Below are positions 1-64,000 of a stretch of 64,000 nucleotides of DNA, one piece after another. Source of the stretch: Escherichia phage vB_EcoM-ZQ1; sequence record MW650886.1, one strand, 5' to 3'. How positions within the stretch are numbered: position 1 is the first letter of the stretch; each line of letters starts with the position of its first letter. Under the pieces are notes generated by a model, which worked only from the letters and a program-made list of their open reading frames with translations, did not search any database and was not told the origin of the DNA. The position numbers and the translations under genes were made by a program.

Positions 1-13
1 TGGGGATTAGTTT

Positions 14-1909
14 TTAATCAGAGAATACTAATCCGATTCGCTCCAGAATAAGGTAGTCAGAGGTGGTGGACGATACAACCTTTATAGCCACTGTAGTAAC
101 TAAATGTGGTGGGTTCGATAAATCTGTAAAAAACCACTCAACATCGCCGCCGCCTACTTTTGTGACAGTAGTATCATACACCCTACCAGATGCGATAGTT
201 GGGTTGAAAGTGAGGGACAGGGTGGCGCTGTTACTTGAACCGTTGTTGTCGGTGAAGGCTGCTATAATCGCCTCCAGACGTACTGGTCGCCCAAAGTTTA
301 TGGTGAATTGCTCCCCTGTCTTAATTCGGATAACTCCTGCTGGGTCATTCCATGTAGCAGTTGATGCAGGGTTTAGCCAGAACACATCCCCTGCGACAAT
401 AGGCTTTGTCTGGTATTTATAGCAGTTAGCGGGCAGGGCGTTAGCCTTTCGGAATAGTGTACGTATCAACTTACAGTCTTTTATTTTACTCTTGCGGATG
501 GCAAGACTTTGTTTCACGAGATTATATATCTGGTCATCGTTTTCCAGAAAGTGCCCATTTTTATCAGCATAGAAAGCCCACATGCCAATCTTAGAAAAGT
601 TTTTACAGATGAAGTTATTAACCGCTGTAATCTGTGCGGATTTTAAAGTTGGGGCCTCGTTCTCATACCAATACGCTGTTAGTAACGGGATGATACGTCC
701 TGCCCTCATCCCCTCCTCCTCCATAGCCGACCACATAGAGGCAGCATATCGACGGATACCAACTGCATCTATGAAATGCGCGTACTGGGATGTAAATACA
801 AAATCAATATCCATATGGAGCGGTAGAGAATCCCAGTTAACTTCTGCGTTACTAGCGGCGTACAGCGGTAGGTTACTAAGTGTTTTCACTTTAGCAATAA
901 TCTCCCCCTGGCGAGTAAGAGGGTATGTAGACAAATTCGGCTCGTCGAATAGGTATAGCCCTACTACAGCGTCATGGTCAAATAAAGAAGACAGCTTAGC
1001 GAAATCTGCATCCAGGTCAGATGAATATGCACCATTTGGCACTGCCTGAAGTATGACGTCGAAACCATACAACTCAGCTAAGTCCAGAAACGCACGGTAT
1101 GTATCAACACCTGCAGTCCAGGTGTAGAACATGAATGTCCCTATCCCTAAGTTACTGGCTTTTTCAAACAGAGTAGGGTCCAAGTCCAACTTAGTCCAAA
1201 CTTCTGAAAAAGCAACAATCCCATCAGAGTTTTTCTGTCGTTTAGGTTCGGAAATAGTGAATCCTTTGCCTGTAGCATCATAAAAAGTGTGTGCATTACC
1301 ACTTCCAGGAGACCCTGTGGTGCCAGTGGCACGATAACTAACCGTTCCATATTTGAACCGCAGGAGGACGCTATTTGTTTTTATCTGCGAGACTTTAGCT
1401 GTGGCAATATTTATAGCTTCGTTGACTGGTTCTCCACCCAATTTTGAACGCAAATCGGGGTCAATTTGAAGCTTCCAGTCACCATTACCCACCGGGTTAG
1501 TCTCTGACGTAATAGTTACAGGTAGAGTTCCTAAGTAGGTGTAACCTATGCCATTATGAAACAGTAACTCATTTCGAGTATTCACCACCAAACCAGTAGC
1601 AAACGAATCAGACAGGCTTACGAACTCTCTACGTGTAGCAGCCAGTTCACCCAAATCAACTGTACCTGCTGAATGTACCAGGATTGCATGTTCGTTCAGA
1701 CTTATCGCAGTCGTTCCTGAAACAATACCTGAAGGAAGAGAATAAGCCCGTTGGGTAGACTCATCATAAATTACTTTAAATCCACTGAGGTCAATACCGA
1801 CAGTGAAATAAACGACTTCGTCTTCTTTGACACCGAAATTTCGAGCGATAGATTGTTTGTTAACTTCTATGGAAGTGGAGCCGCGTGGTTGATTGAATTG
1901 AGAAATCAT
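14..1909 (-). CDS. Tailspike / tail fibre protein with C-terminal putative glycosidase (depolymerase) domain
   Basis: 631-aa ORF; N-terminal ~95 aa module (VKEDEVVYFTVGIDLSGFKVIYDESTQRAY...) is near-identical to an internal module of the adjacent 1050-aa ORF; C-terminal half has TIM-barrel glycoside-hydrolase-like motif (LYLFDEPN); late-promoter-like motif and SD upstream. Confidence 0.55.
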   Translation of the reverse strand: MISQFNQPRGSTSIEVNKQSIARNFGVKEDEVVYFTVGIDLSGFKVIYDESTQRAYSLPSGIVSGTTAISLNEHAILVHSAGTVDLGELAATRREFVSLSDSFATGLVVNTRNELLFHNGIGYTYLGTLPVTITSETNPVGNGDWKLQIDPDLRSKLGGEPVNEAINIATAKVSQIKTNSVLLRFKYGTVSYRATGTTGSPGSGNAHTFYDATGKGFTISEPKRQKNSDGIVAFSEVWTKLDLDPTLFEKASNLGIGTFMFYTWTAGVDTYRAFLDLAELYGFDVILQAVPNGAYSSDLDADFAKLSSLFDHDAVVGLYLFDEPNLSTYPLTRQGEIIAKVKTLSNLPLYAASNAEVNWDSLPLHMDIDFVFTSQYAHFIDAVGIRRYAASMWSAMEEEGMRAGRIIPLLTAYWYENEAPTLKSAQITAVNNFICKNFSKIGMWAFYADKNGHFLENDDQIYNLVKQSLAIRKSKIKDCKLIRTLFRKANALPANCYKYQTKPIVAGDVFWLNPASTATWNDPAGVIRIKTGEQFTINFGRPVRLEAIIAAFTDNNGSSNSATLSLTFNPTIASGRVYDTTVTKVGGGDVEWFFTDLSNPPHLVTTVAIKVVSSTTSDYLILERIGLVFSD

Positions 1910-1938
1910 GATAATACCCCATAAAGGATGACCAATAT

Positions 1939-1949
1939 GGGGTATTTAG
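1939..1949 (-). promoter_or_regulatory. Late-promoter-like motif CTAAATACCCC (minus strand) about 30 nt upstream of tailspike start
   Basis: Minus-strand sequence CTAAATACCCCATATTGGTCATCCTTTATGGGGTATTATCATG; resembles T4-type late promoter TATAAATA; same motif recurs upstream of other late genes. Confidence 0.4.
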
Positions 1950-1987
1950 GCTGAACTAATAAATTTATGAACAAAGGTATAACAAGA

Positions 1988-2012
1988 ACCCCGCCGAAGC
2001 GGGGGTTTTTAT
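1988..2012. terminator. GC-rich hairpin (ACCCCGC-CGAA-GCGGGGGT) with flanking T/A runs, intrinsic terminator between the two tailspike genes
   Basis: Perfect stem-loop followed by TTTTTAT on the plus strand; on the minus strand it immediately follows the stop codon of ORF 2009..5161. Confidence 0.5.
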
Positions 2013-5000
2013 AACTTACCTAGTGCGATAGCGACGTACGGCGACGTTGTATTCCCGACAACGTTATACAGCCCAATCGGCGTTCGGTCTAATGATGGTA
2101 GCCTTGCCCCTGCAACACCACCAACACAGCCCAAAGGTAATGGGGTACTAAAGTTTAAATTAAGACGCTCAAAGATGGAGAAAGCCAGCGTTGGCACTAC
2201 CGGCACCAGTTCAATTATTTGAGGTCTTGTGCTAGCCGGAATGGAAACATTGTAAAACGATGCGAATGTTGTCCCGTCAGCCCTTTTCAATAACGGAGTC
2301 ACCGTCATGCCTGACTCCACTGGACCAATCATCAGGAACAGCCTGGTGATACCTGACAATTCAGTATTAACGCTGAAATACATATTACTGCTACTGGAGG
2401 TAGAGTTCACTCCAGAGAGCGAACCGAAACACGGAGTATCTTTTATGATACTTTGCAACCAATTAGCTTTAAAATTAGTTACCCTTTGTGTTCTGTTTTC
2501 CTGGGAGATAAAGAAATTCTGCCGGTGGATGCTGGTTACAACGTTCTCACCACTTCCGGAGTCTGGGACCTCATCAAACGATATTAACTCGTACACCCCA
2601 TCGGACACTTTCTTAGCCGACGCGTAGCAGCTGAAATAATCACCTTGATACACTATCTGTGATGTACTGAATGTGCTTAGATCGTAGGTAATGGTCAAGC
2701 TTACATTGCTGCGGTACATCGGAGTCACAGGACGTGAAGTAGTACCGGTAATTACCAGTGGGTCATCGAAGTCAGTGTACGCCTCAATTCGCGGGCCAGC
2801 GTACACATAATTGCTAACCAGTATTGACCAGCCGTTCGCCCCGGTTAGGTCATTTGTTTTACAAATAGCGATACCACCTGCGGAGCTACCAGTATTTGCT
2901 CTGATTACAGCAATCATTTGCCCGCGATAGTATCCAAGACAGGTTTCATTAATCAGGCTCCGCCCTGGAAAATCACTTATCTGAAAACTTTTAGTAACTG
3001 ACCATGTAGTACTTGCATTCAGAAGTACATCTGATGAAGTTACAAGCTGAACTTCTGTACCTGTTATACTGTAACGAGAAATAATAAGTTTGCCATCCGG
3101 TGTTGTTAATACGTTACCCCACTGATAATAATCATCCGTTGTTACGATGTCAGATTTGCTTGTAAATGCACCAGAGTTATTGAGATCTACGTACCCTACA
3201 ATAGTTTTTTTATAGGTATCTGCGGCGACGTCATGCAGCGTAAAGGCGATAATTAACTGATTACCTGGGTTGCTAACCGAAATGCTTGGCTCTTTTGCCG
3301 CTATACCCGCAGGTGGCACATATTCCCATATAACAGAAGCACTCCCGTCCTTGAGAATTTCTGCGATGCAGGCACTGTGCTTACCTGTTGCCTGATCGAT
3401 GTGTGCTGGCGATCGACGGAAACATAAAAGATTACGACCATTCCAGAATACGGTGTTACCAAATCCGTCATACTGTACCGTGGTATCTGTGTCTTTTAAT
3501 GACGTGAGGGTTGAAACGGCGGTTTTTAATGATGACATTGATTCTTTGGAAGTCACATCAACTGATGAATCCAATATAGATATTTCGTTATATATTGTAT
3601 CGATATTCTCCTGCACAGTTTTCCCATTACTGGAACCTGTAATCTGGGCACCATTATCTGATAATAAATCACTTCTTAAAGAAGCATCACCAACGCTAAC
3701 CCACGCACCAAGACCAGTACCACCAGATGCTTCAGGGGTTGAGCCAGATGGGACAGTTTTTGGAAACTCCCCTTCCCAGCGGTATTTACCTGTTGTATGG
3801 GTAAGTAATTCATTTTTAACATTAAGTGTAGCACCAGAATCAAATGTCCCGGACAATGTGACGTACTCTTCACGAGATACAGCCAATTCCCCAAGATCTA
3901 CAGAACCCGCTGAATGCACCAGTATAGCGGAAGAACTAAGACTGACAGCAGTAGTACCAGGGACAATATCAGCAGGCAAGGGATAAGCCCTTTGCGTCTC
4001 CTTGTCATAAATAACTTTATACCCACTTAACGCAGCACCAACACTAAAATAAACGACCTCTGTATCTTTAACATTGGCTACACGAGCCACTTCCCGCAAA
4101 GTATAATCAATTTGATTATAGATGTTTGGTGTTCCATTGATAATTACAACAACTTCATCCTCTGGTTCCAGTTCTTGCGCCAGAGTGATTTTACTGGTTA
4201 ATGGATCGAATGTGAATCCCAGATTTTTATACTGGCGACTTCCGTTTATATCAATGGCCGGAACATCATCAACAACGACGTCCAACGTGATTTCGGTTTC
4301 ACCACCAATCGCTGAACCCCCATTATAGACCCAAGTAATCGTAGAAGAACTAGAACCACCGCCATTACCCAATTGAATAGGAGTATATTCAATCACCTGA
4401 AGTTCTGTGTTGGCTGGCAAAGAAGGACTGAAAGTGATTACATTCCCATCTAGTGAATATTTGGATTCCGCAAGACGTTTCCCATCAGCATACACGTCCA
4501 CGATTGTTGGTGGAGTATTGAGAGCGACAGAACTTGTTTCAGACGCCAAAATTTTTGTAAAGATTTCACGACTGTAGACACGACCTTGGCCAAGACCGAC
4601 GCCGGATGTGATAACCCAACCTTGTTCAGGTCCAGACCAAGTGAACGTTGCTGATACGTTATCAGTTGTTATAGCCATGTCTTCAGTGGAGCCATACAAA
4701 TTATTTCCAGAAGGAGACACGGTCAATGGGTAAGTGGCAAATTTCCCATAAGCATCACAAATAGTAACGGAATCCCCAATACGCGTAGGGGAAGGGAGAA
4801 CCACTGTAGATGCCCCTGTGGTATTATTAATGAGATAGCCTCGCCCTTCAGTGAGCGTTGCCGTAGAGGCATGCGGAAGGACTTCCCAGCGGATACCACC
4901 GCCACCCAGCGGCAACCATCCACCATTTTCATAGAAGCCCTCAAATTCGTCGGAGTCGGCATTGTAGCGAACGGAAGACGGGAGTCCTGTGCTGGCATTA

Positions 5001-5161
5001 CCCTCGGGTAAAGTCAGGACAGCATCTGGTCCATGCTCAATCGTACCCGTGTTGAGGAGACCAGCCAAAGTAGACTGCTCTTCAGCCGCCAGACCGAGAG
5101 GGAAAACAGGCTGTGTTGGTTTATTAGCCATTTCAAATACCCCTAAATGTGTTCGTTTCAT
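2009..5161 (-). CDS. Large tailspike protein (about 1040-1050 aa); start probably the second ATG at 5131
   Basis: Long ORF with Gly/Ser/Thr-rich beta-rich composition; shares the ~95-aa module with ORF 14..1909 (residues around 350); first ATG lies inside an inverted repeat and the promoter-like motif, second ATG has SD AGGGG. Confidence 0.55.
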   Translation of the reverse strand: MKRTHLGVFEMANKPTQPVFPLGLAAEEQSTLAGLLNTGTIEHGPDAVLTLPEGNASTGLPSSVRYNADSDEFEGFYENGGWLPLGGGGIRWEVLPHASTATLTEGRGYLINNTTGASTVVLPSPTRIGDSVTICDAYGKFATYPLTVSPSGNNLYGSTEDMAITTDNVSATFTWSGPEQGWVITSGVGLGQGRVYSREIFTKILASETSSVALNTPPTIVDVYADGKRLAESKYSLDGNVITFSPSLPANTELQVIEYTPIQLGNGGGSSSSTITWVYNGGSAIGGETEITLDVVVDDVPAIDINGSRQYKNLGFTFDPLTSKITLAQELEPEDEVVVIINGTPNIYNQIDYTLREVARVANVKDTEVVYFSVGAALSGYKVIYDKETQRAYPLPADIVPGTTAVSLSSSAILVHSAGSVDLGELAVSREEYVTLSGTFDSGATLNVKNELLTHTTGKYRWEGEFPKTVPSGSTPEASGGTGLGAWVSVGDASLRSDLLSDNGAQITGSSNGKTVQENIDTIYNEISILDSSVDVTSKESMSSLKTAVSTLTSLKDTDTTVQYDGFGNTVFWNGRNLLCFRRSPAHIDQATGKHSACIAEILKDGSASVIWEYVPPAGIAAKEPSISVSNPGNQLIIAFTLHDVAADTYKKTIVGYVDLNNSGAFTSKSDIVTTDDYYQWGNVLTTPDGKLIISRYSITGTEVQLVTSSDVLLNASTTWSVTKSFQISDFPGRSLINETCLGYYRGQMIAVIRANTGSSAGGIAICKTNDLTGANGWSILVSNYVYAGPRIEAYTDFDDPLVITGTTSRPVTPMYRSNVSLTITYDLSTFSTSQIVYQGDYFSCYASAKKVSDGVYELISFDEVPDSGSGENVVTSIHRQNFFISQENRTQRVTNFKANWLQSIIKDTPCFGSLSGVNSTSSSSNMYFSVNTELSGITRLFLMIGPVESGMTVTPLLKRADGTTFASFYNVSIPASTRPQIIELVPVVPTLAFSIFERLNLNFSTPLPLGCVGGVAGARLPSLDRTPIGLYNVVGNTTSPYVAIALGKL

Positions 5162-5164
5162 CTA

Positions 5165-5175
5165 GGGGTATTTAG
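5165..5175 (-). promoter_or_regulatory. Late-promoter-like motif CTAAATACCCC (minus strand) at the start of the large tailspike gene
   Basis: Minus strand reads AAATACCCCTAGATGAAACGAACACATTTAGGGGTATTTGAAATG; motif is half of an 11-bp inverted repeat. Confidence 0.4.
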
Positions 5176-5183
5176 TTTTCACT

Positions 5184-6395
5184 TTAGAAAGAAGCGACTA
5201 GATTGTAGTCAACGGAGCACGCAGTCGTCGTGTTCGCATTTGTTATCGTCAAACGAAGTTTTGAAGACACTACAGAACCCGCGAATGTCACCGTACCGGA
5301 AGTGGACTTCTGTACCAACAGCTCAGACTTGATAGTCCCGTCACGGGTGATCGTCACGCGGTACGTATCCACGACGTTGCCTGTACCCCATTGTGCACTG
5401 ATCAACACCTGGCAAAGGTTCACCAAATCGAAGTCGGGTAACGCAGAGTTCCCAGAAGCAGAGACAGTGATACCGCTTGGGTTGGTCTTCCCGATCTTCA
5501 CACGGGCAGCAATGTCGGCGTCCAGGCTTGTCATTTTGGCGTTGTAGGTCGATGTGTTGACCTTTCCAGACAACGTGGTATTGATCGTGCCGATATCACT
5601 CTGAATGCCGCTGATGGAACCGTCCAACGCCGCCATCTTCGTGTTATACGTACTGACGTTCACTTTGTTGTTCGTCAGATCCAGTATACTGGTGTCCAGG
5701 CTAGACATCTTGGAGTTGTAAGTCGACGTGTTGACCTTCGCAGCCAGAGTGGTGTTGACAGTGTTGAACTGAGACTGGATATCCAACATATCGGCATCAT
5801 AATCAACAACCTTCAGATAAGCGTTGAAACGCGTATCATTGAAGATAGAAGCCACAAACGCAGATGTGTCGTACTTGACAGTGTCGGTTCCACTCACCAG
5901 TAACATGGTAGTTGGCACACCAGTACCAGAGTAATTGGCCAGATTTGTGCCATCGAAAGTGAGTTTGTTGTAGCCGCCAGGTAACAACTCGATTTTCAGA
6001 CCAGAGTTAACCCCGGCAGTGTCTTCACTCACGCCGTGCTTGCGCAGCATAGACAGATTGACGCCATCAGTGGAATCAACTGGCTCATCTGCGATGGTAA
6101 GTTTCTTCCCCGTAGGGATACTGACACCAGCATTGGCTCGGATTTCTGCGGCAAAAGTCTTCCGCCCGTTGATAGTTTGTTCACCACCGTCGGTACGGAT
6201 CACTTTGTTTTCCAGTGTGTCGTAGATATTATCCACAGAACGCTTCAGCTCATACGTCAAATGAGCTGAAGGAGGAAACAACGAATCATCAACAGCGAAA
6301 TCGTTGACAACATCAGTCTTGCTTATTTTATCGTCAACAGAAGAAAGGATTGCATCAATCTGCTGACCTGTGTATCGACTCAGAAAATCGGCCAT
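5184..6395 (-). CDS. Tail fibre protein with internal sequence repeats
   Basis: 403-aa ORF; repeated units VNTSTYNSKM / VNVSTYNTKM / VNTSTYNAKM typical of fibre shafts; strong SD AAGGAG upstream; located between baseplate-like and tailspike genes. Confidence 0.5.
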   Translation of the reverse strand: MADFLSRYTGQQIDAILSSVDDKISKTDVVNDFAVDDSLFPPSAHLTYELKRSVDNIYDTLENKVIRTDGGEQTINGRKTFAAEIRANAGVSIPTGKKLTIADEPVDSTDGVNLSMLRKHGVSEDTAGVNSGLKIELLPGGYNKLTFDGTNLANYSGTGVPTTMLLVSGTDTVKYDTSAFVASIFNDTRFNAYLKVVDYDADMLDIQSQFNTVNTTLAAKVNTSTYNSKMSSLDTSILDLTNNKVNVSTYNTKMAALDGSISGIQSDIGTINTTLSGKVNTSTYNAKMTSLDADIAARVKIGKTNPSGITVSASGNSALPDFDLVNLCQVLISAQWGTGNVVDTYRVTITRDGTIKSELLVQKSTSGTVTFAGSVVSSKLRLTITNANTTTACSVDYNLVASF

Positions 6396-6397
6396 TT

Positions 6398-7252
6398 TTA
6401 ACTCCTTGAACTTTCTAGGAATACAGTAAACCCAGCAGGATGGAAATGCTGACGGAAGACGCGATCAAACACACCTTCAAAATCAGATACGTTGCCAGGA
6501 ACTCTTATCACATACGTGAATTCATCATAGTAGTAATCGTCACGCATTCCTGTCGCGCCGTCACATTCAAAGTTGTCGTCCAGGCCACCAATTGCTTCCT
6601 TGGGATAATACACACTCACTGGGCAACCAAAGTAAATCCAGAAGAACAATTCAATCGCTTTCTTCGTCCCGCGAATGCGATAAATGTGTTTAAGTAACTT
6701 CAACCAGCGTACATGGTCCAGTGTCCGGCGTTCAGTTCCCTCGACATACACAGAGAGTGTGTCTCCGTCTGAAGTCACCAAACTGTCCGAACCAACTGGC
6801 ACAAACTTCCCGAACTCTAGGAAGGACTTATCAACCGTTCTCTGGAATCCAAAATCAGCATACCAATCGTCGATGCGTTCGTTCTTGTCTTCCATTGAGA
6901 TTAATGGCCGACCGTCCACGTCCAGCAAATCTTCGAAGTCTAGCGCCATCATGTTCTCAAACGTGCGCGTCAGGAACTTGTCTTCCAAGAAGTCTTTGGC
7001 CTCAGTACCTGGTGTCTTGCGCTTCTTGATGTCAATCAACTGCTCAATAGGAGACTGATCCGTATTTGGGTTCACCCAACCACCAGTGTCTGCCAGATAC
7101 GCCAAGATCTCCTCTTCGGTGAATCCCTGCTGTCGATACAACCAGTTGAAGAACGTATCCATAAACTCGATGAATACTGGGAATTCATTCTGGTAAAACA
7201 ATGGGGTTTCATATTTCACCCCATTGTGTCCGTTATTAAGATCTTTGGACAT
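6398..7252 (-). CDS. Hypothetical structural protein (baseplate or fibre-associated by context)
   Basis: 284-aa ORF overlapping the end of the upstream baseplate-like gene by 17 nt (translational coupling); no recognisable motif. Confidence 0.4.
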   Translation of the reverse strand: MSKDLNNGHNGVKYETPLFYQNEFPVFIEFMDTFFNWLYRQQGFTEEEILAYLADTGGWVNPNTDQSPIEQLIDIKKRKTPGTEAKDFLEDKFLTRTFENMMALDFEDLLDVDGRPLISMEDKNERIDDWYADFGFQRTVDKSFLEFGKFVPVGSDSLVTSDGDTLSVYVEGTERRTLDHVRWLKLLKHIYRIRGTKKAIELFFWIYFGCPVSVYYPKEAIGGLDDNFECDGATGMRDDYYYDEFTYVIRVPGNVSDFEGVFDRVFRQHFHPAGFTVFLESSRS

Positions 7253-9014
7253 AACGCACCTCCGGCTCCACAGTTACAGCACCGATGCGGAGCACCTGAT
7301 TCTGTGTGGCCTGAATGTTCTGGTCAAGACCGTCTGGAGACACAATTATTGTCACACCCTCAGTGTTGTAGTTAGATACTATGATACGCTGGAGTTCAAC
7401 AACGCCAGTCGCATAATCAACCGTTCCAACAGCTTGTACCAGATATTCCTTGGTTGTGTCTGTTGTACTCACCTTGTACATATTCAGGACACCACTGACG
7501 TCGCGTATGTAGTAAGTGAATTCGACCTCGGCCGGAAGCGGCTTAAACCCACTGATACGCACAGAACCAGACGCAATCGAGCGCCCATAATCGAATGTGA
7601 AGCTGTCCAGTACCCCATAGTCTGGCTTGAAATGGCGCTTATACTTCACAGAAGTGATGTTTGACACTATCGATCTGTCCATGTCGGTGATGGCCGACTG
7701 TAACTGCTCTTTATCGAACAGTTCGTCGAATCCTTCTAGATTCCCCAAACCCCAGTTAACAACACCGTTCTTCACGACTGTCTTCAACTGCTCTTCGGTA
7801 TAGGACGTGGAAGTCGGATCCCAGAACACGCGGGTGGTGACATCAACATAAGTCAGTTCAGCGTCGACAATCTTGGGTGTGATCGTGCCCACATTGTACT
7901 TGTCTAACGTCGCCACGATATCTGCCTTCTCAGCGTCCGAGAGCGCCTCACCAACAGAAGGTATCACAGCAATGTAAACGTATCCGGAGTCAGGCGGAGA
8001 GAGCGTGTCGCCGCCATATGCTTTGGCGCGGGAGACGTTGGAGAACAGACGCTCGGTCAACACAGCATAATCGACTTCGGCTACCGCCGCACCCTCAGCC
8101 TGATAAGCCAGCGGAGCAAGGCGCTTGATGTCCTCAATGCTCTCTGGGTCCGCACCGCCGGAAGAACGTTCTGACACCAGCTCAACATCTACAAGGTTGA
8201 ATCCCCCGATGGAAGACGCGGAGGACAAGGCAGTGATGTCATTGCCGTCTGCACCAGCTGTCTCCAGATACTGGAGGTACACGACGTTCCCGTCTTCTAC
8301 TCGCTTACAGATATACCCATCACCGAATTCGAACGTGTACATCCCGTCCAACCCCAGCTCAACGAAGTAGAGTTGCGCATACTGGCTCAAATCGAACGGG
8401 CTGACATATCGTGAGAAGGTAGACCGCACGTCAGATGTCTCAGATTCCTGCACCTGCACCACCATATGGTCGATGTCCACGGAAGAAGATGGGATCACAT
8501 AGGTAGAGATCGCGCTGCCTTCCACATCATAGGACTTGTACAGCCAGTTACCCTGTATGAGTTTGATGTTCTCGAACTTGTAAGAGCCGTCTACAAGAGA
8601 GGCACTCACAGGTTGGTCAACCGTGAAGTTATAGGATTTGCCATCCTTCACCCCAATGAACATCGCGCGGCGATCCATTACAATCGTTTCTGGAGCCGTG
8701 CTGGCGTCATATGGAGTGACTGTGACGTTTGCGTACAGGTACGCTGCCTGGTAGTTGTGAGGGGTGTAAGACAAGAACCCAGCCGCAAGACCGACATTAG
8801 AACGCTGTTGAGCAGAGTGAAGATGGCTTTCGCCATTCAGCATGTTCTGCATGAACCCGATAGAGTTGGCATCCGAGGCCAAGATACGCACGATTGCACT
8901 GAGACCAGAACCTTCAAAGTCATAATCCTTGAAAGTTGGATCAGCTTTCATGCGCTTCTTGATAAGATACTCGAAAGCCCTGACATCGAGTGAAGGGACT
9001 GTTTGCGTGGCCAT
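7236..9014 (-). CDS. Baseplate wedge protein (gp6 / baseplate J-like), assignment by size and context
   Basis: About 590-aa ORF; track start is a TTG at 9065, more likely ATG at 9014 (MATQTVPSL...); CTAAATA motif upstream; first gene of the minus-strand structural operon. Confidence 0.4.
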   Translation of the reverse strand: MATQTVPSLDVRAFEYLIKKRMKADPTFKDYDFEGSGLSAIVRILASDANSIGFMQNMLNGESHLHSAQQRSNVGLAAGFLSYTPHNYQAAYLYANVTVTPYDASTAPETIVMDRRAMFIGVKDGKSYNFTVDQPVSASLVDGSYKFENIKLIQGNWLYKSYDVEGSAISTYVIPSSSVDIDHMVVQVQESETSDVRSTFSRYVSPFDLSQYAQLYFVELGLDGMYTFEFGDGYICKRVEDGNVVYLQYLETAGADGNDITALSSASSIGGFNLVDVELVSERSSGGADPESIEDIKRLAPLAYQAEGAAVAEVDYAVLTERLFSNVSRAKAYGGDTLSPPDSGYVYIAVIPSVGEALSDAEKADIVATLDKYNVGTITPKIVDAELTYVDVTTRVFWDPTSTSYTEEQLKTVVKNGVVNWGLGNLEGFDELFDKEQLQSAITDMDRSIVSNITSVKYKRHFKPDYGVLDSFTFDYGRSIASGSVRISGFKPLPAEVEFTYYIRDVSGVLNMYKVSTTDTTKEYLVQAVGTVDYATGVVELQRIIVSNYNTEGVTIIVSPDGLDQNIQATQNQVLRIGAVTVEPEVRYVQRS

Positions 9015-9054
9015 GATAATCTCCATCACCTGAGTTTGAATATGGTGTTGAAGA

Positions 9055-9061
9055 TATTTAG
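9055..9061 (-). promoter_or_regulatory. Late-promoter-like CTAAATA motif upstream of baseplate gene
   Basis: Minus strand reads GGCTAAATATCTTCAACACC about 40 nt upstream of ATG 9014. Confidence 0.35.
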
Positions 9062-9368
9062 CCAACGGGAATCAAAACGCTCGCGCGCGTTTAATTTATT
9101 CGAATATAACTCGCGAGGGGGCTGACGCCCTCGCTCGTAACACCGCCCTGTGCGGGCAGCACCATTCCACAGCCATGGAGGCTGCTTCTCGTTGTTCGTT
9201 GACACTCACAACTCGAAGGGCACTGCGTTAGGATACAGTTTCTTGATGTTGTAGAAAAGTAGTTTTTACCTATTAATAAACCGAACTCCTATTTTGTTGG
9301 TCTTTAATTCAATAACACTTGCACGAATATAATAGCCCGGACAATCAACCGTTATCAAGGAACCTCTC

Positions 9369-9941
9369 ATGCATATCAACACTGCTGTATTAAAACACAT
9401 CATCCCTTTGTTAGAAAAATATGAAGGGAAAGTAATGTCTGAAGTGCCATTTGAGAAAATTCGCACCGAAATAAAGCACCTGACAAATAAAGATGTCAAT
9501 TACCGTCGTATCCTTTCTTCTGGGCTAGAACTTGCAAAGTCTGACTTCAAAACATCTTCGACATTCTCTTTTAATATCGATGCCACTACGACACTAATAG
9601 ATGAATTAACGCAGTCATCGCAATCTCGCCGCGACCGCTTTCGTCATTTGTGTGTTTCCAATGATTTCCCCAGCACCCGCGTTGGGATCAAATTGGAGGC
9701 GATTCGTTCTGACATTTGCTTCACGATAAATTATATTGTCGAGCCAGGCTCCCAACACATTTATTTTGCCGCAGTGATCGGTTTCTATGGCACTTCTATC
9801 AATGGGTGGGCTGAGCGCGTTGAATTAAAAGAGACACTGAACAAACACAGCACTCCTTCCACTCATTATATGTCACAGGCCGCTGCTCGTGAATATGTGT
9901 ATCTGATCGAGCGCGATGTGAAGTTAAAAGTGGTAAAATAA
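9369..9941 (+). CDS. Hypothetical protein
   Basis: 190-aa ORF with SD AAGGAACC; diverges from the minus-strand structural operon; no recognisable motif. Confidence 0.45.
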   Translation: MHINTAVLKHIIPLLEKYEGKVMSEVPFEKIRTEIKHLTNKDVNYRRILSSGLELAKSDFKTSSTFSFNIDATTTLIDELTQSSQSRRDRFRHLCVSNDFPSTRVGIKLEAIRSDICFTINYIVEPGSQHIYFAAVIGFYGTSINGWAERVELKETLNKHSTPSTHYMSQAAAREYVYLIERDVKLKVVK

Positions 9942-9998
9942 CGCTTTATTCAATAAAGAATTGCAGTAAAGTTAGTTGCATGGAAGGGAGGGAACACT

Positions 9999-10145
9999 AT
10001 GTTTTACATGATGTTACTCCTCATCCTTCTGATCGGGATTACCTTTACTCTCCTGGGTCTACCCGATCAGTCCGGTAAACAGTCGCCCACTTCGGCGCAT
10101 CCGGTTTTGTGCGAAGGTTCGTCCGCACTGCTGTGGGCAGTGTAG
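9999..10145 (+). CDS. Small hydrophobic peptide (47 aa, one predicted TM helix)
   Basis: ATG preceded by SD GGAGGG at 7 nt; MFYMMLLLILLIGITFTLLGLP...; below the 60-aa cutoff of the ORF track. Confidence 0.3.
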   Translation: MFYMMLLLILLIGITFTLLGLPDQSGKQSPTSAHPVLCEGSSALLWAV

Positions 10146-11923
10146 CTCAAAGAGGAGAGGACTTTTCAAATTAGCTGGGCTGCAGTAAAGTATTAAGCGT
10201 GAGGCGAACAACGCATCGAGTTAGGCATCTAAAGCCGACCTCGCTAATCCCAGTCTCAGGGGCATGCGTGAATAGAGGCGTGATATCCACCTTGCATGGT
10301 GTCAGTGGACGCACTTGACCGTCGGAGAACGAAACTCCCTGTTGTAGCGTGATTAGCTCAGAATCAGAGAGCACCCTGTTGGCAAGTCGACACCAACATA
10401 TAAGGGGAGGTCGGGGGCGCTAATCTCCATCACGCCGGCAACATTATGAGTCTTCCACAGAGGGTTCATAATGTTGCGTCAAAGGGCAACAAGGTTCCTG
10501 TTGGTTGAATTAACTTGATTCATAGTTCCTACTGATCTTCCCGGATTCGAAGGAGCACCAACAGGCGAGGCCGGATGCGTAAGTTCCGGTAAATCGATGG
10601 TGATACCCTCGCCAACAAAAATAAAAGGTTTTATCAATAACGGGTTACAAAGTATAGTTAACCCACTGAAGCGAAAAGCTGTTTGGGCATTAGACAAACA
10701 CTTCGATGTGAACCCAGGACATGGCGTCTTGTGCTCAAACAGGTTTTCGTTTTCGTTGTGAGTGACTTTGCGGGTTTTTAGAAACTGACCAAGCAAATAA
10801 CTGCTAATGATTCCGAAGTTCTGATGGCGGCGTAACAGCCTATAAGTCAGTGAGGTCTTCCGATTCCTCATCACCAAATTCGGCGCACTAAAATAGACGG
10901 GAGGGTGTGATTAATAATCTCCCGTCGACAATGCCGTTATATCTGACTGTCCAAAGGGGATAAGCTCCTGAGTAAGCAGAGGTGGGTTGCCTAAGTCAGA
11001 TGGGATGTAAGGTCAGCGCTGGCCAAGCATTTGGGTTCGACTCCTAAAAACGGCTCCACATCTTTGAGGATATTCTCACGAGTATCTTGAAAGATGTGAG
11101 CGAAGTCTTGCCATCAGCCCTGATCCCTGGCAGGTGAAGGGCACACAAATCGAAGTGCCTTGACAATTTATCTTAAACCCAAAGGTTGATCTACAAATTG
11201 GACGGCCAATCCGGTGGACGATAACAGCATATTGGGCTATACTGTTGAGTCAGGGCACTTCGATTTGTGAACTTGAGAGAGCGTTGGGTGAAATAGACCA
11301 TGCCTTGCAGATTGCGATGCCTACACATTCCGGACACTGGTGGGCACCAAGAAGAACTCAGTAGCAGACGAGCCATCAGGGTTAGCTACCCGGCGCGGCG
11401 AGGACTGGGAGGCCGAACTAAGGGGAAACCCGAGACAGGCGTAGTATTCTCAAGTTCACAAAATGAAGAGCATTTAAAGAGTTCGATTCTCTTTCAGGCC
11501 ATTCGTGGTGTGATGTGAGTCATGAATGTTCTTCATCTTTGGGTGATTCTATGTTGCCGGGCTATCAACCCATGCTTGCTAGAGCAACCAGCCAGCCTCG
11601 TTTGGTCCGAGCGTTAGAGGACAAGTTGCTTCTACATGGAAGCTGCGAGTTGCGACATTGGTTGCAACTTTGATGGCTCTGGATTTTATAAACCATGTCT
11701 ATGGGTGACGCGGGATCTTTAGTACCAGAGCTATCAAAGTTGTGTCCAACCCGATCTTACAAGCCCGTATCCCGGTCTGGTTAAGACTTGTAAGTGGAAA
11801 GCCCTGGAAAAATAAACGCCTGTGGCGAGGCTATGGTGCAAGCCAAAGACCCACAGAAGCGCATGCCGTGAGGCAGCACAAACAGGCATGCATGAACTGA
11901 TCATGTACAAACGGGATAAAGGG

Positions 11924-11952
11924 TTGACAGTCCTTGGTTGGTACACAATAAT
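11924..11952 (+). promoter_or_regulatory. Possible sigma70-type promoter upstream of tRNA-Met (TTGACA ... AATAAT)
   Basis: Consensus -35 TTGACA at 11924..11929; AT-rich -10-like element follows, but spacing to the tRNA 5' end is tight. Confidence 0.25.
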
Positions 11953-11954
11953 TT

Positions 11955-12031
11955 GGTCCTGTAGCTCAGTCGGTTAGAGCAGTGAACTCATAATTCATTG
12001 GTAGTTGGTTCAAATCCAACCAGGATCACCA
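11955..12031 (+). tRNA. tRNA-Met (anticodon CAT; could also be Ile-lysidine type)
   Basis: Hand-folded cloverleaf: acceptor GGTCCTG/CAGGATC, D-stem GCTC/GAGC, anticodon loop CTCATAA, T-arm GTTGG-TTCAAAT-CCAAC, encoded CCA. Confidence 0.85.
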
Positions 12032-12283
12032 TATTAAGGGGTGTGAAACATGACACTCCGACAAACACAGTAAGCGTTGCAGCCAGCTGTGTATAAAATG
12101 GGATGACTCCACATCGGAAACGATGCCCCAACTTCCAGAAATGGTCGGGCGCAAAGCCTGTAAAGTTCCAGGAGATCGAACCAGAAGGCACTGGTCGCCA
12201 GTTAACCAATCGGCGCTGAGAAGCGCGGGGAGTTGGGCTACGGCAGATCAAATGCTCAATCGGGTGTGAAGCCCGTCCAAATT

Positions 12284-12372
12284 GGAAGGTTGCCCGAGAG
12301 GTTTAAGGGACTCGACTGCTAATCGAGTGGGGCTTTTAGCCCCCGAAGGTTCGAATCCTTCACCTTCCGCCA
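12284..12372 (+). tRNA. tRNA-Ser (anticodon GCT), type II with long variable arm
   Basis: Acceptor GGAAGGT/ACCTTCC, D-stem CCC/GGG, anticodon loop CTGCTAA, variable arm TGGGGCTTTTAGCCCCC, T-arm GAAGG-TTCGAAT-CCTTC, encoded CCA. Confidence 0.85.
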
Positions 12373-12588
12373 AATTACGGTCGTGACTTCCTGAAGAGTT
12401 AGAAGATGTGCATGTCGACTCTCTCGTAATCGGGTGTTTAGGAAGTTAAGAAAATCGCGGCGAGGATAGTGAAATGCAAATAGCTTTCTCTACGTCGACG
12501 ACTTCAGGTTCGACTCCTGACGCGCTCTCCCATAGGGTAGTACCAGTGCAAGCGTGTAGTCTTTCAACCCATCCCATCGATGTGGTGT

Positions 12589-12620
12589 AGCCGGATATCC
12601 TATCCGGCTTTCTTTTTATC
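12589..12620 (+). terminator. Intrinsic terminator downstream of the tRNA cluster
   Basis: Stem AGCCGGATA / TATCCGGCT with loop TCC followed by TTCTTTTTATC. Confidence 0.6.
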
Positions 12621-12741
12621 CCTGTCTTATTATCTTCTTATCGACCCAAGCATGTCCTCCTTTATCGTAGTTTGTTCAATGATACAAAGGGGGTTTAAAA
12701 TTTAACCGTTAACCCCCTATCATAGATTTGAGGATACACTA

Positions 12742-13398
12742 ATGCGTAATGTTTCTATCTGGGAATTGAACGAAGTGATTTCCCATGACACCCCTCCAAT
12801 TGTCAGACTCTTCCGATACAAGGGTGTCAAGCGCACTCTGAATGAGTTCCTGTCGCCTGTTTACGTCTACCGTGATGGCGGGTTCTTCTGCCGCGATAAA
12901 AACATCCCGAACCTTGGTATGACGTTTGATTTGAGTATCAAAGGCCAGGTTGTATTGATGGGTTATGGTAGCCTGGAACAATCTGAGAAAGGCCAGGGCG
13001 CTCCACTTATGGTCTTCGGTTCGTTTGAACAAGCCGTGCACTGGCTGATCAGAAACGGATATGATTTCTATGGCGAAGAAAGCGCCAATTGGCGTCGTCG
13101 CAAGGTCAAGTCTGTTGATCTGGTGGATTTGAATCTGATGTACCAGGCCATGGCTCGCGAGTACGAAAAGAATCTCGTCAAGCCTGTCGCTCAGGAGAAC
13201 AATGTTGTTAACGACGCAACTGAGTCTTCTCATCATGACGTGAACATCGTTCCAGCCTGTGAAACGAAAGCGCCGACACCACCTACTCCTCCGACCAGTC
13301 GTGTTCTGAATGATCAGGGCGCTCCGGTAAAACAAAAGGTCAAGAAGCCGACTTTCATGGAAAACATGATGAAGTTCCTTCGTCTGTTCAAGAAGTAA
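12742..13398 (+). CDS. Hypothetical protein
   Basis: 218-aa ORF with SD GAGGAT; the overlapping antisense ORF 12739..13335 is judged a shadow. Confidence 0.45.
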   Translation: MRNVSIWELNEVISHDTPPIVRLFRYKGVKRTLNEFLSPVYVYRDGGFFCRDKNIPNLGMTFDLSIKGQVVLMGYGSLEQSEKGQGAPLMVFGSFEQAVHWLIRNGYDFYGEESANWRRRKVKSVDLVDLNLMYQAMAREYEKNLVKPVAQENNVVNDATESSHHDVNIVPACETKAPTPPTPPTSRVLNDQGAPVKQKVKKPTFMENMMKFLRLFKK

Positions 13399-13468
13399 TC
13401 CGAGATTCTCCTTTTCTATACTCCTGTAGATACACTATGATAAGCCAATGTCTACAGGAGAAAATAGA

Positions 13469-14662
13469 ATGAACAAGACCATCTTCGATATCCTTTCCCT
13501 CGACCGCAACCTGGTCCATTGGGAAGATTATCTCTACAAGCACACCCCGTGCGAACTTGTCGTCAACCACGAAACCAACCAGCAGGTCTGGTTCAAGCGT
13601 GAAGATTATTTTGCGCCGCTGTCCAATTATGCAAATGGCCAGCAGGGCATCAACGGCAGCAAACTCCGCCAGGCCATCTGGTTGATGGTTGAGCACCTCA
13701 AGGCCGGAGGCTCCCCTGACATCATCCATGGTACTGTCGTTGGTAGTCCGCAGTCCCCTATGGCGACGGCAGTCTCTCGGCACTTCGGCGGCAAGACAAC
13801 CACTGTACTCGGAGCGACCAAACCCACCACCTGTATGAACCATGAAATGGTGAAAATGAGCGCCTGGTTCGGTAGTGAGTTCAACTTCGTCGGCTCGGGT
13901 TACAACAGCACGATCCAGCCGCGCTGTAAGAAGTTGATCGAACAACAGAATCCAAAGGCGTATTATCTGGAGTATGGTATCACCCTCGACCATACAACCC
14001 ACTCCCCTGAGCGCATTGCTGGGTTCCATATGCTGGGTGGCGAGCAGGTTGCCAACATTCCTGATCACATTACTGACCTGATCATCCCAGCCGGATCGTG
14101 CAACTCTTGCACAAGCATCCTGACCGGGCTGGCAATGCATCCGAAGCCTAATCTGAAGCGTGTGTATCTGATTGGCATCGGTCCGAACCGCCTGGACTTC
14201 ATTGAGAGCCGTCTGCGCATCATCGGCAAACATGCCAATCTGCCGCACATTGTCGACTTCACCCGTCGTTATCACGACAACCCAGACTATGTACACGGCA
14301 AGAAGGAGCTTCAGCATGCCTCTAAGAGCGTTTCGCTGGCTGGCCTCCTAAGTGGTATCAGGCAGAAGGAAGAGCCAGAGGTCGTGCTTCCTCGCTTTGA
14401 GGTACACCATTGGGATCTTCATACCACTAATTGGGTTCGTTATAATGACCTGATGGAATATCAGTGGGGTGATATTGAGTTGCATCCTCGCTATGAAGGC
14501 AAGGTCATGACCTGGGTTCAGCAACACAAGCCCGAGTTGCTCAACGAGAACACTCTGTTCTGGATTGTGGGCAGCAAGCCGTACATTGAGCCAATGAAGG
14601 CTGCATGTCCTGAACTGGCTATCCCCGAAGCAGTACCTGTGAACGGATTCACCCCTTCCTGA
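13469..14662 (+). CDS. PLP-dependent enzyme, fold type II (ACC deaminase / D-cysteine desulfhydrase / tryptophan synthase beta-like)
   Basis: Motif GINGSKLRQAIWLM...GTVVGSPQSPMATAVSRHFGGKTTTV resembles the GGNKxRKL...QSNHxRxxAAxA signature of the family; start moved to the ATG with SD AGGAGA. Confidence 0.55.
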   Translation: MNKTIFDILSLDRNLVHWEDYLYKHTPCELVVNHETNQQVWFKREDYFAPLSNYANGQQGINGSKLRQAIWLMVEHLKAGGSPDIIHGTVVGSPQSPMATAVSRHFGGKTTTVLGATKPTTCMNHEMVKMSAWFGSEFNFVGSGYNSTIQPRCKKLIEQQNPKAYYLEYGITLDHTTHSPERIAGFHMLGGEQVANIPDHITDLIIPAGSCNSCTSILTGLAMHPKPNLKRVYLIGIGPNRLDFIESRLRIIGKHANLPHIVDFTRRYHDNPDYVHGKKELQHASKSVSLAGLLSGIRQKEEPEVVLPRFEVHHWDLHTTNWVRYNDLMEYQWGDIELHPRYEGKVMTWVQQHKPELLNENTLFWIVGSKPYIEPMKAACPELAIPEAVPVNGFTPS

Positions 14663-14768
14663 CCCTCCTGAATACCCCATACAATCCGTGTGGGGTATCT
14701 ATGAAAACCTTCCTCCAATATTTCCGGAGAGTCGTCCTGTACAAACCAGACCTCGCCAAGCGGGAAGC

Positions 14769-14779
14769 CTAAATACCCC
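14769..14779 (+). promoter_or_regulatory. Late-promoter-like motif CTAAATACCCC upstream of ORF 14809
   Basis: GCCTAAATACCCCCATATGG about 30 nt upstream of SD GAGGAA and ATG 14809. Confidence 0.4.
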
Positions 14780-14808
14780 CATATGGCTAACCCACTGAGG
14801 AACCTAAC

Positions 14809-15267
14809 ATGCCAACCTCCAAATTGTTTGAATCAGAATACACCAATGACATCCCTGTATGGACTGGTGTTCAAGACGGTATCACGATTGAGCTGTTTGA
14901 TCGTGAAGAGACAGGCGCGGAAGAGATCTATGCAGGCGTTGAAGGCACTGATGTTGTCCGCGCCGCCGTAGCACTTGCTACCTTCCTGGAAGATGCGCCG
15001 ATTGATGGCGTGCCGTTCGAGGCGCACGTAGATCCCAAGGATCCGACCTCTATCATCATTACAGTGAATGGGGTGCCATACACTTCGTACAGTATCGAGA
15101 CGGACGAAGAGGGCAGCGGAGCGCTGTATATTGCCACTGACCTGCAGCTGGAAGACGATGAGATGGATTATCTGATTCAGAACGGGGTGCTGCCACCGTT
15201 TACCGATGAAGAACTGGACACGGAACTGGCCGCCGTCGGGGACGACGAAGACTTCTGGGAAGAATAA
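14809..15267 (+). CDS. Acidic hypothetical protein
   Basis: 152-aa ORF, very acidic C-terminus (DEDFWEE); SD GAGGAA. Confidence 0.5.
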   Translation: MPTSKLFESEYTNDIPVWTGVQDGITIELFDREETGAEEIYAGVEGTDVVRAAVALATFLEDAPIDGVPFEAHVDPKDPTSIIITVNGVPYTSYSIETDEEGSGALYIATDLQLEDDEMDYLIQNGVLPPFTDEELDTELAAVGDDEDFWEE

Positions 15268-15271
15268 GAAA

Positions 15272-15297
15272 AGGGGCTTAACGCCCCTTTCTTTATT
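15272..15297. terminator. Bidirectional intrinsic terminator between convergent genes
   Basis: Hairpin AGGGGC-TTAAC-GCCCCT flanked by A-run upstream and TTTCTTTATTT downstream. Confidence 0.6.
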
Positions 15298-15898
15298 TCA
15301 CCTTGCGAGTTGGATATTGGTTAAAGAGTTTGCCTAGCTTAGACACGTTGATGATCGTTTGGGTCTTCCAGCGCTGGATCCCTTCCGGGGTAGTCACGGT
15401 CAGGATTGAATGCCCCCAAATGTGGGAACCGTCCAGCACCGCCGCGCTGTGGCTACCAATCTTATCTTCCAGTTTGCAAATGAAAGATTCATACTGATGG
15501 GCAGCGTTGCAACGGGCTTCCTTGATGAACAGACGCTGGCGCTCTGGATCGGCCTTGACGATGTTAGGCGCACCCACTTGATAAGAGCGGTTCGGCGGGT
15601 TATTGTCGGCGGTCAGGCTCATATACAAAGACTGCTTTGCCTTCATGCGTTGGTAATCGTGGTGACCCATTCTGATGCCAACAGTTGATGGCCAAGGAGC
15701 GCACTTCTGAAGATCCCAGCCGTTGGCGGCTAGATCGTCCATCACGTTCTTGATGATTTTGTTCGCGTACTGCTCGGCAGCTTCTTCGGCCTGCGACAAT
15801 AGAGGCTCAACAGCGATACGGACAGCAGTTTTTGGTATTGTCATGATATAGCCCTTCAGTTCAAAGTAAGCCCCCGGAGGGGCTTTGTAATTAGACAA
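15293..15898 (-). CDS. Hypothetical protein
   Basis: 201-aa ORF in a minus-strand island between plus-strand blocks. Confidence 0.45.
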   Translation of the reverse strand: MSNYKAPPGAYFELKGYIMTIPKTAVRIAVEPLLSQAEEAAEQYANKIIKNVMDDLAANGWDLQKCAPWPSTVGIRMGHHDYQRMKAKQSLYMSLTADNNPPNRSYQVGAPNIVKADPERQRLFIKEARCNAAHQYESFICKLEDKIGSHSAAVLDGSHIWGHSILTVTTPEGIQRWKTQTIINVSKLGKLFNQYPTRKVK

Positions 15899-16199
15899 AG
15901 ATGAATTTAGAATCTTTGAATGTCAAGCGGGAGCAAACTTCTTCAACCGCGTCAACCACCATAAAATCGTTGAATGCTTTGTGTAGGGCTTTCAGGAAGG
16001 AAGCCGGAACCAGCCCACACGCTGGGTTGTCAAACAAAGCCGAAGAGACGACAGAGTTGAAAGTTGAGTCTGGAGTACAAGACTGGGCAATCATAAGCGC
16101 TTCTGCGTTTCTCACTGCGTGGAACTTAAAGGTAGCAACAACGGTTTCTTTGTTATATTTAGCCAGTTGTGCTTCAAATTGTTCTTTTGTGATTGCCAT
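15891..16199 (-). CDS. Hypothetical protein (start placed at MAITKEQ with SD AAGGAAAT)
   Basis: Track ORF extends to 16286, but the internal ATG at 16199 has a good SD and the extension covers an AT-rich intergenic motif region. Confidence 0.4.
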   Translation of the reverse strand: MAITKEQFEAQLAKYNKETVVATFKFHAVRNAEALMIAQSCTPDSTFNSVVSSALFDNPACGLVPASFLKALHKAFNDFMVVDAVEEVCSRLTFKDSKFIFV

Positions 16200-16294
16200 G
16201 ATGTATTTCCTTCTCTTCAGATTGTTGTTTGTTCGTACTACAATTAGAAGTATACGCCAGTTATTGAAGAAGTAAACTTTATTCAATAAATATT

Positions 16295-16507
16295 TTAATA
16301 AATTTTGAACTCTGCTCCTTTATACACAGCCGACCCTCGTTCTATGAGACCGTCTGGGACAATCACCTTTGTTGGCCAACCACCATCGGGAGCCTTAACA
16401 GTCAGGCGTGTCTTGTGATCACCCAGCTGTGTTTGTTCATAGATCCTTCCGCGTACTATCGTCGCCCCGCCTTGGGTGACGAGCAATCTCTTGTTTACCA
16501 CATTCAT
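16295..16507 (-). CDS. Hypothetical small protein
   Basis: 70-aa ORF. Confidence 0.35.
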   Translation of the reverse strand: MNVVNKRLLVTQGGATIVRGRIYEQTQLGDHKTRLTVKAPDGGWPTKVIVPDGLIERGSAVYKGAEFKIY

Positions 16508-16549
16508 TCCCTAAACACCAAAAGAAAGGGGAGTTTCCTCCCCTTGAAC

Positions 16550-17140
16550 TTATTTCTTCAGATCAGGCCACGCACCAGAGGTCGCAGTAGACCCAGCTGG
16601 GGGAGCAGACTCAAGATCGGGAGAACCCGACTGAGTAACAACAGTGGGATCTTTCTGTACGACCCGAACCCCAAATTGCTTGAGAGCATCCATAGCTTGG
16701 GCTTTTCGCCTGTTGCTTTTGTAGTGGTTGTAGCCTTTGATACCGAATGATGCACTAATTGCTGTCAATAACGAATAGGTATACCATTCAGGTGCGGTAT
16801 CTAGTGCCTGAAGGCCACCGATTACTGCTTTGATGAAATCCCCTTTATGATACTCACCAGGGAACAGAATCAGTTCCACAACCGGAGCAGTCATGACGAG
16901 GATGGCGGGTATGGCCAACACGATAGTCCAGAATTCGTCTTTCCAAGACCCGCCGACTTCGGTAATCTTAGACAGCTCCCAATCTGAGGAGGACTTGATG
17001 GCCTCCAGCTTGACGTCGTGTTTGGCCTGTACAACTTCCCGCTTATATTGGATCAAATCAGTCCCGAGGTTCCAGAGTTGCTTGAGCACCCCTGGGATCA
17101 TACCAACGAGGGGGATTGCCATAATAAACTCCTTGGTCAA
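16550..17140 (-). CDS. Membrane protein (hypothetical)
   Basis: 196-aa ORF with hydrophobic segments (IPLVGMIPGV; WTIVLAIPAILVMTAPVV); minus-strand terminator hairpin AAGGGGAGGAAACTCCCCTT downstream at about 16531..16550. Confidence 0.45.
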   Translation of the reverse strand: MTKEFIMAIPLVGMIPGVLKQLWNLGTDLIQYKREVVQAKHDVKLEAIKSSSDWELSKITEVGGSWKDEFWTIVLAIPAILVMTAPVVELILFPGEYHKGDFIKAVIGGLQALDTAPEWYTYSLLTAISASFGIKGYNHYKSNRRKAQAMDALKQFGVRVVQKDPTVVTQSGSPDLESAPPAGSTATSGAWPDLKK

Positions 17141-17201
17141 TGAATGGCTCTATGGTTAAATATGCCCACGTGCTAACGGCACGGATAACCTGGAGAATTA
17201 C

Positions 17202-18619
17202 ATGACCGTTTTCTATACGAACGTTGCCCGCAGGGGTAATGACCTGTTGATTCGAATTGCAGATGACATGGGTAATCGCCGTCTGTTGAAAAAGAAATTC
17301 GAACCTACTCTCTATTTACCCACGGCTGACTATTCAAATGTTGAAAAGGTCGGTCTTCTCAATGAACCCCTGGTAGCCAAGCAGTTCCCTTCCATGCGTG
17401 ACGCTGACAACTATCTTGAAGAGTACAAGGAAGTCCAGGGTGCTGCCATTTACGGGCAGACCGATTATGCATACCAGTTCATCGCCCATAGCTTTCCTGG
17501 AAAGATTGAGCCGGATTATTCCAACATCCATATTGCTAACCTCGATATCGAAGTGTTCTCCGCCGGGTGGAAAGATGGAAAGATGACCAAAGGTCCATTC
17601 CCTCACCCAACCATTGAGCAGCAGACGTTCAAAGGGAATGAGGCGCGCATTCGCCGCTTCCATCAGCAGGTACTGGCCAACCATGACTTCATCCGTGAGC
17701 ACTTTCCCAGTTCCTTTATCAGCAACAACGTCACTGATCAGTTCCCTATCATTGACAGCAACGGCAAGATCACCCAAGACATGAATGCGGCGTTCCCCAT
17801 TACCCTGATCCAGCTTCAGGATATGGCGACCAATAAGTTCATGGTCTGGGGTATGCCCTGTGCCAAAGACCGCAATAAGTTCGCATACGACACCGAAGAC
17901 AAAGAGATCGGCGGCCTTGAGGTTGTTTATCAGGAGTTCACCACAGAACAAGATCTGCTGCGCTCGTTCCTAGACTTCTGGTCGGAGCGTCAGTTTGATG
18001 GCTGGACTGGCTGGAACATTGAGACGTTTGATAGCCCTTATCTTGTTGAGCGCATGAATCAGGTTCTGGGTGAGGCTGAAACGTCGCGCCTCAGTCCTTG
18101 GGGTATCATTAAGAAGCGTATCATTCGCGATAAGAAGGGCGATATCACGACGTATCAGTTCGTGGGTTGCCCTATGCTCGATTATATGCAGATCTACAAG
18201 AAACACACGTACACCACCCGTGAACGCTACTCTCTTGACTGGATTGCGTATTGTGAGCTGGGTGAGAAGAAGATGGACTACAGTGAGAGCAAGTCGCTCT
18301 TTGATCTGTACTTCAACGACTACTGCAAACACACCCGATATGGTATCAAAGACGTTAAGCTGGTATGGCGACTTGAACAGAAGCTGCGCCTGCTCCAACT
18401 GATGTTCGTCCTGGCCTACCGCACCAAGTCCAACTATGAAGACGGTCTGGGCACTGTGGCTCCGTGGCTGGCCATGTGCTACTATCGCCTGTACGAGAAG
18501 GGGATAGTGCCTAAGATCCAGCGTGTATACGATGGTCCGACCGACTTTGAGGGTGCATACGTCATGGATGTGACACCAGGAATCTACTTCTGGGTCTTCT
18601 CGGAAGATTTGAACTCCCT
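17202..18619 (+). CDS. DNA polymerase, family B (T4 gp43-like), exon 1 (N-terminal exonuclease half)
   Basis: Exo I motif NLDIEV; ORF terminates 5 codons after the sequence DLNSL, which is the first half of polymerase motif A. Confidence 0.75.
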
Positions 18620-19802
18620 TAAGTTAGCAGCATAGGGGCTTTGGTTGGCGACAACCATCGAATAACTCTCTTAATTGCTGGGAAGTCTCTTTAGAGATAA
18701 TCAGCAGCCAAGGTCGGCCACGAAGACCTAAATACTCTGTAACCACGGTGAAGGAGTAAGGTCATGAAGGAAATCAAGAGTCTGTTCTATCGAAATGATT
18801 TGGTAATTGAAGAATCTAAGATAGAAGAATATTTGAAGTTCTGTAAGGAACACAGTTATGATGGTGATGGATACAGTGAACGCCATCATGTACTGCCTCA
18901 GGCACATTATCCTGAGTTCTCTAAAGAAGAATGGAACATCGTAAACCTGTTGTACAAAGATCATGTGGAGGCTCATCGCCTATTGCATGAAGCATTACCA
19001 GAAGATAAATCAGCGTTCTTCGCCTACTTCATGATGAAATCCCATAACGGGGAACTAAGTGAGGAATTGAGAAGAAAGAATGTTGAAATGTTGACGGGAG
19101 AAGGGAATCCTTCGAAGAGGGAAGATGTCAGAAGAAAGATATCCAAATCTAAGAAGGGTGTTAAAAGGGCAGATATGAAGGGTAAGGCTTATTTCGGCGC
19201 TGATAAAGAAACAGCTGAAAGAATTAAAGCCAATTCCAGTCTTGTTCACAAAGGCACTGTCCCCGTAAGACTCCTGGATGGTAGTGTTATCAAAGTTTCA
19301 ACGCAAGACCCGAGATATTTGAGTGGTGAGTTGAAATGTATAATAGGTGCAAAGAAAGGTCAGGTGGGACCAAACACCGACCCAAAAGCGAAGAAGAAAT
19401 TTAAAGATTCTTTAGAGAAAAGGAAGGAAATGTTTGCCAGAATGAGTGGGGAAGAAATAACCACTCATTGCTTGACACAACAGGATTTAGGTAAGAAGAC
19501 TGTAGAGTGGGGCAAGTTGGCAAGAAACTTCAAACGACTCTTTGGTTACGCTGGGTTAAACCCAGATGATTTCCTTGAAGTAGTGGGCGACAAGGTTCAA
19601 CGACTATCGAAAGCAAGACCGACGACTAAGCGTCTGATCTGAAGCGAGTAGAGTAGGGGCAAGCGCCTCGAAATGGAGAGAATCTCTAGACAGTTCTGGA
19701 GATTGTGATATAGTCTGGCCTGTATGGTGACATACAGCAGTGTTCGGTAAACTGAATGACGAACACGGGGGATGAAATAGCGAGCATCCCTGAACACAAG
19801 CG
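18620..19802 (+). mobile_element. Putative group I intron carrying an HNH homing endonuclease, inserted in the DNA polymerase gene
   Basis: Splicing 18619 to 19803 restores the frame and yields DLNSLYPHII (motif A); exon 1 ends in U, intervening sequence ends in G; internal ORF has an HNH motif. Confidence 0.6.
18764..19642 (+). CDS. HNH homing endonuclease (intron-encoded)
   Basis: HNH motif ERHHVLPQAHYPEF...NIVNLLYKDHVEAH; NUMOD-like repeats GEGNPSKREDVRRKISKSKKG; SD AAGGAG. Confidence 0.7.
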   Translation: MKEIKSLFYRNDLVIEESKIEEYLKFCKEHSYDGDGYSERHHVLPQAHYPEFSKEEWNIVNLLYKDHVEAHRLLHEALPEDKSAFFAYFMMKSHNGELSEELRRKNVEMLTGEGNPSKREDVRRKISKSKKGVKRADMKGKAYFGADKETAERIKANSSLVHKGTVPVRLLDGSVIKVSTQDPRYLSGELKCIIGAKKGQVGPNTDPKAKKKFKDSLEKRKEMFARMSGEEITTHCLTQQDLGKKTVEWGKLARNFKRLFGYAGLNPDDFLEVVGDKVQRLSKARPTTKRLI

Positions 19803-21150
19803 ATATCCACACATCATTCAGCAGTACAACCTCGGTCCTGAGACTATCGTTGGCGACAAACACCAGCGCCGCGAGATTATTGAGGCTATGTGTGAAGAGC
19901 TGGCTGCTCAGATGAATAACATGGCAACGCCGATGCACAAACGTCGGTTGATGAAAGCCCTTCACGACAAGCTGTTGCGTGCGGTTGACGAACGCCTGCA
20001 GGTTGTTGATGAGTTGGTTGCCCTGGGTGAGTTCCACTTTGAAACCCTGCGCCGCTACAACGTGTCGTTCACGCCGAACGTTCAATTCTTCAGCAACGAG
20101 AAGATGTCGTTCCTGTCTGAAATCATGCGTGGTATCTACAGCGACCGTAAAGTAGAGAAGGCCAAGGGTCTGAAGTATGAGCAGTGGGCTGGCTGGTGTA
20201 AAGAGATGTCGAAGGGCGACTTCCATCTTGAGTCTGCCATAAAGTCTCGCTACTATGACCCAGAGTGGTATGAAGAGCACAAGAACATTGATCTTGATGC
20301 CCTGACCGAAGTGATGAAGAAGTGGGAAGATCTGGGTGTTGCTCAAGATACCCTACAGCAAGGTCTGAAGATCTTGATGAACGCAGGTTATGGCGCTATC
20401 TCGAACGTCTGGTTCAAAGAGTACTTCAACCTCAACATTGCCGAAGCCATCACCACATCCGGTCAGCTGATCAATAAGTGGAACAAGCGTTACACTGATG
20501 ACTATCTGAACAAGCTGTGTGGTACAACAGGCCAGGACTTCGTCATTGCAGGGGATACCGACTCCAACTACATCTGTATTGAGCGTCTTGTCAAGCAGTT
20601 GTGGCCTGATGTTACTGACCATCATGCTATGGTTGATAATATCGACCAATGGATCAAAGACAACTACCAGCCGAAGACCAATGAGTGGGCACAGCTTCTG
20701 TGTAACACCATGAACGGATTTGAACAGCGCATGGTGTGGGAGCGTGAGGTCATTGCGTCAGCCGCTGTCTGGCGAGCCAAGAAGATGTATGCCATGGCCG
20801 TGTACGACAGTGAGGGTATCAAGTACGAGAAGCCGAAGATCAAGTTCAAAGGTCTGGAAGCCCGCAAGTCCACCACGCCGGAATGGTGTCGTGAGCGTCT
20901 TGTTAAGTGCTATGAGAAGATCCTACTCGGCACCGAAGAGGAAGTACAGACGCTCATCTCCCAGTACAAAGAGGAGTACATGAAGCTCTCTGTAGACGAT
21001 ATCGCCAAGGCATCCGGTGTGTCCGACATAGAGAAGTGTGTGGCCGCCGACGGCTCGTTCATCTCTGGTGCTCACTATGCTGCCAAGGCTTGTGTGGGTT
21101 ACAACCGTCTGGTTGAGAAGAACGAAGACCTCGGGCCTGCCGATGATTGA
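19803..21150 (+). CDS. DNA polymerase, family B, exon 2 (polymerase half)
   Basis: Begins YPHIIQQYNLGPETIV (motif A continuation); motif B KILMNAGYGA; motif C VIAGDTDSNYI. Confidence 0.75.
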
Positions 21151-21446
21151 GTCGGGTGATAAGGTCAACATGGTACTGCTGAAGAATGGCAACCCGTTTG
21201 GCCAGAATTACTTCGCATACCTGAGTTCTTCCCCGAGGAGCTTGGTCTGGGCAAATGGGTGGATTATCAGGCGGCCTTTGAGAAGTCCTTCATTGATCCG
21301 ATTCAGTCTATCCTCGACGTGGTCGGCTGGTCACACAAGCGCCGTGTGAACCTTCTTGCCATGATGCAAAAGAAGAAAGGTTGATTCAATAAACCAAAGG
21401 GGGATATAATTCCCCCTGTTAACCCTTTGACAAACAGGTGATTGAA

Positions 21447-21788
21447 ATGAAACTCAATAAGATTCTTCTGGTGTGTGCTCTGGCTTTCTCTACCACTGCG
21501 TGTTCCACCCTTCTGGACGTTGCATCTACTGTAGACCTTGACGCGCCGACGTTCACCAATGAGCAGGCCGTGTCTAAGATGGAAGACACCATCAAAGCAC
21601 ATGCAGCACTGGACAACACTACCCCAGGTCCGCTCCAAACTGTCTGCAACTATGACGATTCCATCCAGGAAGACGAAACTTACCACTGCATCACCTACGT
21701 GAAGCAGGCCTCCGTCGTTCTGTATGCAGATTGTACCGAAGAACAGTGTGTTGCTACAGGCTACGATAAAGTTGAGGAAGACAAATGA
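21447..21788 (+). CDS. Putative lipoprotein
   Basis: Signal peptide MKLNKILLVCALAFSTTAC with Cys at the lipobox position; SD AGGTGA; track start 21438 is a GTG. Confidence 0.45.
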   Translation: MKLNKILLVCALAFSTTACSTLLDVASTVDLDAPTFTNEQAVSKMEDTIKAHAALDNTTPGPLQTVCNYDDSIQEDETYHCITYVKQASVVLYADCTEEQCVATGYDKVEEDK

Positions 21789-22561
21789 ACAACCTGGTTT
21801 GTATCTATGATATGAAATCAAAGGTCGGTGGCCTGTATCGCGTCCTCGTGGATGTTGACCTGACTTTGGTCGACAGCCTCTCCCCTTGGGTGCAGTGGTT
21901 CAACGAAGAGAATCTCAGCTTATCCAAGCATTATGACGGTCATGGACCAGCGCCGTTCCAGCCGATCACTAAAGAGTGTTATATGTCCCATGCTGGCGAC
22001 CTGGCTATTCTGATGCGTGAACGTGCGCATCCGGCGTGGCTATACCATGAAGTCCAATTGGGGCTGCACAAACAACGTGTGCCAAGCGGTAACGATCCTA
22101 TGGACTGGTGGCGTCGCCCTGACCTGTACGCCAAGATGAACCCACTTCCAGGCGCTTACGAGTTCCTGGTGAATCTGAAGAAGATTCTACTCGAAGACTT
22201 TGACAATGTTGAATTCATCGCAGTGTCCAAGTGTGAGCCGGAACACGAGCGCAGCAAGCGTCAGTTTGTCTATGACAAGTTCCCTGGTATCTTCAACGGG
22301 TTTGTCAGCACCGACGAAAAGCATCTGCTGGCTGGCGATGTCCTGATTGATGACAATCCGAAGTATGTCGAGCCATGCGGCCTGAACAACATCTTTGTCA
22401 TCTTTGTTCCTCAGGGCAATTATGAAAAACTGGATCTTTCGAATTCGGAAGACATGCTTTATATTAAACCAGTAGAAGGCCAGAATCACTTCGACTTCCT
22501 GAACCGCAATATTGTCGAAGTGGTGAACCGCCTGATTAGTCATTATCAATACGTCCGATAG
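21785..22561 (+). CDS. HAD-superfamily phosphatase (5'-deoxyribonucleotidase-like)
   Basis: HAD motif I VLVDVDLTLVDS (DxDxT) and C-terminal DD motif (VLIDDNPKY). Confidence 0.55.
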   Translation: MNNLVCIYDMKSKVGGLYRVLVDVDLTLVDSLSPWVQWFNEENLSLSKHYDGHGPAPFQPITKECYMSHAGDLAILMRERAHPAWLYHEVQLGLHKQRVPSGNDPMDWWRRPDLYAKMNPLPGAYEFLVNLKKILLEDFDNVEFIAVSKCEPEHERSKRQFVYDKFPGIFNGFVSTDEKHLLAGDVLIDDNPKYVEPCGLNNIFVIFVPQGNYEKLDLSNSEDMLYIKPVEGQNHFDFLNRNIVEVVNRLISHYQYVR

Positions 22562-22570
22562 GAGGACATC

Positions 22571-22876
22571 GTGCAAGAACAATCCAAGTTTGGGGAAACC
22601 CCAGACAAGCGTTCCGGTGATAGCGACATGGATAGCGTGATTAACCATGTGAACAACTTCATTCGTCAGCAGGAGACTCCAACTCCTATCGGTGCAGCCA
22701 AGGCTCTTCATGATATACTGGTGAAGATCGGCCAGCGCTCTGAAGCAGATGAAATCTTCTATAACTTCGACGACCAGTATAAAGTGAAGTTTGAAGAGAA
22801 TGGCCACCCACAGGTTGCTGTGTTCTGGGCACCTTGGCTGGGTGGCGTGAGCTGGCGTATTGAGGATGCTGTGTAA
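22571..22876 (+). CDS. Hypothetical protein
   Basis: 101-aa ORF. Confidence 0.4.
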   Translation: MQEQSKFGETPDKRSGDSDMDSVINHVNNFIRQQETPTPIGAAKALHDILVKIGQRSEADEIFYNFDDQYKVKFEENGHPQVAVFWAPWLGGVSWRIEDAV

Positions 22877-24474
22877 TGGCTCGCTACCATTACACATATA
22901 GGATAACTCATGTCCCAACTGGGAGATTCTACGTCGGGATTCGGTCTTGTTCATGCACCCCCGAACAAGACCCCTATATGGGTTCTGGTGTTATCATCAA
23001 AAGGTTGTTGGAATCTCACCCCGCTTCTGAATTCTTAAAGACGATAATAGAAAAGTTTGAAACCAGGTTGGAGGCGTCCGACCTGGAGTCTATTATTGTT
23101 ACGGAAGAGTTACTGTTGGACCCATTATGCCTGAACCTGAAATTGGGAGGAGACAATTCTATCATACCAAACCAATTTAAGGCGGCGTTGGCCAGGACTG
23201 GCAAGAAATACAAATCTGGTATAAATCCTTGGGATGATCCAGAATACCGGGAACGTGTAATAAAATCAATAAAGGAGAACAGGGGTAATTCTCCCTACCC
23301 ATTCATGGTTTCAAATGGTTATTGGTGGGTTTGGAAGGACGCCCGTAGGATCTATGATAGATGGGTGAACAACGGCGGTACTGTGAATCCTACCTGTATG
23401 CCAAAACGAGGATGTGGTTACAAATCTATCGGATTGTGGTATTCTAAACTACTGGACACAGAGTATCGTAATCTAAAGGGCGATGAGAGCGTCTTTCGTA
23501 ATATGATCGCCATGTTTAAAGATGGTTGGATTCCCAAAGAGGACAAACGTTTTATGACTATGATAAATTCTAGCGTGACGCCGGGTATTGTCGTTATTCG
23601 CGGGACAAGTGGAACGGGAAAGGGGACTCGTGTCGTTCAATTCCTTGAGTGGTTGAGAACCAAATATGAGCCAGAACTCATAGAATACGAATTCGACAAG
23701 AAGATGATCCAGGTTGGGTTTTGGTTCAAGGAAATCAATCTGGTGTTCATCGGCAAGTATACAGTGTCCAACAAATCAGGTCTAGCATCATGGACTTCTA
23801 TGGATTTCATACACTCCACTCTCAAGTCTTCTGAGATGGCCAATTCGTTGTTGAAGTATCTCAAAATAAAGTTCAAAGATGCAACTATCATCTTGGAGGG
23901 GGAACCTATGATGCAGAGCCATCGATGGCGTCCCGAGTTCGTACACCAGGACTTGGGGTTCAACAACATGGCATTCATCTCCTTTATTTACCAAGCGCGG
24001 GAAGATTACGACAAACGTATCATCGGTCGTTCTGGTAAGGCGGCGAAGGACACTGGCTGGGGAAGAAATGAACAATACACCAAGGATCACGTCAAGATCA
24101 TGGGTGAGTACGCTTCCATCGGATACGAACTTGAACCAGACTCTCAGAATGAGTTGTTCATTGCAAAGGCAGCGAATGAAAATGGTGTAAAGGCAGTTGG
24201 TTGGAATATACTGAAATTCTTCGATGCCCCTCTCCACTTTATTGGTAGTTTTATTATAGATTTTGTTGGATTGAGAGGGTTGTCCAAAGAAGAGTTTCAA
24301 AAATATTGCGACACCACACCAATGTTGCGCAAGATTAAGGGTAGCAACCCTTTGGCGCACAGAGTCCCTGAGAAGCCGCAGAAGGCATCCAAAACTAAAA
24401 CCAAGGCGAGCGCCCAGCCAGAAGCAACGAAGGCAGCGTCGCGCTCTCTCCTTGACCTGATGAAGAAGGGGTGA
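22876..24474 (+). CDS. P-loop kinase with GIY-YIG-like N-terminal extension (candidate 5-hydroxymethyl-dU DNA kinase-type enzyme)
   Basis: N-terminus YHYTYRITHVPTGRFYVGIRS resembles a GIY-YIG nuclease motif; Walker A GIVVIRGTSGTGKGT at about residue 235, preceded by an internal ATG. Confidence 0.5.
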   Translation: MARYHYTYRITHVPTGRFYVGIRSCSCTPEQDPYMGSGVIIKRLLESHPASEFLKTIIEKFETRLEASDLESIIVTEELLLDPLCLNLKLGGDNSIIPNQFKAALARTGKKYKSGINPWDDPEYRERVIKSIKENRGNSPYPFMVSNGYWWVWKDARRIYDRWVNNGGTVNPTCMPKRGCGYKSIGLWYSKLLDTEYRNLKGDESVFRNMIAMFKDGWIPKEDKRFMTMINSSVTPGIVVIRGTSGTGKGTRVVQFLEWLRTKYEPELIEYEFDKKMIQVGFWFKEINLVFIGKYTVSNKSGLASWTSMDFIHSTLKSSEMANSLLKYLKIKFKDATIILEGEPMMQSHRWRPEFVHQDLGFNNMAFISFIYQAREDYDKRIIGRSGKAAKDTGWGRNEQYTKDHVKIMGEYASIGYELEPDSQNELFIAKAANENGVKAVGWNILKFFDAPLHFIGSFIIDFVGLRGLSKEEFQKYCDTTPMLRKIKGSNPLAHRVPEKPQKASKTKTKASAQPEATKAASRSLLDLMKKG

Positions 24475-24476
24475 TC

Positions 24477-24674
24477 ATGAAACGGTTGTCTAATTATCTG
24501 TTGTTCATTGGTCTGGTTATGGCAGCCGTTTCAATGTGTACTGCCCTAGCCTATCATTTCACCCCTCTGGACTTAACAACCTCAGAGAAGTTAAACGTGA
24601 CTGTGATGTACTGTATTGGCGCGGTGATGTCTATCGGCGCTGCTGGTTACAAAATATTCAAGGAACCAAAATGA
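24477..24674 (+). CDS. Small membrane protein
   Basis: 65 aa, two hydrophobic helices; SD GAAGGGG; track start 24471 is a GTG. Confidence 0.4.
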   Translation: MKRLSNYLLFIGLVMAAVSMCTALAYHFTPLDLTTSEKLNVTVMYCIGAVMSIGAAGYKIFKEPK

Positions 24675-25048
24675 AAATTCAAATTCCTCGCGATGCTGTG
24701 GCTGTTGCGATCGACTACACCGGAAACGCCAAGCACATTACTGCCGTGCGCCTGATTCCTGAAAAGAACTGCGTCATCCCTCAGTTCCAACTGAATGCCA
24801 ATCCGTCATCCAAAGACTTTGGCAAGTGGTTGCAGGCTGCTCCGTTCCGTACCCAGACGAACGCTCAGATGTTCATCTCGAGTAAGACCCACACCGCAGC
24901 CCGTCTGTGGTTCGTGACCGCTGACCGTCGCTTTGTCGATATGTGGGAACGTCCGATGGGGTTCGTGAAGCCGGAAGATATTCAGCTGGCTCCTGAGCCT
25001 GAAGCTGTGGCTCCTGAAGAGGAAGCGAAAGATGCATCATTTATCTAA
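24671..25048 (+). CDS. Hypothetical protein
   Basis: 125 aa; ATG overlaps the upstream stop (ATGA); the track ORF 24536..25048 has an unlikely upstream start. Confidence 0.45.
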   Translation: MKIQIPRDAVAVAIDYTGNAKHITAVRLIPEKNCVIPQFQLNANPSSKDFGKWLQAAPFRTQTNAQMFISSKTHTAARLWFVTADRRFVDMWERPMGFVKPEDIQLAPEPEAVAPEEEAKDASFI

Positions 25049-26267
25049 AATGCCGACGGGCTATACGCCTCCGGCTGAATGGAAGTACCCGATTGACCTG
25101 GCTGTTGATTATCGCAAGCCTGAGAATCGCATGTACCTGCTCAAGGCTTGGGTGGAGGCGCTGTCCTACACAGAAGAGCACAACCAGCAGATGCGTCTGA
25201 TGGACTATGCGATCGAAGTCACTGAAGGCATCAGCCTCGAACAGAAAGTCGAGCGCAAGATCTGGATGGCATTCCTGTGGGGTTGTTGCTATAACGCCGT
25301 CGGGCCGTGGACGATCTACAGTGAGTTCCCTGTGCCGCCTCAGTCTAAGGAAGATATGCAGCGCTTCTCTGATTGGTACAACCTGAACTTTGATCGCATG
25401 CGATTCGATACCGACTGTCGCTACCGCAAGTCCAAGATGATTCCGTGTGTTCAGTCCTATATTGACTGGCTGGCTGGCCGTACTCAATATGACGCTTTCC
25501 GTGGGATGTTGGTGTGCATCGATAAGACAGAACAATTCACCCAGCTGTGGGACACGGCGATGTCCTGGAAATACTTCGGTCGCCTGAGCGCCTGGAACTT
25601 CCTGGAAGCCCTGAACATGGTATTCGGAAACGAATACACCATTGACGTCCCTGGCTTCATGTTGCGTGATCGTGATGGAAGCGAGTCCAACCGTAATGGC
25701 GCGGCGTTCTTGTCCAACCGTGACGATTGGGTGACTAAACACGGGAAGAAAAAGATCAACGGTTGTCCTATCATGGATGAAGAGTGTGACATCCTTGAGG
25801 CCGACCTTGAGCAGGCGTTCCAGGATTGTGTGGCTGAGTTCGGGCACCTGACGTTCATCAACCGCCTGAACTTTGAAACCTCCGGCGCTTGTTGGCTGAA
25901 GAAATTCTTCCGACTGAAGAATACCCGTTACATCGGGTGGGACGCAGAGCGTACTTGGGATGAGATAGACTACATGGAACGCGTCTGGCCTGAATACTCC
26001 TGCGCAGCGCTCTGGGAAGCCCGTTCGCTCTGGCTGCCAGATACCCTGTTGTGCGAAAAGGCTCCTGTAGGGCACGTTCCAGGCGTCCAGAAGTGGAAGA
26101 TGCCTGTATTCTTTGAGACTGGTGTTCCTCTGCATATCTGGCACCTGCAAAAGGGTACGCGCTGGGAACCATCCGAGGTATGTACGAACCTGAAGATGCC
26201 TGTGCGCAAGGTTGAGGACAAGTCGAAGTCCAGCAGCGTCAACCTCATGGCACTCTTGAAACGCTGA
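25032..26267 (+). CDS. Hypothetical protein (candidate DNA base-modification enzyme by context)
   Basis: 411-aa ORF directly downstream of the kinase; SD GAGGAAG; the antisense 369-aa ORF 25041..26150 is judged a shadow. Confidence 0.45.
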   Translation: MHHLSKMPTGYTPPAEWKYPIDLAVDYRKPENRMYLLKAWVEALSYTEEHNQQMRLMDYAIEVTEGISLEQKVERKIWMAFLWGCCYNAVGPWTIYSEFPVPPQSKEDMQRFSDWYNLNFDRMRFDTDCRYRKSKMIPCVQSYIDWLAGRTQYDAFRGMLVCIDKTEQFTQLWDTAMSWKYFGRLSAWNFLEALNMVFGNEYTIDVPGFMLRDRDGSESNRNGAAFLSNRDDWVTKHGKKKINGCPIMDEECDILEADLEQAFQDCVAEFGHLTFINRLNFETSGACWLKKFFRLKNTRYIGWDAERTWDEIDYMERVWPEYSCAALWEARSLWLPDTLLCEKAPVGHVPGVQKWKMPVFFETGVPLHIWHLQKGTRWEPSEVCTNLKMPVRKVEDKSKSSSVNLMALLKR

Positions 26268-26301
26268 TATAAATATCCTCGCCTATAAAGCGAGGATATT
26301 A

Positions 26302-26472
26302 TCATGTTACAAGATCTGTTGGTTTATGCGCTTCCTGGCGCGGTTGTCGGCTTCATCGCTGGTGCTCTGGTCTTCCGTAAACACGCGCAAGATGGTGAAG
26401 TGATTGTTCAGAAGGGTAAGGACATCCTGGAACAAATCGAAGCCAAGCTGGAAGAGCTGAAGAAAAAGTAAT
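26302..26472 (+). CDS. Small single-TM protein (56 aa)
   Basis: MLQDLLVYALPGAVVGFIAGALVFRK... followed by a charged tail; preceded by a hairpin containing TATAAATA. Confidence 0.35.
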
Positions 26473-26497
26473 CTGACTGGGTTGCTTCCTTCAATAA

Positions 26498-26536
26498 AGG
26501 GGAATGGGTTATTATTAGCCCGTTCCCCTTTCTTTT
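26498..26536 (+). terminator. Intrinsic terminator
   Basis: Stem GGGGAATGGG / CCCGTTCCCC followed by TTTCTTTTT; preceded by TTCAATAAA. Confidence 0.6.
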
Positions 26537-26638
26537 TGCAAGAATATACATCATGGCAATGCAACGAATTGAAGATATGTCTCTACTCAACATGGAAGCG
26601 ACTTTTGGCGCTTCCGTTATCGTCATGGGAGAATCCAA

Positions 26639-26857
26639 ATGATCAAGAATACCCGAACAATGAAGCGCGCAATCGCTCACTGTGTCCATTCAGTGGCAAC
26701 TATTATGTTCCGCCACCACATCACATTTGATGAAGCACTGGACCCACAGTACCATGAAGAGCGTTGGGATTTGTTGTTAAAGAACGGCGCCAATCCTGAG
26801 CATAAAGATCAACTCCTTGGGATGACCAAGGCGCAGCTCGTCGGTGAATCCAAATGA
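26639..26857 (+). CDS. Hypothetical small protein
   Basis: 72-aa ORF whose stop overlaps the next start. Confidence 0.4.
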   Translation: MIKNTRTMKRAIAHCVHSVATIMFRHHITFDEALDPQYHEERWDLLLKNGANPEHKDQLLGMTKAQLVGESK

Positions 26858-27966
26858 TCTACCTCCTGTTTGGTGTGCCATTGGTACTGGCTATCCTGTT
26901 TGTGACCTACCACCGCAAGACCCATGAGCCGAAAGAGACTCTGATAGCGACCGCGATTGTAGTGGTGCTATCCTGTCTGATTCAGGCGGGGACTTATGCT
27001 GCGTTCTCCCTTGGCAGTTCAGGGGATATTGAGATCCTGAACGGGTACGTCACTGCAAAGGAGCGGAATGAGGTGAGCTGTGAGCATTCATATGAATGCA
27101 ACTGTTACTACACCACATCTTGTACAGGTTCAGGAAATAACCGATCTTGTACACAAACGCGTCATTGCAGCACATGCTATGAGCACTCTTATGACGTGGA
27201 CTGGGATGTGTTGACGACTGTCGGTAATTTGACGATTGACCGCATTGATCGTCGCGGCCTTGGTCAGCCCCCGCGCTGGGCGCAAGTTCAGATCGGCGAA
27301 CCCGCAGCCCGTGAGCATTCCTACATGAACTATGTGCTGGGTAACAAGGACTCTCTGTTCTCTCGCTCGGACCAGCAGTTTGCTGAGCGCTTCAAAGACA
27401 AGATTCCGAAGTACCCTGAGGTCTATGACTACTATCGCGTCACTCGTGTACTGAATGTGTCAGGGATGGACATTCCTGTTGATTACTGGAATGACTATCT
27501 GAACAATACTCTGAAAACATTAGGTGCTTCACGCCAGGTCAATATCGTCTGGGTTGTGACATCCGGTCAGCCAGTTGAATACTTCCAGGGCTTGGTCTAT
27601 GCTTGGGATGGTGGTAAAAAGAACGACGTTATCGTCGTGACCGACATCAGCAAAGATCTGAAGATCAACTGGGGCAAGAGCACTTCGTTCGCTGATGGTA
27701 TGCACAACCGTGAACTCCATTCTCGCAATGGCATGGCTCTCACAGGCCACGACATGGGCGTCGGTGTCATGGCTGATGTTGTCGCTAACATCACCAAAGG
27801 CTACAACCGCGTTGAGATGAAGGAAATGGAGTACCTGAAGTGGCGGGAACTCAAGACCTGGGAAGTTGTGGTTGTTGTTCTGCTGGGCTGCTTACCATTC
27901 ACCGCAATTTTCATATTGCAGCGAATGGAGTACAATGGTGGCCGTCGTTATCCGTTTAATTTTTAA
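26854..27966 (+). CDS. Cys-rich membrane protein (N- and C-terminal TM helices, large extracytoplasmic domain)
   Basis: TM helices at both ends; Cys cluster CEHSYECNCYYTTSCTGSGNNRSCTQTRHCSTCYEHSY; immediately upstream of the LemA-family gene. Confidence 0.5.
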   Translation: MIYLLFGVPLVLAILFVTYHRKTHEPKETLIATAIVVVLSCLIQAGTYAAFSLGSSGDIEILNGYVTAKERNEVSCEHSYECNCYYTTSCTGSGNNRSCTQTRHCSTCYEHSYDVDWDVLTTVGNLTIDRIDRRGLGQPPRWAQVQIGEPAAREHSYMNYVLGNKDSLFSRSDQQFAERFKDKIPKYPEVYDYYRVTRVLNVSGMDIPVDYWNDYLNNTLKTLGASRQVNIVWVVTSGQPVEYFQGLVYAWDGGKKNDVIVVTDISKDLKINWGKSTSFADGMHNRELHSRNGMALTGHDMGVGVMADVVANITKGYNRVEMKEMEYLKWRELKTWEVVVVVLLGCLPFTAIFILQRMEYNGGRRYPFNF

Positions 27967-27984
27967 TCAAAAGAGGAAGTAAGA

Positions 27985-28554
27985 ATGTCTCAATCTAAGG
28001 GTATTGCAACAGGTTGGATAATTGGTTTGGCTTTGCTGGGTGTAGTGATTCTCGGCATCGGTACAGTCATCAGCTACTTCAACGACTTCAACCGCACTGA
28101 GCAGCAGGTCAAGAAGTTCAACAAAGACTCCGAGAACTACCTGAGCAACTACACGCTCAAAGTTCAGGAGACGGCGCAGATTCCTGACATGTATAAAGAC
28201 GGCCTGAAGGAAGTGATCAAAGGCACGTTCGAAGGGCGTTATGGCGCTGATGGTTCCAAGGCCGTCATGCAGTGGATCCAGGAGCAGAATATTCAGTTCG
28301 ATTCCAGCCTGTACAAAGAGATCCAGGTGGTGATCAGTTCTGGGCGTGATGAATTCCGCATCAGCCAGACCAAGAAGCTGGATATCTGCACAATATACGA
28401 AACCAAGCTGGCTCAGTTCCCTGGTTCGTTGATTGCTGGCATGTTTGGCTACCCGCGTATCGACCTTGACAAGACCTGCCAGGTGGTGAGTGATACCCGT
28501 ACCCAGGCCGCGTTCGACGCTGGTATTCAGAAACCGATTAACTTCAAAGGCTGA
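27985..28554 (+). CDS. LemA-family membrane protein
   Basis: N-terminal TM helix, then LemA-like sequence ending in the characteristic motif KLAQFPGSLIAGMFGY. Confidence 0.6.
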   Translation: MSQSKGIATGWIIGLALLGVVILGIGTVISYFNDFNRTEQQVKKFNKDSENYLSNYTLKVQETAQIPDMYKDGLKEVIKGTFEGRYGADGSKAVMQWIQEQNIQFDSSLYKEIQVVISSGRDEFRISQTKKLDICTIYETKLAQFPGSLIAGMFGYPRIDLDKTCQVVSDTRTQAAFDAGIQKPINFKG

Positions 28555-28558
28555 TGTC

Positions 28559-28972
28559 ATGAGCGTGAAACTCACTGAATCCCTGACACTGGACCAACAG
28601 CAGGCTCTGTTGGATGAAGTAGTGATCTCTGCTATCAAGCAAGGGATCATCAAAGACGACATGTTGATTGACCGCCCCGAGATGATCCATCATCTGGTGG
28701 TGTGCCTGGGTGAGGCCAGCAACCCTCGCAAGAAGATCGTGCTGTTTACTGATGGTGTGATCCTTCCGAGCGGGAAATGTGCGTTCTTGGATGTGGTTGA
28801 ACATCCGAACACGAAAGGCAAAGAGGTCAAGACTTCTGTTCCGGTGACTCCATACACCGAGGGTGTTGACCAGCTGTCTTGGTTTGAGACAATCAACACC
28901 ATTTATGTGATGACACCGGACGGTAAACCAGTTCGGGATCTACGAGGCGGCAAAGTAGAATCTGAAGACTAA
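28559..28972 (+). CDS. Hypothetical protein
   Basis: 137 aa from the ATG just after the LemA stop; the track ORF starts earlier at 28490 overlapping LemA. Confidence 0.4.
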   Translation: MSVKLTESLTLDQQQALLDEVVISAIKQGIIKDDMLIDRPEMIHHLVVCLGEASNPRKKIVLFTDGVILPSGKCAFLDVVEHPNTKGKEVKTSVPVTPYTEGVDQLSWFETINTIYVMTPDGKPVRDLRGGKVESED

Positions 28973-28988
28973 TCGTTCTTCAATAAAA

Positions 28989-29021
28989 GGGGATAGGGTA
29001 TTATTGCTCTATCCCTTTTTC
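28989..29021 (+). terminator. Intrinsic terminator
   Basis: Hairpin GGGATAGGG...CTCTATCCC followed by TTTTTCG; preceded by TTCAATAAA. Confidence 0.5.
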
Positions 29022-29034
29022 GTGGACAGGAAAC

Positions 29035-29385
29035 ATGACAGACAAGCCAAGAAAGATCGTGATTGTTGGAGCCGGACTGGGTTCTCGGTTGATCAAAGTT
29101 CTACTGGAAGAGAAGCTGCCGGGAGTTGAGGTTGTGCACATCACCCCCGATGATATCCCGAAGCGTCGGAATGAGCCTGGTGAGCGCATGATCATCTGTG
29201 ACGAGTTAGAACAGATGCCGGACACCAAGGCTCTGATTGCCAAACTTAAACAACGAGACACTGAATGTGATATGCGGGAGTTCTATGCCGACCGCCGCTA
29301 TCAAGAACCCACACGCCTGCGTGGAGCCGCTTCTCACAAACGTCAGGCCAAGAAGATGAAGAACAAACGCCGGAGCAAACGCTGA
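29035..29385 (+). CDS. Hypothetical protein with basic C-terminus
   Basis: 116 aa; N-terminus KIVIVGAGLGS is GxGxxG-like; SD GGAAAC is weak. Confidence 0.4.
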   Translation: MTDKPRKIVIVGAGLGSRLIKVLLEEKLPGVEVVHITPDDIPKRRNEPGERMIICDELEQMPDTKALIAKLKQRDTECDMREFYADRRYQEPTRLRGAASHKRQAKKMKNKRRSKR

Positions 29386-29840
29386 TGACTACCAAACCAA
29401 CTTATGAAGAACTGGCGCAGACAGTTCTGACCTTTGACAGCACCCTGAAGAATCTTTACAAGGTGCTGGGAAATAACCCGACTTCAGAGTCAGGAGAAAC
29501 AGTTAATCTTCTGTTACTGATGAACCCTCTGTGGGATATTGATACCACTGTTGCTGCCCTGAAAGATCCTGGGGCAAAGGAGCCGGAGCCAGCCCCTGTA
29601 TCCACTGGGATTCAGAAATACCTGGAGAACTTTGATGAGTACTCCTTCACCGATCTGCTCCTGCGTGATATGATCAACACAGAACGCCGTCGCCAGGGGA
29701 AGAACTGTTCTGTGGTCCAGTCTGATGAAGAAATCGAGCAGAGTGTTCGAGAAGATCTGAACAGCACCTACTCGCCGATCGATCTGGCTGTAATGATTGT
29801 TCAGGCGCTGTCCTACGCCGCCAAAGGAGAAACGAAATGA
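29385..29840 (+). CDS. Hypothetical protein
   Basis: 151 aa; start overlaps the upstream stop (ATGA). Confidence 0.45.
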   Translation: MTTKPTYEELAQTVLTFDSTLKNLYKVLGNNPTSESGETVNLLLLMNPLWDIDTTVAALKDPGAKEPEPAPVSTGIQKYLENFDEYSFTDLLLRDMINTERRRQGKNCSVVQSDEEIEQSVREDLNSTYSPIDLAVMIVQALSYAAKGETK

Positions 29841-30037
29841 AGAAATCATCTGCGGCTGTTGCTGCTATGCTAGCGCTGTCAGAAATGGAAATCGTCGCCG
29901 CGCATCGTGGTGATGATATGTGGGGGCGTCGTTACACTCAGGGTGGCACACCCGGCGAACCGGGACATGGTCGCCCGTCTGTAACCCGCAAGAAGAAGGC
30001 GAAGACTCATGGAAAGAACAAGCGCAAACGTAAGTGA
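29837..30037 (+). CDS. Small highly basic protein
   Basis: 66 aa ending RKKKAKTHGKNKRKRK. Confidence 0.35.
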   Translation: MKKSSAAVAAMLALSEMEIVAAHRGDDMWGRRYTQGGTPGEPGHGRPSVTRKKKAKTHGKNKRKRK

Positions 30038-30178
30038 GGAGTGCCTGCAGAAAGATCCTTCAGGCACTCCAAAGTTGGCTAGACCATGGGTGATGTTTGA
30101 TGACCGACGAGATAATCTTCCTTCGAGCAGAGGTCGCTCGATTAAGTAAAACCGAACCCAAAAAGTAGAGGATATGTT

Positions 30179-30526
30179 ATGAGTTCTATTGAACAGCTGA
30201 TCACCCCACAGTATGTGTACTCCAACATTGTTGAGCACCTGCGCTCACAGTTGAACGTGGGAACCCTGAACAGCACTGACCTGAAAGATCTACAAATCGT
30301 TAAAGTCGAAGTGGCGGCCTTTGGTTCTCGCTATCACTTCAATGTGGAATATACGCGTGTAGAAGAGCAGCAGTCCTCTATCATCGCGCTGGCTACTCCA
30401 GTCAACCCACGCAAAGAGCCTGTGTCGGTCACCCGCACCATCATCGGCTATCTGGAAGAGAAGTTGGAACCTGGTGCCCAGCGCCCAATATTCGACTTCC
30501 AGGCGCGATTTGCCACCGAAGATTGA
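30179..30526 (+). CDS. Hypothetical protein
   Basis: 115 aa; SD GAGGATA. Confidence 0.45.
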   Translation: MSSIEQLITPQYVYSNIVEHLRSQLNVGTLNSTDLKDLQIVKVEVAAFGSRYHFNVEYTRVEEQQSSIIALATPVNPRKEPVSVTRTIIGYLEEKLEPGAQRPIFDFQARFATED

Positions 30527-30631
30527 TCTGAACAAAGCCCTCAGCCGAGGGCTTTTCAATTGAAGACACCCACCGTATTATACCCACTCAACCAATATGT
30601 TCCCCTTTGACATTGATAGGATTTCTATACT

Positions 30632-33388
30632 ATGAAAATGCGCAAGTCCGAGCACTTTATCCGCTCGTCGTCTTCCATTCAGGGGCAGGCGTTCAACGTG
30701 AAGATGAACGATAAGATGTTTGAGACTCTGTTCTCATCATTGTATCGTTACAAAGAGGCTGCAGCCCTGCGCGAAACCGTCTGTAACGCCATCGACTCTC
30801 ATGGCATGCGTGATCGTATGCACCGTATGATAGCATCCCACTACGTGCCTCTCACTCCGCCTCCTGCCCGCCATAGCAAATACCTTGCACCGAAGGGTAA
30901 GCAGGTTGTTGTGCATCTACCTGATGACTTTGAGCCATGGCTGGAAATCCGTGATTACGGTATCGGTCTGCCACTTGAGAAGATCATTGGTGAGCCTATC
31001 CCAGCACAGGAAGATGAGGTGCTGCTGGAAGGCAATATGGTCGTGAAGGAAGACGAGATCCCTGACTCAGCTGAGGTCATCGGTGTGCCTGCGTTCTATA
31101 ATGGTGGTCTAGTGTTCCGTCGCGAAGATGGTGAAATCATTCGTACGCCTGGGTTGTATACCACTCTCTTCCACAGTACGAAGGAAGAAGATGATGATCA
31201 GATTGGGGCATTCGGTCTTGGCTCCAAATCACCATTTGCGGTATCGGATTCGTTCACTGTGGAAAGCCGCATGGACGGTAAACTCCATCGCTTCCTGATG
31301 TACCTGAATGCCAAGCGCATCCCGACTGTTGATCTGATCACCAAAGATCTTGAAACCCGTGATCCTAAGCCGGAAGACACCGATGAGTTCAACGGCATGA
31401 CGGTGAAGATCCCGGTGAAGAACGCTCGCTTCTCCGCATTCTCTGATGAGCTGGTTCGCCTTGGTCGTGTTATGCGCCCTGAACAACGTCCAATTGTTGA
31501 GAACGCTTCATACCGCTTCAGCTGGGAAGATATCAGTTATGATTTTAAGGTCAACAACACGTACATCCAGCCGAAAGGCCAGGGGAACACCCATTATGCT
31601 GTAATGGGTGGCGTGTCGTACCCGATTGACCTGAATCAGCTCGACCCAGACACTTCCTCTATCATGAGTAAGTTTCCATCGTCCTACACGTTCTTCGAAC
31701 TTGGCTCGCTGAACGTACCACCGTCGCGTGAAGACCTTTCATATGACGAATTCACGCGTGAGACGCTCTCTGAGGAGTTTAAAGAGACCGCCAATGCAAT
31801 CTTGAAAGAAAAGATGCGTGACCTGGAGCTGGCGTGTAAGCGCGGTCCTCTTGCCCTGTATATGGAGAAGGTAAAACTGAGTGAAATGTTCGGCAGTGGG
31901 TTCCGCAAGATGGTTGAAAAGGAATACCCGGCAGACAAGCGCTTTCATGATTCATATTACCGTTACCCGCTGCCTGTTGAGATTGATCGCGATTATGACC
32001 ATACCGCGCCGTTCAATGAATTGTCATCGCCGTTCTCTATGGAGATCTTCTATGACTGGGGTGAGTCCAGTAATTTGACCATTTCAGAAATCCAGAAGTG
32101 GATTGATCGCGGCCAGCATGTTACTGTGGTGATCGAAGATAGTGTTCGTGCTCGTAACCTGAAGATCAAGCAGCTGAAAGATACAGGGACGATAGTCATC
32201 GTGGCCAAGCCGAACACATCCTATGTCACCAAGCGCAACCAATCTAAGGACAACCCTGCGTTCAAGAATTCTCAGGCTCTCTATGATTTCTTTGAAACTT
32301 GGATTGGTAAAGAAGAAACGACGGTTGATTATCTGTGCTTCGCTGACAAGTTCGTCGATTGGCTGAGTGCGGTGCTGGAGCCTGCCGAAGTCAAGTTCAT
32401 GAACGAACTGACGTATGTCACACCCCCGGTCACCAAAGACCCTGGCCTATTTCCGTTCACGCGCAGCAACTTCGACATATACCAGTCTGAAGAACTGACG
32501 GGCGACCAGATCTCAGATATCATCAACAAGGGCGAGCGCATCGTCTATATTGAGGTGTCTGGTTATGAGTGTATCCATCAGGTGATGGGCAGAACGTTGA
32601 CCGCAGCTGCGGCGCGAGGCATCCGCGAGTCTCTCTACAAACATGCCGTTCACGCGGATGAAGATGGCAAGCCGGTGTATATCAGCGATATGTTGAACGT
32701 TCACAACCGAATCTTCTTGGCTCGCCGTAAATCCGTGCCAATGATGAAGAAGTTCCCAGAGGTCTTCATACCGATTGATGAGATTCTGAAGATTATGTTG
32801 GAGAATGCCAGGCCGATGCTGGAACGCCACAACGCGATACGGTTGCTGAAATCTCATCAGAGGCTTCACCTTGGTTCTAATCGCCTGAAATACGGGTGTC
32901 ATCTGGTAAAACAGGCGTTCGGTGAAGGGGAAGACGGGCGTTATAATCAGCTGGTTAATCGGTATAACCAAATGCTGGATTATGTTGACGATATCTTGGA
33001 CGAACAAACTATCCGCCATTATCAGGCGATGTCGAAGCGTAATGTTTCTCTTCATGAGGTTCGCCGCTTCAAACATTTCCAGGATACGATCAGCACTCTG
33101 AATCTGAATCTGTATACCAATGAGCGGGATGAAAGGGTGTTCCGCGCAGAACAACGCATGTTGCAAATCTTCAGTCACGCATCGGAAGTTCTGAGGATTC
33201 ATGGATTCGTGCCGTTTGATTTACTGAAGACGCCAACACGGAACGCGAAAAAGGCGAACCGCATGACCGTAGAACGTCATCGTGTTGTCCGGTTCTTGAA
33301 AGAGAATTACAAACCAAGCGCCCTGAACCCGATTGAAAATTCTTCGGATTACTTGGACGTTATTTCAAATTCCATCATCAGGGCATAA
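30632..33388 (+). CDS. rIIA: rIIA protein (GHKL-type ATPase domain)
   Basis: N-terminal motifs SLYRYKEAAALRETVCNAIDSH and IGAFGLGSKSPFAVSDSFTV match the rIIA / GHKL ATPase signature. Confidence 0.75.
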   Translation: MKMRKSEHFIRSSSSIQGQAFNVKMNDKMFETLFSSLYRYKEAAALRETVCNAIDSHGMRDRMHRMIASHYVPLTPPPARHSKYLAPKGKQVVVHLPDDFEPWLEIRDYGIGLPLEKIIGEPIPAQEDEVLLEGNMVVKEDEIPDSAEVIGVPAFYNGGLVFRREDGEIIRTPGLYTTLFHSTKEEDDDQIGAFGLGSKSPFAVSDSFTVESRMDGKLHRFLMYLNAKRIPTVDLITKDLETRDPKPEDTDEFNGMTVKIPVKNARFSAFSDELVRLGRVMRPEQRPIVENASYRFSWEDISYDFKVNNTYIQPKGQGNTHYAVMGGVSYPIDLNQLDPDTSSIMSKFPSSYTFFELGSLNVPPSREDLSYDEFTRETLSEEFKETANAILKEKMRDLELACKRGPLALYMEKVKLSEMFGSGFRKMVEKEYPADKRFHDSYYRYPLPVEIDRDYDHTAPFNELSSPFSMEIFYDWGESSNLTISEIQKWIDRGQHVTVVIEDSVRARNLKIKQLKDTGTIVIVAKPNTSYVTKRNQSKDNPAFKNSQALYDFFETWIGKEETTVDYLCFADKFVDWLSAVLEPAEVKFMNELTYVTPPVTKDPGLFPFTRSNFDIYQSEELTGDQISDIINKGERIVYIEVSGYECIHQVMGRTLTAAAARGIRESLYKHAVHADEDGKPVYISDMLNVHNRIFLARRKSVPMMKKFPEVFIPIDEILKIMLENARPMLERHNAIRLLKSHQRLHLGSNRLKYGCHLVKQAFGEGEDGRYNQLVNRYNQMLDYVDDILDEQTIRHYQAMSKRNVSLHEVRRFKHFQDTISTLNLNLYTNERDERVFRAEQRMLQIFSHASEVLRIHGFVPFDLLKTPTRNAKKANRMTVERHRVVRFLKENYKPSALNPIENSSDYLDVISNSIIRA

Positions 33389-33419
33389 TAGTCCTGTTAA
33401 CCAACGTGGGAACTACAAG

Positions 33420-34985
33420 ATGAACAAGATTGACGAAAAGATCCTGAAGCATTTGAAGGAAGGCAAAAGCCAGAGCGCAATTGCTACTCTGTTGGGCATA
33501 CCCCGCTCGACTGTACAACGTGTTTCCGACAAGGAAATCGGTGTTGACCCTACTTCGCTGAAATCTCTGACAACAGATCAGATCGCCAATATCCAAAGGG
33601 ATTCGGCGGCAGGTAATGTCAGCAATGCATTCTTGGCCAAGGTGTACGGTGTGTCCGCCAAGACCATTGCTCGCGCTCTGTTGGTCCGCATTACCGAGGA
33701 GGAAAACAAGGTAACTGTGATCTCTCCTATCAAGCCGGAAGAGCAGGAAGTATTCGAGGTCCAACCGGGCGGCACGGCCAAAGACAAAGATGGCACAGAA
33801 TGGTATGTTGGGGCATATCTGCCGAACCACAACAAGTATCTGTGTCTCACTAACGACGACAATTTCAAAGGGGCTTTCTTTGAAAAGTCTGAATTGACTC
33901 CTGTGGAAGGTGATAGTCGTGCTTTCGATGTTGAAGATATCGGCAAGATGGCAGAAATTTCTGTGGCGCTGTCAGAAGGTGCGGACAAAGTCCCGGGCAA
34001 CGTTGAAATCAGCGTTGTGGTTGACGGGGAAACCTATCCTATCCGTGGATCCTTGGATGCCCGTCGCCGTGTTGGTTACTTTGATGGCATCCTCGGTCGC
34101 ACCCTGCGCCTGGCTCTGTCTTCTGTAGAATTCGCCGTCGCTGTCAAAGACGTTGAAGAAGTGGCTGATGATAAGAAGACCAAGCAGGACTTCGGCGCGA
34201 AAGACCTGGACGTGTTCCTGAACGAACACCAGATCCTGATTCTTCCTGACAGCGTTGTTATCGCGATTGACGGCAAGCCGGAAACGATCACCACTTCACA
34301 CCCGGCCTATGACCGCATCGTACAGGCGATCAAAGACAAAGACGTGAAACTGGCATACTCGCTGATGCGCCCCCGTGAAGCCATCGCGAAGTACGCTGCT
34401 GGTCTAGTAGACGTGTCTGACAACCGTGTCCGCTGGTCCGGTCATGACATCACAGGCACATCCATCGCCAAGCGTGTACTGGCGCTGATGCTGAAGGGTG
34501 ACTTCCACAACCTGGACCGCATGGCGAAGTTTATGGACAAAATGTTCCAGAACCCGTCAGCTTCTCTGGTTCAGTCTGGGCGCATCTATGAGTTCATGGC
34601 GTACTCTGACATCGAAATTGACGACGACGGTGACATCATCCTCTACAAATCGGTGCGCGGCAACTACATGGACAAGCACAGCAACACGATCAGCAACGCC
34701 CCAGGCACTATCGTGCGGATGGCTCGCTCATTCGTGAACGACAACAACTCTGAACTGTGTTCATACGGTTTGCACGTTTGCTCCCTGGCCTATCTGAAAC
34801 AGTGCTTCGGTTCTGTTGGCCAGCGTGTCGTTCGCTGTAAGCTGAACCCGCGTGACATCGTGTCGGTCACCGATGATTTTGGTTCAAGCAAAATCCGCTG
34901 CTGTGAATACCTGGTGTTGGATGACTACACCGCTGAGTACAACCGCCAGCACAAGTCTATTGACGTGACAGGTCTGTACAAGTAA
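33420..34985 (+). CDS. rIIB: rIIB protein
   Basis: C-terminal region YKSVRGNYMDKHSNTISNAPG...CSYGLHVCSLAYLKQCFGSVGQRVVRCKLNPRDIVSV closely matches the conserved rIIB C-terminus; N-terminal HTH-like segment. Confidence 0.75.
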   Translation: MNKIDEKILKHLKEGKSQSAIATLLGIPRSTVQRVSDKEIGVDPTSLKSLTTDQIANIQRDSAAGNVSNAFLAKVYGVSAKTIARALLVRITEEENKVTVISPIKPEEQEVFEVQPGGTAKDKDGTEWYVGAYLPNHNKYLCLTNDDNFKGAFFEKSELTPVEGDSRAFDVEDIGKMAEISVALSEGADKVPGNVEISVVVDGETYPIRGSLDARRRVGYFDGILGRTLRLALSSVEFAVAVKDVEEVADDKKTKQDFGAKDLDVFLNEHQILILPDSVVIAIDGKPETITTSHPAYDRIVQAIKDKDVKLAYSLMRPREAIAKYAAGLVDVSDNRVRWSGHDITGTSIAKRVLALMLKGDFHNLDRMAKFMDKMFQNPSASLVQSGRIYEFMAYSDIEIDDDGDIILYKSVRGNYMDKHSNTISNAPGTIVRMARSFVNDNNSELCSYGLHVCSLAYLKQCFGSVGQRVVRCKLNPRDIVSVTDDFGSSKIRCCEYLVLDDYTAEYNRQHKSIDVTGLYK

Positions 34986-35209
34986 CCAAACCCCATCCAC
35001 CAAGGAGGCTTCGGCCTCCTTTCAGTTCGAAGGCGAGACCAGGGAATACTCCCACAAGAACTTTCCTCCCCGTGATGTTCATGACCAACAGTTCGTGAAA
35101 TTGTTCTGTCGCTGTGGTGGTTGCGACTTCACAGACGAAGGATACGCGATGCACGTATACTGCTGCAATTGCTGTGGTAAATACGTAACAGTCTATAGGA
35201 GAACCAAAC

Positions 35210-35635
35210 ATGGCGAAGAAACCTGAAGTCAAGAAAGTTGAAATTAAAACCGAAGCCCCAGTCGATGACATCCAGGCGAAGGAGGAAGGTGTGTTGCCTA
35301 CCTACCTACAACGCGCCATCGATAACATCCCTCCAGGGGGAGACGGAGGCGTCGTCTACGCTGGCGGGTACGGTTGGGTGTGCGAATACCAAGACGGCAC
35401 GAAGGAACTCCTCCAGGAGCTTCCAGGGCTGGCTGCGACCCTCAAGCGTTATGGTCGCGACAAGTTCGGCAAGCCGTTTGAAACCGGGGCTGTGATTGAA
35501 ACCAACATCACAGTCGAGACTCTGAACCTGCTGGGTGAAGATGATCTCAAGTTGTTGGCTGCGCCGCTGGGTATCACAGAAGAAGATCGCATTCAGCTGA
35601 TTGCGAAGCTGATCGAAAAATTGCAGATTAAATAA
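35210..35635 (+). CDS. Hypothetical protein
   Basis: 141 aa; SD AGGAGAA. Confidence 0.45.
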   Translation: MAKKPEVKKVEIKTEAPVDDIQAKEEGVLPTYLQRAIDNIPPGGDGGVVYAGGYGWVCEYQDGTKELLQELPGLAATLKRYGRDKFGKPFETGAVIETNITVETLNLLGEDDLKLLAAPLGITEEDRIQLIAKLIEKLQIK

Positions 35636-35665
35636 GCCGGTGTACAACAGCTGAACTTATTCAAT

Positions 35666-36058
35666 ATGCCTATCGTTGACGAAAGCAACTTGATGGATTA
35701 TGCACTGAGGCATTATATTGTAGATTCTGTCTCGTGGGATGAACTGCTGGTAGACATTCAGCGGATTTCGCTAATTAATCAATCATTGAAGAGATTTGTC
35801 CCTGGTAAGAGTCCTCGGTTGATTCTCAATCAATTGATTACTGTCTTCAATACGTTCGAAACAGAGGCTGCTTGTCGCATGCTCGTTTTGAAGGTGGATA
35901 AGCCCCAGTTGCCACGCCTCAAGGCTGCTTTGTTGACATTAGGCGTATGGCGCGATGATTTATGTTCCGGTTCATACGAACCAGATAATGAGCTGATGAT
36001 GGCTCTGAACAACGATTTGGATGAGTGGAGGAAACCATGCCAACGATCACTGTATTAG
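35666..36058 (+). CDS. Hypothetical protein
   Basis: 130-aa ORF. Confidence 0.4.
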   Translation: MPIVDESNLMDYALRHYIVDSVSWDELLVDIQRISLINQSLKRFVPGKSPRLILNQLITVFNTFETEAACRMLVLKVDKPQLPRLKAALLTLGVWRDDLCSGSYEPDNELMMALNNDLDEWRKPCQRSLY

Positions 36059-36846
36059 TAGCACCGGAAGTTGTTCGCAACAAACCGGAAACTGAGCGTC
36101 TTCACACTGTAACAGGTACTGCTCGGGGTTGGGAAAAGACCAGTCTTAACCAAGACCCAGACGAGATCCTGACTGAGTGTAAAGGTCTGGATGCACTGCT
36201 GACCAAGAGCAATTTGCAGGCCGATGGCGTCACCAAAGTGGATCCAACCAAGCCCGTTGGCTTCCAGCTGTCTTATGAAATCCACGACCCAAGCGCTGTG
36301 CTGACCACTGGCCTGACCATCACCCCTGAAACTGCTAATGGTGAAGTCGGTCAGGTTGTTGAACTGAAGGCGGTCGTCGCTCCGGAGAACGCGACCTACC
36401 AGGGTGTCAACTGGTACTCTGGCGATCTGACCAAAGCTGTGCATATCGGTGGTGGTAAATTCAAGCTGCTGGCGCCGGGTTCAGTGACTGTTTACGGTGT
36501 AACCATCGAAGGTGACCACACTGACTCTACCGTCATCACAGTGGCTGGCGCTCTGTCTCTGTCTACCGATCTGGCTGCTTCTCAGGATGTAACAACAGGT
36601 GAATCCGCAACCTTCACCATCGCTGCTACAGGCGGCACTACCCCATACACACATACTTGGTACTTCTCTGATGTCCCTGGTGGTGAAGGTGAGGTGATCG
36701 ATGCTGGCACTAACCCCACTGCTGCAACTGCGAGCCTGGTTATCACCACAGTTGCTGCCGAAAACGAGGGTGAGTACTGGTGTGTTGTTGAAGACGCTGA
36801 CGGCCACTCTGTGACCTCTACTCGTTGCGAAATGGCTGCGGTCTAA
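36037..36846 (+). CDS. Ig-like domain protein (Big_2 / I-set-like; possible virion decoration protein)
   Basis: Big_2-like segment (ITPETANGEVGQVVELKAVVAPENATYQGVNWYS) and Ig-like segment ending GEYWCVVEDADG; start at ATG with SD GGAGGA. Confidence 0.5.
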   Translation: MPTITVLVAPEVVRNKPETERLHTVTGTARGWEKTSLNQDPDEILTECKGLDALLTKSNLQADGVTKVDPTKPVGFQLSYEIHDPSAVLTTGLTITPETANGEVGQVVELKAVVAPENATYQGVNWYSGDLTKAVHIGGGKFKLLAPGSVTVYGVTIEGDHTDSTVITVAGALSLSTDLAASQDVTTGESATFTIAATGGTTPYTHTWYFSDVPGGEGEVIDAGTNPTAATASLVITTVAAENEGEYWCVVEDADGHSVTSTRCEMAAV

Positions 36847-36848
36847 TC

Positions 36849-37082
36849 ATGAAAGGCTTCCAGGACTTCCTTGAAGACTCGGCAGCCCCCGGAACCACGA
36901 CCGCCGATGTGGGGAAACCCGAAGGCGGTATGGTGAAAGAGCCTGTCAAGAAGCCCAAGGATCTTGAGGAAGAACAAGAGCAGACCTCCTTCCAAAAGAT
37001 CTTTGGAAACATCTTCAAAGACCTCGACCTGAAGAATGCGCGAAAGTGGAACTTCAGGACAGGCAAATATGAAGAGGAATGA
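36849..37082 (+). CDS. Hypothetical small protein
   Basis: 77 aa from ATG 36849. Confidence 0.35.
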   Translation: MKGFQDFLEDSAAPGTTTADVGKPEGGMVKEPVKKPKDLEEEQEQTSFQKIFGNIFKDLDLKNARKWNFRTGKYEEE

Positions 37083-37111
37083 GCCATGAACGCGATGATC
37101 ATGGGTTAACA

Positions 37112-37136
37112 AAAGAGGCTCCGGCCTCTTTTTCAT
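37112..37136 (+). terminator. Intrinsic terminator
   Basis: Hairpin AGAGGC-TCCG-GCCTCT followed by TTTTTCATTT. Confidence 0.6.
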
Positions 37137-37200
37137 TTCCAGCATTTAGTGTATAATGGACCCGTTCCCCATGAGCGGAACCTAACTGAGGATACACCAA

Positions 37201-37701
37201 ATGAAATCCATGGTCAAACGTAAAGTTGAAATCTCCCTGACTGCCCATATTGAAATGGTCCAACAACTTATCCTGGATGCGTATGAAATCCAGAAAGATC
37301 GCCAATCGAGGGGAGGTGTGACGGACCCCACCTGTCCTGGAAACATACTGTACTATCGCATGCTGCGCCAGACTGGGCACACCGCCGCGCTGAAGAAGAT
37401 TCTGTCCTATGATTTCCAGACAGAGAACAACCTCAACATCATGGGCGTCTTCCATAGCGTTAGTGAACGCGATTCTTTCTTCCGCTCCCGAGCAGGCGCG
37501 GATGTATCATTGCCCGATGTAGACAAGAAACAGCACACGACAACCATCTCCCATTACATGGGCACGGATATCGATAAAGCAAACATCATCGTGTTCTCTG
37601 ATACGTTGCATGACCCCAAGCGCCTTGCATCTGCGCATGAAATGCTGCGGGAAGGTCGCAGCACCCTCACTAATTTGACTTTAGTAGTGTTTCTGGGCTA
37701 G
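37201..37701 (+). CDS. Hypothetical protein
   Basis: 166-aa ORF. Confidence 0.45.
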   Translation: MKSMVKRKVEISLTAHIEMVQQLILDAYEIQKDRQSRGGVTDPTCPGNILYYRMLRQTGHTAALKKILSYDFQTENNLNIMGVFHSVSERDSFFRSRAGADVSLPDVDKKQHTTTISHYMGTDIDKANIIVFSDTLHDPKRLASAHEMLREGRSTLTNLTLVVFLG

Positions 37702-37746
37702 ATAGTTACAGGGGAGGAAACTCCCCGCTTCAACCAGGAGGCGCAT

Positions 37747-37944
37747 ATGTTCAGGTTCAAGATCTACAAAGAACGAAACTCGTTCAAATTCGGTGTCGTC
37801 GCTGGGGTGTGTTTCTTCCTGACGATCGAAAACGTGATCGGGCTGCTCACAATACCACAAATGCAGATAACCCGATTTGTCCTTGCTATCGTATTCGCCG
37901 CTATCGGCTTGGCCTGTAGTTATATGGGCTGCATGAAGAAGTAA
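37747..37944 (+). CDS. Small membrane protein
   Basis: 65 aa with two hydrophobic helices; SD AGGAGG. Confidence 0.45.
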   Translation: MFRFKIYKERNSFKFGVVAGVCFFLTIENVIGLLTIPQMQITRFVLAIVFAAIGLACSYMGCMKK

Positions 37945-37986
37945 TTTCACTACACACAGCAATACTTTGATTTGAGAAACTACATC

Positions 37987-38475
37987 ATGATGCTGTTAAT
38001 GAGCGTTCCACAGAACAAGATGACCCCTGCAACAGAGGGCAAGAATCACTTCAACATCTACAGCCGGAGCCAGACGGAACTCGGGCGCTTCCTCTCGCAT
38101 TTTACCCATCATCCAATGACTACCCATGAACATGGTGTGTTTAACTCCATGGAGGGGTACTGGTATTGGCTGAAGTATAGGGATGACAACCTGCGCCTGC
38201 TCGACGGTTATGAGGCCAAGCAATATGGACAGGGATTGGCGGCTTCCCGCGTCATTGTCCTGGACCCGTCTACCGAAGAATTCAAGCGCGATATCCTATT
38301 TGCAACTAGCATGAAACTCCAGACAATGCCTGAACGTCTGAAGATCAGATTGGCGTACAGTCGCCTACCCCTGATCCATGCATATGTTCAGAACGGGAAA
38401 TACAGTTTTCAAAACTCTATGGACTATATCATTGCCCACATTAATCGTCTCCGCATACAAGGAACTTTGAAATGA
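37987..38475 (+). CDS. Hypothetical protein
   Basis: Track start 37972 is a TTG; first ATG is at 37987. Confidence 0.4.
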   Translation: MMLLMSVPQNKMTPATEGKNHFNIYSRSQTELGRFLSHFTHHPMTTHEHGVFNSMEGYWYWLKYRDDNLRLLDGYEAKQYGQGLAASRVIVLDPSTEEFKRDILFATSMKLQTMPERLKIRLAYSRLPLIHAYVQNGKYSFQNSMDYIIAHINRLRIQGTLK

Positions 38476-39053
38476 AATTTCTACACACTATCGTCGACAC
38501 TTCTTATGACTGCACTGCTCATACCCCAGACCGTTCGCCTGTGTTTGTTCTGAACAAACTAGGTGAAGAGATCTGTGAACTGTCTGATGTGTTTCATGGC
38601 ATAGTATCTTCCGAGCCGTTGAATGGCGAAGTTGCTGATGTCATTATCTCTGCTATTGACCTTCTGTACGTCATGGATTATGACGACGTCCAATTGCGCG
38701 GCTCTCTGAACAAGGCCGAAATGATCGACTCTGTCATCAACCACATGGCGACAGTGAACGATATTTCTTCTAATCTGTTGGAAGAAGACTGGTTCCGTCT
38801 GATTGATCGTGATCCTCAAAAGCATCTGAATCTTATCCATCATTATCATGGCCGGATTATCCGATTGTGCAACCAGCCTTATCGCAGTCAAGACAGATTG
38901 GATCAACTCGTCAATGACCTAATCAAGCATGTTGCGCGCATGGGGTGTGGGGAAGGGGCGATACGTGGATCCTCTTTGATGGCCACTCGCATTAAAGTGG
39001 AGCACGCTATTGAACACAAGGTTGAAAAGTGGCGTACTGAATTTGGCTTATGA
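38472..39053 (+). CDS. MazG-like nucleotide pyrophosphohydrolase (putative)
   Basis: All-alpha NTP-PPase-like motifs LGEEICELSDVF and EVADVIISAIDLLYV. Confidence 0.4.
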   Translation: MKFLHTIVDTSYDCTAHTPDRSPVFVLNKLGEEICELSDVFHGIVSSEPLNGEVADVIISAIDLLYVMDYDDVQLRGSLNKAEMIDSVINHMATVNDISSNLLEEDWFRLIDRDPQKHLNLIHHYHGRIIRLCNQPYRSQDRLDQLVNDLIKHVARMGCGEGAIRGSSLMATRIKVEHAIEHKVEKWRTEFGL

Positions 39054-39319
39054 ATAACATACAACCTTGGGAACACCCGACTGTCGTAAAGACGGGTAAA
39101 TCCCGACAATGGCTCTTGGCTGGTGAATTCTTTGAATGGTGGTATAGTAACGGTGAAGACAAAGTGAAGAACCGTTATTGTTTAATGTTGAAAGAAACCG
39201 GGTTAAGCTCTGTGTGTTCTAAGGCCACAGCACAAACTTGTATATCTAAATTTCAGAAAGGTTGGATACCAAAAGAAGATTCCGCCTGGTTGAAATTTTA
39301 CGGAGATAATAATGGTTGA
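39050..39319 (+). CDS. Hypothetical protein
   Basis: 89-aa ORF. Confidence 0.4.
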   Translation: MNNIQPWEHPTVVKTGKSRQWLLAGEFFEWWYSNGEDKVKNRYCLMLKETGLSSVCSKATAQTCISKFQKGWIPKEDSAWLKFYGDNNG

Positions 39320-41210
39320 TGTAAACAGAAAATACAAAAAGCTCTCACACATCGAGCATATACTCCTTCGCCCAGAGCGCCATCTAGGGAGTATCCGTTC
39401 TTCTGTCGGGATGGCTTGGGTATATGATCTCAGCAAAGACAAAGTTGTGTTTAAAGACAATTTTGAATATAACCCCGCTCTTATCAAACAGTTTGATGAA
39501 ATCATCACCAACTGTGTTGACCACAGCAAGACCCCTGAGGGCAAATCCCTGACGGAAATCACCGTCACAGTTTCCCCGATGAACGGTCAAATCATCGTTG
39601 CTGACAACGGGGGTATCCCTGTGGTCAAGCATGAATCTGGTATGTGGTTGCCAGAAATGTTATTTTCAGAATTGTTTGCTGGATCGAACTTCAACGACGA
39701 AGACGAAGAGTACAACAACCAGAAGTCCGGTGGTCAGAATGGCGAAGGGGCGTCCCTCGTCAACGTGTTCTCCAAATGGTTCCGCGTCACGACTAATGAC
39801 GGCAAGAAGTCTTATACTCAGACGTTTGAAGACAACATGAGCAAGAAATCTAACCCAGTCATCAGCAACGTGAACAGTCCTGGCACATCCATCGCCTGGA
39901 TCCCTGACTATGCTCGTCTGGGCGTCAAAGGACTTGACCAGAACAACCTGCTGATGATCTATCGCCGCGCGTTTGAAGTGGCTGCGTGTAACCCGCGCCT
40001 GAAGATTGTTCTCAACGGGAAGCAAATCCGGATTGACCGCTTTGGCCATTTCGTTGATTACTTCCATGCTGGCTCGGCTGTTGACGAAACCGGGGATTGG
40101 TCTGTTGCTGTAGCCCCTTCATCCGGTACGTTCATGCACGCATCATACGTGAACTCTATTGCCACCCACATCGGTGGTCCTCACGTTGATTATGTTGCCG
40201 ACCAGATCGTGGCAGCGATTCGTCCCCAGCTGGTGAAGAAGTTCAAGACCGAGCTGAAGCCAGCAATGATCAAGAACCACATGTCCTTGTTCATCGCTGC
40301 CGACATCAACAACCCGCGCTTTGACAGCCAGACCAAGGAGCGCATGACCACTCCTGTCAGCCAGTTCGGTACGTCGTACAAGCCCAGCGATAAACTGATC
40401 CGCAAGGCGCTTGAGTTCGTTACGGCTGGTCTGAGCAAAGAACTGGCTTCCCTACGCAATGAGCAGGATGATGCTGAGTTTGAAAAGGCCAAGAAGGATA
40501 TCAGCAAGCGGGATTATCGTGAGATTGAGAAGTATTACCCGGCGACCGCCCGTGGTGACCGCAGCGGATGCTCCTTGCTGCTGACCGAGGGTGATAGTGC
40601 ATCCAACCCTATCCTGAACGCCCGTGACACCAAGAAGATCGGGTTGTTCCCGCTTCGTGGTAAGTTCATCAACTGCCTGAACGCCCCGCGCTCAAAGGTG
40701 ATGAACAATGAAGAGTTCAAGAACCTGTGTACGATCCACGGCGGCGCAGTGCCAGGCCAGCCCCTTGATATCACCCGTTACCCACAGACTGTTGTGGCTA
40801 CCGATGCGGACGATGACGGCATCCACATCCGTGGGTTGTTGATCACCCTGTATTGCACCTACTGGCCGGAGTACGTCCGTCAGGGCAGGCTGAAGCTCCT
40901 GCGCACCCCTTACATGCGTGTGTGGTGTGGTAAGGTGATGCATGAGTTCATGAACAACGCCGAGTATGAGGAGTTCCTGAAGACTCCCGATGCCAAGAAG
41001 ATCACGAAGAAGAAATATCTGAAAGGTCTGGGTGGTAACAGCACTGAAGACTTCAAACGTATTCTAAACAACCTGGATGCGTATACTACGACAGTCACGC
41101 TGGACGATGGCTACCAACAGTCACTGAAGAATGGCTTCGGTGATGAGGCCGCCGATTACCGCAAAACCTGGTTTAGCGATGTTTGTCTATTTGAGACTGA
41201 GGATGAATAA
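39312..41210 (+). CDS. DNA topoisomerase II large subunit (GyrB-like; T4 gp39/gp60 equivalent)
   Basis: GHKL ATPase region plus Toprim motifs LLLTEGDSASNP and DADDDGIHIRGLLITL. Confidence 0.8.
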   Translation: MVDVNRKYKKLSHIEHILLRPERHLGSIRSSVGMAWVYDLSKDKVVFKDNFEYNPALIKQFDEIITNCVDHSKTPEGKSLTEITVTVSPMNGQIIVADNGGIPVVKHESGMWLPEMLFSELFAGSNFNDEDEEYNNQKSGGQNGEGASLVNVFSKWFRVTTNDGKKSYTQTFEDNMSKKSNPVISNVNSPGTSIAWIPDYARLGVKGLDQNNLLMIYRRAFEVAACNPRLKIVLNGKQIRIDRFGHFVDYFHAGSAVDETGDWSVAVAPSSGTFMHASYVNSIATHIGGPHVDYVADQIVAAIRPQLVKKFKTELKPAMIKNHMSLFIAADINNPRFDSQTKERMTTPVSQFGTSYKPSDKLIRKALEFVTAGLSKELASLRNEQDDAEFEKAKKDISKRDYREIEKYYPATARGDRSGCSLLLTEGDSASNPILNARDTKKIGLFPLRGKFINCLNAPRSKVMNNEEFKNLCTIHGGAVPGQPLDITRYPQTVVATDADDDGIHIRGLLITLYCTYWPEYVRQGRLKLLRTPYMRVWCGKVMHEFMNNAEYEEFLKTPDAKKITKKKYLKGLGGNSTEDFKRILNNLDAYTTTVTLDDGYQQSLKNGFGDEAADYRKTWFSDVCLFETEDE

Positions 41211-41211
41211 T

Positions 41212-42543
41212 ATGGTTGCCAAGAGCATTACTGTAACGGACTTTGTCAACACTGACCATAAACAGTTTTCTGTGGTCAACAGCATCCGTCAAATCCCTCA
41301 GCTGATTGACAGTCTCAAGCCAAGCCAGCGCAAGATCCTTTTCGCTGCTCTTGAGTACAACAAGGAGGAGATTGTTGACCGCCTTGGTATGTTCGCCGCC
41401 GCTCGGACCAACTACAAGTCTGGTGGGGAGAACATGAGCGGCACTATCGTGAACATGGCCCAGGGGTTCCCAGGTACGAACAACATCCCGTACTTTGACC
41501 GCGATGGCCAGTTTGGTTCTATCATGGGGCGTGATGCTTCATCTGCCCGATACATATCCGTCGCTGTATCTGACGTTATCCGCAAGATCTTCCGCAAGGA
41601 GGATGAGGGTATCTTGGAATACAACTACCTTGGTGAAGAAAGGCTGGAGCCGAAGTTCTTTCTACCCATCCTGCCCATGTTCCTGGTGAATGGGATCAAT
41701 GGTATCGGCACCGGATATTCCACCGACACCCCGTGTCATTGCGTTAAGTCCGTGCTGAATGCCCTGAGAGCGCTTCTCCGTGGCGAAGACCCGAAAGACT
41801 TAAAACCGTACTGGAACGGCTTCAAAGGAGAGACAGGCTATACTGAGGAAGGAAGAGCATACAGTCGCGGCATCTTCCGTCGCGTCAATGCCACCACCCT
41901 GCATATCACCGAAGTCCCAGTGGGCTGGTTTGCCAAAACCTATGAGACCAAGGTGTTGCTGCCTCTGTACAAGGCAGGTATCCTCACCGAGTACGCCAAC
42001 GACACGACGGAAGATGGCTGGGATATCACGGTTGTGTTTAAGCGCGGCGAACTCTCTAAGCTGAGTGACGAGCAGGTTGAGCAGATGTTCAAACTGTATT
42101 CAGCTACCAAGCCTGTGTGGACAGCATGGGATGAAGACGGTGTTATTCATCGTTATTCTGGTTGGCGGGACATGTTGCTACCGTTCTTCAATTATCGCCT
42201 ATCACGGTACGAAGACCGTCGCCAGTATCTGTTGAAGGACATGGCAGACAGGATCCGCAAGCTGGGTGACCGGGCGGTGTTCATTGAATGGGCGACGCGT
42301 GTTGATCTCCGCCAAAAGATTGACGTGCTGAAGTCTCTGTTCATGCAGGACTACCCGGACTTTGGTGGTGATCTTGACGAGTTGTTCAAGATGCCTCTGT
42401 CGTCTATTACTCTGGACGCCCGTGAGCGCCTACTCAAGCAGATTGAGAACCTTGAAGCACAACATAAGGAATTAAGTAAGAAAGAGGACATCGATCTTTA
42501 CACTGAAGACCTTGATGACCTTGAAAAGGCTCTTGGCCTATAA
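41212..42543 (+). CDS. DNA topoisomerase II medium subunit (GyrA-like; T4 gp52 equivalent)
   Basis: Directly follows the large subunit; GyrA/ParC-like N-terminal breakage-reunion region; start placed at the ATG after the upstream stop. Confidence 0.7.
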   Translation: MVAKSITVTDFVNTDHKQFSVVNSIRQIPQLIDSLKPSQRKILFAALEYNKEEIVDRLGMFAAARTNYKSGGENMSGTIVNMAQGFPGTNNIPYFDRDGQFGSIMGRDASSARYISVAVSDVIRKIFRKEDEGILEYNYLGEERLEPKFFLPILPMFLVNGINGIGTGYSTDTPCHCVKSVLNALRALLRGEDPKDLKPYWNGFKGETGYTEEGRAYSRGIFRRVNATTLHITEVPVGWFAKTYETKVLLPLYKAGILTEYANDTTEDGWDITVVFKRGELSKLSDEQVEQMFKLYSATKPVWTAWDEDGVIHRYSGWRDMLLPFFNYRLSRYEDRRQYLLKDMADRIRKLGDRAVFIEWATRVDLRQKIDVLKSLFMQDYPDFGGDLDELFKMPLSSITLDARERLLKQIENLEAQHKELSKKEDIDLYTEDLDDLEKALGL

Positions 42544-42584
42544 CATCGGAGGGGTTCGCCCCTCCTCACCCGGAGGGTTGCGCT

Positions 42585-42872
42585 ATGTTCTATCTCCGTT
42601 CTGCAGCACCTGTGGTATTCATCATTTCCCTATTTGATTTCTTGGTTCCTCGCTTTATCAAAGAAGAGGTAGCGTTTGGTCTCTATGGTGAGACGGAAGA
42701 CCCAGAGGTCGATGAATATTACCCAATGTGCGCCCTGAAAGATATCGAGGAAGGGGAAGATGTTGCAATGGTCGGCACCATGCGTTCTTTCAATCTGTTT
42801 GGGCTTGCACTCTTTCCGAAACTGGTTGGTGAACTGCGCCCCTACGATCCTGAAGCCACTGTAGATGGTTAA
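42585..42872 (+). CDS. Hypothetical protein
   Basis: 95-aa ORF. Confidence 0.4.
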   Translation: MFYLRSAAPVVFIISLFDFLVPRFIKEEVAFGLYGETEDPEVDEYYPMCALKDIEEGEDVAMVGTMRSFNLFGLALFPKLVGELRPYDPEATVDG

Positions 42873-42919
42873 TCATAACATAGCTTCTGAGCCCTAAACT
42901 TCTGTCTACGGATGATTCC

Positions 42920-43129
42920 TTGTATTTTCATTGTCCTGGGTGTGGTATACTTCATCTATATCGCATTAAGGGCGAAACCCAAGGTCCGATGTGGATGTGG
43001 AACAACAATGTTATTGAGCCTACGTTCACACCGAGCCTGCTGGTGAATGCAACTGATCCAGCATTATTTTGCCATCTGTTCCTGACCGACGGCAAATACA
43101 ATTCCTCGGAGACTGTTTCCATGATCTGA
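42920..43129 (+). CDS. Small zinc-ribbon-like protein
   Basis: 69 aa with N-terminal CPGCG motif. Confidence 0.35.
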   Translation: MYFHCPGCGILHLYRIKGETQGPMWMWNNNVIEPTFTPSLLVNATDPALFCHLFLTDGKYNSSETVSMI

Positions 43130-43188
43130 AGAACCAGACAGTGGATATGGTCGACATCTCTGAACCTGAAATTTGGATTGAATAGATT

Positions 43189-43599
43189 ATGAAATTACTG
43201 GGATATTTTCGTGAACTCCCAACGGGAACTGAAGGCAAGTTGTTCTCACAGGTGAAGGGGGATGACATTGGTGATACGATGATTCCCCTGTACACTCGTG
43301 AACTTCCTGTCGAAGGTGCCTGGGAGCGCCGTGTGGTCGCTGCCGCCAACAAATATGGTGATGTAATCGTCGTTGCTGACCGTCACCACAGCCGATTCAT
43401 GAACAGCCAGCTCAAGATCCTGAAAGAAGCAGGCGTCATTAAATCCACCCATACCCGCGAACAGGGCTTCATCGACAACCAGGGCAACTTCCTCACTCGT
43501 GAAGAGGCGTGCATCGTAGCCCGTGAAGCTGGACAGATCAATCAGGTGCGCCTGAAGACAACCCCTTTCCGCGAACTCTTTTCCGAAGACCTCTATTGA
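43189..43599 (+). CDS. Hypothetical protein
   Basis: 136-aa ORF. Confidence 0.45.
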   Translation: MKLLGYFRELPTGTEGKLFSQVKGDDIGDTMIPLYTRELPVEGAWERRVVAAANKYGDVIVVADRHHSRFMNSQLKILKEAGVIKSTHTREQGFIDNQGNFLTREEACIVAREAGQINQVRLKTTPFRELFSEDLY

Positions 43600-43649
43600 A
43601 GAAAAAGGCGGTATTATTACCGCCTCGACCCCTTGTTTGGTAACATCAA

Positions 43650-43892
43650 ATGAGCCCAGAATTTGAAAATCTGTTCGAGCGATGCTTCGAACCAGGTTCT
43701 GTGTCCGGTTACATGGACCGCCTTTGCACTGCCATTGTAATACGCCTTGCTGCCAAGGGTATCGTTGTCAACACCATTATCAACAATGGGAACAACTTTA
43801 TCATGCAGATGACTGATTATCACCACCGCACAGGCATCATCCAGGTGTCATGTGTTGACAACAGCATTATTGAATGGAGACAGTACGCATGA
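43650..43892 (+). CDS. Hypothetical small protein
   Basis: 80-aa ORF. Confidence 0.4.
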   Translation: MSPEFENLFERCFEPGSVSGYMDRLCTAIVIRLAAKGIVVNTIINNGNNFIMQMTDYHHRTGIIQVSCVDNSIIEWRQYA

Positions 43893-44488
43893 CAACTTAT
43901 GTAATCAATGGTGGTGATCTACTGAAAGCCGCCTGTAGCTTCAATCTGATCGACATCTTTGCCCACGGTGCCAACTGTTGGTCTACCATGGGCGCGGGCA
44001 TTGCTCTGCACATCGGTAACAACTTCCCAGCCCTGCGTGAAGTCGATGCGAACGACCCTCGTGGTCCAGAGCAACGCCTGGGTGGCATGTCCTATGCATT
44101 TGACCACAGCACTGGTGTCTGGGGCGCGAACCTCTACACTCAGTTTTATCCAGGTCCGAACGCTCGCATGCCGTCTGTCATCAGTTCTGTTCAGATGTTG
44201 TTTGAGCAGGTTCACGAAATTGTGGAAGCAACTAAAGACGAAACCGTCTATGTCGGCCTGCCTGCTATCGGTTGTGGTATTGGTGGTCTGAACCTCTACA
44301 GTGTAGTGCGCCATATCAATCGAATCTCTGAAAGCGTGTATGAAGAGACCCGCCGTCGTGTCGTCCCAGTCTTCTATATCAGGGAAGGAGACGGATTCGA
44401 TGATGATCTGATGGAACTTTCTCATCTGGACACAGAAGGTATCATGATTGTCGAAGATGAGCAAGAAATCATCGACGAGGAGGCGTAA
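43874..44488 (+). CDS. Macro-domain protein (ADP-ribose binding / hydrolase fold)
   Basis: Macro-domain signature IFAHGANCWSTMGAGIA and second glycine-rich loop GLPAIGCGIGGL. Confidence 0.6.
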   Translation: METVRMTTYVINGGDLLKAACSFNLIDIFAHGANCWSTMGAGIALHIGNNFPALREVDANDPRGPEQRLGGMSYAFDHSTGVWGANLYTQFYPGPNARMPSVISSVQMLFEQVHEIVEATKDETVYVGLPAIGCGIGGLNLYSVVRHINRISESVYEETRRRVVPVFYIREGDGFDDDLMELSHLDTEGIMIVEDEQEIIDEEA

Positions 44489-45121
44489 ATGTACAAGTCT
44501 AATTTCCTTGCAGTTGCCGACAGCGAAACCCTGGGGCGCTGGGATGATGCAGTCATGCTGTCTTGGGCACACACCATCGCCGACCTGACCAAGCGTTATA
44601 CTCTTCAGCAGCTGGTTGAGGAGCGCACGACGTTCATTAAGCTGAATGTCAAAGAGCAGATCGAACTCGGTCGCGTGAAGGACCAGGGGACGGTAGAATG
44701 GTGGTTGGGGACGGGTAAACGTAACCCGTGTGATGCGGCTCGCGCCGTCAGTCTGTACCCCAAGGAAGATGACATCTCTATCTTCCAGCTGGCCGATGAA
44801 ATCCGCAAGGGTTGTCATCGTCTTGGGGTAGACCCGCGCTCGGTTGACTGGTGTGATCGCAACCTGTTTGATCTGCGCAAGGCTCAGCACATCATTGAGG
44901 TGACATGTAAGCAGGACTCCAACGAGCCTTGGGATTACCACCACACCTTCGACATCGTGAGCTGGCTGAAGGGTGTTGGGCAGCAGGATCGGTATGCTGG
45001 CATCAAGGCATGGGAACTGGAAGGTATGGTCTATCATGACCCTCGTTATGACGCTGCGCTTGACTGGCTGCGTATTCAGAAGACCATGGAAGATCTGATG
45101 GGTCTGGAGGTTGTGGGATGA
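44489..45121 (+). CDS. Putative DEDDh-type 3'-5' exonuclease (DexA-like)
   Basis: N-terminal FLAVADSETLG (DxE) and later YHHTFDIVSW (H-x4-D) resemble DnaQ-like exonuclease motifs. Confidence 0.4.
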   Translation: MYKSNFLAVADSETLGRWDDAVMLSWAHTIADLTKRYTLQQLVEERTTFIKLNVKEQIELGRVKDQGTVEWWLGTGKRNPCDAARAVSLYPKEDDISIFQLADEIRKGCHRLGVDPRSVDWCDRNLFDLRKAQHIIEVTCKQDSNEPWDYHHTFDIVSWLKGVGQQDRYAGIKAWELEGMVYHDPRYDAALDWLRIQKTMEDLMGLEVVG

Positions 45122-45420
45122 TTGTATTCACTGTCATCGGTGTGATCGTAACAGCTGGGGTGTTCACAGCCATATTGGGCTACCTGTACTTCATGTTCCT
45201 TCATCCGTTATTTCAGGCGTTCAGTCTCACGAATTGGTACTTGGCCTGCCTAAAGGCCGACGGCGGCGTGAACATGGCCTCTCTTCCTTACTGGCGGCTG
45301 GTAGCGCATTACTACTCGGTCGGTGGCTGGCCTGGGGAAAGGACATGGAACTCTATCGGTGAGTGGTATGGAATAGGTCGATGGCGTATATTCCCTGATG
45401 AAGACGATCAAGCCCCGTGA
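45118..45420 (+). CDS. Small membrane protein
   Basis: 100 aa with N-terminal TM helix; terminator hairpin overlaps its stop. Confidence 0.4.
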   Translation: MIVFTVIGVIVTAGVFTAILGYLYFMFLHPLFQAFSLTNWYLACLKADGGVNMASLPYWRLVAHYYSVGGWPGERTWNSIGEWYGIGRWRIFPDEDDQAP

Positions 45421-45431
45421 GGGGCTTTTCT
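45411..45431 (+). terminator. Intrinsic terminator
   Basis: Hairpin AGCCCC-GTGA-GGGGCT followed by TTTC. Confidence 0.5.
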
Positions 45432-45484
45432 ATATCCTGGATAGAGTATCATTGGTTCACCAACGAATCCTCGGGAGAGGTGAT

Positions 45485-45826
45485 ATGAAACGTTCGGTTG
45501 TTGTAAATGACATCACGAGATTGATAAACCTTGTCAAAGATGTGTTTCCACAACAGGTGGATGTCGAGTACGTGGGGAAGAACGGGAAGTGCTATCAGGT
45601 TGCTCTACTTCTGAAGCACGTGTATCCCCAAGCAGAGATACATTACAGTCAGACCGAAGGTCATGTGTATACTCTGATTGATGGGCATTACTACGACATC
45701 GACGGCATCCACTTCAGTGTCCCACCGGATACGTGTTTGCTCGAACACAACAGAGGCCATAAACCCCATCGCTGGCATAAAGGGTTTGTGAACGTACCGA
45801 TTTTAGAATGGTTGAGGAGACCATAA
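45485..45826 (+). CDS. Hypothetical protein
   Basis: Start moved to the ATG with SD GGGAGAGGTGA, downstream of the terminator hairpin; track start 45398 lies inside the hairpin. Confidence 0.4.
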
Positions 45827-46386
45827 TGGCAGGAATTGTGAAGTATCTGGGAGACACCCACCTTGGGCACAAGAAGATCTTCAAGCCCCGTGGGTTCGAT
45901 ACCCAAGAGGCGCATGATGCTGCAGTTATCGACAGTATCTTTCAGGGGCTGAAGTCTCGAGACGTCCTTGAACTTGCAGGCGACATCTGCTTCATCGGGG
46001 CTGAGGGGTTCATTCGCCTGATGCGCGAGGGTGCCAAGCGGAATATTGATGAGTTCAAGCGCCGCCCGGTTCCCGATGACTGGCGACCGAACTTTATCAT
46101 CAGGGTGGCGCAAGGCAACCATGACAGATTCAAGATGTTGATGCAGCTGTATCAAGAGGGATGGATTAGCTCCTTTGGTGCGATGTATGAGCGTGATACC
46201 CCGGTTGGTTGTGTGCTGACCACTCACGTTCCTTATCAATTAGGCCGCTGGGCTTATAATATCCATGGTCATCTTCACAGTAAAATGCGTGAAGAACGTG
46301 AATACCTGAACTGCAGCTGGGAACAATTCAAGCGCCCTGTGACATTGGCCGAGCTGCTCTACACCAATCTGGGGATTGAAATATGA
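45826..46386 (+). CDS. Calcineurin-like metallophosphoesterase (Ser/Thr phosphatase-like)
   Basis: Motifs GDTHLGH, GNHD and HGHLH; start at the ATG overlapping the upstream stop (TAATG) with SD GAGGAG. Confidence 0.6.
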
Positions 46387-46700
46387 AAATTTATTTTCCT
46401 GGCCAAAAGGTGCCTTCTGAAGTGCAGAAGGTCACAATCACAGGCTACCGGAAAGGGGATCCATATCTGCGCTTCTCCTCTCCATGTATCGTGAAGCAAA
46501 CTAAAACGGGTTATTATATCAGGCCGATTGTGTTGATGGGCTGTGTAATGACATTCAGAGCTTCCTGTGAACACGTTCTTATACAAGGAAGTCCGAACAT
46601 CGAAGGTGGAGAAACCCACATGAACTGCAAGCCGATTATCCCGACATGGTTGATTATTGGTGTGCTTTCCGTTTTAGCTCTGAAAGGAGTATTGTCATGA
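46383..46700 (+). CDS. Hypothetical protein with C-terminal TM helix
   Basis: 105-aa ORF. Confidence 0.4.
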
Positions 46701-47035
46701 AAAAGCCGCGTATTACAGGACACCAACTCTTGGTTCTCTACGGGATGGAGAACTTTGAGAAAGGTCATTGCCGTTATGGTGAATGGTACTTGCATCCCAA
46801 ATCCTGGACCAATGACAAGGGCAACACCGTCTGGACGTTCCAGGTATGCCCGAACACTGGTGGTTTCACCTCCGTCAAAGGCGACCCATGGGACACCCGC
46901 ACAGGGGCTTCCCTGCTAGCCAAGGGGTTGATCGAACCAGCTGGCTCAATGGTTCATGACGGTTCTTACGTGAACTGGCCGAACACTGAGGTGACGTTCT
47001 ATCGCCTGACTGAACTCGGTAAATCTTATCTCTGA
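46698..47035 (+). CDS. Hypothetical protein
   Basis: 112 aa from ATG 46698 with SD GGAG. Confidence 0.4.
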
Positions 47036-47057
47036 ATAAAGATTCAGCGGTTATTGA

Positions 47058-47090
47058 AGAAGGGGGAGTATATACTTCCCCTTAGTTTAT
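47058..47090 (+). terminator. Intrinsic terminator
   Basis: Hairpin AAGGGGGAGTA-TATA-TACTTCCCCTT followed by AGTTTATT. Confidence 0.5.
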
Positions 47091-47105
47091 TAAGAGGAAC
47101 CGGAA

Positions 47106-47420
47106 ATGACCCCATTAAAAGAAATGTATGAGCGTCTGGCTGAACTACAGGCGAAGGAAAAGCGCTTCTCAGAAGAAGAGTCTGAAATCGCCGAGCTGAA
47201 CAACCTGATTGCCACTCGTGAGAAGTACCTGCATCGCTACATTAATCACCCGCCGCGCATGGTAGACCGCGTCAGCACTATCATGGACCTGGATGAAGTT
47301 ACTCCTGGCAAAGAAATCATTGTCAGGGAAGTCCACCAGATGGTCGCCATGGGTCAGATCTTTGGTCGTGCAGACCAAGACGACATGATCTTCCTCCTTG
47401 AAAAGAAACTGGTGATGTGA
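47106..47420 (+). CDS. Hypothetical protein
   Basis: 104 aa; SD GAGGAA. Confidence 0.45.
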   Translation: MTPLKEMYERLAELQAKEKRFSEEESEIAELNNLIATREKYLHRYINHPPRMVDRVSTIMDLDEVTPGKEIIVREVHQMVAMGQIFGRADQDDMIFLLEKKLVM

Positions 47421-47926
47421 TGGCTATCAAACCCCGTATGTTATTTGCGCATATGCGCTCGGCTCATGCATACGCTCTGTCCAGCTATGCCCAGCGCCTG
47501 AAGGTCGGCTGTGTTATCGTTGACCCGCGTGTTGACCAGCCCCTGTCTATCGGTTGGAACGGGACTGCTCCTGGCGCTCCTAATGTCTGTGAGAAGGAAG
47601 TAGACGGTCAACTGGTATCGGTGGGTGTTATCCACGCCGAGGAGAATGCTCTGAGCAAACTCCCCCAGCACACTGAAGACTGTTGTGGCCTGGTGATGTT
47701 TGTCACTCATAGTCCATGCCCAGAGTGCACCCGTCGTATTATCGGCAGTGGCAAGATCGCTAAAGTATTCTATGACCGACCATATCGTATCATAGACGGC
47801 ATTATTGAAATGCTGGCTGCTGGGATTGAAGTGTATCGCATGGTCGATCAGATTGTTGTAGTCCAGCATTCTGTGAAGAACGGCGAACTGGTATCCACCC
47901 CTGTTTTAGTGAACCCTGACAAATAA
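47417..47926 (+). CDS. dCMP (deoxycytidylate) deaminase
   Basis: Zinc-binding deaminase motifs HAEENAL and PCPECTRRI. Confidence 0.7.
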   Translation: MMAIKPRMLFAHMRSAHAYALSSYAQRLKVGCVIVDPRVDQPLSIGWNGTAPGAPNVCEKEVDGQLVSVGVIHAEENALSKLPQHTEDCCGLVMFVTHSPCPECTRRIIGSGKIAKVFYDRPYRIIDGIIEMLAAGIEVYRMVDQIVVVQHSVKNGELVSTPVLVNPDK

Positions 47927-47936
47927 GGAATTTATC

Positions 47937-48344
47937 ATGCGTTATGTAGATCGTATGCTCGGCAAAGACGAGCACGTTATTGCCTTCACCCGCCCGACTT
48001 GGTGGAGCGGTTTTTGGATTTACGTTCTGGTTATTTTAACGTTTATCCCAACATTTGGATTCAGCTTGTTATTTCTGATACCAACAATTTTAAATGTATT
48101 GACAACTGAATTCGCTGTGACTAACAAGCGTGTCATCGTCAAACGTGGTTTCATCCGTCGTGATGCTGATGAGTTGCGCATCGGTAAGGTGGAGACAGTG
48201 AAGGTTGATCAGTCCATCACAGGCCGCATCTTGGGCTTCTCAACAATCAGCGTGATCGGTACGGGCGGCACCCGCCTGCTGGCCAAGGGTTGTGCTGGTG
48301 GTAATGCGTTCCGTCAGAAGATCTACGATCACCTAGAAGACTGA
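47937..48344 (+). CDS. Membrane protein with bacterial PH-like (YdbT-type) domain
   Basis: Two TM helices followed by a soluble domain (EFAVTNKRVIVKRGFIRRDADELRIGKV). Confidence 0.45.
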   Translation: MRYVDRMLGKDEHVIAFTRPTWWSGFWIYVLVILTFIPTFGFSLLFLIPTILNVLTTEFAVTNKRVIVKRGFIRRDADELRIGKVETVKVDQSITGRILGFSTISVIGTGGTRLLAKGCAGGNAFRQKIYDHLED

Positions 48345-48346
48345 TT

Positions 48347-48559
48347 ATGATCACTTCAGGTTACACCATCGATCTTTATTGTGAATGCTCAGATTGCAAG
48401 GCATGCAGTTGGGCTTGGGAAGAGCATCACACCAAGCGCGGGTTCAAACAATACACTGGTGAGACTTGGGGTGATTGTGTCAGGCAGGCTCGGGCTGATG
48501 GTTGGCAAATCGGGCGCGACAGACATACCTGTTACGCCCCTGGTCACAAGAGAAGTTAA
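48347..48559 (+). CDS. Hypothetical small Cys-containing protein
   Basis: 70-aa ORF. Confidence 0.4.
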   Translation: MITSGYTIDLYCECSDCKACSWAWEEHHTKRGFKQYTGETWGDCVRQARADGWQIGRDRHTCYAPGHKRS

Positions 48560-49170
48560 GGTAAGAGCAGTCCATCATCCCGCTCCGTTGGGGCGGGTTT
48601 AATCTCCTTCCGCATCTGTTCCTTCAGCACCCTGACACGCTCAGCATGGCGACGGTCTTGCATCTCCATATCCCGTTTCTTTTTCGACTTCAGCTCAAAC
48701 TGTTTACGAACATCCGGATCTTCACCCGGAACAAGATGCTCTTCGGTCCATATAATGAACTTCCAGTTCTTCTTGGCACACAGTTCGCGGGTGGCCTCCC
48801 ACTTGGCAGAGTTGACCAACCAGGTTCGCATCGCATTGTTGAATGTCGACTCCTTCATGTTCGGAGTCTTCTTCGGCTGCTTGATCTGGTCTTTGGGCTT
48901 GATCTCAATGAGGGTGACCTGTAGTTCCTCTTGCCCTTCACGGCGCGTCCAGACCTTGAGGTCCATGAAGTAACGATGGGTGCGCCCGTCGACTGGGGAA
49001 ATGTAAGGGATTACGGTCTCCTCACTAGACCACTTTACTATCGCGGAGTTCATATCACAGAACTTGAAAGCCACCAACTCCAGCGAAGAGCGGAAGATGA
49101 TGTTATTCACATTCCCCTGATACTTCTTGGGATTAACTGGGGTGTACTTCCCCTGAAGATAGTTGCTCAT
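48556..49170 (-). CDS. Head completion protein-like (T4 gp4-like), tentative
   Basis: N-terminus MSNYLQGKYTPVNPKKYQGNVNNIIFRSSLELVAFKF resembles the head-completion family as recalled; divergent from the downstream structural block as in T4. Confidence 0.4.
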   Translation of the reverse strand: MSNYLQGKYTPVNPKKYQGNVNNIIFRSSLELVAFKFCDMNSAIVKWSSEETVIPYISPVDGRTHRYFMDLKVWTRREGQEELQVTLIEIKPKDQIKQPKKTPNMKESTFNNAMRTWLVNSAKWEATRELCAKKNWKFIIWTEEHLVPGEDPDVRKQFELKSKKKRDMEMQDRRHAERVRVLKEQMRKEIKPAPTERDDGLLLP

Positions 49171-49179
49171 AATCTAGTC

Positions 49180-49186
49180 CTAAATA
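49180..49186 (+). promoter_or_regulatory. Late-promoter-like CTAAATA motif upstream of structural gene 49221
   Basis: TCCTAAATAGCTATAAC about 35 nt upstream of the ATG. Confidence 0.35.
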
Positions 49187-49220
49187 GCTATAACACTCTA
49201 TCTATTTAAGGGCTGAGACC

Positions 49221-50189
49221 ATGGCCGACTTCAAGAAGACAATCGATAAGATCAAGGTTCTGAACACGAAGGGATTGTCCCAGGCTCAGAAGCAATTGTC
49301 TTATCCCCTAGACGTTACTGGGGGTAAGACCTTGGGACACTATGTCCTATTCAACATCAACCGTATCTCCGGTTCATCTTATGGCAACACGGCTACTCAG
49401 ACTATCGAGAACCCAATACAGAACCCTCTGGGGAATACTCCTGTGGTCTATGGGTCCAAGTCTGGTTCCATCACCAAATATGCATGGGCGCGTCACGTTC
49501 GTTCAAACGAGTCTATCGTACTTTGTATGCCTGAGTCCATTACAACCAACTATGGTGTTGGCTGGAACGGTAGCGAGCTGGGGCTGGCTGGTATGGGGGC
49601 ACAGTTCCTTTCCCGCGCCGCCCAAGACATGACTCAGTTTAAACTGGGTGATGCGCTCAACGTCGGGAAGGAGATGGGGCGATTCGCTGCCACCAAGGCT
49701 ATCCAATCTGCGTCGGAGGCTATTCCATTCCTGCCGAGCATTAACGCTCATGACACCCTTGAGTTGTTCACAGGCACCATGACCAACCCATATGTGGAGA
49801 TGATCTTCCAGGGTGTTCGCAACCGTGAGATTCCATTTACATTCAAATTCACGCCGCGATCTCAGAAGGAAGCCAAGATGGTCCGTGAGATCATCCGCAT
49901 GTTCAAGATGCACATGTACCCAGAGTACAAGTACAACAAGAATTCCAGCGCGTTTTACTTGCATCCTTCAACATTCGACATTACGTTCATGGTCAATGGG
50001 GAGCGTAACCAGTGGCTGCACCGCATCTCCACTTGTGTGCTTTCCAACATGTTCGTCAACGAGACGCCGGACAGTTCATACGCGGTTCACAAAGATGATG
50101 GTATCGTGTCCACGCAGGTTGACATGACCTTCATCGAACTGGAGCCTCTGCATAAAGGGCGCTTTGAAACCGAAGGCGATAGCTTCTAA
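49221..50189 (+). CDS. Putative baseplate / tail-tube-initiator-like structural protein
   Basis: 322-aa ORF, first gene of a plus-strand late block; assignment by context and size only. Confidence 0.35.
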   Translation: MADFKKTIDKIKVLNTKGLSQAQKQLSYPLDVTGGKTLGHYVLFNINRISGSSYGNTATQTIENPIQNPLGNTPVVYGSKSGSITKYAWARHVRSNESIVLCMPESITTNYGVGWNGSELGLAGMGAQFLSRAAQDMTQFKLGDALNVGKEMGRFAATKAIQSASEAIPFLPSINAHDTLELFTGTMTNPYVEMIFQGVRNREIPFTFKFTPRSQKEAKMVREIIRMFKMHMYPEYKYNKNSSAFYLHPSTFDITFMVNGERNQWLHRISTCVLSNMFVNETPDSSYAVHKDDGIVSTQVDMTFIELEPLHKGRFETEGDSF

Positions 50190-50200
50190 GAGAGGATGCC

Positions 50201-50755
50201 ATGAAATATTTTGAGAAGTTTCCACTTGTTTGGCATCAATTGCAAGATGTCCAAGAGAATGATCAGGTGCTGTTACAGAACTTAACGCGCCGGGTGATGA
50301 TCTTACAGAAAATTAAGGACATCGAAGGGCTTCTCCTGCCGTATACGATCCAAGATGGGGAAACCCCAAGGTCTTTCGCAGAACGCGTTTACGGATCCTT
50401 CGAGTTGTTTTGGATACCTTGTCTGATAAACGGCATCATGGACATCAATAAGGACTGGCCGAAACCGGAACGCCGTATTGTTGAAGAACTGACTGCAGAT
50501 TATGGCATCGATGGTATGTGGGATACAGCCTATTATGTCGACCAGTTCAACAATGTGACCGACGCCCGTGCTATCAAATTTGCATATAACCTAGACCTGG
50601 ATGAGCCGTCCATAATTGCTAACTATGGTCTGACGGCAGTTTCATACCATGATGATGCAATCAGTAAGAATGAAGCCAAACGGAACATCCAAGTACTCGA
50701 CCCAGATTATGTGTCTTCGTTTGTCAATCAGCTGGAGCAGGAGTTGGCGAAATGA
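50201..50755 (+). CDS. Hypothetical structural protein
   Basis: 184-aa ORF within the late block. Confidence 0.35.
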   Translation: MKYFEKFPLVWHQLQDVQENDQVLLQNLTRRVMILQKIKDIEGLLLPYTIQDGETPRSFAERVYGSFELFWIPCLINGIMDINKDWPKPERRIVEELTADYGIDGMWDTAYYVDQFNNVTDARAIKFAYNLDLDEPSIIANYGLTAVSYHDDAISKNEAKRNIQVLDPDYVSSFVNQLEQELAK

Positions 50756-52140
50756 TCGAAAACAGAGAGACCCAAGACGGTATTGTAACACCGTCAACAA
50801 CATTTGACCTGAAGTATATGGCGATACTCCCTCATACACCCCAGGGCGGATCACCAACGCCATATGACCTGACGGCGTTGTTTGAGGAGTTCAACGTCTT
50901 CCAGGATCTGGGTCTTGAAGGGAAGTCATCTCCATCACTTACAGCCAATGTCTTGATAAAAGAGGGGTGGGACATTCTTGACACAATGCCTATCTTGGGT
51001 GGTGAAGAAGTTGTGGTGTCATTCAAGAGTCCGGCGGCCTCGGAATACACCACTCTCTCCCTGCGCGTAGCGCGTGTTGGGCGCGTAGCTGATGAGTCCA
51101 ACAGCTCGTCCAAGAAAGCATTCTGGTTGCACATGGTGACCACCGATGCCTATAAGGACAGCATGATCCGATGCTCCCTCGGTCTTGACGGTTCGTATTC
51201 TGACATGGCGAAGACAATCTTCAATCAGCTGGAGTCGCGCACCAAGTTCGAAGACATCGACCCGTCATATGGAATTCAAGAGCGGTTCGCCACCCCGCTC
51301 TGGCCTGTGCTGCGATCTATTGATTATATGGCGAGCCGTTCTTATGACGAATTGTTCATGCCATTCGTGTTCTATGAAGACTTCAATGGCTATCACTTCA
51401 AGAGCCTGACGACGTTGTTCAACCAGGGTAGCCAGTCATTGACAGCAGAAGAGAAGCAGGAACTAGCTCAGCAGAACAAGTTGTTCCGTGATCCTCAGGA
51501 CGCGCCGCTCATGCAGGATAACAACTTCAACTCTGAGCGCTTTATGCGCACGATCATCAAGGCAGAGAAGAAGCTGGCGCGTGACCAGTTCATGGCAAAC
51601 TACCGCGATGTCCTGGCAGTGAACGAGCGCGTCTACGACTTTGAGACCAAGACAGTCACCCCAACACAGCGCATCTATACTGAGTGGTTTGCAGAGACGG
51701 CTCACCTTGATCCGTTCCCGATGTTCTCAGATGAATTCAATCGTCAGAACGTCCGTTACATTGAAGCCCAGCCGGATGGAGCGGAGCAGATTGATTATGC
51801 TCGTCGTGTTATCAACTTCAGTCTTGCCAGCACTGTGATGCGCGTGTTGCTCGTTGGTGATAACCGCCTGAACGTCGGTCAGGTGTTCTACGTCGAAGAC
51901 CAGTCCAACCGTCCTAAGAAGAACGAAAACCTGGCAGAGTTAAGTAAGCTATCGACAGGCCACTATATCGTGACCAAAGTGCGTCACAAGATTTCCCGCC
52001 TGACCAAAGATTATCAGTGCATCGCTGAGATTGCCAAGGACAGTTTGCTGGAGCAGGTGCTTCCACCTCAGACCAATCAGACAACTGCTTCCACCACTAC
52101 TCCTCAGGCGATTGAGAAAGGCCAAGCACAGAAGGTTTAA
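50752..52140 (+). CDS. Putative baseplate hub protein (gp27 / gpD-like), tentative
   Basis: 462-aa ORF immediately upstream of the tape-measure-like gene. Confidence 0.3.
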   Translation: MIENRETQDGIVTPSTTFDLKYMAILPHTPQGGSPTPYDLTALFEEFNVFQDLGLEGKSSPSLTANVLIKEGWDILDTMPILGGEEVVVSFKSPAASEYTTLSLRVARVGRVADESNSSSKKAFWLHMVTTDAYKDSMIRCSLGLDGSYSDMAKTIFNQLESRTKFEDIDPSYGIQERFATPLWPVLRSIDYMASRSYDELFMPFVFYEDFNGYHFKSLTTLFNQGSQSLTAEEKQELAQQNKLFRDPQDAPLMQDNNFNSERFMRTIIKAEKKLARDQFMANYRDVLAVNERVYDFETKTVTPTQRIYTEWFAETAHLDPFPMFSDEFNRQNVRYIEAQPDGAEQIDYARRVINFSLASTVMRVLLVGDNRLNVGQVFYVEDQSNRPKKNENLAELSKLSTGHYIVTKVRHKISRLTKDYQCIAEIAKDSLLEQVLPPQTNQTTASTTTPQAIEKGQAQKV

Positions 52141-52151
52141 CGAGGTGACCC

Positions 52152-54098
52152 ATGGCACAGGAAGCAACGAACAATGATGTTGTCAAAGTTCTAGACAAGA
52201 TCAAGGCGGAGATGATGCAGCGCAAACAACTCCGCGCTCAGAATGAAACCAACAAACAGCTTGACCGGATGAACAAGAATCTGGCCAAGCTGGAATCTGC
52301 CACTAAACAGGGCACCAAGGCCGAGTCCAAGCCATTTGAAATCCGTATCCCGACAGTCAATGAGATCGTCATGGGATTCGCTCGCATGTCTCCGATCTTC
52401 ACCCGCGACTTCAGCGTATGGATGAAGGATACTGTCGATGTGGGTAACGAAGGCAATCGGGAACTGGAGAATATTGCAGGCAAGATTGACCGCCTCGGTG
52501 AGATCACCCGCATGCCAACAGATGACACGTCCCTGGAGTATCTTAACCTGATCTCAGACCAGCTGAAGTCTGCCAATGATGACACCCTCAAGCGCATGGA
52601 CGAGCAGAGTGTGTCTCTGGTCCGCGTGGGATCATTCTTGAACATGATCGACGGAGTGATGATCGAGGTTCGTGACGATGTTGCTGAACTGAAAAAGAAC
52701 TCCGATGACACCCTTACTCGATTGTCTAGCATTGAAAACAAGATTGGGCGCACGGGCGGTCATATCGTTGGAGTGCTGACACGCATCTTTGATGAAGACC
52801 AGAAGTGGCGTGAGAAGGACGAGATGCGCCGTGGGGAAACCGACAAAGAAACGGGTGGTCATCCTCAGGCGGGTTCTGTTATACCCAAAGACGATGACCA
52901 GAAAGACGATTCCTCCGGTATCGGGGCTGCTGTGGCGGCCATGCTTGGCCTGAATGCACTGAAGGGCTTCTTGCTCAAGCCGTTCAAGATCATCGGTGGT
53001 GTTGTCGGGACTTTCCTCGGCATGTTCTCCAAGCTGGGAGAAGGTATCACCAAACTTCTGGGTCCATTTGGGAAGGTGTTTAAGTTCCTGAAAGTCGGCC
53101 CACTGGCTCTCCTGTCTATGATCTGGGACTTCGGTAAAGGCTTCATTGATGCGAAGGAGATCCTGGGTAAAGGTGCTGTCACGATAGTTGACCGAGTACG
53201 GGCGGGGATATCAGAACTGGTTGGTGGATTTGGTGATCTATTTGACTGGGTGTCCAAGATCTTTGGCTTCGATACCAAGGCGGGAGAAACCCTGCGCAAA
53301 TACACCCTCATGATCACTGAGGCTCCCGCTCGTTGGCTGAATGGTATTATCGACTGGATTAGCAACGACTTGTTTGCAGGGATCGGGAGAGACACGTCTC
53401 TTACGGATATCCCTGGCAAGTTAGCAGACAACCTACAGTCCGAGTTGATGAAGCTGGTAGACTGGATCACAGGGGGTATCAGTAGTGTGATCGACGAGGG
53501 CATGGGTGTGGCCAACAAGGTCATTGACGATATCAAGAAGGGATTTGCCGAAAATGTGAAGAAACCTTTCTTCAACATGCTGAACACAATCACCAATGCG
53601 ATGTTCGATATCGTTGACAAGTTCGTCAGCATCATCCCTGACGCTCTGGGTGGACAGGCTGCGAAGCAGAAGATGGATGAGGCTCGCCAGTCTATGCTGA
53701 TTGACACTGATGAGAATCCATCTCCTAATGTGACAGAGACCCAGCAGCCACAGACGCCAGCACAACCGAACATCGATCCACAAACGCTGACTCCAATACC
53801 TTCTGGTGCGTCTTCGGATGACAAGAATATGACTAATGACCGCACCTCTCAGCTGAAAGCTGCGTATGGTTCTATCGGGGGTGGTACTCTGGGCGGGGCC
53901 ATGCCATCACAAGGGAGGGCGCTGTCTAATATTGAGCAAGTACAAGGCGGCTATTCACCGCCTCCAGCCAGCGTCGTGATGCCAGTACAGCAGAATGTGG
54001 ATGCTTCTAAGAGGATCAACACGACCAATAACTTCAACAGCTCATATCTTGAGCCTGAGAACAAAACAGATAATTCCCGCATCCTGTGGGAATGGTAA
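52152..54098 (+). CDS. Putative tail tape measure / hub protein
   Basis: 648 aa; N-terminal coiled-coil-like region and central Gly-rich hydrophobic region (GIGAAVAAMLGLNALKGFLL). Confidence 0.4.
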   Translation: MAQEATNNDVVKVLDKIKAEMMQRKQLRAQNETNKQLDRMNKNLAKLESATKQGTKAESKPFEIRIPTVNEIVMGFARMSPIFTRDFSVWMKDTVDVGNEGNRELENIAGKIDRLGEITRMPTDDTSLEYLNLISDQLKSANDDTLKRMDEQSVSLVRVGSFLNMIDGVMIEVRDDVAELKKNSDDTLTRLSSIENKIGRTGGHIVGVLTRIFDEDQKWREKDEMRRGETDKETGGHPQAGSVIPKDDDQKDDSSGIGAAVAAMLGLNALKGFLLKPFKIIGGVVGTFLGMFSKLGEGITKLLGPFGKVFKFLKVGPLALLSMIWDFGKGFIDAKEILGKGAVTIVDRVRAGISELVGGFGDLFDWVSKIFGFDTKAGETLRKYTLMITEAPARWLNGIIDWISNDLFAGIGRDTSLTDIPGKLADNLQSELMKLVDWITGGISSVIDEGMGVANKVIDDIKKGFAENVKKPFFNMLNTITNAMFDIVDKFVSIIPDALGGQAAKQKMDEARQSMLIDTDENPSPNVTETQQPQTPAQPNIDPQTLTPIPSGASSDDKNMTNDRTSQLKAAYGSIGGGTLGGAMPSQGRALSNIEQVQGGYSPPPASVVMPVQQNVDASKRINTTNNFNSSYLEPENKTDNSRILWEW

Positions 54099-54758
54099 TC
54101 AGACTCCGTGGGCTTGTATTAGCTCACGGAGTCTCTGTTTTGAATATGTGGTATCCTCATCCGGAACCACAGCATTCGTCTTCCTGAGCAAGAACGCCTC
54201 TGAGTTCCAGTAGATGTCATCACGCAGAATCGTATCGTATAGATGAATGAAACCAACGATCTTGTTCAGACCGACAAGGAACCAAATCGGGAACTTCTTG
54301 ATGATGATGTCTGTCAGCAACGGTGGATGACCTGTACCCGTCCCCTTGATGTACTCAATGAAGGTGCAGTTGCGCTCCCTTATGGCAGGGATCATCTCCC
54401 GCTCGAACTCCTCAAGGAAGTTATATGTAAAGTTCTCGTACAGCTTACGGTATTCATCATAATTGGCCTGAGCCTGGCGTGTAAGCAATGTCGTCACCCA
54501 GGTCTTGGGTGATTTGATGAAGTTGGCAATGATGTAGTTCTCTACCACTTCACCCTGTGATGACTCGAACCGACGGGCAAGGCGAGCAAACTGTTTGCAC
54601 ACGGCCTCCTTCGCCAAGAACGTCTCGAACTTGTAATTCATCGGTCCATACAAGCTGTAATCGAAGTCCTTAGTGGTGAAGTGCAGCTTGATCGCCATGA
54701 AGACACAGTAAACGTTGAACGCCCGCTCGAACTCCATCTTCTGCCACTCTGTTAGCAT
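54099..54758 (-). CDS. Hypothetical protein
   Basis: 219-aa ORF. Confidence 0.45.
   Translation of the reverse strand: MLTEWQKMEFERAFNVYCVFMAIKLHFTTKDFDYSLYGPMNYKFETFLAKEAVCKQFARLARRFESSQGEVVENYIIANFIKSPKTWVTTLLTRQAQANYDEYRKLYENFTYNFLEEFEREMIPAIRERNCTFIEYIKGTGTGHPPLLTDIIIKKFPIWFLVGLNKIVGFIHLYDTILRDDIYWNSEAFLLRKTNAVVPDEDTTYSKQRLRELIQAHGV
54101..54141 (+). terminator. Intrinsic terminator after the late block
   Basis: 10-bp stem AGACTCCGTG / CACGGAGTCT followed by CTGTTTTG; overlaps the 3' end of the convergent minus-strand ORF. Confidence 0.55.
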
Positions 54759-55006
54759 TTGCGTTCCTCTTCTTTAATAAATTGCAATAACTCTTCCATC
54801 AGCCCTTTCTTCTTGATGAACTGTAACACCAGGATGAAGCGACGGAAGGAGCGGGGGACAACACGATAACCCTTCGCCCAGTAGTTCACAACATTAGAAC
54901 AATCCAATAAACGAGCCAGCCCAGATTGTGACACCCCGAGGCTCAGCAGAACCTTGTACATGTACTTCTTGTCATTTACCGGAAGCTCTTTCATTCTTAA
55001 ACTCAT
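54752..55006 (-). CDS. Small HTH (XRE-like) DNA-binding protein, putative
   Basis: Segment LGVSQSGLARLLDCSNVVNYWAKG resembles a helix-turn-helix. Confidence 0.4.
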   Translation of the reverse strand: MSLRMKELPVNDKKYMYKVLLSLGVSQSGLARLLDCSNVVNYWAKGYRVVPRSFRRFILVLQFIKKKGLMEELLQFIKEEERKC

Positions 55007-55229
55007 GATATTTGTCCGCTAATGTCTTATAATATTTGTTAGGATTATACTCCTGTTTGGAATAGTGAAGAGTAAGGGAAGCACTCAGACCTAGGATAAT
55101 CACGACAACGAGCGCCTTGTGGTTATTGATCTCGGGAATAGCTATCCACACCAGCAACAACACAAGCGAGCTGATAATCAAGGACAGCAAGAACGTTAAT
55201 GCAATCACCAATGCGAATAGCTCGTCCAT
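54972..55229 (-). CDS. Small membrane protein
   Basis: 85 aa with two TM helices. Confidence 0.35.
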   Translation of the reverse strand: MDELFALVIALTFLLSLIISSLVLLLVWIAIPEINNHKALVVVIILGLSASLTLHYSKQEYNPNKYYKTLADKYHEFKNERASGK

Positions 55230-55459
55230 CAGATCACACCTCTTTGTGATTCTTCATCTTGCGGACAGTGCCCACAAACCCAAGATCCTTCCCGCAATGG
55301 GTGCAGATAGCATGGCAAGCATGGTTCTCACGATAGGTGCTGTGTTTGCAGCGCCATTGCTTGAACGCCGAACGGGCAACTGGGATCAAGGCGATCAAGA
55401 AGACGATGCCGGACATCTGAAGTTCAACCAAGAACTTCGCCCACCAGAAACTCATATAC

Positions 55460-56890
55460 TCACCCATTACCCTTCTCCAACAGGAATGCGATGTTTTCAA
55501 TGTACGCTTTCTGTATCGCATAGACTTCATCCAGTGTGTTGGCCACTTTCTTGTCAATGCGGACTTCTACAAGGCGAGGTAGGAACAAAGACTTCATCGC
55601 ATCATCTGTCTTATCCTGTACGCCATTGGAGAGCACTGCGGCGATTTTGCCAATGTAGTCGCCCTGGTTCTCCCACATATGGCGTCTCAGCTCATCTGAG
55701 ATCCCTGATACGCCAACAACAAGCAGGCTGTCGGAAGTTTTACAAATCAGTGAGCCAAAAGTCTTGGCGTGTTTGCCTTTCTTGTCGGCCTCGTTGAATC
55801 CCACGATTTCAAGGTCACACTCAACCTCCATCTTCAGCTTCAGACCTTCAGAAGAAGTACCATCTTCCCACGGCATGTCTGCGGCCTTACATATCGTGCC
55901 TTCTTCTTTGCGAGCCAGCGCGTCTTTGAAGTGGTCGACGGCTTCGGCAAATGAGTGAACAACACGAGTTTCTTGAACCTGAACCAGACCGTCGTCTTCA
56001 TCAAACAGTTGCTGGATGATATCGAAGCGGCGCTCATACGGGGTATCCACGCGTTGGGCGTTGAACCATTGTTCATACGGCACAACATCCCACACCCGGT
56101 AGATCACCCGATAACGATCTTCTAGGGGTTCTCCTGTCTGAATCACGCTGTTGAGTTTACCGTTACCGACAGCACGAGGCAGGATGGTATTCGACTTGAG
56201 GTCAACAACGAGAAGTTCACCATGGAACACACTCTCACCAATCCCCGTATCGTAGATCAGGTCTTTGAACACCAGTGAAAGGTTATCAACAGAACCACCT
56301 GCGATAAGGGAACCGGAGCGAGAGCGAATCTCAGGCTCTTTATTGTACCGACATATGATGTTGGCGAACATACCGTCTGACTTCAGCTGGCTGTAGACGC
56401 CACGCTTGAAGTCCATCTTCTTCAGCAGGTCAATTGTCATGTTGTCATAACGATGATACGGAAGAATGTTGATCAGGCGTCCAGTGCCTCCGGCGGCGTT
56501 GAATGCAGCGTTGATACCCTTCTCAGCGATACCCGCCTTGATATCACGGTCTAGGATCATCTGAATGAGTTCGTGGTATTGGGGATCCATCTTCAGGGCG
56601 ACAGAGGCCAACAGGGCATCAGCCTTTTGGCCACTGACAAGGCGCTGTGCCATCTGGTCGAGGACGTCATAGACTTCGCTGATGTCATCAGTCTTCTCAC
56701 GGACGAGCATGCGAGGGTACGCGCTGAGCTTCAACTCAGTCCGATAGAACGACGTCATTGGGTCATAGACATACTGCAGGAAGTCTGCCAAGTCTGGGTT
56801 GTTCTTGAATGCTTCGGTCAGCACGGCTTTCTTCGCATTGCTGCCTTTGGTTTCGCGAAGTCGGTGGACTGTTTCAAGGATAGGGATCAT
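55460..56890 (-). CDS. ATP-dependent DNA ligase (T4 gp30-like)
   Basis: Adenylation motif KSDGMFA (KxDG) and ligase-like C-terminal region; 476 aa. Confidence 0.75.
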   Translation of the reverse strand: MIPILETVHRLRETKGSNAKKAVLTEAFKNNPDLADFLQYVYDPMTSFYRTELKLSAYPRMLVREKTDDISEVYDVLDQMAQRLVSGQKADALLASVALKMDPQYHELIQMILDRDIKAGIAEKGINAAFNAAGGTGRLINILPYHRYDNMTIDLLKKMDFKRGVYSQLKSDGMFANIICRYNKEPEIRSRSGSLIAGGSVDNLSLVFKDLIYDTGIGESVFHGELLVVDLKSNTILPRAVGNGKLNSVIQTGEPLEDRYRVIYRVWDVVPYEQWFNAQRVDTPYERRFDIIQQLFDEDDGLVQVQETRVVHSFAEAVDHFKDALARKEEGTICKAADMPWEDGTSSEGLKLKMEVECDLEIVGFNEADKKGKHAKTFGSLICKTSDSLLVVGVSGISDELRRHMWENQGDYIGKIAAVLSNGVQDKTDDAMKSLFLPRLVEVRIDKKVANTLDEVYAIQKAYIENIAFLLEKGNG

Positions 56891-57004
56891 GTGGTGTCTC
56901 CAGGGTTATATGTGCTGCTATTATAACCCTGGGGACTTCAATAGATTATTGGTGGGTGTGGGATCTTGCTTAGCCGATAATGACCGCAAATGTTTCTGTA
57001 TCCA

Positions 57005-57565
57005 TCATGAACCCTCCGCCCAGACAAAGCCGTATTTGTTCAGTAGATCCACGGTTTCACCACGAGCGCGAGCCACGATAGATTCTACTGATTCTTCCAC
57101 CTCGAGTGGTGGGCAACCAGCCTTTTCGTACGTGTTAAGCAAGAGAGCAAGTTCTTTTACGAACTCTTCTTGTTCCTCTCCTCCAAAGAACCACATCCGC
57201 AGATCGTCGCGTTCCCCGTGCTTGTTCAGAGAAGCCATATTCACGTACACGTAATCGTTTTTCTGAACAACGTCATTTATCTCCGGCCAATGCAACCCAG
57301 TCATCGCATAATTGAAGAATTCCGAAGGGGTGACTTCATCCGACAAATAATACAAACGGAAGTCACCGCTGGGGCCATGTTTGCAAGTTCTATCCAGCAT
57401 TATTTTGTGGATGTCAACACGGTCTCGCTTCAAGACTTCCCGTTTCTTCAGTCGACCTCTCAGCCAGGCACTGCCAATACACAAAAGAACGAAAGCAGTA
57501 GCACCAGTGAGTATGTTGAAAGAATCAATAATGTTCATAAGATCCCCGAAGTGATAAAGGGGCAT
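57005..57565 (-). CDS. Membrane-anchored hypothetical protein
   Basis: 186 aa with N-terminal TM helix (ILTGATAFVLLCIGSAWL). Confidence 0.45.
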   Translation of the reverse strand: MPLYHFGDLMNIIDSFNILTGATAFVLLCIGSAWLRGRLKKREVLKRDRVDIHKIMLDRTCKHGPSGDFRLYYLSDEVTPSEFFNYAMTGLHWPEINDVVQKNDYVYVNMASLNKHGERDDLRMWFFGGEEQEEFVKELALLLNTYEKAGCPPLEVEESVESIVARARGETVDLLNKYGFVWAEGS

Positions 57566-57579
57566 AAGCCCCTCCGATG

Positions 57580-58188
57580 TTATTTGCTCAGGCTGGCGAG
57601 GTAGTTGTCGGCTTCGATAGACGACGGGCTGTTGGCGGAGTAGCTCGAATCAGCGATTTCGGTTTCGCGCAGGATGGCATCGATATCGATGGTGGTCATA
57701 CCAGCGGCATAATCGATATCTTCAGGGAGCACCAGACCCAGGTCGTTCGTCTCTTTCTGAACACGAACCAGCTCGAGATTGGACTTGACTTCGTCCAGTT
57801 TGTCACCCAGCTGGATGATCGCACCGTTCAGTTTGTCGCTGCTTGCTTCGATGTCCTTCACCTGAGCCAACAGGGCTTCACCGATACGGCGGCGATGCAG
57901 AATAATCAGGGCGTCGGCGCGGGTTGGTGTGACACCACGAGCGATGGCGTCCTTCAGAACTTCTTCGCGCTTGGCGGCTTCACTCAGGTTCTGTTCTGCG
58001 GTCTTCTTCAGTTTGACGCCGTTGCGGACGTTGGTGACACGGGCTTCCTCCAGGCGACGGATTTCGTCAGACAGCTTGCGAGCAGCCAGGTTCAGGCGCT
58101 TTTCGGTGTCGGTCAGTTTATCCAGACCTGCGGTGACGTTGGCTTCAACAGTGGTGAAGATGCGTTTCAGTAAGTTTTTCAGTGACAT
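57580..58188 (-). CDS. PspA / IM30-family (ESCRT-III-like) coiled-coil protein
   Basis: N-terminus LKRIFTTVEANVTAGLDKLTDTEKRLNLAARKLSDEI parallels the PspA N-terminal helix; heptad-rich throughout; 202 aa. Confidence 0.5.
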   Translation of the reverse strand: MSLKNLLKRIFTTVEANVTAGLDKLTDTEKRLNLAARKLSDEIRRLEEARVTNVRNGVKLKKTAEQNLSEAAKREEVLKDAIARGVTPTRADALIILHRRRIGEALLAQVKDIEASSDKLNGAIIQLGDKLDEVKSNLELVRVQKETNDLGLVLPEDIDYAAGMTTIDIDAILRETEIADSSYSANSPSSIEADNYLASLSK

Positions 58189-58205
58189 CAGTGTGTAGTC
58201 CTCAG

Positions 58206-58547
58206 TTATTTCTTCGGGGGTTCAATTGAGGTGAAAGAATCCTTCCAACTCTTGAATTTTTCAACTAGGGCTTCTTCACCCAGCTCGTCATTTGACACGC
58301 TGTGAATATAGGCGAATGCTCCATAGCCGGATCCTGGCATAGCCTTGCAGATGCGCAGACTGACCAAAGAATCTCCTACGGAAACAAGATAGTGGTCACG
58401 ACGATTGTTCAGGGCATAGTGGTTGTCATGAAACTTGTCGATAACAACACAGTTCTGAGGTTCGACGTCAATCGGTAGCCCGTTGGCTTCGGATCCACCG
58501 CGCCCAAGCACGCAGCCTGGGAATAATGTTTCTACGAGTGTGGTCAT
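58206..58547 (-). CDS. Hypothetical protein
   Basis: 113-aa ORF. Confidence 0.45.
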   Translation of the reverse strand: MTTLVETLFPGCVLGRGGSEANGLPIDVEPQNCVVIDKFHDNHYALNNRRDHYLVSVGDSLVSLRICKAMPGSGYGAFAYIHSVSNDELGEEALVEKFKSWKDSFTSIEPPKK

Positions 58548-58776
58548 GGTCTGTTCCTTCTGTAAGTTCCCATGTATTATATGGGTGAATCGTTTAATGA
58601 ATTATTTGTTATGGAAACCCAGAGCCTTGTAGACTTCTTCACGATTTTAATTTCGGCCTGAGCCTCTGTGTGATTAATCCGGCGCTTGTGTTGTCGGGCG
58701 TCAATGGCATCGATTAGACAACGGATCTCAGCGCATCAGGGGCTTACCCAACAGCCAGTTGAAATACTCGCGCATG

Positions 58777-58989
58777 TCACTTCCTCATCAGTGAGAGCAG
58801 ATTGACCGTAGCCGGGCGCGCATCAGGGGCGTAGAAGACGTCCTGAGAGTGCCTCTTACAGCACGGGCAATCCTTCGTGGCGATTACACAGGGAGCCTTG
58901 CTTACGGCAAATCCGGCGGCTTCGGCTTCCTTCACAGTGGTGAATGGCATGTAAGCACTTGTGCCCTGCCCTCCGCATGAACATTCCAT
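58777..58989 (-). CDS. Small Cys-rich protein
   Basis: 70 aa with CSCGG and CPCC motifs. Confidence 0.35.
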   Translation of the reverse strand: MECSCGGQGTSAYMPFTTVKEAEAAGFAVSKAPCVIATKDCPCCKRHSQDVFYAPDARPATVNLLSLMRK

Positions 58990-59101
58990 CAGCGTTTCCT
59001 CTTAAAGGGGATGACCAGGGCTATGATGAGAAGCATAGCTGTAATCATCCCACATGCTATCAGACCAAAGGCGAACGACTTCAGAACAAACTCAATCAAA
59101 T

Positions 59102-60328
59102 TCATAACTTCCTCAATTTGGCTCTGGTGACCTGAGTTTGTTTAACGCCGTTGTACTCAGTCAGTTCTTTGACACGACCACGGATGATCATATCGCCCTG
59201 CAAGAACTCTGTATCCATATAAGAGGTCTTCCAGGTAATTGTATTGCCTTCTGCTGTTTTGAAAGTAAACAGGTAGCTATCACCATATTCATTGGAGAAG
59301 AGGAAGGTGCGCTTGTCGAACCTGACTTGCACTTCCAGCATTTCACCGACTTCTCCCACCCATTTGTTCTCCGCCTTGCGGTCAGTACGAGGACGATGGA
59401 TGTAATCGTAATACTTCTTGGCACCCCAGCGGACTGTGTTGTTATCCTTGATGAGGTGATAGCCGGGTTCACACATGCGTTTCAGGCGAACATTGAACTC
59501 ATTAGATTCGGACAGCGCACTGATGAAGAGCTTCATATGGTACATTTCCGACTCGGCGTCTTCACGGTATTCGTGTGCCTTGTTTACGAAATACTCTTCA
59601 TCGGAACCTGCTTTTGGTTTCTGGTGAGACCGGACATAGCCCAGTACTTTGTCAAACAGTTCAGACTTGATATCCACGCCTGCCAGCATCACCTGGAAGC
59701 ATGCGCGCAGGTAACTGTGGGTGTCGGTGAAGCGCTCATTTTGGACGCGATATATACCCTCTGGGTCGTCCTCGTCTGGCATGAAGAACTCTTGGATTTC
59801 CAGATAGTAAGACATAATCGCGTCAAGGGACTTCTGATGAGGCACATAATGATGCATACAGGTGCTACCAATCAGCATCTGGGTATGCGTTTCCTCATTT
59901 TCAATCACATACGTGTTCTTGCGACGGATGGCTAGATTGCAATGCTGACACCAAGAGACGTTCTCTGTCTCGAAGCGACGGATGAAGTCAGGATTGATGT
60001 TGTCGGACAGGCGGTTAAGAATAACCTTTGGATATTCGTGATTGAACTGACCGATGATCTTCCAGCCACCATAAGAGATGGGGCGGTCAATGCCTTCGCC
60101 TTCGAGAGTGACAGGTTTCCACCAGTGAGTAAGGATCTCACCAGTGAAGTCGCGGGTGTGGGTTTTGAAGGGTTCACCATAAGTCACAGTCGGAAACGGA
60201 ACACCCAACCTTTCGGCAGTGCGCTCGAGCTTCTTCAGTCGCTCAACTACCAACCCTTCATTGTCGATCGGAATATTGAATGTTTTGACGTTCATTTCCA
60301 GCCTCATGATGTAGTTGTAACTCTTCAA
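59102..60328 (-). CDS. Hypothetical protein (in the gene-order position of a T4-type primase, but no Toprim motif seen)
   Basis: 408 aa; CQHC...CMHH zinc-binding-like cluster. Confidence 0.45.
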   Translation of the reverse strand: MKSYNYIMRLEMNVKTFNIPIDNEGLVVERLKKLERTAERLGVPFPTVTYGEPFKTHTRDFTGEILTHWWKPVTLEGEGIDRPISYGGWKIIGQFNHEYPKVILNRLSDNINPDFIRRFETENVSWCQHCNLAIRRKNTYVIENEETHTQMLIGSTCMHHYVPHQKSLDAIMSYYLEIQEFFMPDEDDPEGIYRVQNERFTDTHSYLRACFQVMLAGVDIKSELFDKVLGYVRSHQKPKAGSDEEYFVNKAHEYREDAESEMYHMKLFISALSESNEFNVRLKRMCEPGYHLIKDNNTVRWGAKKYYDYIHRPRTDRKAENKWVGEVGEMLEVQVRFDKRTFLFSNEYGDSYLFTFKTAEGNTITWKTSYMDTEFLQGDMIIRGRVKELTEYNGVKQTQVTRAKLRKL

Positions 60329-60374
60329 TACAGATTAAATATTAGGCGATTATTTCTTGAAAGTAAAGTTATTG

Positions 60375-60404
60375 AAGTAAAAAGCCCAGTACTTGACTGG
60401 GCTT
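60375..60404 (-). terminator. Intrinsic terminator (minus strand)
   Basis: 9-bp stem AAGCCCAGT / ACTGGGCTT with 5-nt loop, followed on the minus strand by TTTTTAC. Confidence 0.55.
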
Positions 60405-60421
60405 CTTGGTGTTCGATTGGC

Positions 60422-60736
60422 TTATTCGCCACTGACATTCGGATCTCGATCGGGCTTGGCGTTCGGGAACAGGGACTCGTAGAGATCCTGATACTTCTCG
60501 CTCGTTTCGATCGTCTTATGGTAAGTTCCATTGGCGCGGTCGGATACAACCTTGCGCAAGTCGCTGGCCTTGATACCCGTATCTTTCGCCAGCTCGGCCA
60601 GAGTCTCAGTAATGAAAGTCTGTTCCGACTTGATGCGGACCTGGGCGGCACGACAGTTTTCAATCGCACCTATCAGCTTGCGACGGGATTCAGGATCAGA
60701 TGGTAGTACATAAAAGCCGATTTGTTCTACAGACAT
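60422..60736 (-). CDS. Hypothetical protein
   Basis: 104-aa ORF. Confidence 0.45.
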   Translation of the reverse strand: MSVEQIGFYVLPSDPESRRKLIGAIENCRAAQVRIKSEQTFITETLAELAKDTGIKASDLRKVVSDRANGTYHKTIETSEKYQDLYESLFPNAKPDRDPNVSGE

Positions 60737-60751
60737 TTGGTGTTCCTCTTG

Positions 60752-61087
60752 TTAAGATCTCATACCTTGTGGGATCAGATTAGTCCCGCAACGGCGTAAA
60801 AAGAAGTTTACGATTGAGTGATACTGGAACTTCGGGATGATCTCTACACCATCTTCCGTCGTATACCATTCCACTGTGTTGGTGCGCACTGGAAGGGGGA
60901 ATGACGGCAGATCCAGCTGTACGAGTTCACCCTCTTGGCATATCATACCAATTCCATATTCCTCCCAGATTTTACGATTGCTGAAGAACTCCAGAGTCTG
61001 CTCCGGACTCAGCTCAATCGCTTGTTTGGTGTGGCACACCTGTTTGGCGGCCTGCACCAGGCCAGCCATAAAATCATTGTGTGACAT
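60752..61087 (-). CDS. Hypothetical protein
   Basis: 111-aa ORF. Confidence 0.45.
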   Translation of the reverse strand: MSHNDFMAGLVQAAKQVCHTKQAIELSPEQTLEFFSNRKIWEEYGIGMICQEGELVQLDLPSFPLPVRTNTVEWYTTEDGVEIIPKFQYHSIVNFFLRRCGTNLIPQGMRS

Positions 61088-61151
61088 GATGTGCTCCTGG
61101 TTTATATTCAGATCATAAAATTATACCCTATGACCCGCTTTATTGAATTAC

Positions 61152-62576
61152 CTAGAATTTCCAATTATTGACTGTTTGGGCTTTCTGCTCATCGCTGGCA
61201 GCAGCTCCGGACTTGTTGAGGTCATGTTTGATGTGTACGTTTTCGACATATTTGGCCTCAGCCTCAGTCAGGTCCTTCTTAACTTCATTCCAGTCCAGGT
61301 CAAACAGGATCTGTTTGTCTTGGTCCATACCAAACAGGAATGATTTCAGCTTCTGCTTGTTGGCATAACGGTTCTTGAGTATTGAGGCTCGGGCTTTCTT
61401 GACCGCCGCCAGTTCGTCGGGAGCATAGAATGCCATGATGAAGTCGGCCACCTTCGGAATACCGATAGCATCTGCCAAATCACTGATTCCACCATCAGTG
61501 CTATTCTGATTCTCACGATTGAACTGCATACCAGTCCATACAGGGACATCAAACTCAAATCCCAGCGCACGAAACTCACGAGCCACAGACGTGTAATAGA
61601 CGTTCGTGTTCTGCATCAGGTGGGCAGGCAGGCGCGAGGAAGCAGCTTCGCCAAGATAGTCAATAACGATAACATCAGGAGCACGACCAGTTGCCTGGAT
61701 GTACTCAAGGATATCGCGGCGGAATAAACCCGTGTGTCCAGCACCGGAAGGATATTCCTTGATGACGATATCACCCTTGGGCGCACCATCTTGGCGACTG
61801 CGGAGCTTCTCTATCGTTGCAATATACTCGTGCCTTGTGAGTTTCTCTAAAGACTCAAAGTCGCGACGCATGATACGGGCATCAAGACGGTGTCGCCAGA
61901 CGTTCTCGGCCACTTCAAGGGTGAAGACAAAGACGTTCAGCCCCTGCTCCGAGTACCCTGCGGTCAGGTCAATCAGCGTTGTGGTCTTACCTGCGTTGAT
62001 CGCGCCTGTTACGATGTTCAGTGTCTTCTTACCAACGCCACCACGTGTCGCCTTATTGAATATCTCAACTGCGAACGGGATCTTGGCCTCGTTGGAGTTC
62101 ATGTGGTCATACTGCTCTGCCGCCATCTCCCAATAGATGTGACCGAGGTATGAATCAAACCGGATCGCCAGGGCTTCCTGCAACATGGTCGGGATGTTGT
62201 TCATCTCGTCCTTGCGCTTCTCGTCACCGTAGATGTTGACGGCAGTCTTGATTGCGTTGTGTACGGCCTTTTGCCGCGCCCAAGCCTCGGTTTCCTTCGC
62301 CAGCCACTCTTCATTGAAGGTGTTGTCGTTGATGTTCTCCAGGGCAGATACCGCCTGGTCAAACACATATTCGTTCAGCTTTGTCCGTTCAAGAATTATA
62401 GATAGTGCTTCGACAGACGGGCGGGCATTGTACTCTGAGGTATAACTGTCAATCAGACCAAAGATGACCTTTTCGCCTTCGTTGTCAAAATAATCGGCTT
62501 TCAGGTACGGCAGGATCTTTCTTTGGTAATCTTCATTGTAAATCAACTGTGAAAGCACGACAGATTCGAGTAACAT
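61152..62576 (-). CDS. Replicative DNA helicase (DnaB-like; T4 gp41 equivalent)
   Basis: Walker A TGAINAGKTT; DnaB-type N-terminal domain; 474 aa. Confidence 0.8.
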   Translation of the reverse strand: MLLESVVLSQLIYNEDYQRKILPYLKADYFDNEGEKVIFGLIDSYTSEYNARPSVEALSIILERTKLNEYVFDQAVSALENINDNTFNEEWLAKETEAWARQKAVHNAIKTAVNIYGDEKRKDEMNNIPTMLQEALAIRFDSYLGHIYWEMAAEQYDHMNSNEAKIPFAVEIFNKATRGGVGKKTLNIVTGAINAGKTTTLIDLTAGYSEQGLNVFVFTLEVAENVWRHRLDARIMRRDFESLEKLTRHEYIATIEKLRSRQDGAPKGDIVIKEYPSGAGHTGLFRRDILEYIQATGRAPDVIVIDYLGEAASSRLPAHLMQNTNVYYTSVAREFRALGFEFDVPVWTGMQFNRENQNSTDGGISDLADAIGIPKVADFIMAFYAPDELAAVKKARASILKNRYANKQKLKSFLFGMDQDKQILFDLDWNEVKKDLTEAEAKYVENVHIKHDLNKSGAAASDEQKAQTVNNWKF

Positions 62577-62582
62577 TGGCCA

Positions 62583-62912
62583 CTACCCCACCAAAAATTT
62601 ATTATATTCCTGAGCATTACGCTGCATGAGGTCTACAAGGATATCCCCTGACACCTCAGTGAACAAGTCATTTTCTTTCAAATTCACAAACATCAGACGC
62701 AATGGTTTCTTCAATATATCAGTCACGAAAGACAGGCGGGGTTCGCCGTCCACTTCGTTGATGGCCACCTTGCCGAACCTGAATTGAACACCACGGAATT
62801 TGCCAGAAGTGATCTTGATGATCGCCAGCTGATCAGCACCAGGGTCGATGATTGTGTAGTTATTGGGGGAGTCTCCTCCCCCTCCACTGTTATTCGCTTG
62901 TGTTAATAACAT
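62583..62912 (-). CDS. Hypothetical protein (in the position of T4 gene 40 between uvsX and the helicase gene)
   Basis: 109 aa from the internal ATG; track ORF extends into uvsX. Confidence 0.35.
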   Translation of the reverse strand: MLLTQANNSGGGGDSPNNYTIIDPGADQLAIIKITSGKFRGVQFRFGKVAINEVDGEPRLSFVTDILKKPLRLMFVNLKENDLFTEVSGDILVDLMQRNAQEYNKFLVG

Positions 62913-63975
62913 GGTCCATTTGCTCCAGCATGTTAGCAGGCATAACAGTACCGTTAGAAACACCGAACATTTTCTTCACGTCATCGGCGAAGTTGACATT
63001 CTCCAGCAGCGGATACCAGAAATCATCATCCATCTGACGCTTCTGATATTTCTTTTCCTTCTCAGGATCGAAACCACCCTTGGTTGTACGCACATACCAA
63101 CCGGAAGACGGCATATCAACATAACCCAGAGCACGAGCGATCTCAAGCAGGCCGCTCCAGCGATCAATACCGCCGTTGTACAGTACCGTCACAGGGAGCT
63201 TGGCTTTCTCTTTGACATGGCGACCTTTCATGATGCTTATGTTGAAGTTCCAGCCCAGCAGATCTTTGTCTTCCTTCACCTGAGAACGGGTGATAAACCA
63301 GATCAAGTTGGAGGATAAGAAGCCCTGCTTGCCGCCTTTGATGTTAGGCTCGGCATATTGGTTGCCGATCTCATCGTAATAGGAGTTGATCCAAACACAC
63401 ACGAGATTTTTGCTATTGATTTCAGGAGTCATGACACGCCAGAAGCTGTTGAGGGCACGGGCGCGGGTCATGTCTTGAGTGTCGTTCCCTTTGATCGCAT
63501 CTTCAACTTCCTTGGTGGAGGGAAGTTGGCTGATAGAGTCGATGAAGATTATAACATGGTCGCCTTTCTTGACTTCCTGTAGGATCTGCAGCAAGCGGAT
63601 CTTGGTCTGTTCAACGTTGTCGATCGGTACGTACAGGACGCGGTCCATGTCAATGCCCATAGAGGTCCAGTAATCAGCGTTGGCACCCTTTTCCGAGTCA
63701 GCAAATACACAGATAGCATCAGGGAACTTGTCCATATAAGCCTTGACATCGACCAGGCCGAACATCGTTTTGAAGGTACGGGAATCACCCACCATCATCT
63801 TGATACCGGAGATCAGGCCGCCGTCAATACGCCCAGACCATGCGATATCGATCAGGGGAATACCAGTAGAACAGATGATAGACGGTTCCAGAGCGTCGGA
63901 TTTGGACAGCACTGAAGCCTGGTCATCGTGTTTCTTAGCAACCTTCAGCATGCGATCCATTAATGAACTGGCCAT
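62890..63975 (-). CDS. uvsX: UvsX recombinase (RecA-like)
   Basis: RecA-fold P-loop region MMVGDSRTFKTMFGL and conserved blocks HVIIFIDSISQL, DMTRARALNSFWRVMTP, GGIDRWSGLLEIARALGYV matching T4 UvsX. Confidence 0.8.
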   Translation of the reverse strand: MASSLMDRMLKVAKKHDDQASVLSKSDALEPSIICSTGIPLIDIAWSGRIDGGLISGIKMMVGDSRTFKTMFGLVDVKAYMDKFPDAICVFADSEKGANADYWTSMGIDMDRVLYVPIDNVEQTKIRLLQILQEVKKGDHVIIFIDSISQLPSTKEVEDAIKGNDTQDMTRARALNSFWRVMTPEINSKNLVCVWINSYYDEIGNQYAEPNIKGGKQGFLSSNLIWFITRSQVKEDKDLLGWNFNISIMKGRHVKEKAKLPVTVLYNGGIDRWSGLLEIARALGYVDMPSSGWYVRTTKGGFDPEKEKKYQKRQMDDDFWYPLLENVNFADDVKKMFGVSNGTVMPANMLEQMDHVINTSE

Positions 63976-64000
63976 TTCACTTCCTCTTTGTTGTTAATCG

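Follow-up and report, generated by a model that had tools for sequence, protein, structure and literature searches.

Two adjacent tailspike genes of Escherichia phage vB_EcoM-ZQ1, very probably tsp4 and a tsp3-type gene, share a head domain and differ in their predicted enzymatic cassettes

Crystal structures exist for TSP1-4 of CBA120 (Kuttervirus), and the functions of the anchor domain (AD), the XD domains, and the head have been described (Chao 2022, PMC8825819; Sørensen 2024, PMC11414711). In CBA120 TSP4 (ORF213; PDB 7REJ/7RFO/7RFV for TSP4-N and 5W6H for D1-D4), the series AD-XD1-XD2-XD3 is followed by a D1-D2 head and a β-helix body (D3), and the gene adjoins baseplate wedge genes. CBA120 TSP3 (ORF212; PDB 5W6F/6NW9) and AV101 TSP3 have the D1-D2 head at the N-terminus and are encoded directly downstream of tsp4. 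The published limits of the first head domain, TD1, are residues 1-96, and TD1 contains the recombination motif GTTAVSL (Sørensen 2021, PMC8432352).

The window analyzed here is a stretch of 64,000 nucleotides (64 kb) of Escherichia phage vB_EcoM-ZQ1 (record MW650886.1). Two adjacent open reading frames (ORFs) on its minus strand very probably represent tsp4 and a tsp3-type gene of the branched tailspike protein (TSP) complex of this Agtrevirus (Ackermannviridae) phage, with the module that they share corresponding to the TSP head:

14..1909, minus strand: tsp3-type tailspike gene, 631 aa (ORF; N-terminal match to CBA120 TSP3)
2009..5161, minus strand: tsp4 gene, ORF of 1050 aa (ORF; CBA120 TSP4 match; AV101 tsp4 DNA match)

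The 631-aa product was 100% identical to the annotated 'tail spike protein' of vB_EcoM-ZQ1. The gene order, consisting of a gp6-like gene, a wedge gene (PF23786), a 403-aa gene, tsp4, and the tsp3-type gene, was syntenic with AV101; DNA identity to AV101 was 98.3% across window positions 4150-7300 (running from the 5′ end of tsp4 across the baseplate genes) and averaged 96.3% over the aligned pieces of positions 1646-9000. As in CBA120, tsp4 adjoins baseplate wedge genes, and it lies between these and the other tsp gene, as expected of an Ackermannviridae TSP4, with the tsp3-type gene placed directly downstream of it, as in CBA120 and AV101.

Pairwise alignment (BLASTP) matched residues 14-157 of the 631-aa protein to residues 351-499 of the 1050-aa protein, with 77 of 149 positions identical (52%, E 5e-39), and the Smith-Waterman score of 356 was far above chance (mean 46, sd 6.4, and maximum 79 in 200 shuffles). 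The initial annotation had reported that a module near the N-terminus of the shorter protein recurs at about residue 350 of the longer one, which the alignment bears out; its estimate of ~95 aa fell short, however, having taken in the better-conserved D1 part of a module that measures ~145-150 aa. Between the two proteins, 55 of 88 positions were identical in the D1 part (62%) and 22 of 56 in the D2 part (39%). A recent tandem duplication, or a chance or compositional match, would suit two genes that are adjacent on the same strand, but the E value and the shuffles argue against it and the two copies were only 68% identical at the DNA level, over 243 nt, and are therefore old paralogs; with the same paralogous pair also present in CBA120, AV101, and other family members, the probability of this reading is negligible and it was ruled out.

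The shared module of ~145 aa is the TSP head, which is made up of D1 (TD1) and D2 (TD2, Pfam Tail_spike_N) and extends into the beginning of the α-helical neck. This module is already well described for the branched tailspike complex of the Ackermannviridae, and its rediscovery is conceptually nothing new. Its parts were delimited as follows:

1622..1909, minus strand: residues 1-96 of the 631-aa protein, forming its D1 (TD1) head domain, with the recombination motif as GTTAISL at residues 65-71 (AV101 TSP3 identity; published TD1 limits)
1415..1621, minus strand: residues about 97-165 of the 631-aa protein, forming its D2 (TD2) and the beginning of its neck (alignment with TSP4 D2)
3665..4111, minus strand: D1-D2 head of TSP4, ORF residues 351-499, with the motif as GTTAVSL at residues 402-408 (alignment; PF18668; 5W6H match)

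The head of the 631-aa protein sits at the extreme N-terminus, without XD domains, as in Ackermannviridae TSP3, and the N-terminal 159 aa matched CBA120 TSP3 (PDB 5W6F/6NW9) with an E value of 3.5e-59. Residues 1-25 were 100% identical to AV101 TSP3 and 52% identical to the TSP1 type, residues 26-100 were 81% identical to AV101 TSP3, and nt 1-260 of the gene were 92% identical to AV101 tsp3; the D1 domains of TSP1 and TSP3 are themselves homologous, with 49 of 75 positions identical over residues 26-100. The D2 of the 631-aa protein was divergent (an 'orphan'), with 37-42% identity to any head examined, Agtrevirus or T7-like. PF18668 matched D2 of TSP4 over residues 427-492 (score 79 bits, cut-off 25) and gave no match to the 631-aa protein at E≤0.01, although the D2 of the latter aligns with that of TSP4 at 39%. 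Additionally, the CBA120 TSP4 structure 5W6H matched ORF residues 354-552 of TSP4.

In TSP4, the module lies at about residue 350 because the AD-XD1-XD2-XD3 region precedes the head:

4118..5131, minus strand: TSP4-N, the baseplate AD followed by gp10-like XD1, XD2, and XD3 (PDB 7REJ/7RFO match)

Residues 11-348 of the ORF matched PDB 7REJ/7RFO (CBA120 TSP4-N) with an E value of 2.5e-197 over 338 aa, and the AD-XD region was 97-99% identical to those of AV101 and LHE287 TSP4. By analogy, these 340 residues would anchor the complex to the baseplate and offer trimeric docking platforms for other spikes. Such platforms for fibers and spikes link the gp10-like XD domains to the T4 gp10 and G7C gp66 adaptor systems, a likeness that concerns the XD region of TSP4 and not the shared head; the D1 at the extreme N-terminus of the 631-aa protein would, judging from its CBA120 homologs, be a plug that docks on the XD3 platform. 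The initial annotation suggested that the shared module was an attachment or branching domain. Attachment is retained, in the form of the D1 docking plug known from CBA120 homologs, but branching is not, and the XD domains rather than the head would be the actual branching platforms. A module that itself bears other spikes might be expected from its conservation and its position in TSP4, after the N-terminal region and ahead of the catalytic body, and in the modeled quaternary complex the heads of TSP3 may touch those of TSP1. Nevertheless, the branching contacts of CBA120 map to XD2 (TSP2-TSP4) and XD3 (TSP1, TSP3), and headless TSP4-N335 forms all binary, ternary, and quaternary complexes (Chao 2022, PMC8825819). 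Given the close homology of ZQ1 TSP4-N to that of CBA120, branching by the module is very unlikely, being largely refuted by the published AUC data.

Both genes switched from AV101-like to gp17-like sequence at the head, which agrees with the proposal in the initial annotation that C-terminal modules have been swapped on a common domain. In tsp4, nt 1-1474 were 91% identical to AV101 tsp4 and nt 1378-3153 were 91% identical to the T7-like gp17 of genome L005 (blastn), placing the switch inside D2, in a 97-nt overlap where Agtrevirus tsp4 and gp17 are both similar:

3688..3784, minus strand: gene nt 1378-1474 (residues 460-491), the crossover patch within D2 (blastn overlap)

The 631-aa protein resembled AV101 tsp3 up to about residue 88-100 and gp17 proteins from residue 102 onward. 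Both ZQ1 cassettes were closest to the gp17 tail fibers of ~40-kb T7-like phages (89-93% protein and 89-91% DNA identity), and their homologs are encoded at the gp17 position of T7-like genomes, flanked by gp15/gp16 and holin/terminase. The gp17 fibers with PF03906 and PF18668 (LSB-1 gp17, KC425724; metagenomic P0002/P0005/P0017) carry the same D2-plus-receptor-binding cassettes, except that their N-terminal adaptor is the T7 tail-binding domain, whereas the ZQ1 proteins have D1 or AD-XD1-3 in its place; the same cassettes also occurred behind P22-type head-binding (PF09008) and T7-type (PF03906) adaptors. The head very probably also acts as a homology patch at which foreign receptor-binding cassettes are joined on, either after D1 or inside D2. 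With cassettes and D2 linker almost identical to T7-like gp17, the locus is a clean case of host-range modules exchanged between families, which is useful for chimeric spike engineering.

The 631-aa gene could alternatively be a deletion chimera, formed by recombination between the tsp3 and tsp1 heads that eliminated tsp2 together with the body of tsp3 and the head of tsp1. Such an event would account for a phage with two tsp genes and a TSP3-type D1, and it is consistent with homologous heads (the tsp1 head of AV101 is 68% identical at the DNA level) and with the end of tsp3 similarity at about residue 88-100; however, 68% is low for homologous recombination, the orphan D2 is no closer to that of TSP1 (24/60 identical) than to those of TSP3 (21/57) or TSP4 (23/60), and the downstream cassette is nearest to T7-like gp17 fibers and not to any Agtrevirus TSP1. 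With D2 equidistant from all heads and the body closest to gp17, a deletion chimera is improbable and was set aside as unsupported.

The cassettes captured behind the two heads were assigned to domains from AlphaFold2 (AF2) models:

455..1372, minus strand: residues about 180-485 of the 631-aa protein, a small β domain together with a (β/α)8 TIM barrel predicted to be of clan GH-A type (AF2 model)
17..454, minus strand: helical linker plus β-sandwich domain, residues about 486-631 of the 631-aa protein (AF2 strands at fragment residues 366-470)
2507..3454, minus strand: ORF residues about 570-885 of TSP4, a predicted sialidase-like β-propeller with six blades (AF2 model)
2012..2455, minus strand: ORF residues about 903-1050 of TSP4, a β-rich domain at the C-terminus (AF2 secondary structure, pLDDT partly low)

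The body of the 631-aa protein was modeled as a (β/α)8 barrel plus β-sandwich, not as a TSP3-type β-helix, and fold comparison likewise favored the TIM-barrel glycosidase-like domain that had been read from the C-terminal part of this protein at the outset. Clan GH-A glycoside hydrolases (GH5/GH42/GH35/GH2-like) have a catalytic Glu after β4, in an N-E-P-like motif, and a nucleophile Glu after β7. In the 631-aa protein, invariant D322-E323-P324 stands directly after predicted β4, and invariant Y415-E416-N417-E418 stands near β7, with E416/E418 after the β7 region, where pLDDT is near 50-70. The 631-aa spike carries a predicted clan-GH-A-like TIM-barrel glycosidase. Barrel relatives amounted to 13 cluster representatives among 1.84 billion, all of fiber or spike size, and profile searches found no sequence relatives of the barrel in the PDB. 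Close homologs are annotated 'lyase' (LSB-1 gp17; PE3-1), a poor fit with a GH-A hydrolase. The 631-aa protein differs from CBA120 and AV101 TSP3 in its divergent D2 (about 40%), its predicted body of barrel plus β-sandwich, and a TSP2 partner that is reportedly absent from the phage.

The body of ZQ1 TSP4, which is 89-93% identical to T7-like gp17, was modeled as a six-bladed propeller, in contrast to the trimeric β-helix D3 stated for CBA120 TSP1-4. Sialidase-like propellers of the GH33/GH58 type are marked by a RIP motif or Arg triad, Asp-boxes, and a Tyr-Glu nucleophile pair. The invariant residues of the ZQ1 propeller include FRRSP at ORF residues 581-585 and R696, R754, R810, R817, Y846, and E864, and it contained Asp-box-like motifs, TNDLTGANGW among them, with no BNR or sialidase Pfam match; the cassette is a predicted sialidase-like six-bladed β-propeller. 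The models of both cassettes were of moderate confidence (pLDDT 74-77), with the region of the presumed β7 nucleophile poorly predicted. A Pfam search of both cassettes at E≤10 matched no family, BNR and GH signatures included, and PDB profile searches with both matched no solved structure by sequence, so that fold comparison alone was informative; the TIM-barrel tail fiber or spike domains of Acinetobacter phages (vB_AbaP_46-62_Aci07) and the phi92/K1F endosialidases were only 12-17% identical to the ZQ1 cassettes. The two cassettes presumably cleave different polysaccharides (O- or K-antigen) on the surface of an E. coli host, and from homologous systems we infer docking, trimerization, and enzymatic activity of the ZQ1 spikes. 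In publications on the family, TSP bodies are β-helices, whereas this Agtrevirus scaffold bears two enzymatic cassettes predicted to have other folds.

In CBA120, TSP3 binds only the TSP2:TSP4 complex and does not bind TSP4-N335 alone, and ZQ1 has been reported to encode only two tsp genes (Sørensen 2023). If ZQ1 does lack tsp2, the attachment of the 631-aa spike is unexplained by the CBA120 rule. One possibility, which we consider rather doubtful, is that ZQ1 is a genuine two-spike phage in which the tsp3-type head docks directly on a vacant XD3 (or XD2) of TSP4, the 631-aa protein working like TSP1. Besides the reported gene count, no homolog of TSP1, TSP2, or VriC was found elsewhere in the 64-kb window, XD3 would be free without TSP1, and the homology of the TSP1 and TSP3 D1 domains noted above is compatible with such docking. 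On the other side stand the failure of CBA120 TSP3 to bind TSP4-N335 and the TSP3-type character of the first 25 residues, as well as XD3 of ZQ1 TSP4, which showed 0-4 substitutions relative to phages with three or four spikes; co-adaptation of XD3 to the TSP3 plug was rejected, XD3 being essentially identical in those phages. Moreover, the window begins 13 nt beyond the stop of the 631-aa gene, and other Agtrevirus records are linearized in or beside the tsp cluster; tsp2 and tsp1 may thus be found at its opposite end in the ZQ1 record. We tentatively raise, as the less likely outcome, a natural two-spike Agtrevirus in which a TSP3-type head docks on an unchanged TSP4 platform and both spikes carry non-β-helix enzymes captured from T7-like podophage fibers by D2 crossover. 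If ZQ1 truly has only tsp4 and the tsp3-type gene, the requirement of TSP3 for TSP2 would not be general; this would relax the published assembly rule of the branched complex, with a scaffold that accepts any fold, and would matter for the design of synthetic TSP complexes.

Generic sigma-70 promoter and terminator scans of the region were at chance level, and scanning it for tandem repeats gave nothing of relevance. Three local hairpins were recorded around the genes:

5134..5175, minus strand: CTAAATACCCC motif plus hairpin directly upstream of the tsp4 start (MFE -21 kcal/mol, z -7.8)
1913..1949, minus strand: CTAAATACCCC motif plus hairpin directly upstream of the 631-aa gene start (MFE -19.9 kcal/mol, z -4.6)
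1989..2004, minus strand: GC hairpin resembling a terminator, located between the two tailspike genes (overall, the region had no more terminator-like sites than expected by chance)

A second ATG in tsp4, at 5131, would give a product of 1040 aa beginning MANKPTQP, and this is probably the true start, since CBA120 TSP4 begins there and the first ATG lies inside the loop of the upstream hairpin. The CTAAATACCCC-hairpin element also precedes tsp2, tsp3, and tsp4 in AV101, LHE287, and pSal-SNUABM-02.

Escherichia phage vB_EcoM-ZQ1 (149,115 bp) has a 'tail spike protein' to which the 631-aa protein was 100% identical, and the nearest record in the phage collection searched was Agtrevirus AV101 (Ackermannviridae). 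From the 5′ end of tsp4 into the baseplate genes (4150-7300), the window was 98.3% identical to AV101; mean identity over aligned pieces of 1646-9000 was 96.3%, and gene order was the same. Both tailspike open reading frames lie where the initial annotation had placed them:

7236-9065: gp6-like wedge gene, order shared with AV101
6398-7252: baseplate wedge gene (PF23786)
5184-6395, minus strand: gene of a 403-aa protein (phrog_3838, function unknown), separating tsp4 from the baseplate wedge gene
2009-5161, minus strand: tsp4 (1050 aa), next after the 403-aa gene
14-1909, minus strand: tsp3-type gene (631 aa), next after tsp4

The 403-aa protein contains repeated VNTSTYN(A/S/T)KM(S/T/A)(S/A)LD segments. 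Its match to Pfam NPV_P10 is weak and coiled-coil-like (E 0.0017, below threshold), and it is annotated variously as tail fiber, connector, or hypothetical. A Kuttervirus-like tsp/baseplate region was also found in OR844942.1, 'Enterococcus phage Efm 3-10' (111,375 bp), at 78.6% identity to the window, equal to that of Salmonella Kuttervirus records; judging by this region, the record is probably mislabelled or contaminated.

BLASTP aligned residues 14-157 of the 631-aa protein with residues 351-499 of the 1050-aa ORF, with 77 of 149 positions identical (52%, E 5e-39), and the Smith-Waterman score of 356 was far above that of shuffled sequence (46±6, n=200, maximum 79). The shared module is genuine and spans about 145-150 aa; the ~95 aa initially described are its better-conserved first half (55/88 identical, vs. 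22/56 in the second half). At the DNA level the copies were only 68% identical, over 243 nt, which makes them old paralogues rather than the product of a recent duplication.

Residues 11-348 of the 1050-aa ORF matched the crystal structure of CBA120 TSP4-N (7REJ/7RFO, E 2.5e-197), residues 354-552 matched the TSP4 head/body structure 5W6H, and Pfam placed PF18668 (Tail_spike_N) at residues 427-492. Residues 1-159 of the 631-aa protein matched CBA120 TSP3 (5W6F/6NW9, E 3.5e-59), with TSP1 (4OJ5) scoring less well, and its first 25 residues were identical to AV101 TSP3 but just 52% identical to AV101 TSP1. These TSP4, TSP3, and PF18668 matches identify the module, at the sequence level, as the tailspike head (D1-D2, or TD1-TD2, and the start of the neck) known from the branched tailspike complex of Ackermannviridae. 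D1 and D2 are homologous among TSP1, TSP3, and TSP4, and TSP4 has an extra ~340-residue AD-XD1-XD2-XD3 region, in which XD2 and XD3, rather than the head, serve as docking platforms: TSP1 docks by D1 on TSP4 XD3, TSP2 joins TSP4 via XD2, the preformed TSP2:TSP4 complex is the sole binding partner of the TSP3 head, and headless TSP4-N335 is enough for all complexes (Chao et al. 2022, PMC8825819). The proposed role in attachment or branching thus stands in its first part, which fits the tsp3-type protein, whereas branching is the job of the XD domains. TD1 spans residues 1-96 of TSP1/TSP3 and 344-421 of TSP4, and GTTAVSL at its end is a proposed recombination site (Sørensen et al. 2021, PMC8432352); GTTAISL occurs at residue 65 of the 631-aa protein and GTTAVSL at ORF residue 402 of TSP4. 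A common structural domain with swapped C-terminal modules was correctly recognized, though already published; the head module is already known, and ZQ1 is already deposited and part of a published comparison. Only the two predicted non-β-helix cassettes (C-terminal bodies), their T7-like origin with a D2 crossover, and a possible two-spike architecture are worth following.

In tsp4, nt 1-1474 were 91% identical to AV101 tsp4, and nt 1378-3153 matched gp17 of L005, a ~40.6-kb T7-like contig, also at 91%; the crossover likely falls in the 97-nt overlap of these matches (residues 460-491), inside D2. In the 631-aa gene, nt 1-260 were 92% identical to AV101 tsp3 and nt 556-1883 matched gp17 of L003, another T7-like contig, at 88.8%; similarity to T7-like gp17 proteins begins at residue 102, the D1/D2 boundary, which corresponds exactly to TSP4 residue 439. 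Because the D2 of the 631-aa protein was just 37-42% identical to any head examined, it is regarded as an orphan segment. Cassette homologues in T7-like genomes are located between gp15/gp16 and the holin/terminase genes; the gp17 'lyase' of phage LSB-1 was 90% identical over the cassette of the 631-aa protein, and further homologues have P22-type (PF09008) or T7-type (PF03906) N-terminal adaptors. Since homologues occupy the gp17 slot and follow such adaptors, the mobile unit seems to consist of D2 and the receptor-binding body, with D1 presumably an Ackermannviridae-specific plug.

Neither cassette matched any Pfam family at E<=10 or any solved structure searched by sequence. The AlphaFold2 model of residues 161-631 of the 631-aa protein (pLDDT 77, 15-sequence alignment) contains a small β domain, alternating β/α at ~231-484, and a β-sandwich at ~526-630 (full-length residues), supporting the TIM barrel initially suggested, although as a central rather than a terminal domain. 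Invariant D322-E323-P324 directly follows predicted β4, the place of the N-E-P acid/base motif in GH-A clan enzymes, and invariant E416/E418 follow the β7 region, where the model is weak; the catalytic assignment of residues in the predicted barrel is tentative. BFVD contains the exact protein (A0A8E7KXC2), and the next fold relatives were proteins annotated 'putative capsular polysaccharide depolymerase' (Acinetobacter phage Aci07) and 'lyase' (phage PE3-1). TIM-barrel domains are described for 4/313 A. baumannii phage spikes, Aci07 among them, and depolymerase activity is reported for all four phages (PMC11823257). The barrel sequence family is tiny, with 13 of 1.84 billion cluster representatives, each 500-760 aa long. 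Two close or fold-level relatives are labelled 'lyase' (KC425724.1, LSB-1 gp17; UniProt A0A060DBA7, PE3-1), an annotation that may be wrong, given the clan GH-A hydrolase fold predicted here. The TSP4 model (ORF residues 531-1050, pLDDT 74) covers a predicted sialidase-like β-propeller with Asp-box-like motifs; the invariant FRRSP (residues 581-585) is similar to the RIP motif of sialidases and a candidate part of the active site. On these models, both ZQ1 spikes would depart from the β-helix body of the family literature.

ZQ1 and pSal-SNUABM-2 are reported to have only two tsp genes (Sørensen et al. 2023, PMC10791037). Salmonella phage pSal-SNUABM-02 encodes TSP4, TSP2, and a 159-aa head-only ORF (L006, MT857002, 6623-7102, minus strand; annotated 'putative tail spike protein'), in agreement with the assembly model; this D1-D2 head without a body, 52-55% identical to the AV101 TSP1/TSP3 heads, is by its sequence the remnant of a truncated spike and lies downstream of tsp2. 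The Agtrevirus LHE287 (an Escherichia phage, PP761450) has three tsp genes (TSP4, TSP2, TSP1) and lacks tsp3, a putative loss of the terminal branch that is compatible with the model, unlike the ZQ1 pair. TSP4 with a TSP3-type head is contrary to the CBA120 assembly model, since in CBA120 the TSP3 protein failed to bind when TSP4-N was its only partner (Chao et al. 2022, PMC8825819). Genuine direct docking of the TSP3-type head on TSP4 is conceivable but rather unlikely; ZQ1 XD3 hardly differs from the XD3 of three- and four-spike relatives. No further TSP or VriC homologue was found within the 64-kb window. Because the window starts 13 nt past the 631-aa stop and in other Agtrevirus records linearisation falls in or beside the tsp cluster (e.g., A221, SP-9-14), tsp2/tsp1 could lie at the opposite end of the ZQ1 record.

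Each tailspike gene has its own upstream motif, with a terminator-like hairpin between them. The 11-mer CTAAATACCCC occurs three times in the window, vs. 0.01 expected:

5134-5175, minus strand: motif and hairpin upstream of tsp4 (-21 kcal/mol)
1913-1949, minus strand: motif and hairpin upstream of the 631-aa gene (-19.9 kcal/mol)
14769-14779, plus strand: motif without hairpin, upstream of ORF 14809-15267

Upstream of both tsp genes, a strong hairpin (AAATACCCC...GGGGTAT) has the motif as its 5′ arm and a 3′ arm that ends 4-6 nt ahead of the ATG. This hairpin also precedes tsp2, tsp3, and tsp4 in AV101, LHE287, and pSal-SNUABM-02, with sites in the compared sequences as follows:

L001: 9001-9035, 11485-11518, 15066-15104
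L002 (LHE287): 9001-9034, 12653-12691
L006 (pSal-SNUABM-02): 9695-9729, 12780-12818

The element may combine a late promoter with a tsp-specific 5′-UTR or recombination element; a similar motif has been proposed as a ViI-like late promoter. In the 1050-aa ORF, the first ATG (5161) falls within the hairpin loop, and the CBA120 and AV101 homologues begin at the second (5131, MANKPTQP); tsp4 probably encodes 1040 aa. Immediately downstream of the tsp4 stop codon lies a GC hairpin with a perfect 6-bp stem and a T-rich tail (CCCCGC-TTCG-GCGGGG; 1989-2004, minus strand), which resembles an intrinsic terminator separating the two spike genes.

Follow-up and report, generated by a model that had tools for sequence, protein, structure and literature searches.

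In bacteriophage T4, the late promoter consists of an 8-bp box lying about one helical turn upstream of the transcription start, and A+T is favoured downstream of the box (PMC2988020). At several genes of T4 and its relatives, a late promoter is set in the 5'-strand region of a helix that sequesters the ribosome binding site (RBS), and late transcripts escape this helix. Genes e, soc and 49 are documented examples, as are I-TevI, I-TevII, I-TevIII, segB and mobE of phage Aeh1 (PMC3014915, PMC2988022). The hairpin of gene e, with its embedded late promoters, was reported by McPheeters et al. in 1986, as reviewed in PMC3014915, which also places the mapped late 5' ends downstream of the box.

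Among the Ackermannviridae, phages CBA120, ViI and AG3 encode homologues of gp55, gp33 and gp45, and as of 2011 their late promoter had "not yet been identified" (PMC3184105). PMC7283392 lists CTAAATAcCcc among "two unique regulatory motifs" that these phages possess, and the genome of Dickeya phage LIMEstone1 is the source of late-promoter annotations (PMC3296691). In the literature searched, which included PMC3184105, PMC3296691 and PMC7283392, no mention was found of a partner arm or of pairing between the motif and an RBS; similarly, a search for start-site, transcript 5'-end or transcriptome data from the Ackermannviridae or Kuttervirus returned none. The published motif is treated as linear, and the partner arm is added here. 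The motif itself is already known and the proposed mechanism is of a known T4 kind; the new part is modest, namely the recognition of the 'cCcc' tail as an anti-Shine-Dalgarno (anti-SD) arm and of a device that is widespread in the Ackermannviridae, tailspike genes included. A motif so far quoted without explanation is given a mechanistic reading, as a gp55-type box joined to an anti-SD CCCC, which from a T4 viewpoint is an expected extension and no surprise. The original description of CTAAATAcCcc is reportedly that of Adriaenssens et al. in 2012 (Arch Virol 157:2035, 'Viunalikevirus').

The element at the start of a tailspike gene

The locus lies within a window of 64,000 nucleotides (the whole stretch of Escherichia phage vB_EcoM-ZQ1, MW650886.1, that was analysed). 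The backbone of the window had ~97% identity with Agtrevirus-type Ackermannviridae (PC3/PH4, AV101) and ~89% with Dickeya Limestoneviruses, and its tailspike region matched Kuttervirus and Agtrevirus phages. The gene concerned (14..1909 on the minus strand, 631 aa, ATG at 1909) had been called a tailspike from the sequence-only reading, and the name was upheld by the match of its N-terminal 159 residues to CBA120 tailspike protein 3 (TSP3; residues 1-159, PDB 5W6F/6NW9, E ~4e-59); Pfam returned nothing for this protein or for the small ORFs. The co-directional gene upstream (ATG 5131, stop 2009, minus strand) has a Tail_spike_N domain and is ended by a canonical intrinsic terminator, CCCCGCTTCGGCGGGG followed by TTCTTGTT, at 1989..2004(-); the homologous feature in phage Mutine is annotated 'terminator'. 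Read along the minus strand, the stop codon of the upstream gene is followed by this terminator, by ~40 nt and then by gCCTAAATACCCCATATTGGTCATCCTTTATGGGGTATTATC-ATG, which is the ATG at 1909.

The minus strand at the focal site is gCCTAAATACCCCATATTGGTCATCCTTTATGGGGTATTATCATG. It contains the full published motif as an exact 11-mer match, CTAAATACCCC, at 1939-1949(-), within which the CTAAATA box occupies 1943..1949 and the core TAAATA 1943-1948. The box agrees with the T4 late consensus TATAAATA at six of eight positions, and its proposed likeness to the -10 element of a T4-type late promoter was supported from two sides. First, in the GenBank record of LIMEstone1, the homologous site ahead of ORF159 bears the label 'minus_10_signal, putative late promoter', as do 32 others, and of the 29 leaders examined from these 33 annotated late boxes, 28 share the TAAATA core, with a variable base preceding it. 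Second, homologues of gp55, gp33 and gp45 are encoded by relatives; none lies within the 64-kb window, and all are annotated in the close relative LIMEstone1. The focal box departs from the A+T preference of T4 late promoters in being followed by CCCC.

A late-promoter-like motif within an inverted repeat had been claimed here, with 13-nt arms around a 13-nt spacer. Motif and repeat were both found in place, but the geometry was corrected: the repeat is perfect over 11/11 bp (1936-1946 / 1913-1923), the outer two bases are unpaired and the spacer is 12 nt. The 5' arm, AATACCCCATA (1936..1946, read from 1946 to 1936), shares bases with the box and covers those that follow it as far as the predicted late start, and the bases from AATA of the box through CCCCATA are complementary to the 3' arm, TATGGGGTATT (1913..1923, read from 1923 to 1913). 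The 3' arm holds the SD-like GGGG of the tailspike gene (1917-1920, 7 nt before the ATG), a weak SD, with which the 3' half of CTAAATACCCC pairs. In the predicted RNA, the spacer UUGGUCAUCCUU (1924..1935) contributes a U.U internal loop, a GG/CC apical stem of 2 bp, additional to the 11-bp arms, and a tetraloop. The full leader folded at -20.5 kcal/mol (z = -4.87; 0/200 shuffles were equally good), with GGGG paired and the AUG unpaired. The suggestion that a partner arm with an SD-like GGGG could fold the leader and occlude the RBS was therefore sustained as regards occlusion; it was not supported as regards the promoter's own transcript, since the leader from the predicted late start folded at only -5.2 kcal/mol (z ~0). 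Searches with Rfam covariance models gave no match at 1900-1955, 5130-5180 or 14660-14710 (E <= 1).

The T4 e leader (NC_000866) is TAAATACCTTC-TATAAATACTTA-GGAGGTATT-ATG, which folded at -13.3 kcal/mol in full and at -2.8 when truncated at the predicted start. In sequence and predicted folding, the two layouts are alike, being TAAATACCTTC...GGAGGTATT-ATG in T4 e and TAAATACCCCATA...TATGGGGTATT-ATC-ATG at the focal site. In both, the box opens the 5' strand and is followed by a pyrimidine run that is complementary to the SD and pairs with it; GGTATT closes the 3' arm shortly ahead of the ATG, and the fold is abolished once the box and 6 nt are removed. They differ in that e is a lysis gene with two promoters, whereas the focal gene encodes a tailspike and has a single promoter with the box CTAAATA, not TATAAATA. 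Unlike T4 e, the focal site also has late structural genes upstream with a terminator between, and read-through transcripts would not obviously be early. A T4-like lysozyme homologue from IMG/VR showed TAAATACCCC...GGGGGTAT-T-ATG, its leader being TAAATACCCCTATATAAGGGGGTAT-T-ATG. The logic is also that of T4 I-TevI, I-TevII, I-TevIII, segB, soc and 49 and of Aeh1 mobE, where sequestration of the RBS is relieved by a late promoter lying beside or inside the hairpin.

The element is, with moderate probability, a late promoter of the T4 type that sits within the 5' strand of an mRNA hairpin sequestering the RBS. RNA polymerase carrying the phage's gp55-like late sigma factor would initiate ~6-8 nt downstream of the box, an offset taken from T4. 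Because a start ~6-8 nt past TAAATA would leave out the 5' arm (ATACCCC), the hairpin would form only on read-through transcripts, and to judge from the folding of the shortened leader, the transcript made from this promoter most likely lacks it. Late transcripts lacking the 5' arm would have an open RBS and be translated; transcripts entering from upstream would contain both arms, fold, and translate the tailspike cistron poorly. Tailspike translation would thereby be tied to the gene's own late promoter, providing temporal gating and/or insulation from polycistronic messages, and the 'cCcc' of CTAAATAcCcc would largely represent the anti-SD arm rather than a promoter determinant.

It is rather improbable that the hairpin instead belongs to the gene's own late mRNA leader, with transcription starting in front of the 5' arm or right at it, or with a promoter elsewhere, and serves in constitutive attenuation, in a response to temperature or a factor, or in RNase protection. 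The SD is buried in a strong fold whose loop and apical GG/CC pairs are kept across genera, as for a structure recognised by a protein or the ribosome, all of which would suit such a role. However, the 90-nt gap that follows the terminator holds a single promoter-like element, which the 5' arm overlaps, and the overlap of box and arm recurs at every gated site as well as in T4 e, where late 5' ends lie downstream of the box. Moreover, ungated late promoters with different SDs exist, as at 14769.

Copies elsewhere in the window

The window contained three exact copies of CTAAATACCCC and one copy with a single mismatch, against an expectation of 0.58. Perfect 11-bp inverted repeats with spacers of 3-30 nt numbered seven, where 0.37 were expected from a first-order Markov simulation, and three of the seven were late-promoter/RBS hairpins. 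CTAAATA was not over-represented by count in the window (7 vs 4.4 expected) and is informative by placement only: six of its seven copies lay on the correct strand ~30-45 nt ahead of a start codon (binomial p ~4e-8), while the seventh, at 16156(-), was inside a coding frame. When the interval was set at 12-75 nt upstream of starts, it held 6/7 CTAAATA (p ~4e-8) and 10/21 TAAATA (p ~4e-9). The question raised earlier, of whether the motif is equally frequent within coding sequence, was thus decided in favour of the motif by the six copies upstream of starts. According to synteny with LIMEstone1, the genes behind these boxes encode tailspikes, gp6-like and gp48-like proteins and virion proteins.

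The second copy (5134..5175 on the minus strand) combines CTAAATACCCC at 5165-5175 with a 16-bp hairpin at 5134-5174 that includes G.U pairs and covers the GGGG SD of a 1040-aa, tailspike-type gene (ATG 5131). This hairpin, CTAAATACCCCTAGATG-loop-CATTTAGGGGTATTT-GAA-ATG, folded at -21.0 kcal/mol (z -7.6). The mechanical ORF of this gene begins at an in-frame ATG within the hairpin loop, at 5161 and not 5131. The third copy (14668..14703 on the plus strand) has one mismatch, CTGAATACCCC, and an 11-bp hairpin with one U.G pair (arms 14672-14682 / 14688-14698) that covers the GGGG before ATG 14701; its sequence is AUACCCCAUAC/GUGUGGGGUAU-CU-AUG and it folded at -17.8 kcal/mol (z -4.6). The box of the third copy is degraded to CTGAATA and its hairpin is still intact. 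The ATG at 14701(+) opens a remnant ORF of just 22 aa (MKTFLQYFRRVVLYKPDLAKREA*); in LIMEstone1, the equivalent leader and C-terminal codons belong to ORF173, a virion protein of 152 aa and a paralogue of ORF174, and from this comparison the gene body behind 14701(+) seems to have been deleted in the window phage.

A further exact CTAAATACCCC (14769..14779 on the plus strand) stands upstream of a 152-aa structural-protein gene (ATG 14809) without a partner arm and with GAGG as the SD. Its leader does not fold (-6.0 kcal/mol, z +0.45), and it is an ungated late-promoter-like site. Similarly, the CTAAATA at 49180..49186(+), upstream of a gp48-like baseplate tube-cap gene (ATG 49221), has no RBS hairpin. 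At 49180-49214, TAAATA boxes at 49181(+) and 49208(-) face each other in the divergent gap that separates the gp48-like gene from a homing-endonuclease-like ORF; the palindrome that they make mimics a hairpin, and neither SD is involved.

The exact T4 consensus, TATAAATA, occurred at 26268-26275 in an element spanning 26268..26306 on the plus strand, together with a perfect 11-bp inverted repeat (26272-26282 / 26290-26300). Here AUAUCCUCGC/GCGAGGAUAU comes after the box and takes in the GAGGA SD belonging to the gene of a 55-aa membrane protein (ATG 26304), and the fold was -15.9 kcal/mol in full and -1.5 from the predicted start. The 55-aa protein (MLQDLLVYALPGAVVGFIAGALVF...; box and gene within 26268-26471 on the plus strand) has one predicted transmembrane helix, is a homologue of LIMEstone1 ORF191 and had no match in Pfam. 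The predicted gating of its gene resembles that of the endolysin in LIMEstone1, and the protein could be a holin-like lysis protein; in ViI-like phages, such a protein has been reported as unidentified (PMC3184105).

Two weaker versions were observed. At 18728..18766(+), CTAAATACTCT is paired with AGGAGTA (the SD) before an intron-type HNH endonuclease ORF (ATG 18764), and the promoter segment adds -7.0 kcal/mol to the fold. The ORF lies inside the DNA polymerase gene, and this site is the window's direct parallel to T4 I-TevI. The ORF (18764-19642 on the plus strand) is a homologue of I-LimII, the HNH endonuclease of the DNA-polymerase intron in LIMEstone1, and on either side of it, within 18610-19737(+), lies a group I intron match that stays below threshold (19 and 28 bits; gathering score 50). 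At 9012..9061(-), CTAAATATCTTCA is paired with TGATGGAGAT (SD GGAG) before a gp6-like baseplate wedge gene (ATG 9014), where gating was weak (-5.7 kcal/mol). The recurrences of the heptamer that had been listed earlier, at 9055(-), 14769(+) and 49180(+), were all confirmed; the copies at 5165-5175(-) and 14668-14678(+), each with its own partner arm, the site at 18728(+) and the TATAAATA at 26268(+) had been absent from that list. Across these sites, the sequence after the box varies and tracks the SD of the gene that it precedes.

Perfect inverted repeats of at least 11 bp that are unrelated to the motif were also present, at 10438-10477, 56900-56932 and 6243-6271. They comprise an intergenic stem of ~18 bp (GCAACAUUAUGA...) near tRNA genes, a 15-bp stem (CCAGGGUUAUA...) at 56.9 kb, and a repeat that falls within the coding part of the gene at 5184-6395(-). 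The tRNA genes, at 11955-12028(+) and 12284-12369(+) (Rfam, 70.9 and 56 bits), are both in the divergent stretch that separates the tail genes from those for replication.

Conservation across genera

Conservation of the focal-type element extended over Kutter-, Agtre-, Limestone- and Nezavisimistyvirus, and such variation as there was lay mostly in the loops. The focal element, loop included, was present in CBA120 (orf212/TSP3), Mutine, LIMEstone1 (ORF159), Erwinia phage Bue1 and a Klebsiella phage. Among sequences retrieved by protein homology, it was invariant and the upstream flank diverged up to the base before TAAATA; homology retrieval from IMG/VR yielded few, near-identical sequences, which are good for conservation and poor for covariation. 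The pattern scan of IMG/VR fixes CCCC/GGGG by construction, and therefore its use was limited to variation in the inner stem and the loop; outside the Ackermannviridae, many of the matches were ordinary terminators or chance. Within the focal family, the tetraloop alone varied between genera (UCAU / CGAU / UUAU / CAAAU / UAACG), and the apical loops of the 14668 family were AAUCC/AGUAA/AGCAA/GACCA. Each sequence of the 5174-type family folded on its own at -18.6 to -21. Strict covariation was thin, amounting to two pairs in one lineage and none in the focal family; the ORF129 family showed two compensatory pairs (C:G->U:A and A:U->G:C). Among 16 representative elements, the sense strand folded better than the antisense (Wilcoxon p 0.002) and G.U pairs were mostly on the sense strand, which together favour a structure in the mRNA over a palindrome in the DNA. 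Besides being strong and strand-specific, the fold recurs at several genes of the window and is conserved across genera.

A palindrome acting at the DNA level, as the operator of a dimeric regulator, as a cruciform or non-template hairpin aiding promoter opening, or as a recombination cassette for tailspike swapping, is very improbable. It would account for a 38-bp core that, loop included, is ~95% identical between the window and Dickeya, Erwinia and Salmonella phages where the flanks do not align, and that precedes unrelated tailspike N-termini (MISQF..., MSRN..., MTRN...). However, the arm spacing ranges from 4 to 13 nt and the loops differ between gene families, the stems contain G.U pairs and fold better in the sense orientation, and the 3' arm invariably coincides with a gene's SD region. 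A dimeric operator or a cruciform was rejected as the main explanation on grounds of variable spacing, G.U pairs and sense-strand bias; for the unusually invariant 38-bp tailspike cassette, a role at the DNA level may still hold. The tailspike homologue on an unrelated 70-kb contig (L141) is without the element and has an ordinary terminator and an AAGAGG RBS instead; the element therefore appears to belong to the phage expression system and not to the tailspike module.

Environmental viral contigs from IMG/VR (loci L052-L055, L089, L090, L116) had TATAAATACCCCTAGG-loop-CTAGGGGTATTTTTTATG before an ORF starting MAEP.... These place a promoter within a hairpin outside the Ackermannviridae and the T-even phages, and the arrangement is thus probably widespread among phages that use gp55. 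In a Klebsiella phage record (PP889490.1), the start of the tail fiber CDS is the ATG within the 3' arm (ATGGGGTATTTTCAAATGGCC).

LIMEstone1 leaders and possible roles

The contribution of the box to leader folding was evaluated for 28 LIMEstone1 leaders with annotated late boxes, each folded with and without the box (TAAATA) plus 6 nt, and a gain of at least 6 kcal/mol was taken as the cut-off. The leader's own segment produced such a gain in 10 of 28 cases, against 9.7% of chimeras, in which the leader carried the segment of another promoter (binomial p 1.8e-4; MWU p 0.03). The ten leaders were those of ORF160, the endolysin, the tailspike ORF159, ORF173, ORF191, the RuvC-like gene, I-LimII, UvsW, gp48 and gp6; the value for gp48 is due to a palindrome of two divergent promoters with no SD pairing, and so this is not a gated site. 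ORF129 fell just under the cut-off (-5.5 kcal/mol, 9 SD pairs) and is gated likewise. The endolysin leader is TAAATACCTTCGC...GCGGAGGTATTT. In this analysis, too, the bases behind the box went with the SD, in the pairs CCCC/GGGG, CCTTC/GGAGG, TCCTC/GAGGA and CTCTT/AGGAG. When gating was defined by a gain of at least 5 kcal/mol with involvement of the RBS region, gated sites made up 9/19 of those with a co-directional upstream gene and 1/9 of divergent sites; this bias fits the read-through rationale but is not significant (Fisher p 0.07). These results suggest that the tailspike, the endolysin, the small membrane protein and the intron endonuclease are all subject to translational gating of the T4 kind. 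Use of the device appears far wider in the Ackermannviridae than in T4, involving ~1/3 of the annotated late promoters of LIMEstone1, tailspike and virion genes among them.

That the hairpin is mainly a terminator or 3'-end stabiliser for upstream transcripts, with AAATA as the A-tract partner of a U-rich tail and the whole acting as a terminator-promoter insulator, is unlikely. The leader hairpins of the LIMEstone1 endolysin and ORF129 (tails UAUUUUCUU) are annotated 'putative factor-independent terminators' once minus-strand coordinates are corrected, and a combined role that includes termination is thus plausible for some copies. Several families have GGGGTATTTT at their end, some sister hairpins whose tail is TATTTTCTT are called terminators in LIMEstone1, and at the 5174(-) copy the upstream gene is followed by no other terminator. 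The focal hairpin, however, was not flagged by a terminator scan, its tail UAUUAUCA (TATTATCA) being U at 4/8 positions, and a second terminator would be redundant because the hairpin stands just 40 nt after a canonical one. Furthermore, the 3' arm always abuts the start codon and holds the SD, and the arm tracks the SD, which termination does not need.

Under the promoter-in-hairpin explanation, the upstream transcripts would be read-through of the 1989-2004 terminator at the focal site and the unterminated message of the preceding structural genes at the 5174 copy. Since a strong terminator lies 40 nt upstream of the focal box, few long transcripts may exist there, and since the genes upstream are themselves late structural genes, the classical early-versus-late rationale is not obviously applicable. 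The role at the focal site may be insulation or stoichiometry rather than timing. A more speculative and rather doubtful extension is that the device is a genome-wide rule in the Ackermannviridae, applied at ~1/3 of late promoters even inside late structural operons, as a 'one promoter, one cistron' insulator and not a T4-style early/late switch; it would also terminate or stabilise the upstream message and fix the stoichiometry of the four tailspikes, and the 38-bp cassette might be a portable junction for tailspike exchange between genera. In practice, the 38-bp cassette should stay intact when tailspikes are swapped for host range in Kuttervirus or Agtrevirus phages.

For annotation, it is relevant that gene starts of these phages are sometimes wrongly placed at an ATG within the loop or the 3' arm, and that some promoter-in-hairpin elements carry terminator annotations. 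In the LIMEstone1 record (NC_019925.1), all 20 of 20 minus-strand 'terminator' features stood too far downstream, each by precisely the length of the feature itself; as annotated they folded at ~0 to -5 kcal/mol, whereas the shifted coordinates gave -9 to -19 and had T-tracts. The plus-strand terminator features of this record were correct, and several of its '-10' features were a few bases off the TAAATA core.

Follow-up and report, generated by a model that had tools for sequence, protein, structure and literature searches.

The predicted late promoter and the translation-initiation region of the tailspike gene TSP4 are linked by an RNA hairpin, which probably (at a rough probability of 0.6) hides the Shine–Dalgarno (SD) sequence of the gene on read-through RNA and leaves it free on RNA started at the promoter itself. 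The evidence comes from the window, i.e., the whole 64-kb stretch of DNA that was analysed, and from its relatives.

A 1.1-kb query around the hairpin site was 98.7% identical to Escherichia phage AV101 and ca. 95% identical to Shigella phage Ag3 (both Ackermannviridae, Aglimvirinae); the same query also matched about 200 other phage records, chiefly those of Salmonella, Escherichia, Dickeya and Shigella phages. The locus comprises the following features:

2009..5131, minus strand: TSP4 tailspike gene, 1040 amino acids; the N-terminal 338 amino acids align to the CBA120 TSP4 N-terminal constructs
2009..5161, minus strand: long ORF containing TSP4, ortholog of AV101 WJJ54146.1
5129..5131, minus strand: TSP4 start codon (MANKPTQPVF...), based on GenBank relatives, the onset of homology and PDB residue 1
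5159..5161, minus strand: upstream in-frame ATG, apparently a by-product of the stem, not conserved as a start
5184..6395, minus strand: structural gene upstream of TSP4, PHROG 3838; its LIMEstone1 ortholog, ORF161, is a confirmed structural protein
1989..2004, minus strand: intrinsic terminator at which the TSP4 transcription unit ends, CCCCGCttcgGCGGGG and then a run of T, called by the terminator scan

The AV101 protein WJJ54146.1 is listed as TSP4 in the review of the family Ackermannviridae, where the TSP4 N-terminus is described as an anchor domain thought to fix the branched tailspike complex to the baseplate (PMC11721090). The first 338 residues counted from MANKPTQ match the CBA120 TSP4 structures 7REJ (E = 4.5e-199) and 7RFO (E = 3.1e-198), and the Pfam domain Tail_spike_N falls on residues 417–482. 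Upstream of TSP4, three genes on the same strand encode a gp6-like baseplate protein, a baseplate wedge subunit (Pfam matches in this operon: gp6-like, baseplate wedge) and a conserved structural protein; the stop codon TAA of the last one (gene 5184..6395) is at 5186..5184, 8 nt ahead of the heptamer CTAAATA. In the Ag3 supplement, orf00213 (TSP4) is a virion protein with 42.6% coverage, confirming its structural status but silent on its N-terminus; the first tryptic peptide of TSP4 is probably very large, since K4 is followed by P.

Read from the upstream stop, the minus strand is TAA agtgaaaa CTAAATACCCCTAGATG aaacgaaca CATTTAGGGGTATTT gaa ATG GCT AAT AAA. An earlier, sequence-only reading had described here an 11-bp inverted repeat with arms at 5138..5148 and 5163..5173, an 18-nt loop and the first ATG of the long ORF within this loop. 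The repeat does exist and its right arm, TAGGGGTATTT, occupies 5163..5173 as proposed, but the left arm, AAATACCCCTA, had been misplaced: it lies at 5135..5145, so the loop of the perfect 11-bp core has 17 nt. The repeat search returned arms of 15 nt that are separated by 9 nt and mismatched at one position. On the minus-sense RNA, this position becomes a G.U pair and a sixteenth pair is contributed by an outer U.G, so that the helix grows inward (G.U, A-U, U-A, G-C) as well as outward (U.G) to a total of 16 pairs, with 5174..5159 paired to 5134..5149 and the nine nucleotides 5158..5150 left as the loop. This puts the first ATG, paired with CAU at 5149..5147, in the stem and not in the loop. 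The parts of the hairpin are as follows:

5159..5174, minus strand: 5' arm UAAAUACCCCUAGAUG, from the repeat search and RNA folding; overlaps the promoter and includes the first ATG
5150..5158, minus strand: 9-nt loop AAACGAACA, the sole part of the hairpin varying freely among genera
5134..5149, minus strand: 3' arm CAUUUAGGGGUAUUUG, from the repeat search and RNA folding; includes the SD
5140..5144, minus strand: SD sequence AGGGG, part of the repeat arm, with an 8-nt spacer to the ATG at 5131

The SD-like AGGGG which the earlier reading assigned to the second in-frame ATG, as formed by the repeat arm, is indeed found at 5144..5140 with an 8-nt spacer. It can form five pairs, one of them G.U, with the 16S anti-SD 3'-UCCUC-5'. 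Both AGGGG and the upstream AUG are situated inside the stable 16-bp helix.

The predicted stability of this helix is far beyond that expected by chance. For the sense RNA spanning 5186..5126, i.e., the read-through form, the minimum free energy (MFE) amounted to −21.5 kcal/mol vs. −6.5 ± 2.3 kcal/mol for shuffled sequences (z = −6.45; none of the 200 shuffles was as stable). The opposite strand of the same region folded at −16.5 kcal/mol (z = −4.39), the sense TSP4 strand being 4.5–5 kcal/mol more stable than the antisense owing to its G.U pairs. The sense RNA beginning at the predicted +1 (5163..5100) had an MFE of −7.2 kcal/mol (z = +0.70), that is, no significant structure. The computed cost of opening the 21 nt from the SD through the AUG is higher by 13.6 kcal/mol for the long RNA than for the short RNA; for five LIMEstone1 late genes lacking such a hairpin, this difference was 0.4–3.4 kcal/mol.

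The promoter assignment is based on two features:

5169..5175, minus strand: CTAAATA, T4-type late-promoter −10-like element (taken as −12..−6), from the sequence, the LIMEstone1 annotation and the Aeh1 consensus
5163, minus strand: predicted late transcription start (+1, ±2 nt), from the geometry in which CTAAATA represents −12..−6

The heptamer, which had been proposed as a promoter element from the outset, agrees with the late-promoter consensus of the T4-like phage Aeh1, CTAAATA at −12..−6 (PMC1524935), and the identical site in the LIMEstone1 GenBank record is labelled as a putative late promoter. T4 itself has its late-promoter box, TATAAATA, roughly one turn of the helix ahead of the start (PMC2988020). 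The CTAAATA of the window is found 38 nt upstream of the TSP4 start, directly 5' of a late gene. The pattern CTAAATACCCC, with at most one mismatch, occurs four times in the window vs. 0.58 expected (none of 100 shuffles reached four), and each of the four matches is closely followed by a start codon on its own strand. Homologs of gp55, gp33 and gp45 have been reported in Ag3 (PMC3121705) and are annotated in LIMEstone1 as ORF091, ORF053 and ORF120; judging by the synteny with LIMEstone1, the gp55 region should be outside the 64-kb window. The predicted +1 near 5163 is ca. 2 nt before the first ATG, in line with the earlier remark that a transcript starting here would have almost no leader. 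The searchable literature yielded no transcription-start, read-through or translation data for Ackermannviridae, and the words “promoter”, “transcription” and “hairpin” are absent from the review of the family.

Taken together, this geometry would allow the following course of events. The 5' arm (5174..5159) consists of the CTAAATA late promoter and the bases just downstream of it, and the 3' arm (5149..5134) carries the AGGGG serving the start at 5131. RNA read through from the upstream baseplate genes would contain both arms and form the 16-bp helix (about −21 kcal/mol), burying the SD together with the upstream AUG; such an RNA would be a poor template for TSP4 translation. By contrast, RNA started near 5163 would keep at most 5 nt of the 16-nt 5' arm, hence its SD would be free and translation would proceed from 5131. 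As to the first ATG (5161), it would seem to exist only because ATG and CAT make up the inner three pairs of the stem.

This brings up the question of which ATG starts TSP4. The two in-frame ATGs of the long ORF are at 5161..5159 and 5131..5129, where the sequence-only reading had placed them, and its preference for 5131 as the real start is well supported, although its notion of an annotated start inside the repeat does not fit the related public records: in seven of seven (AV101, Ag3, LIMEstone1, CBA120, KWBSE43-6, pSal-SNUABM-02 and Serratia 2050H1) the GenBank start is the equivalent of 5131. The similarity detected by tblastn begins at the M of MANKPTQ in all relatives, and residue 1 of the PDB entries 7REJ, 7RFO and 7RFV aligns to the MANKPTQ start (5131). 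The upstream ATG was compared in 24 TSP4 upstream regions, collapsing to seven distinct sequences, from Agtrevirus, Limestonevirus, Kuttervirus, Taipeivirus, Miltonvirus and unclassified contigs. Its state was as follows:

Window, AV101, Ag3 and L015: in frame, open
Kuttervirus, Limestonevirus, pSal-SNUABM-02 and P46FS4: ATG, then ACA or AAA, then TGA, so that the third codon is a stop in frame
Taipeivirus: GAC in place of the ATG; another ATG is present in the loop, with a TAG in frame after it
Serratia phage 2050H1 (Miltonvirus): out of frame

Consequently, the 10-codon extension is open in only one of the seven distinct sequence types, that of the window, AV101 and Ag3. It is extremely improbable that the long ORF is real and that TSP4 begins at 5161 (MKRTHLGVFE-MANK...) by near-leaderless initiation on the late transcript. 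Such an initiation could be imagined from the ATG being open and in frame in the window, AV101, Ag3 and L015, ca. 2 nt from the predicted 5' end; still, this ATG has no SD, all other lineages display an in-frame stop, an absent ATG or an out-of-frame ATG, and MANKPTQ or its equivalent is where the protein starts in the seven related records and the PDB constructs. On this comparative evidence, 5131 is the true start of TSP4, as the public records already have it; a gene call favoring the longest ORF would append 10 non-conserved residues to the protein.

The hairpin itself was present in all 24 TSP4 upstream regions, spanning six genera, with stabilities from −17 to −21 kcal/mol. The Kuttervirus type differs from the window by substitutions in the loop and the SD–AUG spacer only. 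In Taipeivirus, the G.U pair is replaced by G-C, and in Serratia 2050H1 the same pair is lost from both arms. Since the TSP4 stems are nearly invariant, the covariation at this site is thin, these two changes being all of it. Pairs between the arms were counted by register in a script, as MAFFT misaligned the 3' arms of Taipeivirus and Serratia. At the orthologous LIMEstone1 site, the length of the promoter-to-SD helix was reached by none of 1000 shuffles.

The same layout, in which the bases after a late-promoter box pair with an SD segment a few nucleotides ahead of a start codon, recurs at other genes of the window:

1948, minus strand: sibling hairpin TAAATACCCCATA..TATGGGGTATTatcATG, next tailspike gene
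14669, plus strand: sibling hairpin TGAATACCCCATAC..GTGTGGGGTATctATG
26270, plus strand: sibling hairpin TATAAATATCCTCGC..GCGAGGATATTatcATG, gene for a 55-aa membrane protein
18729, plus strand: sibling hairpin TAAATACTCT..AGGAGTA..ATG
9060, minus strand: weaker sibling hairpin TAAATATCTTCA..TGGAGATtatcATG, gp6-like gene

An independent test set was provided by LIMEstone1, whose late promoters were curated by its authors (PMC3296691). Among the 29 curated late promoters located no more than 70 nt from a gene, compared with shuffles, six featured a promoter-to-SD helix at p ≤ 0.01 (ca. 0.3 expected) and seven at p ≤ 0.05; nine were significant by MFE. The seven belong to the endolysin, the intron ORF I-LimII, the small membrane protein ORF191, two tailspike and two structural genes. 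The hairpin was rejected as a universal feature of late promoters: about 22 of the 29 lack a significant helix.

A survey of 27 distinct CCCC...GGGGTAT elements from Ackermannviridae sequences showed that the first three positions inward of the core form pairs in 26/27, 26/26 and 21/22 cases, each by three to four types of pairs, and that the inner helix averages 3.7 pairs for matched arms vs. 1.4 for cross-paired ones. The variety of the inner pairs and the advantage of the matched arms show that the complementarity itself is conserved. The sense strand was the more stable one in 12 of 14 hairpins (ca. 8 independent gene families), with 12 G.U pairs vs. 4 on the antisense, an excess favoring an RNA structure on the coding strand. 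The pattern TAAATACCCC...GGGGTAT...ATG was also encountered in environmental contigs outside Ackermannviridae, one example featuring the full TATAAATA box ahead of the pattern and a head-tail adaptor Ad2 gene after it.

The repeat might, alternatively, act at the DNA level as a palindrome, either bound as an operator by a dimeric regulator or made up of two late promoters facing in opposite directions. There is a precedent in the window, the TAAATAG...CTATTTA at 49181/49208, which is accepted as two divergent late promoters. At the TSP4 site, opposed promoters were ruled out, the opposite strand lacking TAAATA: the corresponding copy is CAAATA or GATAATA and would fire antisense into the upstream gene. 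Furthermore, the spacing of the arms varies from 4 to 17 nt among the elements, which is unsuited to a fixed dimeric site, and the mismatches are G.U on the sense strand but would be A.C on the other, making a palindrome very improbable as the explanation.

The late motif of this group of phages may also need to be viewed from this angle. The 2012 Viunalikevirus genus proposal of Adriaenssens et al. (Arch Virol 157:2035) is said to give it as “CTAAATAcCcc”. In LIMEstone1, CCCC is present in only about 6 of the 29 curated late promoters, 4 of which are paired with a GGGGTAT farther downstream. Hence, the “cCcc” may reflect the hairpin rather than promoter recognition.

The main rival of SD occlusion is an intrinsic terminator or 3'-end stabilizer of the upstream baseplate transcript, which the promoter merely overlaps, the A-rich TAAATA and the U-rich UAUUU extending the stem. 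The hairpin resembles a rho-independent terminator in its G+C core stem set between A-rich and U-rich tracts, and the orthologous Taipeivirus hairpin in the KWBSE43-6 record is an ARNOLD terminator call. The sequence UAUUUUC(UU) follows the Taipeivirus, LIMEstone1 endolysin and ORF129 versions, and a long T-run ends some of the environmental look-alikes. Unlike a terminator, the hairpin has a 9-nt loop, a poor, non-conserved U-tract (UAUUUGAA in the window, UAUUACAA and UAUCAAAA in other genera) and a 3' arm doubling as the SD, whereas the helix and the SD are conserved. The terminator scan missed the TSP4 hairpin while calling 2004..1989 and 9134..9113; a terminator would be redundant at the sibling at 1948, directly behind a canonical one; and five of the seven LIMEstone1 hairpins have no U-rich tail. 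Overall, this makes termination an unlikely function of the hairpin.

Occlusion presupposes RNA reading through from upstream, for which there is one candidate source:

9055..9060, minus strand: TAAATA of the predicted late promoter of the gp6-like/baseplate-wedge operon, whose LIMEstone1 ortholog is an annotated late promoter

This promoter would be the likely source of a read-through RNA containing the whole TSP4 hairpin; the terminator scan called nothing between 9060 and the hairpin, including the stretch after gene 5184..6395. The minus-strand unit begins at the divergent intergenic region 9066–9368, and its sole predicted or annotated upstream promoter, that at 9060, is late. It follows that the TSP4 hairpin cannot provide early-vs.-late control in the manner of T4; at most, it would make the output of TSP4 independent of that of the baseplate operon, or it may serve some further purpose. 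The sibling at 1948 speaks against occlusion, since it comes after a strong terminator and little read-through is to be expected there.

An uninterrupted RNA would also be compatible with translational coupling, in which the 5' arm is opened, and the SD uncovered, by ribosomes finishing at the upstream stop; TSP4 would then be translated from the polycistronic RNA only if the upstream baseplate protein is. The distance from the upstream stop to CTAAATA is indeed short, 8 nt in the window and 2 nt in Kuttervirus, which puts this stop near the foot of the stem, and no terminator was called between this stop and the hairpin. Nevertheless, coupling leaves the embedded promoter unexplained and fits poorly with siblings having no upstream stop nearby: at 1948 the stop is ca. 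60 nt off, beyond a terminator, and 9060 has no upstream gene. Coupling is hence quite improbable as an account of the hairpin.

Returning to SD occlusion, a more specific version of it, offered tentatively and with considerable doubt, is that the hairpin is an insulator between late genes and not a temporal switch, so that each tailspike gene, like a few other late genes, would have a late promoter of its own fused to an anti-SD arm, and its output would be set by this promoter alone, irrespective of operon read-through. If so, the near-invariant junction of promoter, hairpin and N-terminus could serve as a portable boundary for swapping tailspike cassettes, and the “cCcc” of the family late motif would be an anti-SD element, not a promoter determinant. 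In practical terms, anyone exchanging tsp genes among these phages would do well to preserve or restore the two arms, as expression may depend on the junction. The annotation is affected as well: at least one public record (KWBSE43-6) labels the orthologous hairpin as a terminator.

The closest known systems belong to T4 and its relatives. The Aeh1 late promoter shares with the TSP4 site the identical heptamer CTAAATA, immediately upstream of late structural genes. In the T4 genes e, soc, 49 and I-TevI, the SD and/or the AUG is sequestered in a helix on longer transcripts, and the 5' strand of this helix comes from a late promoter, so the late transcripts lack it and are well translated (PMC3014915); further examples of the device are I-TevII, I-TevIII, segB and Aeh1 mobE (PMC2988022). 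The TSP4 hairpin appears to follow the same plan as T4 e (lysozyme), soc, 49 and I-TevI, segB and Aeh1 mobE: its SD and AUG lie in a stable helix with the SD in the 3' strand, and the 5' strand is encoded by a late promoter of the same TATAAATA class, as far as the predicted transcription start can tell. The predicted and annotated promoters point to late upstream transcripts only, not to the early or middle ones of the T4 class. No mention of such a device in Ackermannviridae was found in the searchable literature; by analogy, the mechanism would be the known T4 one, and its presence in Ackermannviridae would be what is new, as far as that literature shows. It would thereby extend the T4 late-promoter/ribosome-site hairpin to the tailspike, endolysin and intron-ORF genes and about a fifth of the late promoters of this family. 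Unlike in T4, the gene here is a tailspike and the contrast, on predicted promoters, is between operon read-through and the gene's own promoter rather than between early and late transcripts; the −10 box is followed by CCCC, in T4 by an AT-rich sequence (PMC2988020). In LIMEstone1, the layout is found on the endolysin and an intron ORF, the very gene classes of T4 e and I-TevI, for which the device was originally reported.

Besides the copy in front of the large tailspike gene TSP4, in which the 5' arm of the RNA stem carries the predicted late promoter and the 3' arm the Shine-Dalgarno (SD) sequence, the following elements are located in the window:

1907-1949, minus strand: sibling promoter/SD hairpin CTAAATACCCCATA..TATGGGGTATTatcATG, 5' of the next tailspike-cluster gene (14..1909)
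9066-9368: non-coding region of ~300 nt between the gp6-like baseplate operon (minus strand) and a plus-strand gene
14667-14779, plus strand: hairpin whose promoter box is degenerate, reading CTGAATA (vs CTAAATA)
18726-18766, plus strand: leader TAAATACTCTgtaaccacggtgaAGGAGTAaggtcATG, 5' of a 292-aa ORF
26268-26306, plus strand: perfect T4 box TATAAATA and 11-bp hairpin AATATCCTCGC/GCGAGGATATT, with SD GAGGA in the 3' arm
49178-49211, both strands: palindrome TAAATAG...CTATTTA, comprising two divergent late promoters

In the tailspike cluster, a canonical terminator (2004..1989) is followed ~40 nt on by the sibling hairpin (arms 1946..1936 and 1923..1913; -19.6 kcal/mol). Past the conserved N-terminus of TSP4, the sole Pfam match is Tail_spike_N (residues 417-482). 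In a megablast search of a phage collection of 50,697 records, nothing matched the receptor-binding part (about 2009-3900, minus strand), and coverage of the region 1800-5300 by the top records did not exceed about 51-52%; the receptor-binding part probably represents a tailspike specificity so far absent from that collection.

For Escherichia phage KWBSE43-6 (L144 364-392, i.e., MK373783.1 95476-95504), the GenBank record gives the orthologous TSP4 hairpin the label “putative transcriptional terminator” (ARNOLD, -12.52), which is possibly wrong and could propagate into other records. The clearest two-sided covariation among the promoter/SD hairpins seen appears in the leader of the PHROG 289 / 2114 gene (MNAQIYD...), where the ortholog stems show compensatory changes: CCCCCA..TGGGGG in L045 (3843-3872) vs CCCCTGA..TCAGGGG in the compared sequences L038/L039/L047.

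The same late-promoter/hairpin/ATG layout, TATAAATACCCCTAGGACA(C/T)ACTAGGGGTATTTTTTATG, was observed in IMG/VR contigs outside Ackermannviridae, several of them from metagenome datasets (L060-L063, L105 and L118; e.g., L060 8435-8463). The gene behind it, as tested in L060 alone, is a homolog of the head-tail adaptor Ad2 (PHROG 211). The layout in these contigs carries a long T-run, which could play an additional role in transcription termination.

The related phage LIMEstone1 offers counterparts for several of the window elements. The palindrome, whose promoters serve oppositely oriented genes, corresponds to its annotated gp48 / F-LimII pair. The gene behind the 26268 hairpin (26304..26471, plus strand; PHROG 3879, function unknown) encodes a 55-aa membrane/coiled-coil protein, which could be a lysis-related product; its ortholog, ORF191, carries this hairpin too, a single G-C pair being changed to G.U. 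The hairpin at 14667 is followed by a 23-codon ORF only, ending at the next CTAAATACCCC, and the matching LIMEstone1 locus harbors two full-length structural genes in tandem (ORF173 and ORF174); the element looks like a decayed paralog with its leader retained. In the window, the ~300-nt non-coding region (9066-9368) features G+C-rich stem-loops (9134..9113, 9170..9184 and 9075..9092) upstream of the predicted 9060 late promoter.

The 292-aa ORF has no match in Pfam. It shares an almost identical leader with LIMEstone1 I-LimII, an ORF in an intron within the DNA polymerase gene; I-TevI of T4 offers a parallel.

Follow-up and report, generated by a model that had tools for sequence, protein, structure and literature searches.

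Beside the tRNA genes of Escherichia phage vB_EcoM-ZQ1 (MW650886.1), in the window of 64,000 nucleotides analysed here, lies what we read as a conserved plus-strand island of RNA genes (10146-12741) containing a tmRNA-derived RNA that is antisense to the tmRNA of the host and that would block or re-template its tagging, an interpretation in which we place somewhat better than even confidence. The island has been kept by Ackermannviridae next to their tRNA genes and holds separate structured RNA modules, namely two RNAs of tRNA shape, one of which has its CCA encoded, a decayed tRNA-like gene, long hairpins and an RNA of about 190 nt, which is the tmRNA-like element considered first below.

A tmRNA-derived element with its own promoter and tag frame

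The promoter of the element (Table 1) has the same motif in 17/17 aligned Ackermannviridae sequences, its sole variable base being the third of the -35 sequence (TTATCA/TTGTCA). This motif also lies upstream of the KNP4 and Bue1 copies, and in Felix-like phages and Skatevirus TTGACA-17-TAAGAT, TATAGT or TAGATT is found immediately 5' of the element. The leader hairpin that precedes the element keeps its position between genera and is variable in sequence, the KNP4 equivalent being of 13 bp.

The element is structured. In its alignment 92.2% of cells are paired, compared with 30-48% in slid controls, and three helices, the pseudoknot included, are 99.5-100% paired with many double changes. Stem A (helix 4) is 100% paired and shows A-U/G-C covariation (22 vs 27 sequences), while in helices 6 and 7, which make up H2 and the pseudoknot, pairing is 99.6% and 99.5% and five pairs covary. 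The pseudoknot itself comes in three types (CCGA/UCGG, CCAG/CUGG and CCAA/UUGG), with a GUCG/CGAC version in KNP4, and the overall architecture is retained in KNP4 and Bue1, whose copies are divergent. Variants of the P1 stem (UUAUG/CAUAA) are compensatory, and the P1 loop contains UUUAGAAAC, which is invariant among the classes having such a loop. The 5' stem P0 (UUUUCGU/ACGAWGA, helix 1) is weakly supported beyond UCGU/ACGA, the window copy, folded as a single sequence, is only mildly more stable than its shuffles (z = -1.66), and the terminal hairpin, with a loop of 15 nt, is not followed by CCA.

AUAACU stands directly 5' of the tag frame, with which it spans 10797-10835. A frame of ten codons followed by a stop is present in 128/128 copies with a located resume motif, and in KNP4 and Bue1 as well. 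Its 27 DNA versions specify 14 peptides with the consensus AN(D/E)xxx(L/K)xxA; many of the differences are synonymous, and codons 1, 2 and 10 vary at the third position only. The alternative two frames across the tag are interrupted by stops in 25-28 of 30 versions.

Three Rfam models (tmRNA_permuted, beta_tmRNA and tmRNA) repeatedly match independent copies and align exactly on the resume region and tag, at 11-28 bits, which is below their gathering scores of 47-84; no Rfam family except the tmRNA models matched the element. At a relaxed threshold ARAGORN calls a permuted tmRNA and reads the same tags, and local alignment puts P1 on PK1 of tmRNA. At the level of sequence, the element can be identified as a derivative of the mRNA-like half of tmRNA. 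The initial annotation overlooked the frame; the tmRNA search that it proposed was productive in uncovering the derivative at 10743-10931, although standard tools fail to do so at default settings.

Table 1. Features of the RNA-gene island and the evidence for each
Feature	Position	Strand	Description and evidence
tRNA-like RNA (M2)	10347-10436	+	7-bp acceptor-like stem GCGUGAU/AUCACGC; D-arm-like hairpin
tRNA-like gene remnant	10596-10616	+	Kuttervirus 51-nt segment missing after 10602 (indel map)
Sigma-70-type promoter TTATCA-16-TATAGT	10631-10658	+	Promoter scan; predicted start near 10665
Leader hairpin GUUUGGGC/GCUCAAAC	10681-10740	+	Compensatory pairs 10688/10733, 10689/10732
tmRNA-like element, ~190 nt	10743-10931	+	Own conserved sigma-70-type promoter
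Predicted 5' antisense segment	10749-10773	+	Against host tmRNA nt 74-104 (RNAduplex, shuffles, cofold)
P1 hairpin upstream of resume codon, at tmRNA PK1 position	10766-10797	+	Helix 3, 90.6% paired
tmRNA-type tag frame, ANDSEVLMAA and stop	10803-10835	+	GCU AAU GAU UCC GAA GUU CUG AUG GCG GCG UAA
Stem A and inner hairpin, stop codon in loop	10821-10850	+	Counterpart of tmRNA helix 5
Hairpin H2 (UGAGG/CCUCA)	10851-10883	+	Loop CCGA and downstream UCGG form H-type pseudoknot
Terminal hairpin	10896-10926	+	Covarying stem, conserved loop GGUGUGAUUAAUAAU
tRNA-like RNA (M5), 127 nt	10933-11058	+	Acceptor GCCGUU/AACGGC, two long arms (consensus fold)
Conserved hairpin	11057-11098	+	Four compensatory pairs
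Domain closed by 19-bp long-range helix	11145-11268	+	4-5 compensatory pairs; z = -8.0 (alignment scan)
Multi-branched structured block	11302-11455	+	Nine compensatory pairs
Long hairpin, 19-bp stem	11658-11750	+	Five compensatory pairs, no unpaired cells; z = -11
tRNA-Met (CAT)	11955-12031	+	
tRNA-Ser (GCT)	12284-12372	+	
Strong intrinsic terminator closing the island	12589-12619	+	

Distribution of the element

Across at least six lineages, 691 phage records contain the element without annotating it; of 5426 complete E. coli genomes, 135 have it, between Q and the holin. Its carriers are HK620 and other E. coli lambdoid prophages (including those of 5.5-5.8 Mb E. coli genomes), Felix O1-like phages, Ackermannviridae, N4-like G7C relatives, Webervirus and Skatevirus. 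In the lambdoid prophages it is embedded in the late mRNA leader. True copies among species-representative genomes are confined to Enterobacterales, a host range that agrees with a tmRNA-directed reading. Contigs labelled Flammeovirgaceae and Eubacterium, which account for two of the seven genome matches, lack the element and are probably chance pattern matches. A prophage small RNA reported in 2026, svsR, maps to the 3' end of cI; it is a different RNA from the element.

Complementarity to host tmRNA

Computed pairings identify the 5' end of the element as antisense to host tmRNA. E. coli tmRNA (ssrA) was the target throughout, and pairing was assessed both with local RNAduplex and by full-length cofolding. 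The complementarity involves the first ~26 nt of the element and nucleotides ~70-106 of host tmRNA, a stretch that takes in the PK1 3' strand together with the resume codon and codons 2-5; the window copy pairs through GUUUUCGUUGU/ACGACGAAAAC, GUGACU/AGUCGC and UUGCGG/CCGCAA. For each of the 57 distinct 5' ends, pairing with E. coli tmRNA 66-125 is stronger than pairing with the equivalent region of the element itself, the mean duplex energies being -25.3 and -12.5 kcal/mol, respectively. Each of nine sequence classes gives a duplex of 22-25 bp on tmRNA 70-106. The 5' GUUUUCGU(C) of the element is invariant, and each of the five different middle segments finds its complement in AAAAAAUAGUCGC, counting G-U as well as Watson-Crick pairs.

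Of 300 dinucleotide shuffles per class, 0-1 were as favourable as the observed pairing in three classes and 3-5 in two more, that of the window included, whereas the controls were not significant for the Felix-like and KNP4 classes; complementarity is conserved across divergent copies and lies above chance in five of the seven classes tested. Full-length cofolding picks the same tmRNA site, except that with a Felix-like copy the antisense site was not selected. P1 and tmRNA PK1 have homologous 5' strands, and in tmRNA the natural partner is CCGC; because of this common descent part of the complementarity to host tmRNA is to be expected. In two classes, moreover, the middle segment pairs almost equally well with the upstream region of the element itself. 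Complementarity to tmRNA does not reach significance for the conserved terminal loop, for the GGCGCACU motif or for the UUUUUAGAAAC loop.

A tag frame for which no tRNA-like domain was found

ARAGORN, at its default setting and at ps95, finds no tRNA-like domain in 132 element contexts, and the Rfam tmRNA models match the tag region only, with no acceptor stem, T-arm or CCA found. When the element is aligned to RF04321 the pairs of the tRNA domain are mismatched, and no permuted-type acceptor piece was found upstream. One pseudoknot downstream of the frame is strongly supported, the PK1 position is taken by the simple P1 hairpin, and PK3 and PK4 are absent. In a search for a closing or acceptor-like helix, the flanks of the lambdoid copies (GGUAAGAGCAUU ... 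AGUGCUCUUUCC) proved to be repeated tRNA-like units that could pair across the element or within themselves, an ambiguous outcome. No flank of this type surrounds the Felix-like copies, where the element lies between tRNA-Ile and tRNA-Arg and the promoter should start transcription just before GUUUUCGU.

Since no tRNA-like domain was found, the element should be unable to be charged or to enter the ribosome alone. Selection at the level of the peptide, on the other hand, implies that the frame is translated, for which a tRNA-like domain is needed. The domain of the host may be borrowed for translation of the phage tag frame; alternatively, an acceptor piece may have gone unrecognised, the candidates being M5 and a 67-nt mini-tRNA of Kuttervirus.

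Possible modes of action

What we infer from these sequences is a mechanism in which the RNA binds host tmRNA to block or re-template tagging. It would be made early in infection from its host-type promoter and would anneal in trans to host tmRNA via its 5' end, thereby masking the host tag template. The outcome would be either that tagging is inhibited or that the phage tag frame is offered in place of the host frame, in which case SmpB and the tRNA-like domain of the host would add a tag specified by the phage, with MAA or AVA at its end and not LAA. As to the other modules of the island, tRNA-processing enzymes probably release them as stable RNAs from the same transcripts.

The more specific proposal that the element is a parasitic tag template, its resume codon and frame replacing those of the host on alanine-charged tmRNA with SmpB, is one that we put forward tentatively. 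The tags would then be AANDSEVLMAA, AANDNTFLAVA and others, with AANDDVVLMAA for copies like that of HK620. If so, host and phage would together form a hybrid two-piece tmRNA, assembled in trans, and phages of at least six lineages would re-programme what becomes of rescued proteins, for instance by keeping them away from ClpXP or by lightening its load.

Alternatively, the element might be the coding piece of a complete two-piece tmRNA of the phage, with its acceptor piece nearby, which would carry out trans-translation of its own with host SmpB. Candidates for that piece are M5 (10933-11058), the upstream Kuttervirus mini-tRNA and the tRNA-like flanking repeats of the lambdoids. The peptide-level selection on the tag frame would be accounted for, as would the label 'permuted' that ARAGORN applies at relaxed settings; tRNA-shaped units do adjoin the element in Ackermannviridae and lambdoids, one of them with a conserved CCA end, and the Kuttervirus mini-tRNA resembles the tRNA-like domain of tmRNA in having no anticodon arm. 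However, the alanine identity pair G3-U70 is absent (M5 has C3-G70, M2 has G3-C70 and the mini-tRNA has U3-G70), and ARAGORN at ps85-90 positions the tRNA domain inconsistently between copies. The mini-tRNA closes on itself, and in the window it is broken by a 51-nt deletion, yet the element is still intact. M5 is confined to Ackermannviridae, and in other genera insertions of 97-422 nt set it off from the element, while the Felix-like copies, between promoter and true tRNA, leave no room for an acceptor piece. We consider a self-sufficient two-piece tmRNA unlikely.

It is more doubtful again that the element is a decoy or relic, that is, a tmRNA fragment that titrates S1, RNase R and perhaps SmpB, or that stabilises or processes transcripts, with neither pairing nor translation. 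The element does resemble the mRNA-like domain and pseudoknot region of tmRNA, the region to which ribosomal protein S1 binds; the phage form that consists of the tRNA-like domain only (DS6A) is thought to titrate SmpB, and tRNA arrays and a late mRNA leader are places where processing signals would be useful. Such a role would nevertheless leave the fixed ten-codon frame and its third-position-only variation unexplained, along with the observation that the invariant GUUUUCGU(C) and five middle segments are complementary to one site on host tmRNA and not to the element itself.

A modular, non-coding RNA locus

The region around the element is non-coding and under purifying selection. Long ORFs densely fill the remainder of the 64-kb window, whereas the longest within 10146-11954, as the initial annotation had remarked, is of 132 aa (10479-10877, minus strand) and the others are of at most 72 aa; the ORF-poor stretch extends past the end given there, to 12741, and the first convincing gene starts from 12742. 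ORFs inside the region have zero matches to Pfam and PHROGs, and identity by codon position in the 132-aa ORF (0.84/0.87/0.855) is without codon periodicity. Compared with Kuttervirus the region is ~83% identical overall, with blocks of 92-96%, and identity within the stretch is 83-96% across Ackermannviridae genera. Between genera the flanking genes agree at 46-66% of third codon positions, which is near saturation, and identity in the region far exceeds that of synonymous sites in its neighbours. Folding energies differ between the strands, consensus folds being more stable on the plus strand, with many helices that show compensatory changes, among which are G-U pairs possible only in plus-strand RNA. 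The comparison of related phages that had been suggested reveals compensatory change and no codon periodicity. Conservation and structure are what would be expected of RNA genes beside a phage tRNA cluster.

Genera differ by indels of whole modules (47, 51, 97, 173 and 190-424 nt) between conserved blocks; a conserved promoter lies inside the locus, and the element stands alone, without the other modules, in unrelated phages. For these reasons the locus is regarded not as one molecule but as a series of modules, made up of tRNA-like RNAs, long hairpins and a decayed tRNA. Module ends, both 5' and 3', were inferred from promoters and neighbouring tRNAs. M2 has an extended arm at the anticodon position and a hairpin at the T position, with no anticodon loop and no encoded CCA; in the consensus fold it has compensatory pairs at 10348/10434, 10374/10407, 10379/10396 and 10380/10395, and parts of it are kept in Bue1 and KNP4. 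The 3' part of M5 comprises a T-arm (UUGGG-UUCGACU-CCUAA), then U, then the encoded CCA, and both CCA and T-arm are conserved in 16/17 aligned Ackermannviridae sequences. Part of M5 is called by ARAGORN at ps80. In neither M2 nor M5 is there an anticodon loop, acceptor and T-position helices are present and partly covarying, and the tRNA model RF00005 does not match either of them even at E <= 10. The record of SeKF_19 annotates the intact counterpart of the remnant at 10596-10616 as a 67-nt tRNA-Ala, and by our reading the intact Kuttervirus unit would have acceptor, D and T arms without an anticodon arm. Further downstream, the wider block 11548-11950 is conserved in Limestonevirus.

At gathering thresholds Rfam, like ARAGORN (at default settings and with introns), reports two tRNAs only. 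Matches to microRNA precursors in the Rfam E-value scan are spurious and stem from the long hairpin at 11658-11750; together with those to snoRNAs and plastid UTRs they are artefacts of that hairpin and of reverse-strand tRNAs. A promoter-like site at 11215-43 was dropped as it is not conserved. Between tRNA-Met and tRNA-Ser three tRNAs of a close relative are deleted, and some relatives have HNH endonuclease genes inserted at this locus. Several GenBank records annotate hypothetical proteins here, with position and strand varying by record.

Several features that had been noticed by eye were recovered. Both tRNA genes lie downstream on the same strand, the tRNA-like fragments correspond to the two units and the remnant in Table 1, and the long-range inverted repeats are 11145-63/11250-68 and 11665-82/11725-42, with compensatory substitutions in both. 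The proposal of a large non-coding RNA locus holds in that the region is non-coding, structured, selected and on the strand of the tRNAs, and fails as regards a single large ornate RNA. That the whole 1.8 kb is one such molecule, of the GOLLD or ROOL kind, is very improbable: the entire stretch is indeed conserved, structure-rich and adjacent to tRNAs, but no Rfam family is matched even at E <= 10, blocks are gained, lost and respaced between genera, a conserved promoter lies inside and one block occurs alone in unrelated phages, and in the consensus fold all supported helices are local (within ~125 nt), none bridging the whole region. The recommended scan for large ornate RNAs (GOLLD, ROOL) and group I/II introns likewise returned no match to these covariance models, at gathering or at E-value thresholds.

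Still less probable is that the region is a graveyard of decayed tRNAs, neutral DNA or a set of signals acting at the DNA level (a promoter array, replication origin or recombination linker). The broken tRNA-like gene, the tRNAs deleted between tRNA-Met and tRNA-Ser and the HNH endonuclease insertions would be in keeping with decay, but the region is conserved far above the synonymous sites of neighbouring genes, and its frequent compensatory changes, including G-U pairs specific to the plus strand, and strand-asymmetric folding energies speak against it. Small proteins, such as that of the 132-aa minus-strand ORF, have a negligible claim, since the hypothetical proteins annotated in GenBank differ in position and strand between records, codon periodicity and Pfam or PHROG matches are absent, and the indels are not multiples of three.

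Comparison with known systems

A more general lesson is that seemingly 'empty' DNA beside phage tRNA genes can contain conserved RNA genes, into which annotation pipelines put spurious small ORFs. GOLLD and ROOL are likewise phage-borne, near tRNAs and structure-rich, but neither matches at any threshold and the present locus is modular, with short units. By location, the locus recalls the stable RNAs species 1 and 2 (RNA C and D) of phage T4, which are non-tRNA species found inside the tRNA array and processed with the tRNAs, and in which no tmRNA-like frame is known; the likeness to these RNAs of a phage tRNA cluster is one of description. AgvB and AsxR are small RNAs of lambdoid prophages; their genes lie in the late 'moron' region, downstream of pR', and they act by pairing with a non-coding RNA of the host. 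They are, however, only 51-60 nt long, Hfq-dependent, mimic the mRNA targets of GcvB and FnrS and are unrelated in sequence to the element, so that size and sequence set them apart from it despite the shared lambdoid late-region location.

The closest relative is tmRNA itself (SsrA; RF00023). The likeness extends from the resume codon GCA after an A-rich AUAAAU to a ten-codon tag, AN(D/E)...AA in the element, that resembles the enterobacterial ANDENYALAA, a stop codon in a hairpin loop (helix 5) followed by a pseudoknot, and a hairpin at the PK1 position; the element aligns locally to nt 54-122 of E. coli tmRNA. It differs in being without acceptor stem, T-arm with T-loop, CCA and G3-U70, in having one pseudoknot in place of four and ~190 nt in place of 363, and in its 5' end, which is predicted to be antisense to host tmRNA. 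Two-piece tmRNAs of alpha- and beta-proteobacteria and cyanobacteria (RF04321, RF01850), which provide the best sub-threshold Rfam matches of the element, also have a tag template that is physically apart from the chargeable part, the pieces being joined by base pairing only. There, however, both come from one gene of the same genome, whereas no partner piece of the element was found and its only strong complementarity is to the one-piece tmRNA of the host.

Some phages have long been known to depend on ssrA. If the element does act on host tmRNA, it would be the first known phage RNA to target ribosome rescue by base pairing and a natural case of a tag template supplied in trans. This would bear on the ssrA dependence of phages, on engineered tagging systems and on the design of strains for phage therapy, as many therapeutic Ackermannviridae and Felix-like phages carry the element. 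Cataloguing of tmRNA has been exhaustive, and in the surveys consulted here the phages with a tmRNA are mycobacteriophages and one Bacillus phage only, the sole reduced form listed being a tRNA-like half. That form, in mycobacteriophage DS6A, is comparable to the element as a truncated half borne by a phage and thought to interfere with host trans-translation, but it has the tRNA-like domain without a tag frame, whereas the element has the tag frame without a tRNA-like domain. This opposite half, which standard tools miss, is now found unannotated in hundreds of well-studied enterobacterial phages.

Coding content and conservation

The window derives from an Ackermannviridae myovirus. Escherichia phage vB_EcoM-RPN242 is the nearest database record (96.8% identity over window 10000-12750), followed by Agtrevirus-like phages and then by Kuttervirus and Taipeivirus (~80-87%). 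The initial annotation had described 10146-11954 as ORF-poor and as a candidate large non-coding RNA locus. The first point is confirmed, since the longest ORF there encodes 132 aa (10479..10877, minus strand) and the remainder ≤72 aa, with long, tightly packed ORFs elsewhere in the window; the gene-free stretch in fact extends to 12741. ORFs inside the region have no Pfam or PHROGs matches, and GenBank records of relatives show differing small 'hypothetical proteins' here, of varying strand and position, or no annotation at all. Several records lay such CDSs over the tmRNA-like element described below (window 10732-10811), on either strand (e.g., Bas81_0063, cecavS50_165); these are probably annotation artefacts.

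In an alignment of 17 Ackermannviridae, identity to Kuttervirus is 0.83 overall and 0.92-0.96 in four blocks (10317-10660, 10867-11060, 11417-66 and 11567-11816), as against 0.46-0.66 at third codon positions of the flanking protein genes in the same comparisons. Genera differ in length by entire blocks (47, 51, 97, 173 and 190-424 nt), most of which are not divisible by three, and in most 120-nt windows the consensus folding energy is more negative on the plus than on the minus strand. Compensatory substitutions are present, and the 132-aa ORF is without a coding signature because its identities at codon positions 1/2/3 are 0.84/0.87/0.855. The region is more than decayed spacer.

The preceding 48-aa ORF (9999-10145, plus strand) matches PHROG 8415 (unknown function) and is a 'hypothetical protein' in relatives. 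It is ~95% identical to Kuttervirus at the nucleotide level with no third-position excess (0.96/0.96/0.94), the adjoining upstream gene being ~70% identical, and a hairpin with four compensatory pairs lies at its end (10128-10140). It may be part of the non-coding island rather than a gene.

A modular island of RNA genes

A single large RNA is unsupported. Searching the region against Rfam matched no family at curated level beyond the two tRNAs, the supported helices are without exception local, modules are re-spaced, gained or lost from genus to genus, and a promoter lies within the region. The same promoter precedes the element in two distant genera that otherwise have little sequence in common with the window at this locus, Miltonvirus (KNP4) and Nezavisimistyvirus (Bue1). 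This favours many RNAs rather than one: RNA genes are arranged here as a modular island, whose best-defined member is a tmRNA derivative that is widespread and had not been annotated before. The tRNA-like fragments and long-range inverted repeats noted at the outset are real (see table).

Features of the gene-free stretch (window coordinates)
Feature	Position	Strand	Remarks
tRNA-like unit M2	10347-10436		Cloverleaf-like; 7-bp acceptor-like stem; consensus structure with compensatory substitutions
tRNA-like remnant	10596-10616		Leftover of unit annotated in Salmonella phage SeKF_19 as 67-nt tRNA-Ala; 51-nt segment lost here, retained in Kuttervirus
Promoter, sigma-70-type	10631-10658		TT(A/G)TCAATAA-N-GTATAGTTA; in 17/17 aligned genomes; one variable base, in -35 hexamer
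tmRNA-like element	10743-10931	+	~190 nt
Segments predicted to pair with host tmRNA	10749-59, 10762-67, 10768-73
Tag frame	10803-10835		ANDSEVLMAA
tRNA-like unit M5	10933-11058		3' end: T-arm, acceptor strand, conserved encoded CCA
Hairpin	11057-98		Consensus structure with compensatory substitutions
Long-range helix	11145-63/11250-68		19 bp; compensatory substitutions
Branched block	11302-11455		Consensus structure with compensatory substitutions
Hairpin	11665-82/11725-42		19 bp; compensatory substitutions
tRNA-Met	11955-12031	+
tRNA-Ser	12284-12372	+
Intrinsic terminator	12589-12619		Strong; end of stretch

The SeKF_19 'tRNA-Ala' (L004 2104-2170) has acceptor, D and T arms and, by our reading, no anticodon arm, the shape of the tRNA-like domain (TLD) of tmRNA. 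It carries U3-G70, not G3-U70, and is separated by ~110 nt from the tmRNA-like element downstream; in the window this unit is broken. At 11924-11952 a promoter-like site close to consensus (TTGACA-17-AATAAT) abuts tRNA-Met so closely that its predicted start falls inside the tRNA. Exactly at this site Kuttervirus and Taipeivirus have 111-424 nt inserted, comprising further structured elements (e.g., GGGGCGAUAG...GACCCCGCCA); one genome also has an insert that looks coding. At 12032-12283 the tRNA-Trp, tRNA-Asn and tRNA-Tyr of Salmonella phage vB_CECAV_050 are absent, 418 nt being replaced by 22 nt after tRNA-Met, and 12062-12283 is unusually conserved (98.5% identity to Kuttervirus SJ3; 97% islands in Limestonevirus). 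A further tRNA-like remnant follows tRNA-Ser at 12383-12582 (GGTTCGACTCCTGACGCGCTCTCCCA near 12508-12533; ARAGORN ps80 call at 12459-12527); the SeKF_19 record annotates a 'tRNA-OTHER' directly behind tRNA-Ser.

Structure and distribution of the tmRNA-like element

An alignment of 49 non-redundant copies supports hairpin P1 at the 5' end; stem A, with a small hairpin inside it; hairpin H2, which forms a pseudoknot through pairing of its loop with a tetramer further downstream; and a terminal hairpin whose loop GGUGUGAUUAAUAAU is conserved and whose stem covaries freely. Pairing in each of stem A, H2 and the pseudoknot is 99.5-100%, and double-sided changes number 22, 45 and 16, respectively. 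Overall, 92.2% of alignment cells are paired and the covariation score is 0.244, versus 30-48% and 0.04-0.11 with slid partners. The resulting covariance model finds one copy in the window (10733-10931, 147.6 bits) and divergent copies of the same architecture and different sequence in KNP4 (79.8 bits) and Bue1 (68 bits). Limestonevirus gives no hit with the model, although this genus (Dickeya phage Ds5CZ, L011) keeps the promoter block (window 10604-10703) and block 11548-11950.

When the 1.8 kb was compared by BLAST with 50,697 phage records, window 10749-10918 also matched unannotated DNA of unrelated ~47 kb siphoviruses, upstream of tRNA genes and on their strand. An exact-pattern scan of IMG/VR gives at least 120 loci, and the copy in P22-like HK620, used as BLAST query, matches 691 phage records, among them Ackermannviridae, Felix O1-like Ounavirinae, N4-like Gamaleyavirus, Webervirus, Skatevirus-like phages, HK620 and others; the matched stretch is almost never annotated. 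In Felix-like phages the element is slotted into the tRNA array between tRNA-Ile and tRNA-Arg. It is present in 135 of 5426 complete E. coli genomes, always chromosomally, where it fills a stretch of lambdoid prophages that is free of annotation and separates the Q antiterminator from the lambda-family holin, and true copies in species-representative bacterial genomes are confined to Enterobacterales.

In lambdoid late leaders (L135, L028, L066, L070 and others) the element is flanked by repeats ACAGGUAAGAGCAUUG ... CAGUGCUCUUUCC(GUUGUG), some with a T-arm-like GGGUUCGAAUCCC in between, which allow either tRNA-like hairpins or pairing across the element; ARAGORN calls no tRNA in them. A single long hairpin of this kind is present in phage lambda itself, immediately behind tR'. 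In Rosenbergiella and Erwinia prophages (L144, L146) the element begins 4-5 nt past an intrinsic terminator resembling tR', so that only late transcription that is antiterminated would produce it.

Descent from tmRNA

A conserved single-stranded stretch reads AUAAAU and then GCA AAC GAU ... stop, encoding AN(D/E)xxx(L/K)xxA*, the pattern of enterobacterial tmRNA tags (ANDENYALAA in E. coli). In all 128 copies with a located resume motif the frame runs for precisely ten codons up to a stop (14 peptides, 27 DNA versions), and the divergent copies specify ANDNAYLMVA (KNP4) and ANDNEFKVAA (Bue1). Codons 1, 2 and 10 vary at third positions only, Leu7 varies between CUG and UUG, and stops interrupt the two alternative frames in 25-28 of the 30 versions. 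The Rfam tmRNA_permuted model gives a weak 22.3-bit match that recurs in independent copies, reaching 27.9 bits in one (L006; E = 0.00066, 461-nt search); beta_tmRNA and tmRNA models also match copies, and all these alignments fall exactly on the resume region and tag. Of the checks proposed initially, the one for tmRNA was the right one. ARAGORN calls nothing for the element at default or ps95 settings, and at ps85-90 reports 'permuted tmRNA' with the same tags in 43/132 contexts, placing the tRNA domain inconsistently. By local alignment the element corresponds to nt 54-122 of E. coli tmRNA, and P1 to the second stem of pseudoknot PK1. Because of the tag frame, Rfam matches, ARAGORN tags and local alignment, the element is a descendant of the mRNA-like half of tmRNA.

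Neither ARAGORN at default or ps95 settings nor the Rfam models detect an acceptor stem, T-loop or CCA in the element. Felix-like phages have a consensus promoter (TTGACA-17-TAAGAT or TATAGT) immediately after the preceding tRNA, with its predicted start a few bases 5' of the conserved GUUUUCGU, and the element is followed by the next tRNA, leaving no room for an acceptor piece; Skatevirus-like phages share this promoter arrangement. M2, M5 and the Kuttervirus mini-tRNA lack G3-U70, lie at no fixed distance from the element and are absent outside Ackermannviridae.

Complementarity to host tmRNA

Beginning at an invariant 5' end, the element's first ~26 nt form an interrupted antisense to nt ~70-106 of E. 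coli tmRNA (ssrA): (A)GUUUUCGU(C) pairs with (G)ACGAAAACU at host tag codons 3-5, GCGACU with AGUCGC at positions -4 to +2 around the host resume codon, and UUGCGG with CCGCAA in the 3' strand of host PK1. Some cross-complementarity is due to common descent, P1 being homologous to PK1, and two classes have a middle segment for which the upstream region of the element itself is an almost equally good partner. For each of the 57 distinct 5' ends, pairing is stronger with the host region (mean -25.3 kcal/mol) than with the equivalent region of the element (mean -12.5). Nine sequence classes form 22-25 bp duplexes at the same tmRNA site, and the five versions of the middle segment (GCGACU, GCGAUUAU, GCGUCUAUUUU, GCGAUUGUUUUU and GCGGCUGUUUUU) are each complementary to AAAAAAUAGUCGC through Watson-Crick or G-U pairs. 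When either partner is dinucleotide-shuffled, the observed energy is reached in 0-1/300 trials for HK620, major lambdoid and IME11 types, 3-5/300 for window and Skatevirus types, and 23-37/300 for Felix-like and KNP4 types. Full-length cofolding places the copies from the window, HK620 and Skatevirus on this site (gain 11-19 kcal/mol) and does not do so for the Felix-like copy. For the remaining conserved loops of the element, complementarity to tmRNA is not significant.

The GUUUUCGUC block has no partner within the element, which would escape its own antisense because its codons 3-5 differ from the host's. Our preferred reading is a trans-acting RNA that would anneal to host tmRNA. The annealed element might simply block the host tag template; alternatively, it might substitute its own frame, so that the host TLD would deliver a phage-specified tag ending MAA or AVA, not LAA. 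Peptide-level conservation favours frame substitution over simple blocking.

No description of the element was found in the searchable literature. Surveys by the tmRNA-database curators give phage tmRNAs only for mycobacteriophages and Bacillus phage G, and the sole reduced phage form they give is the TLD-only DS6A RNA.
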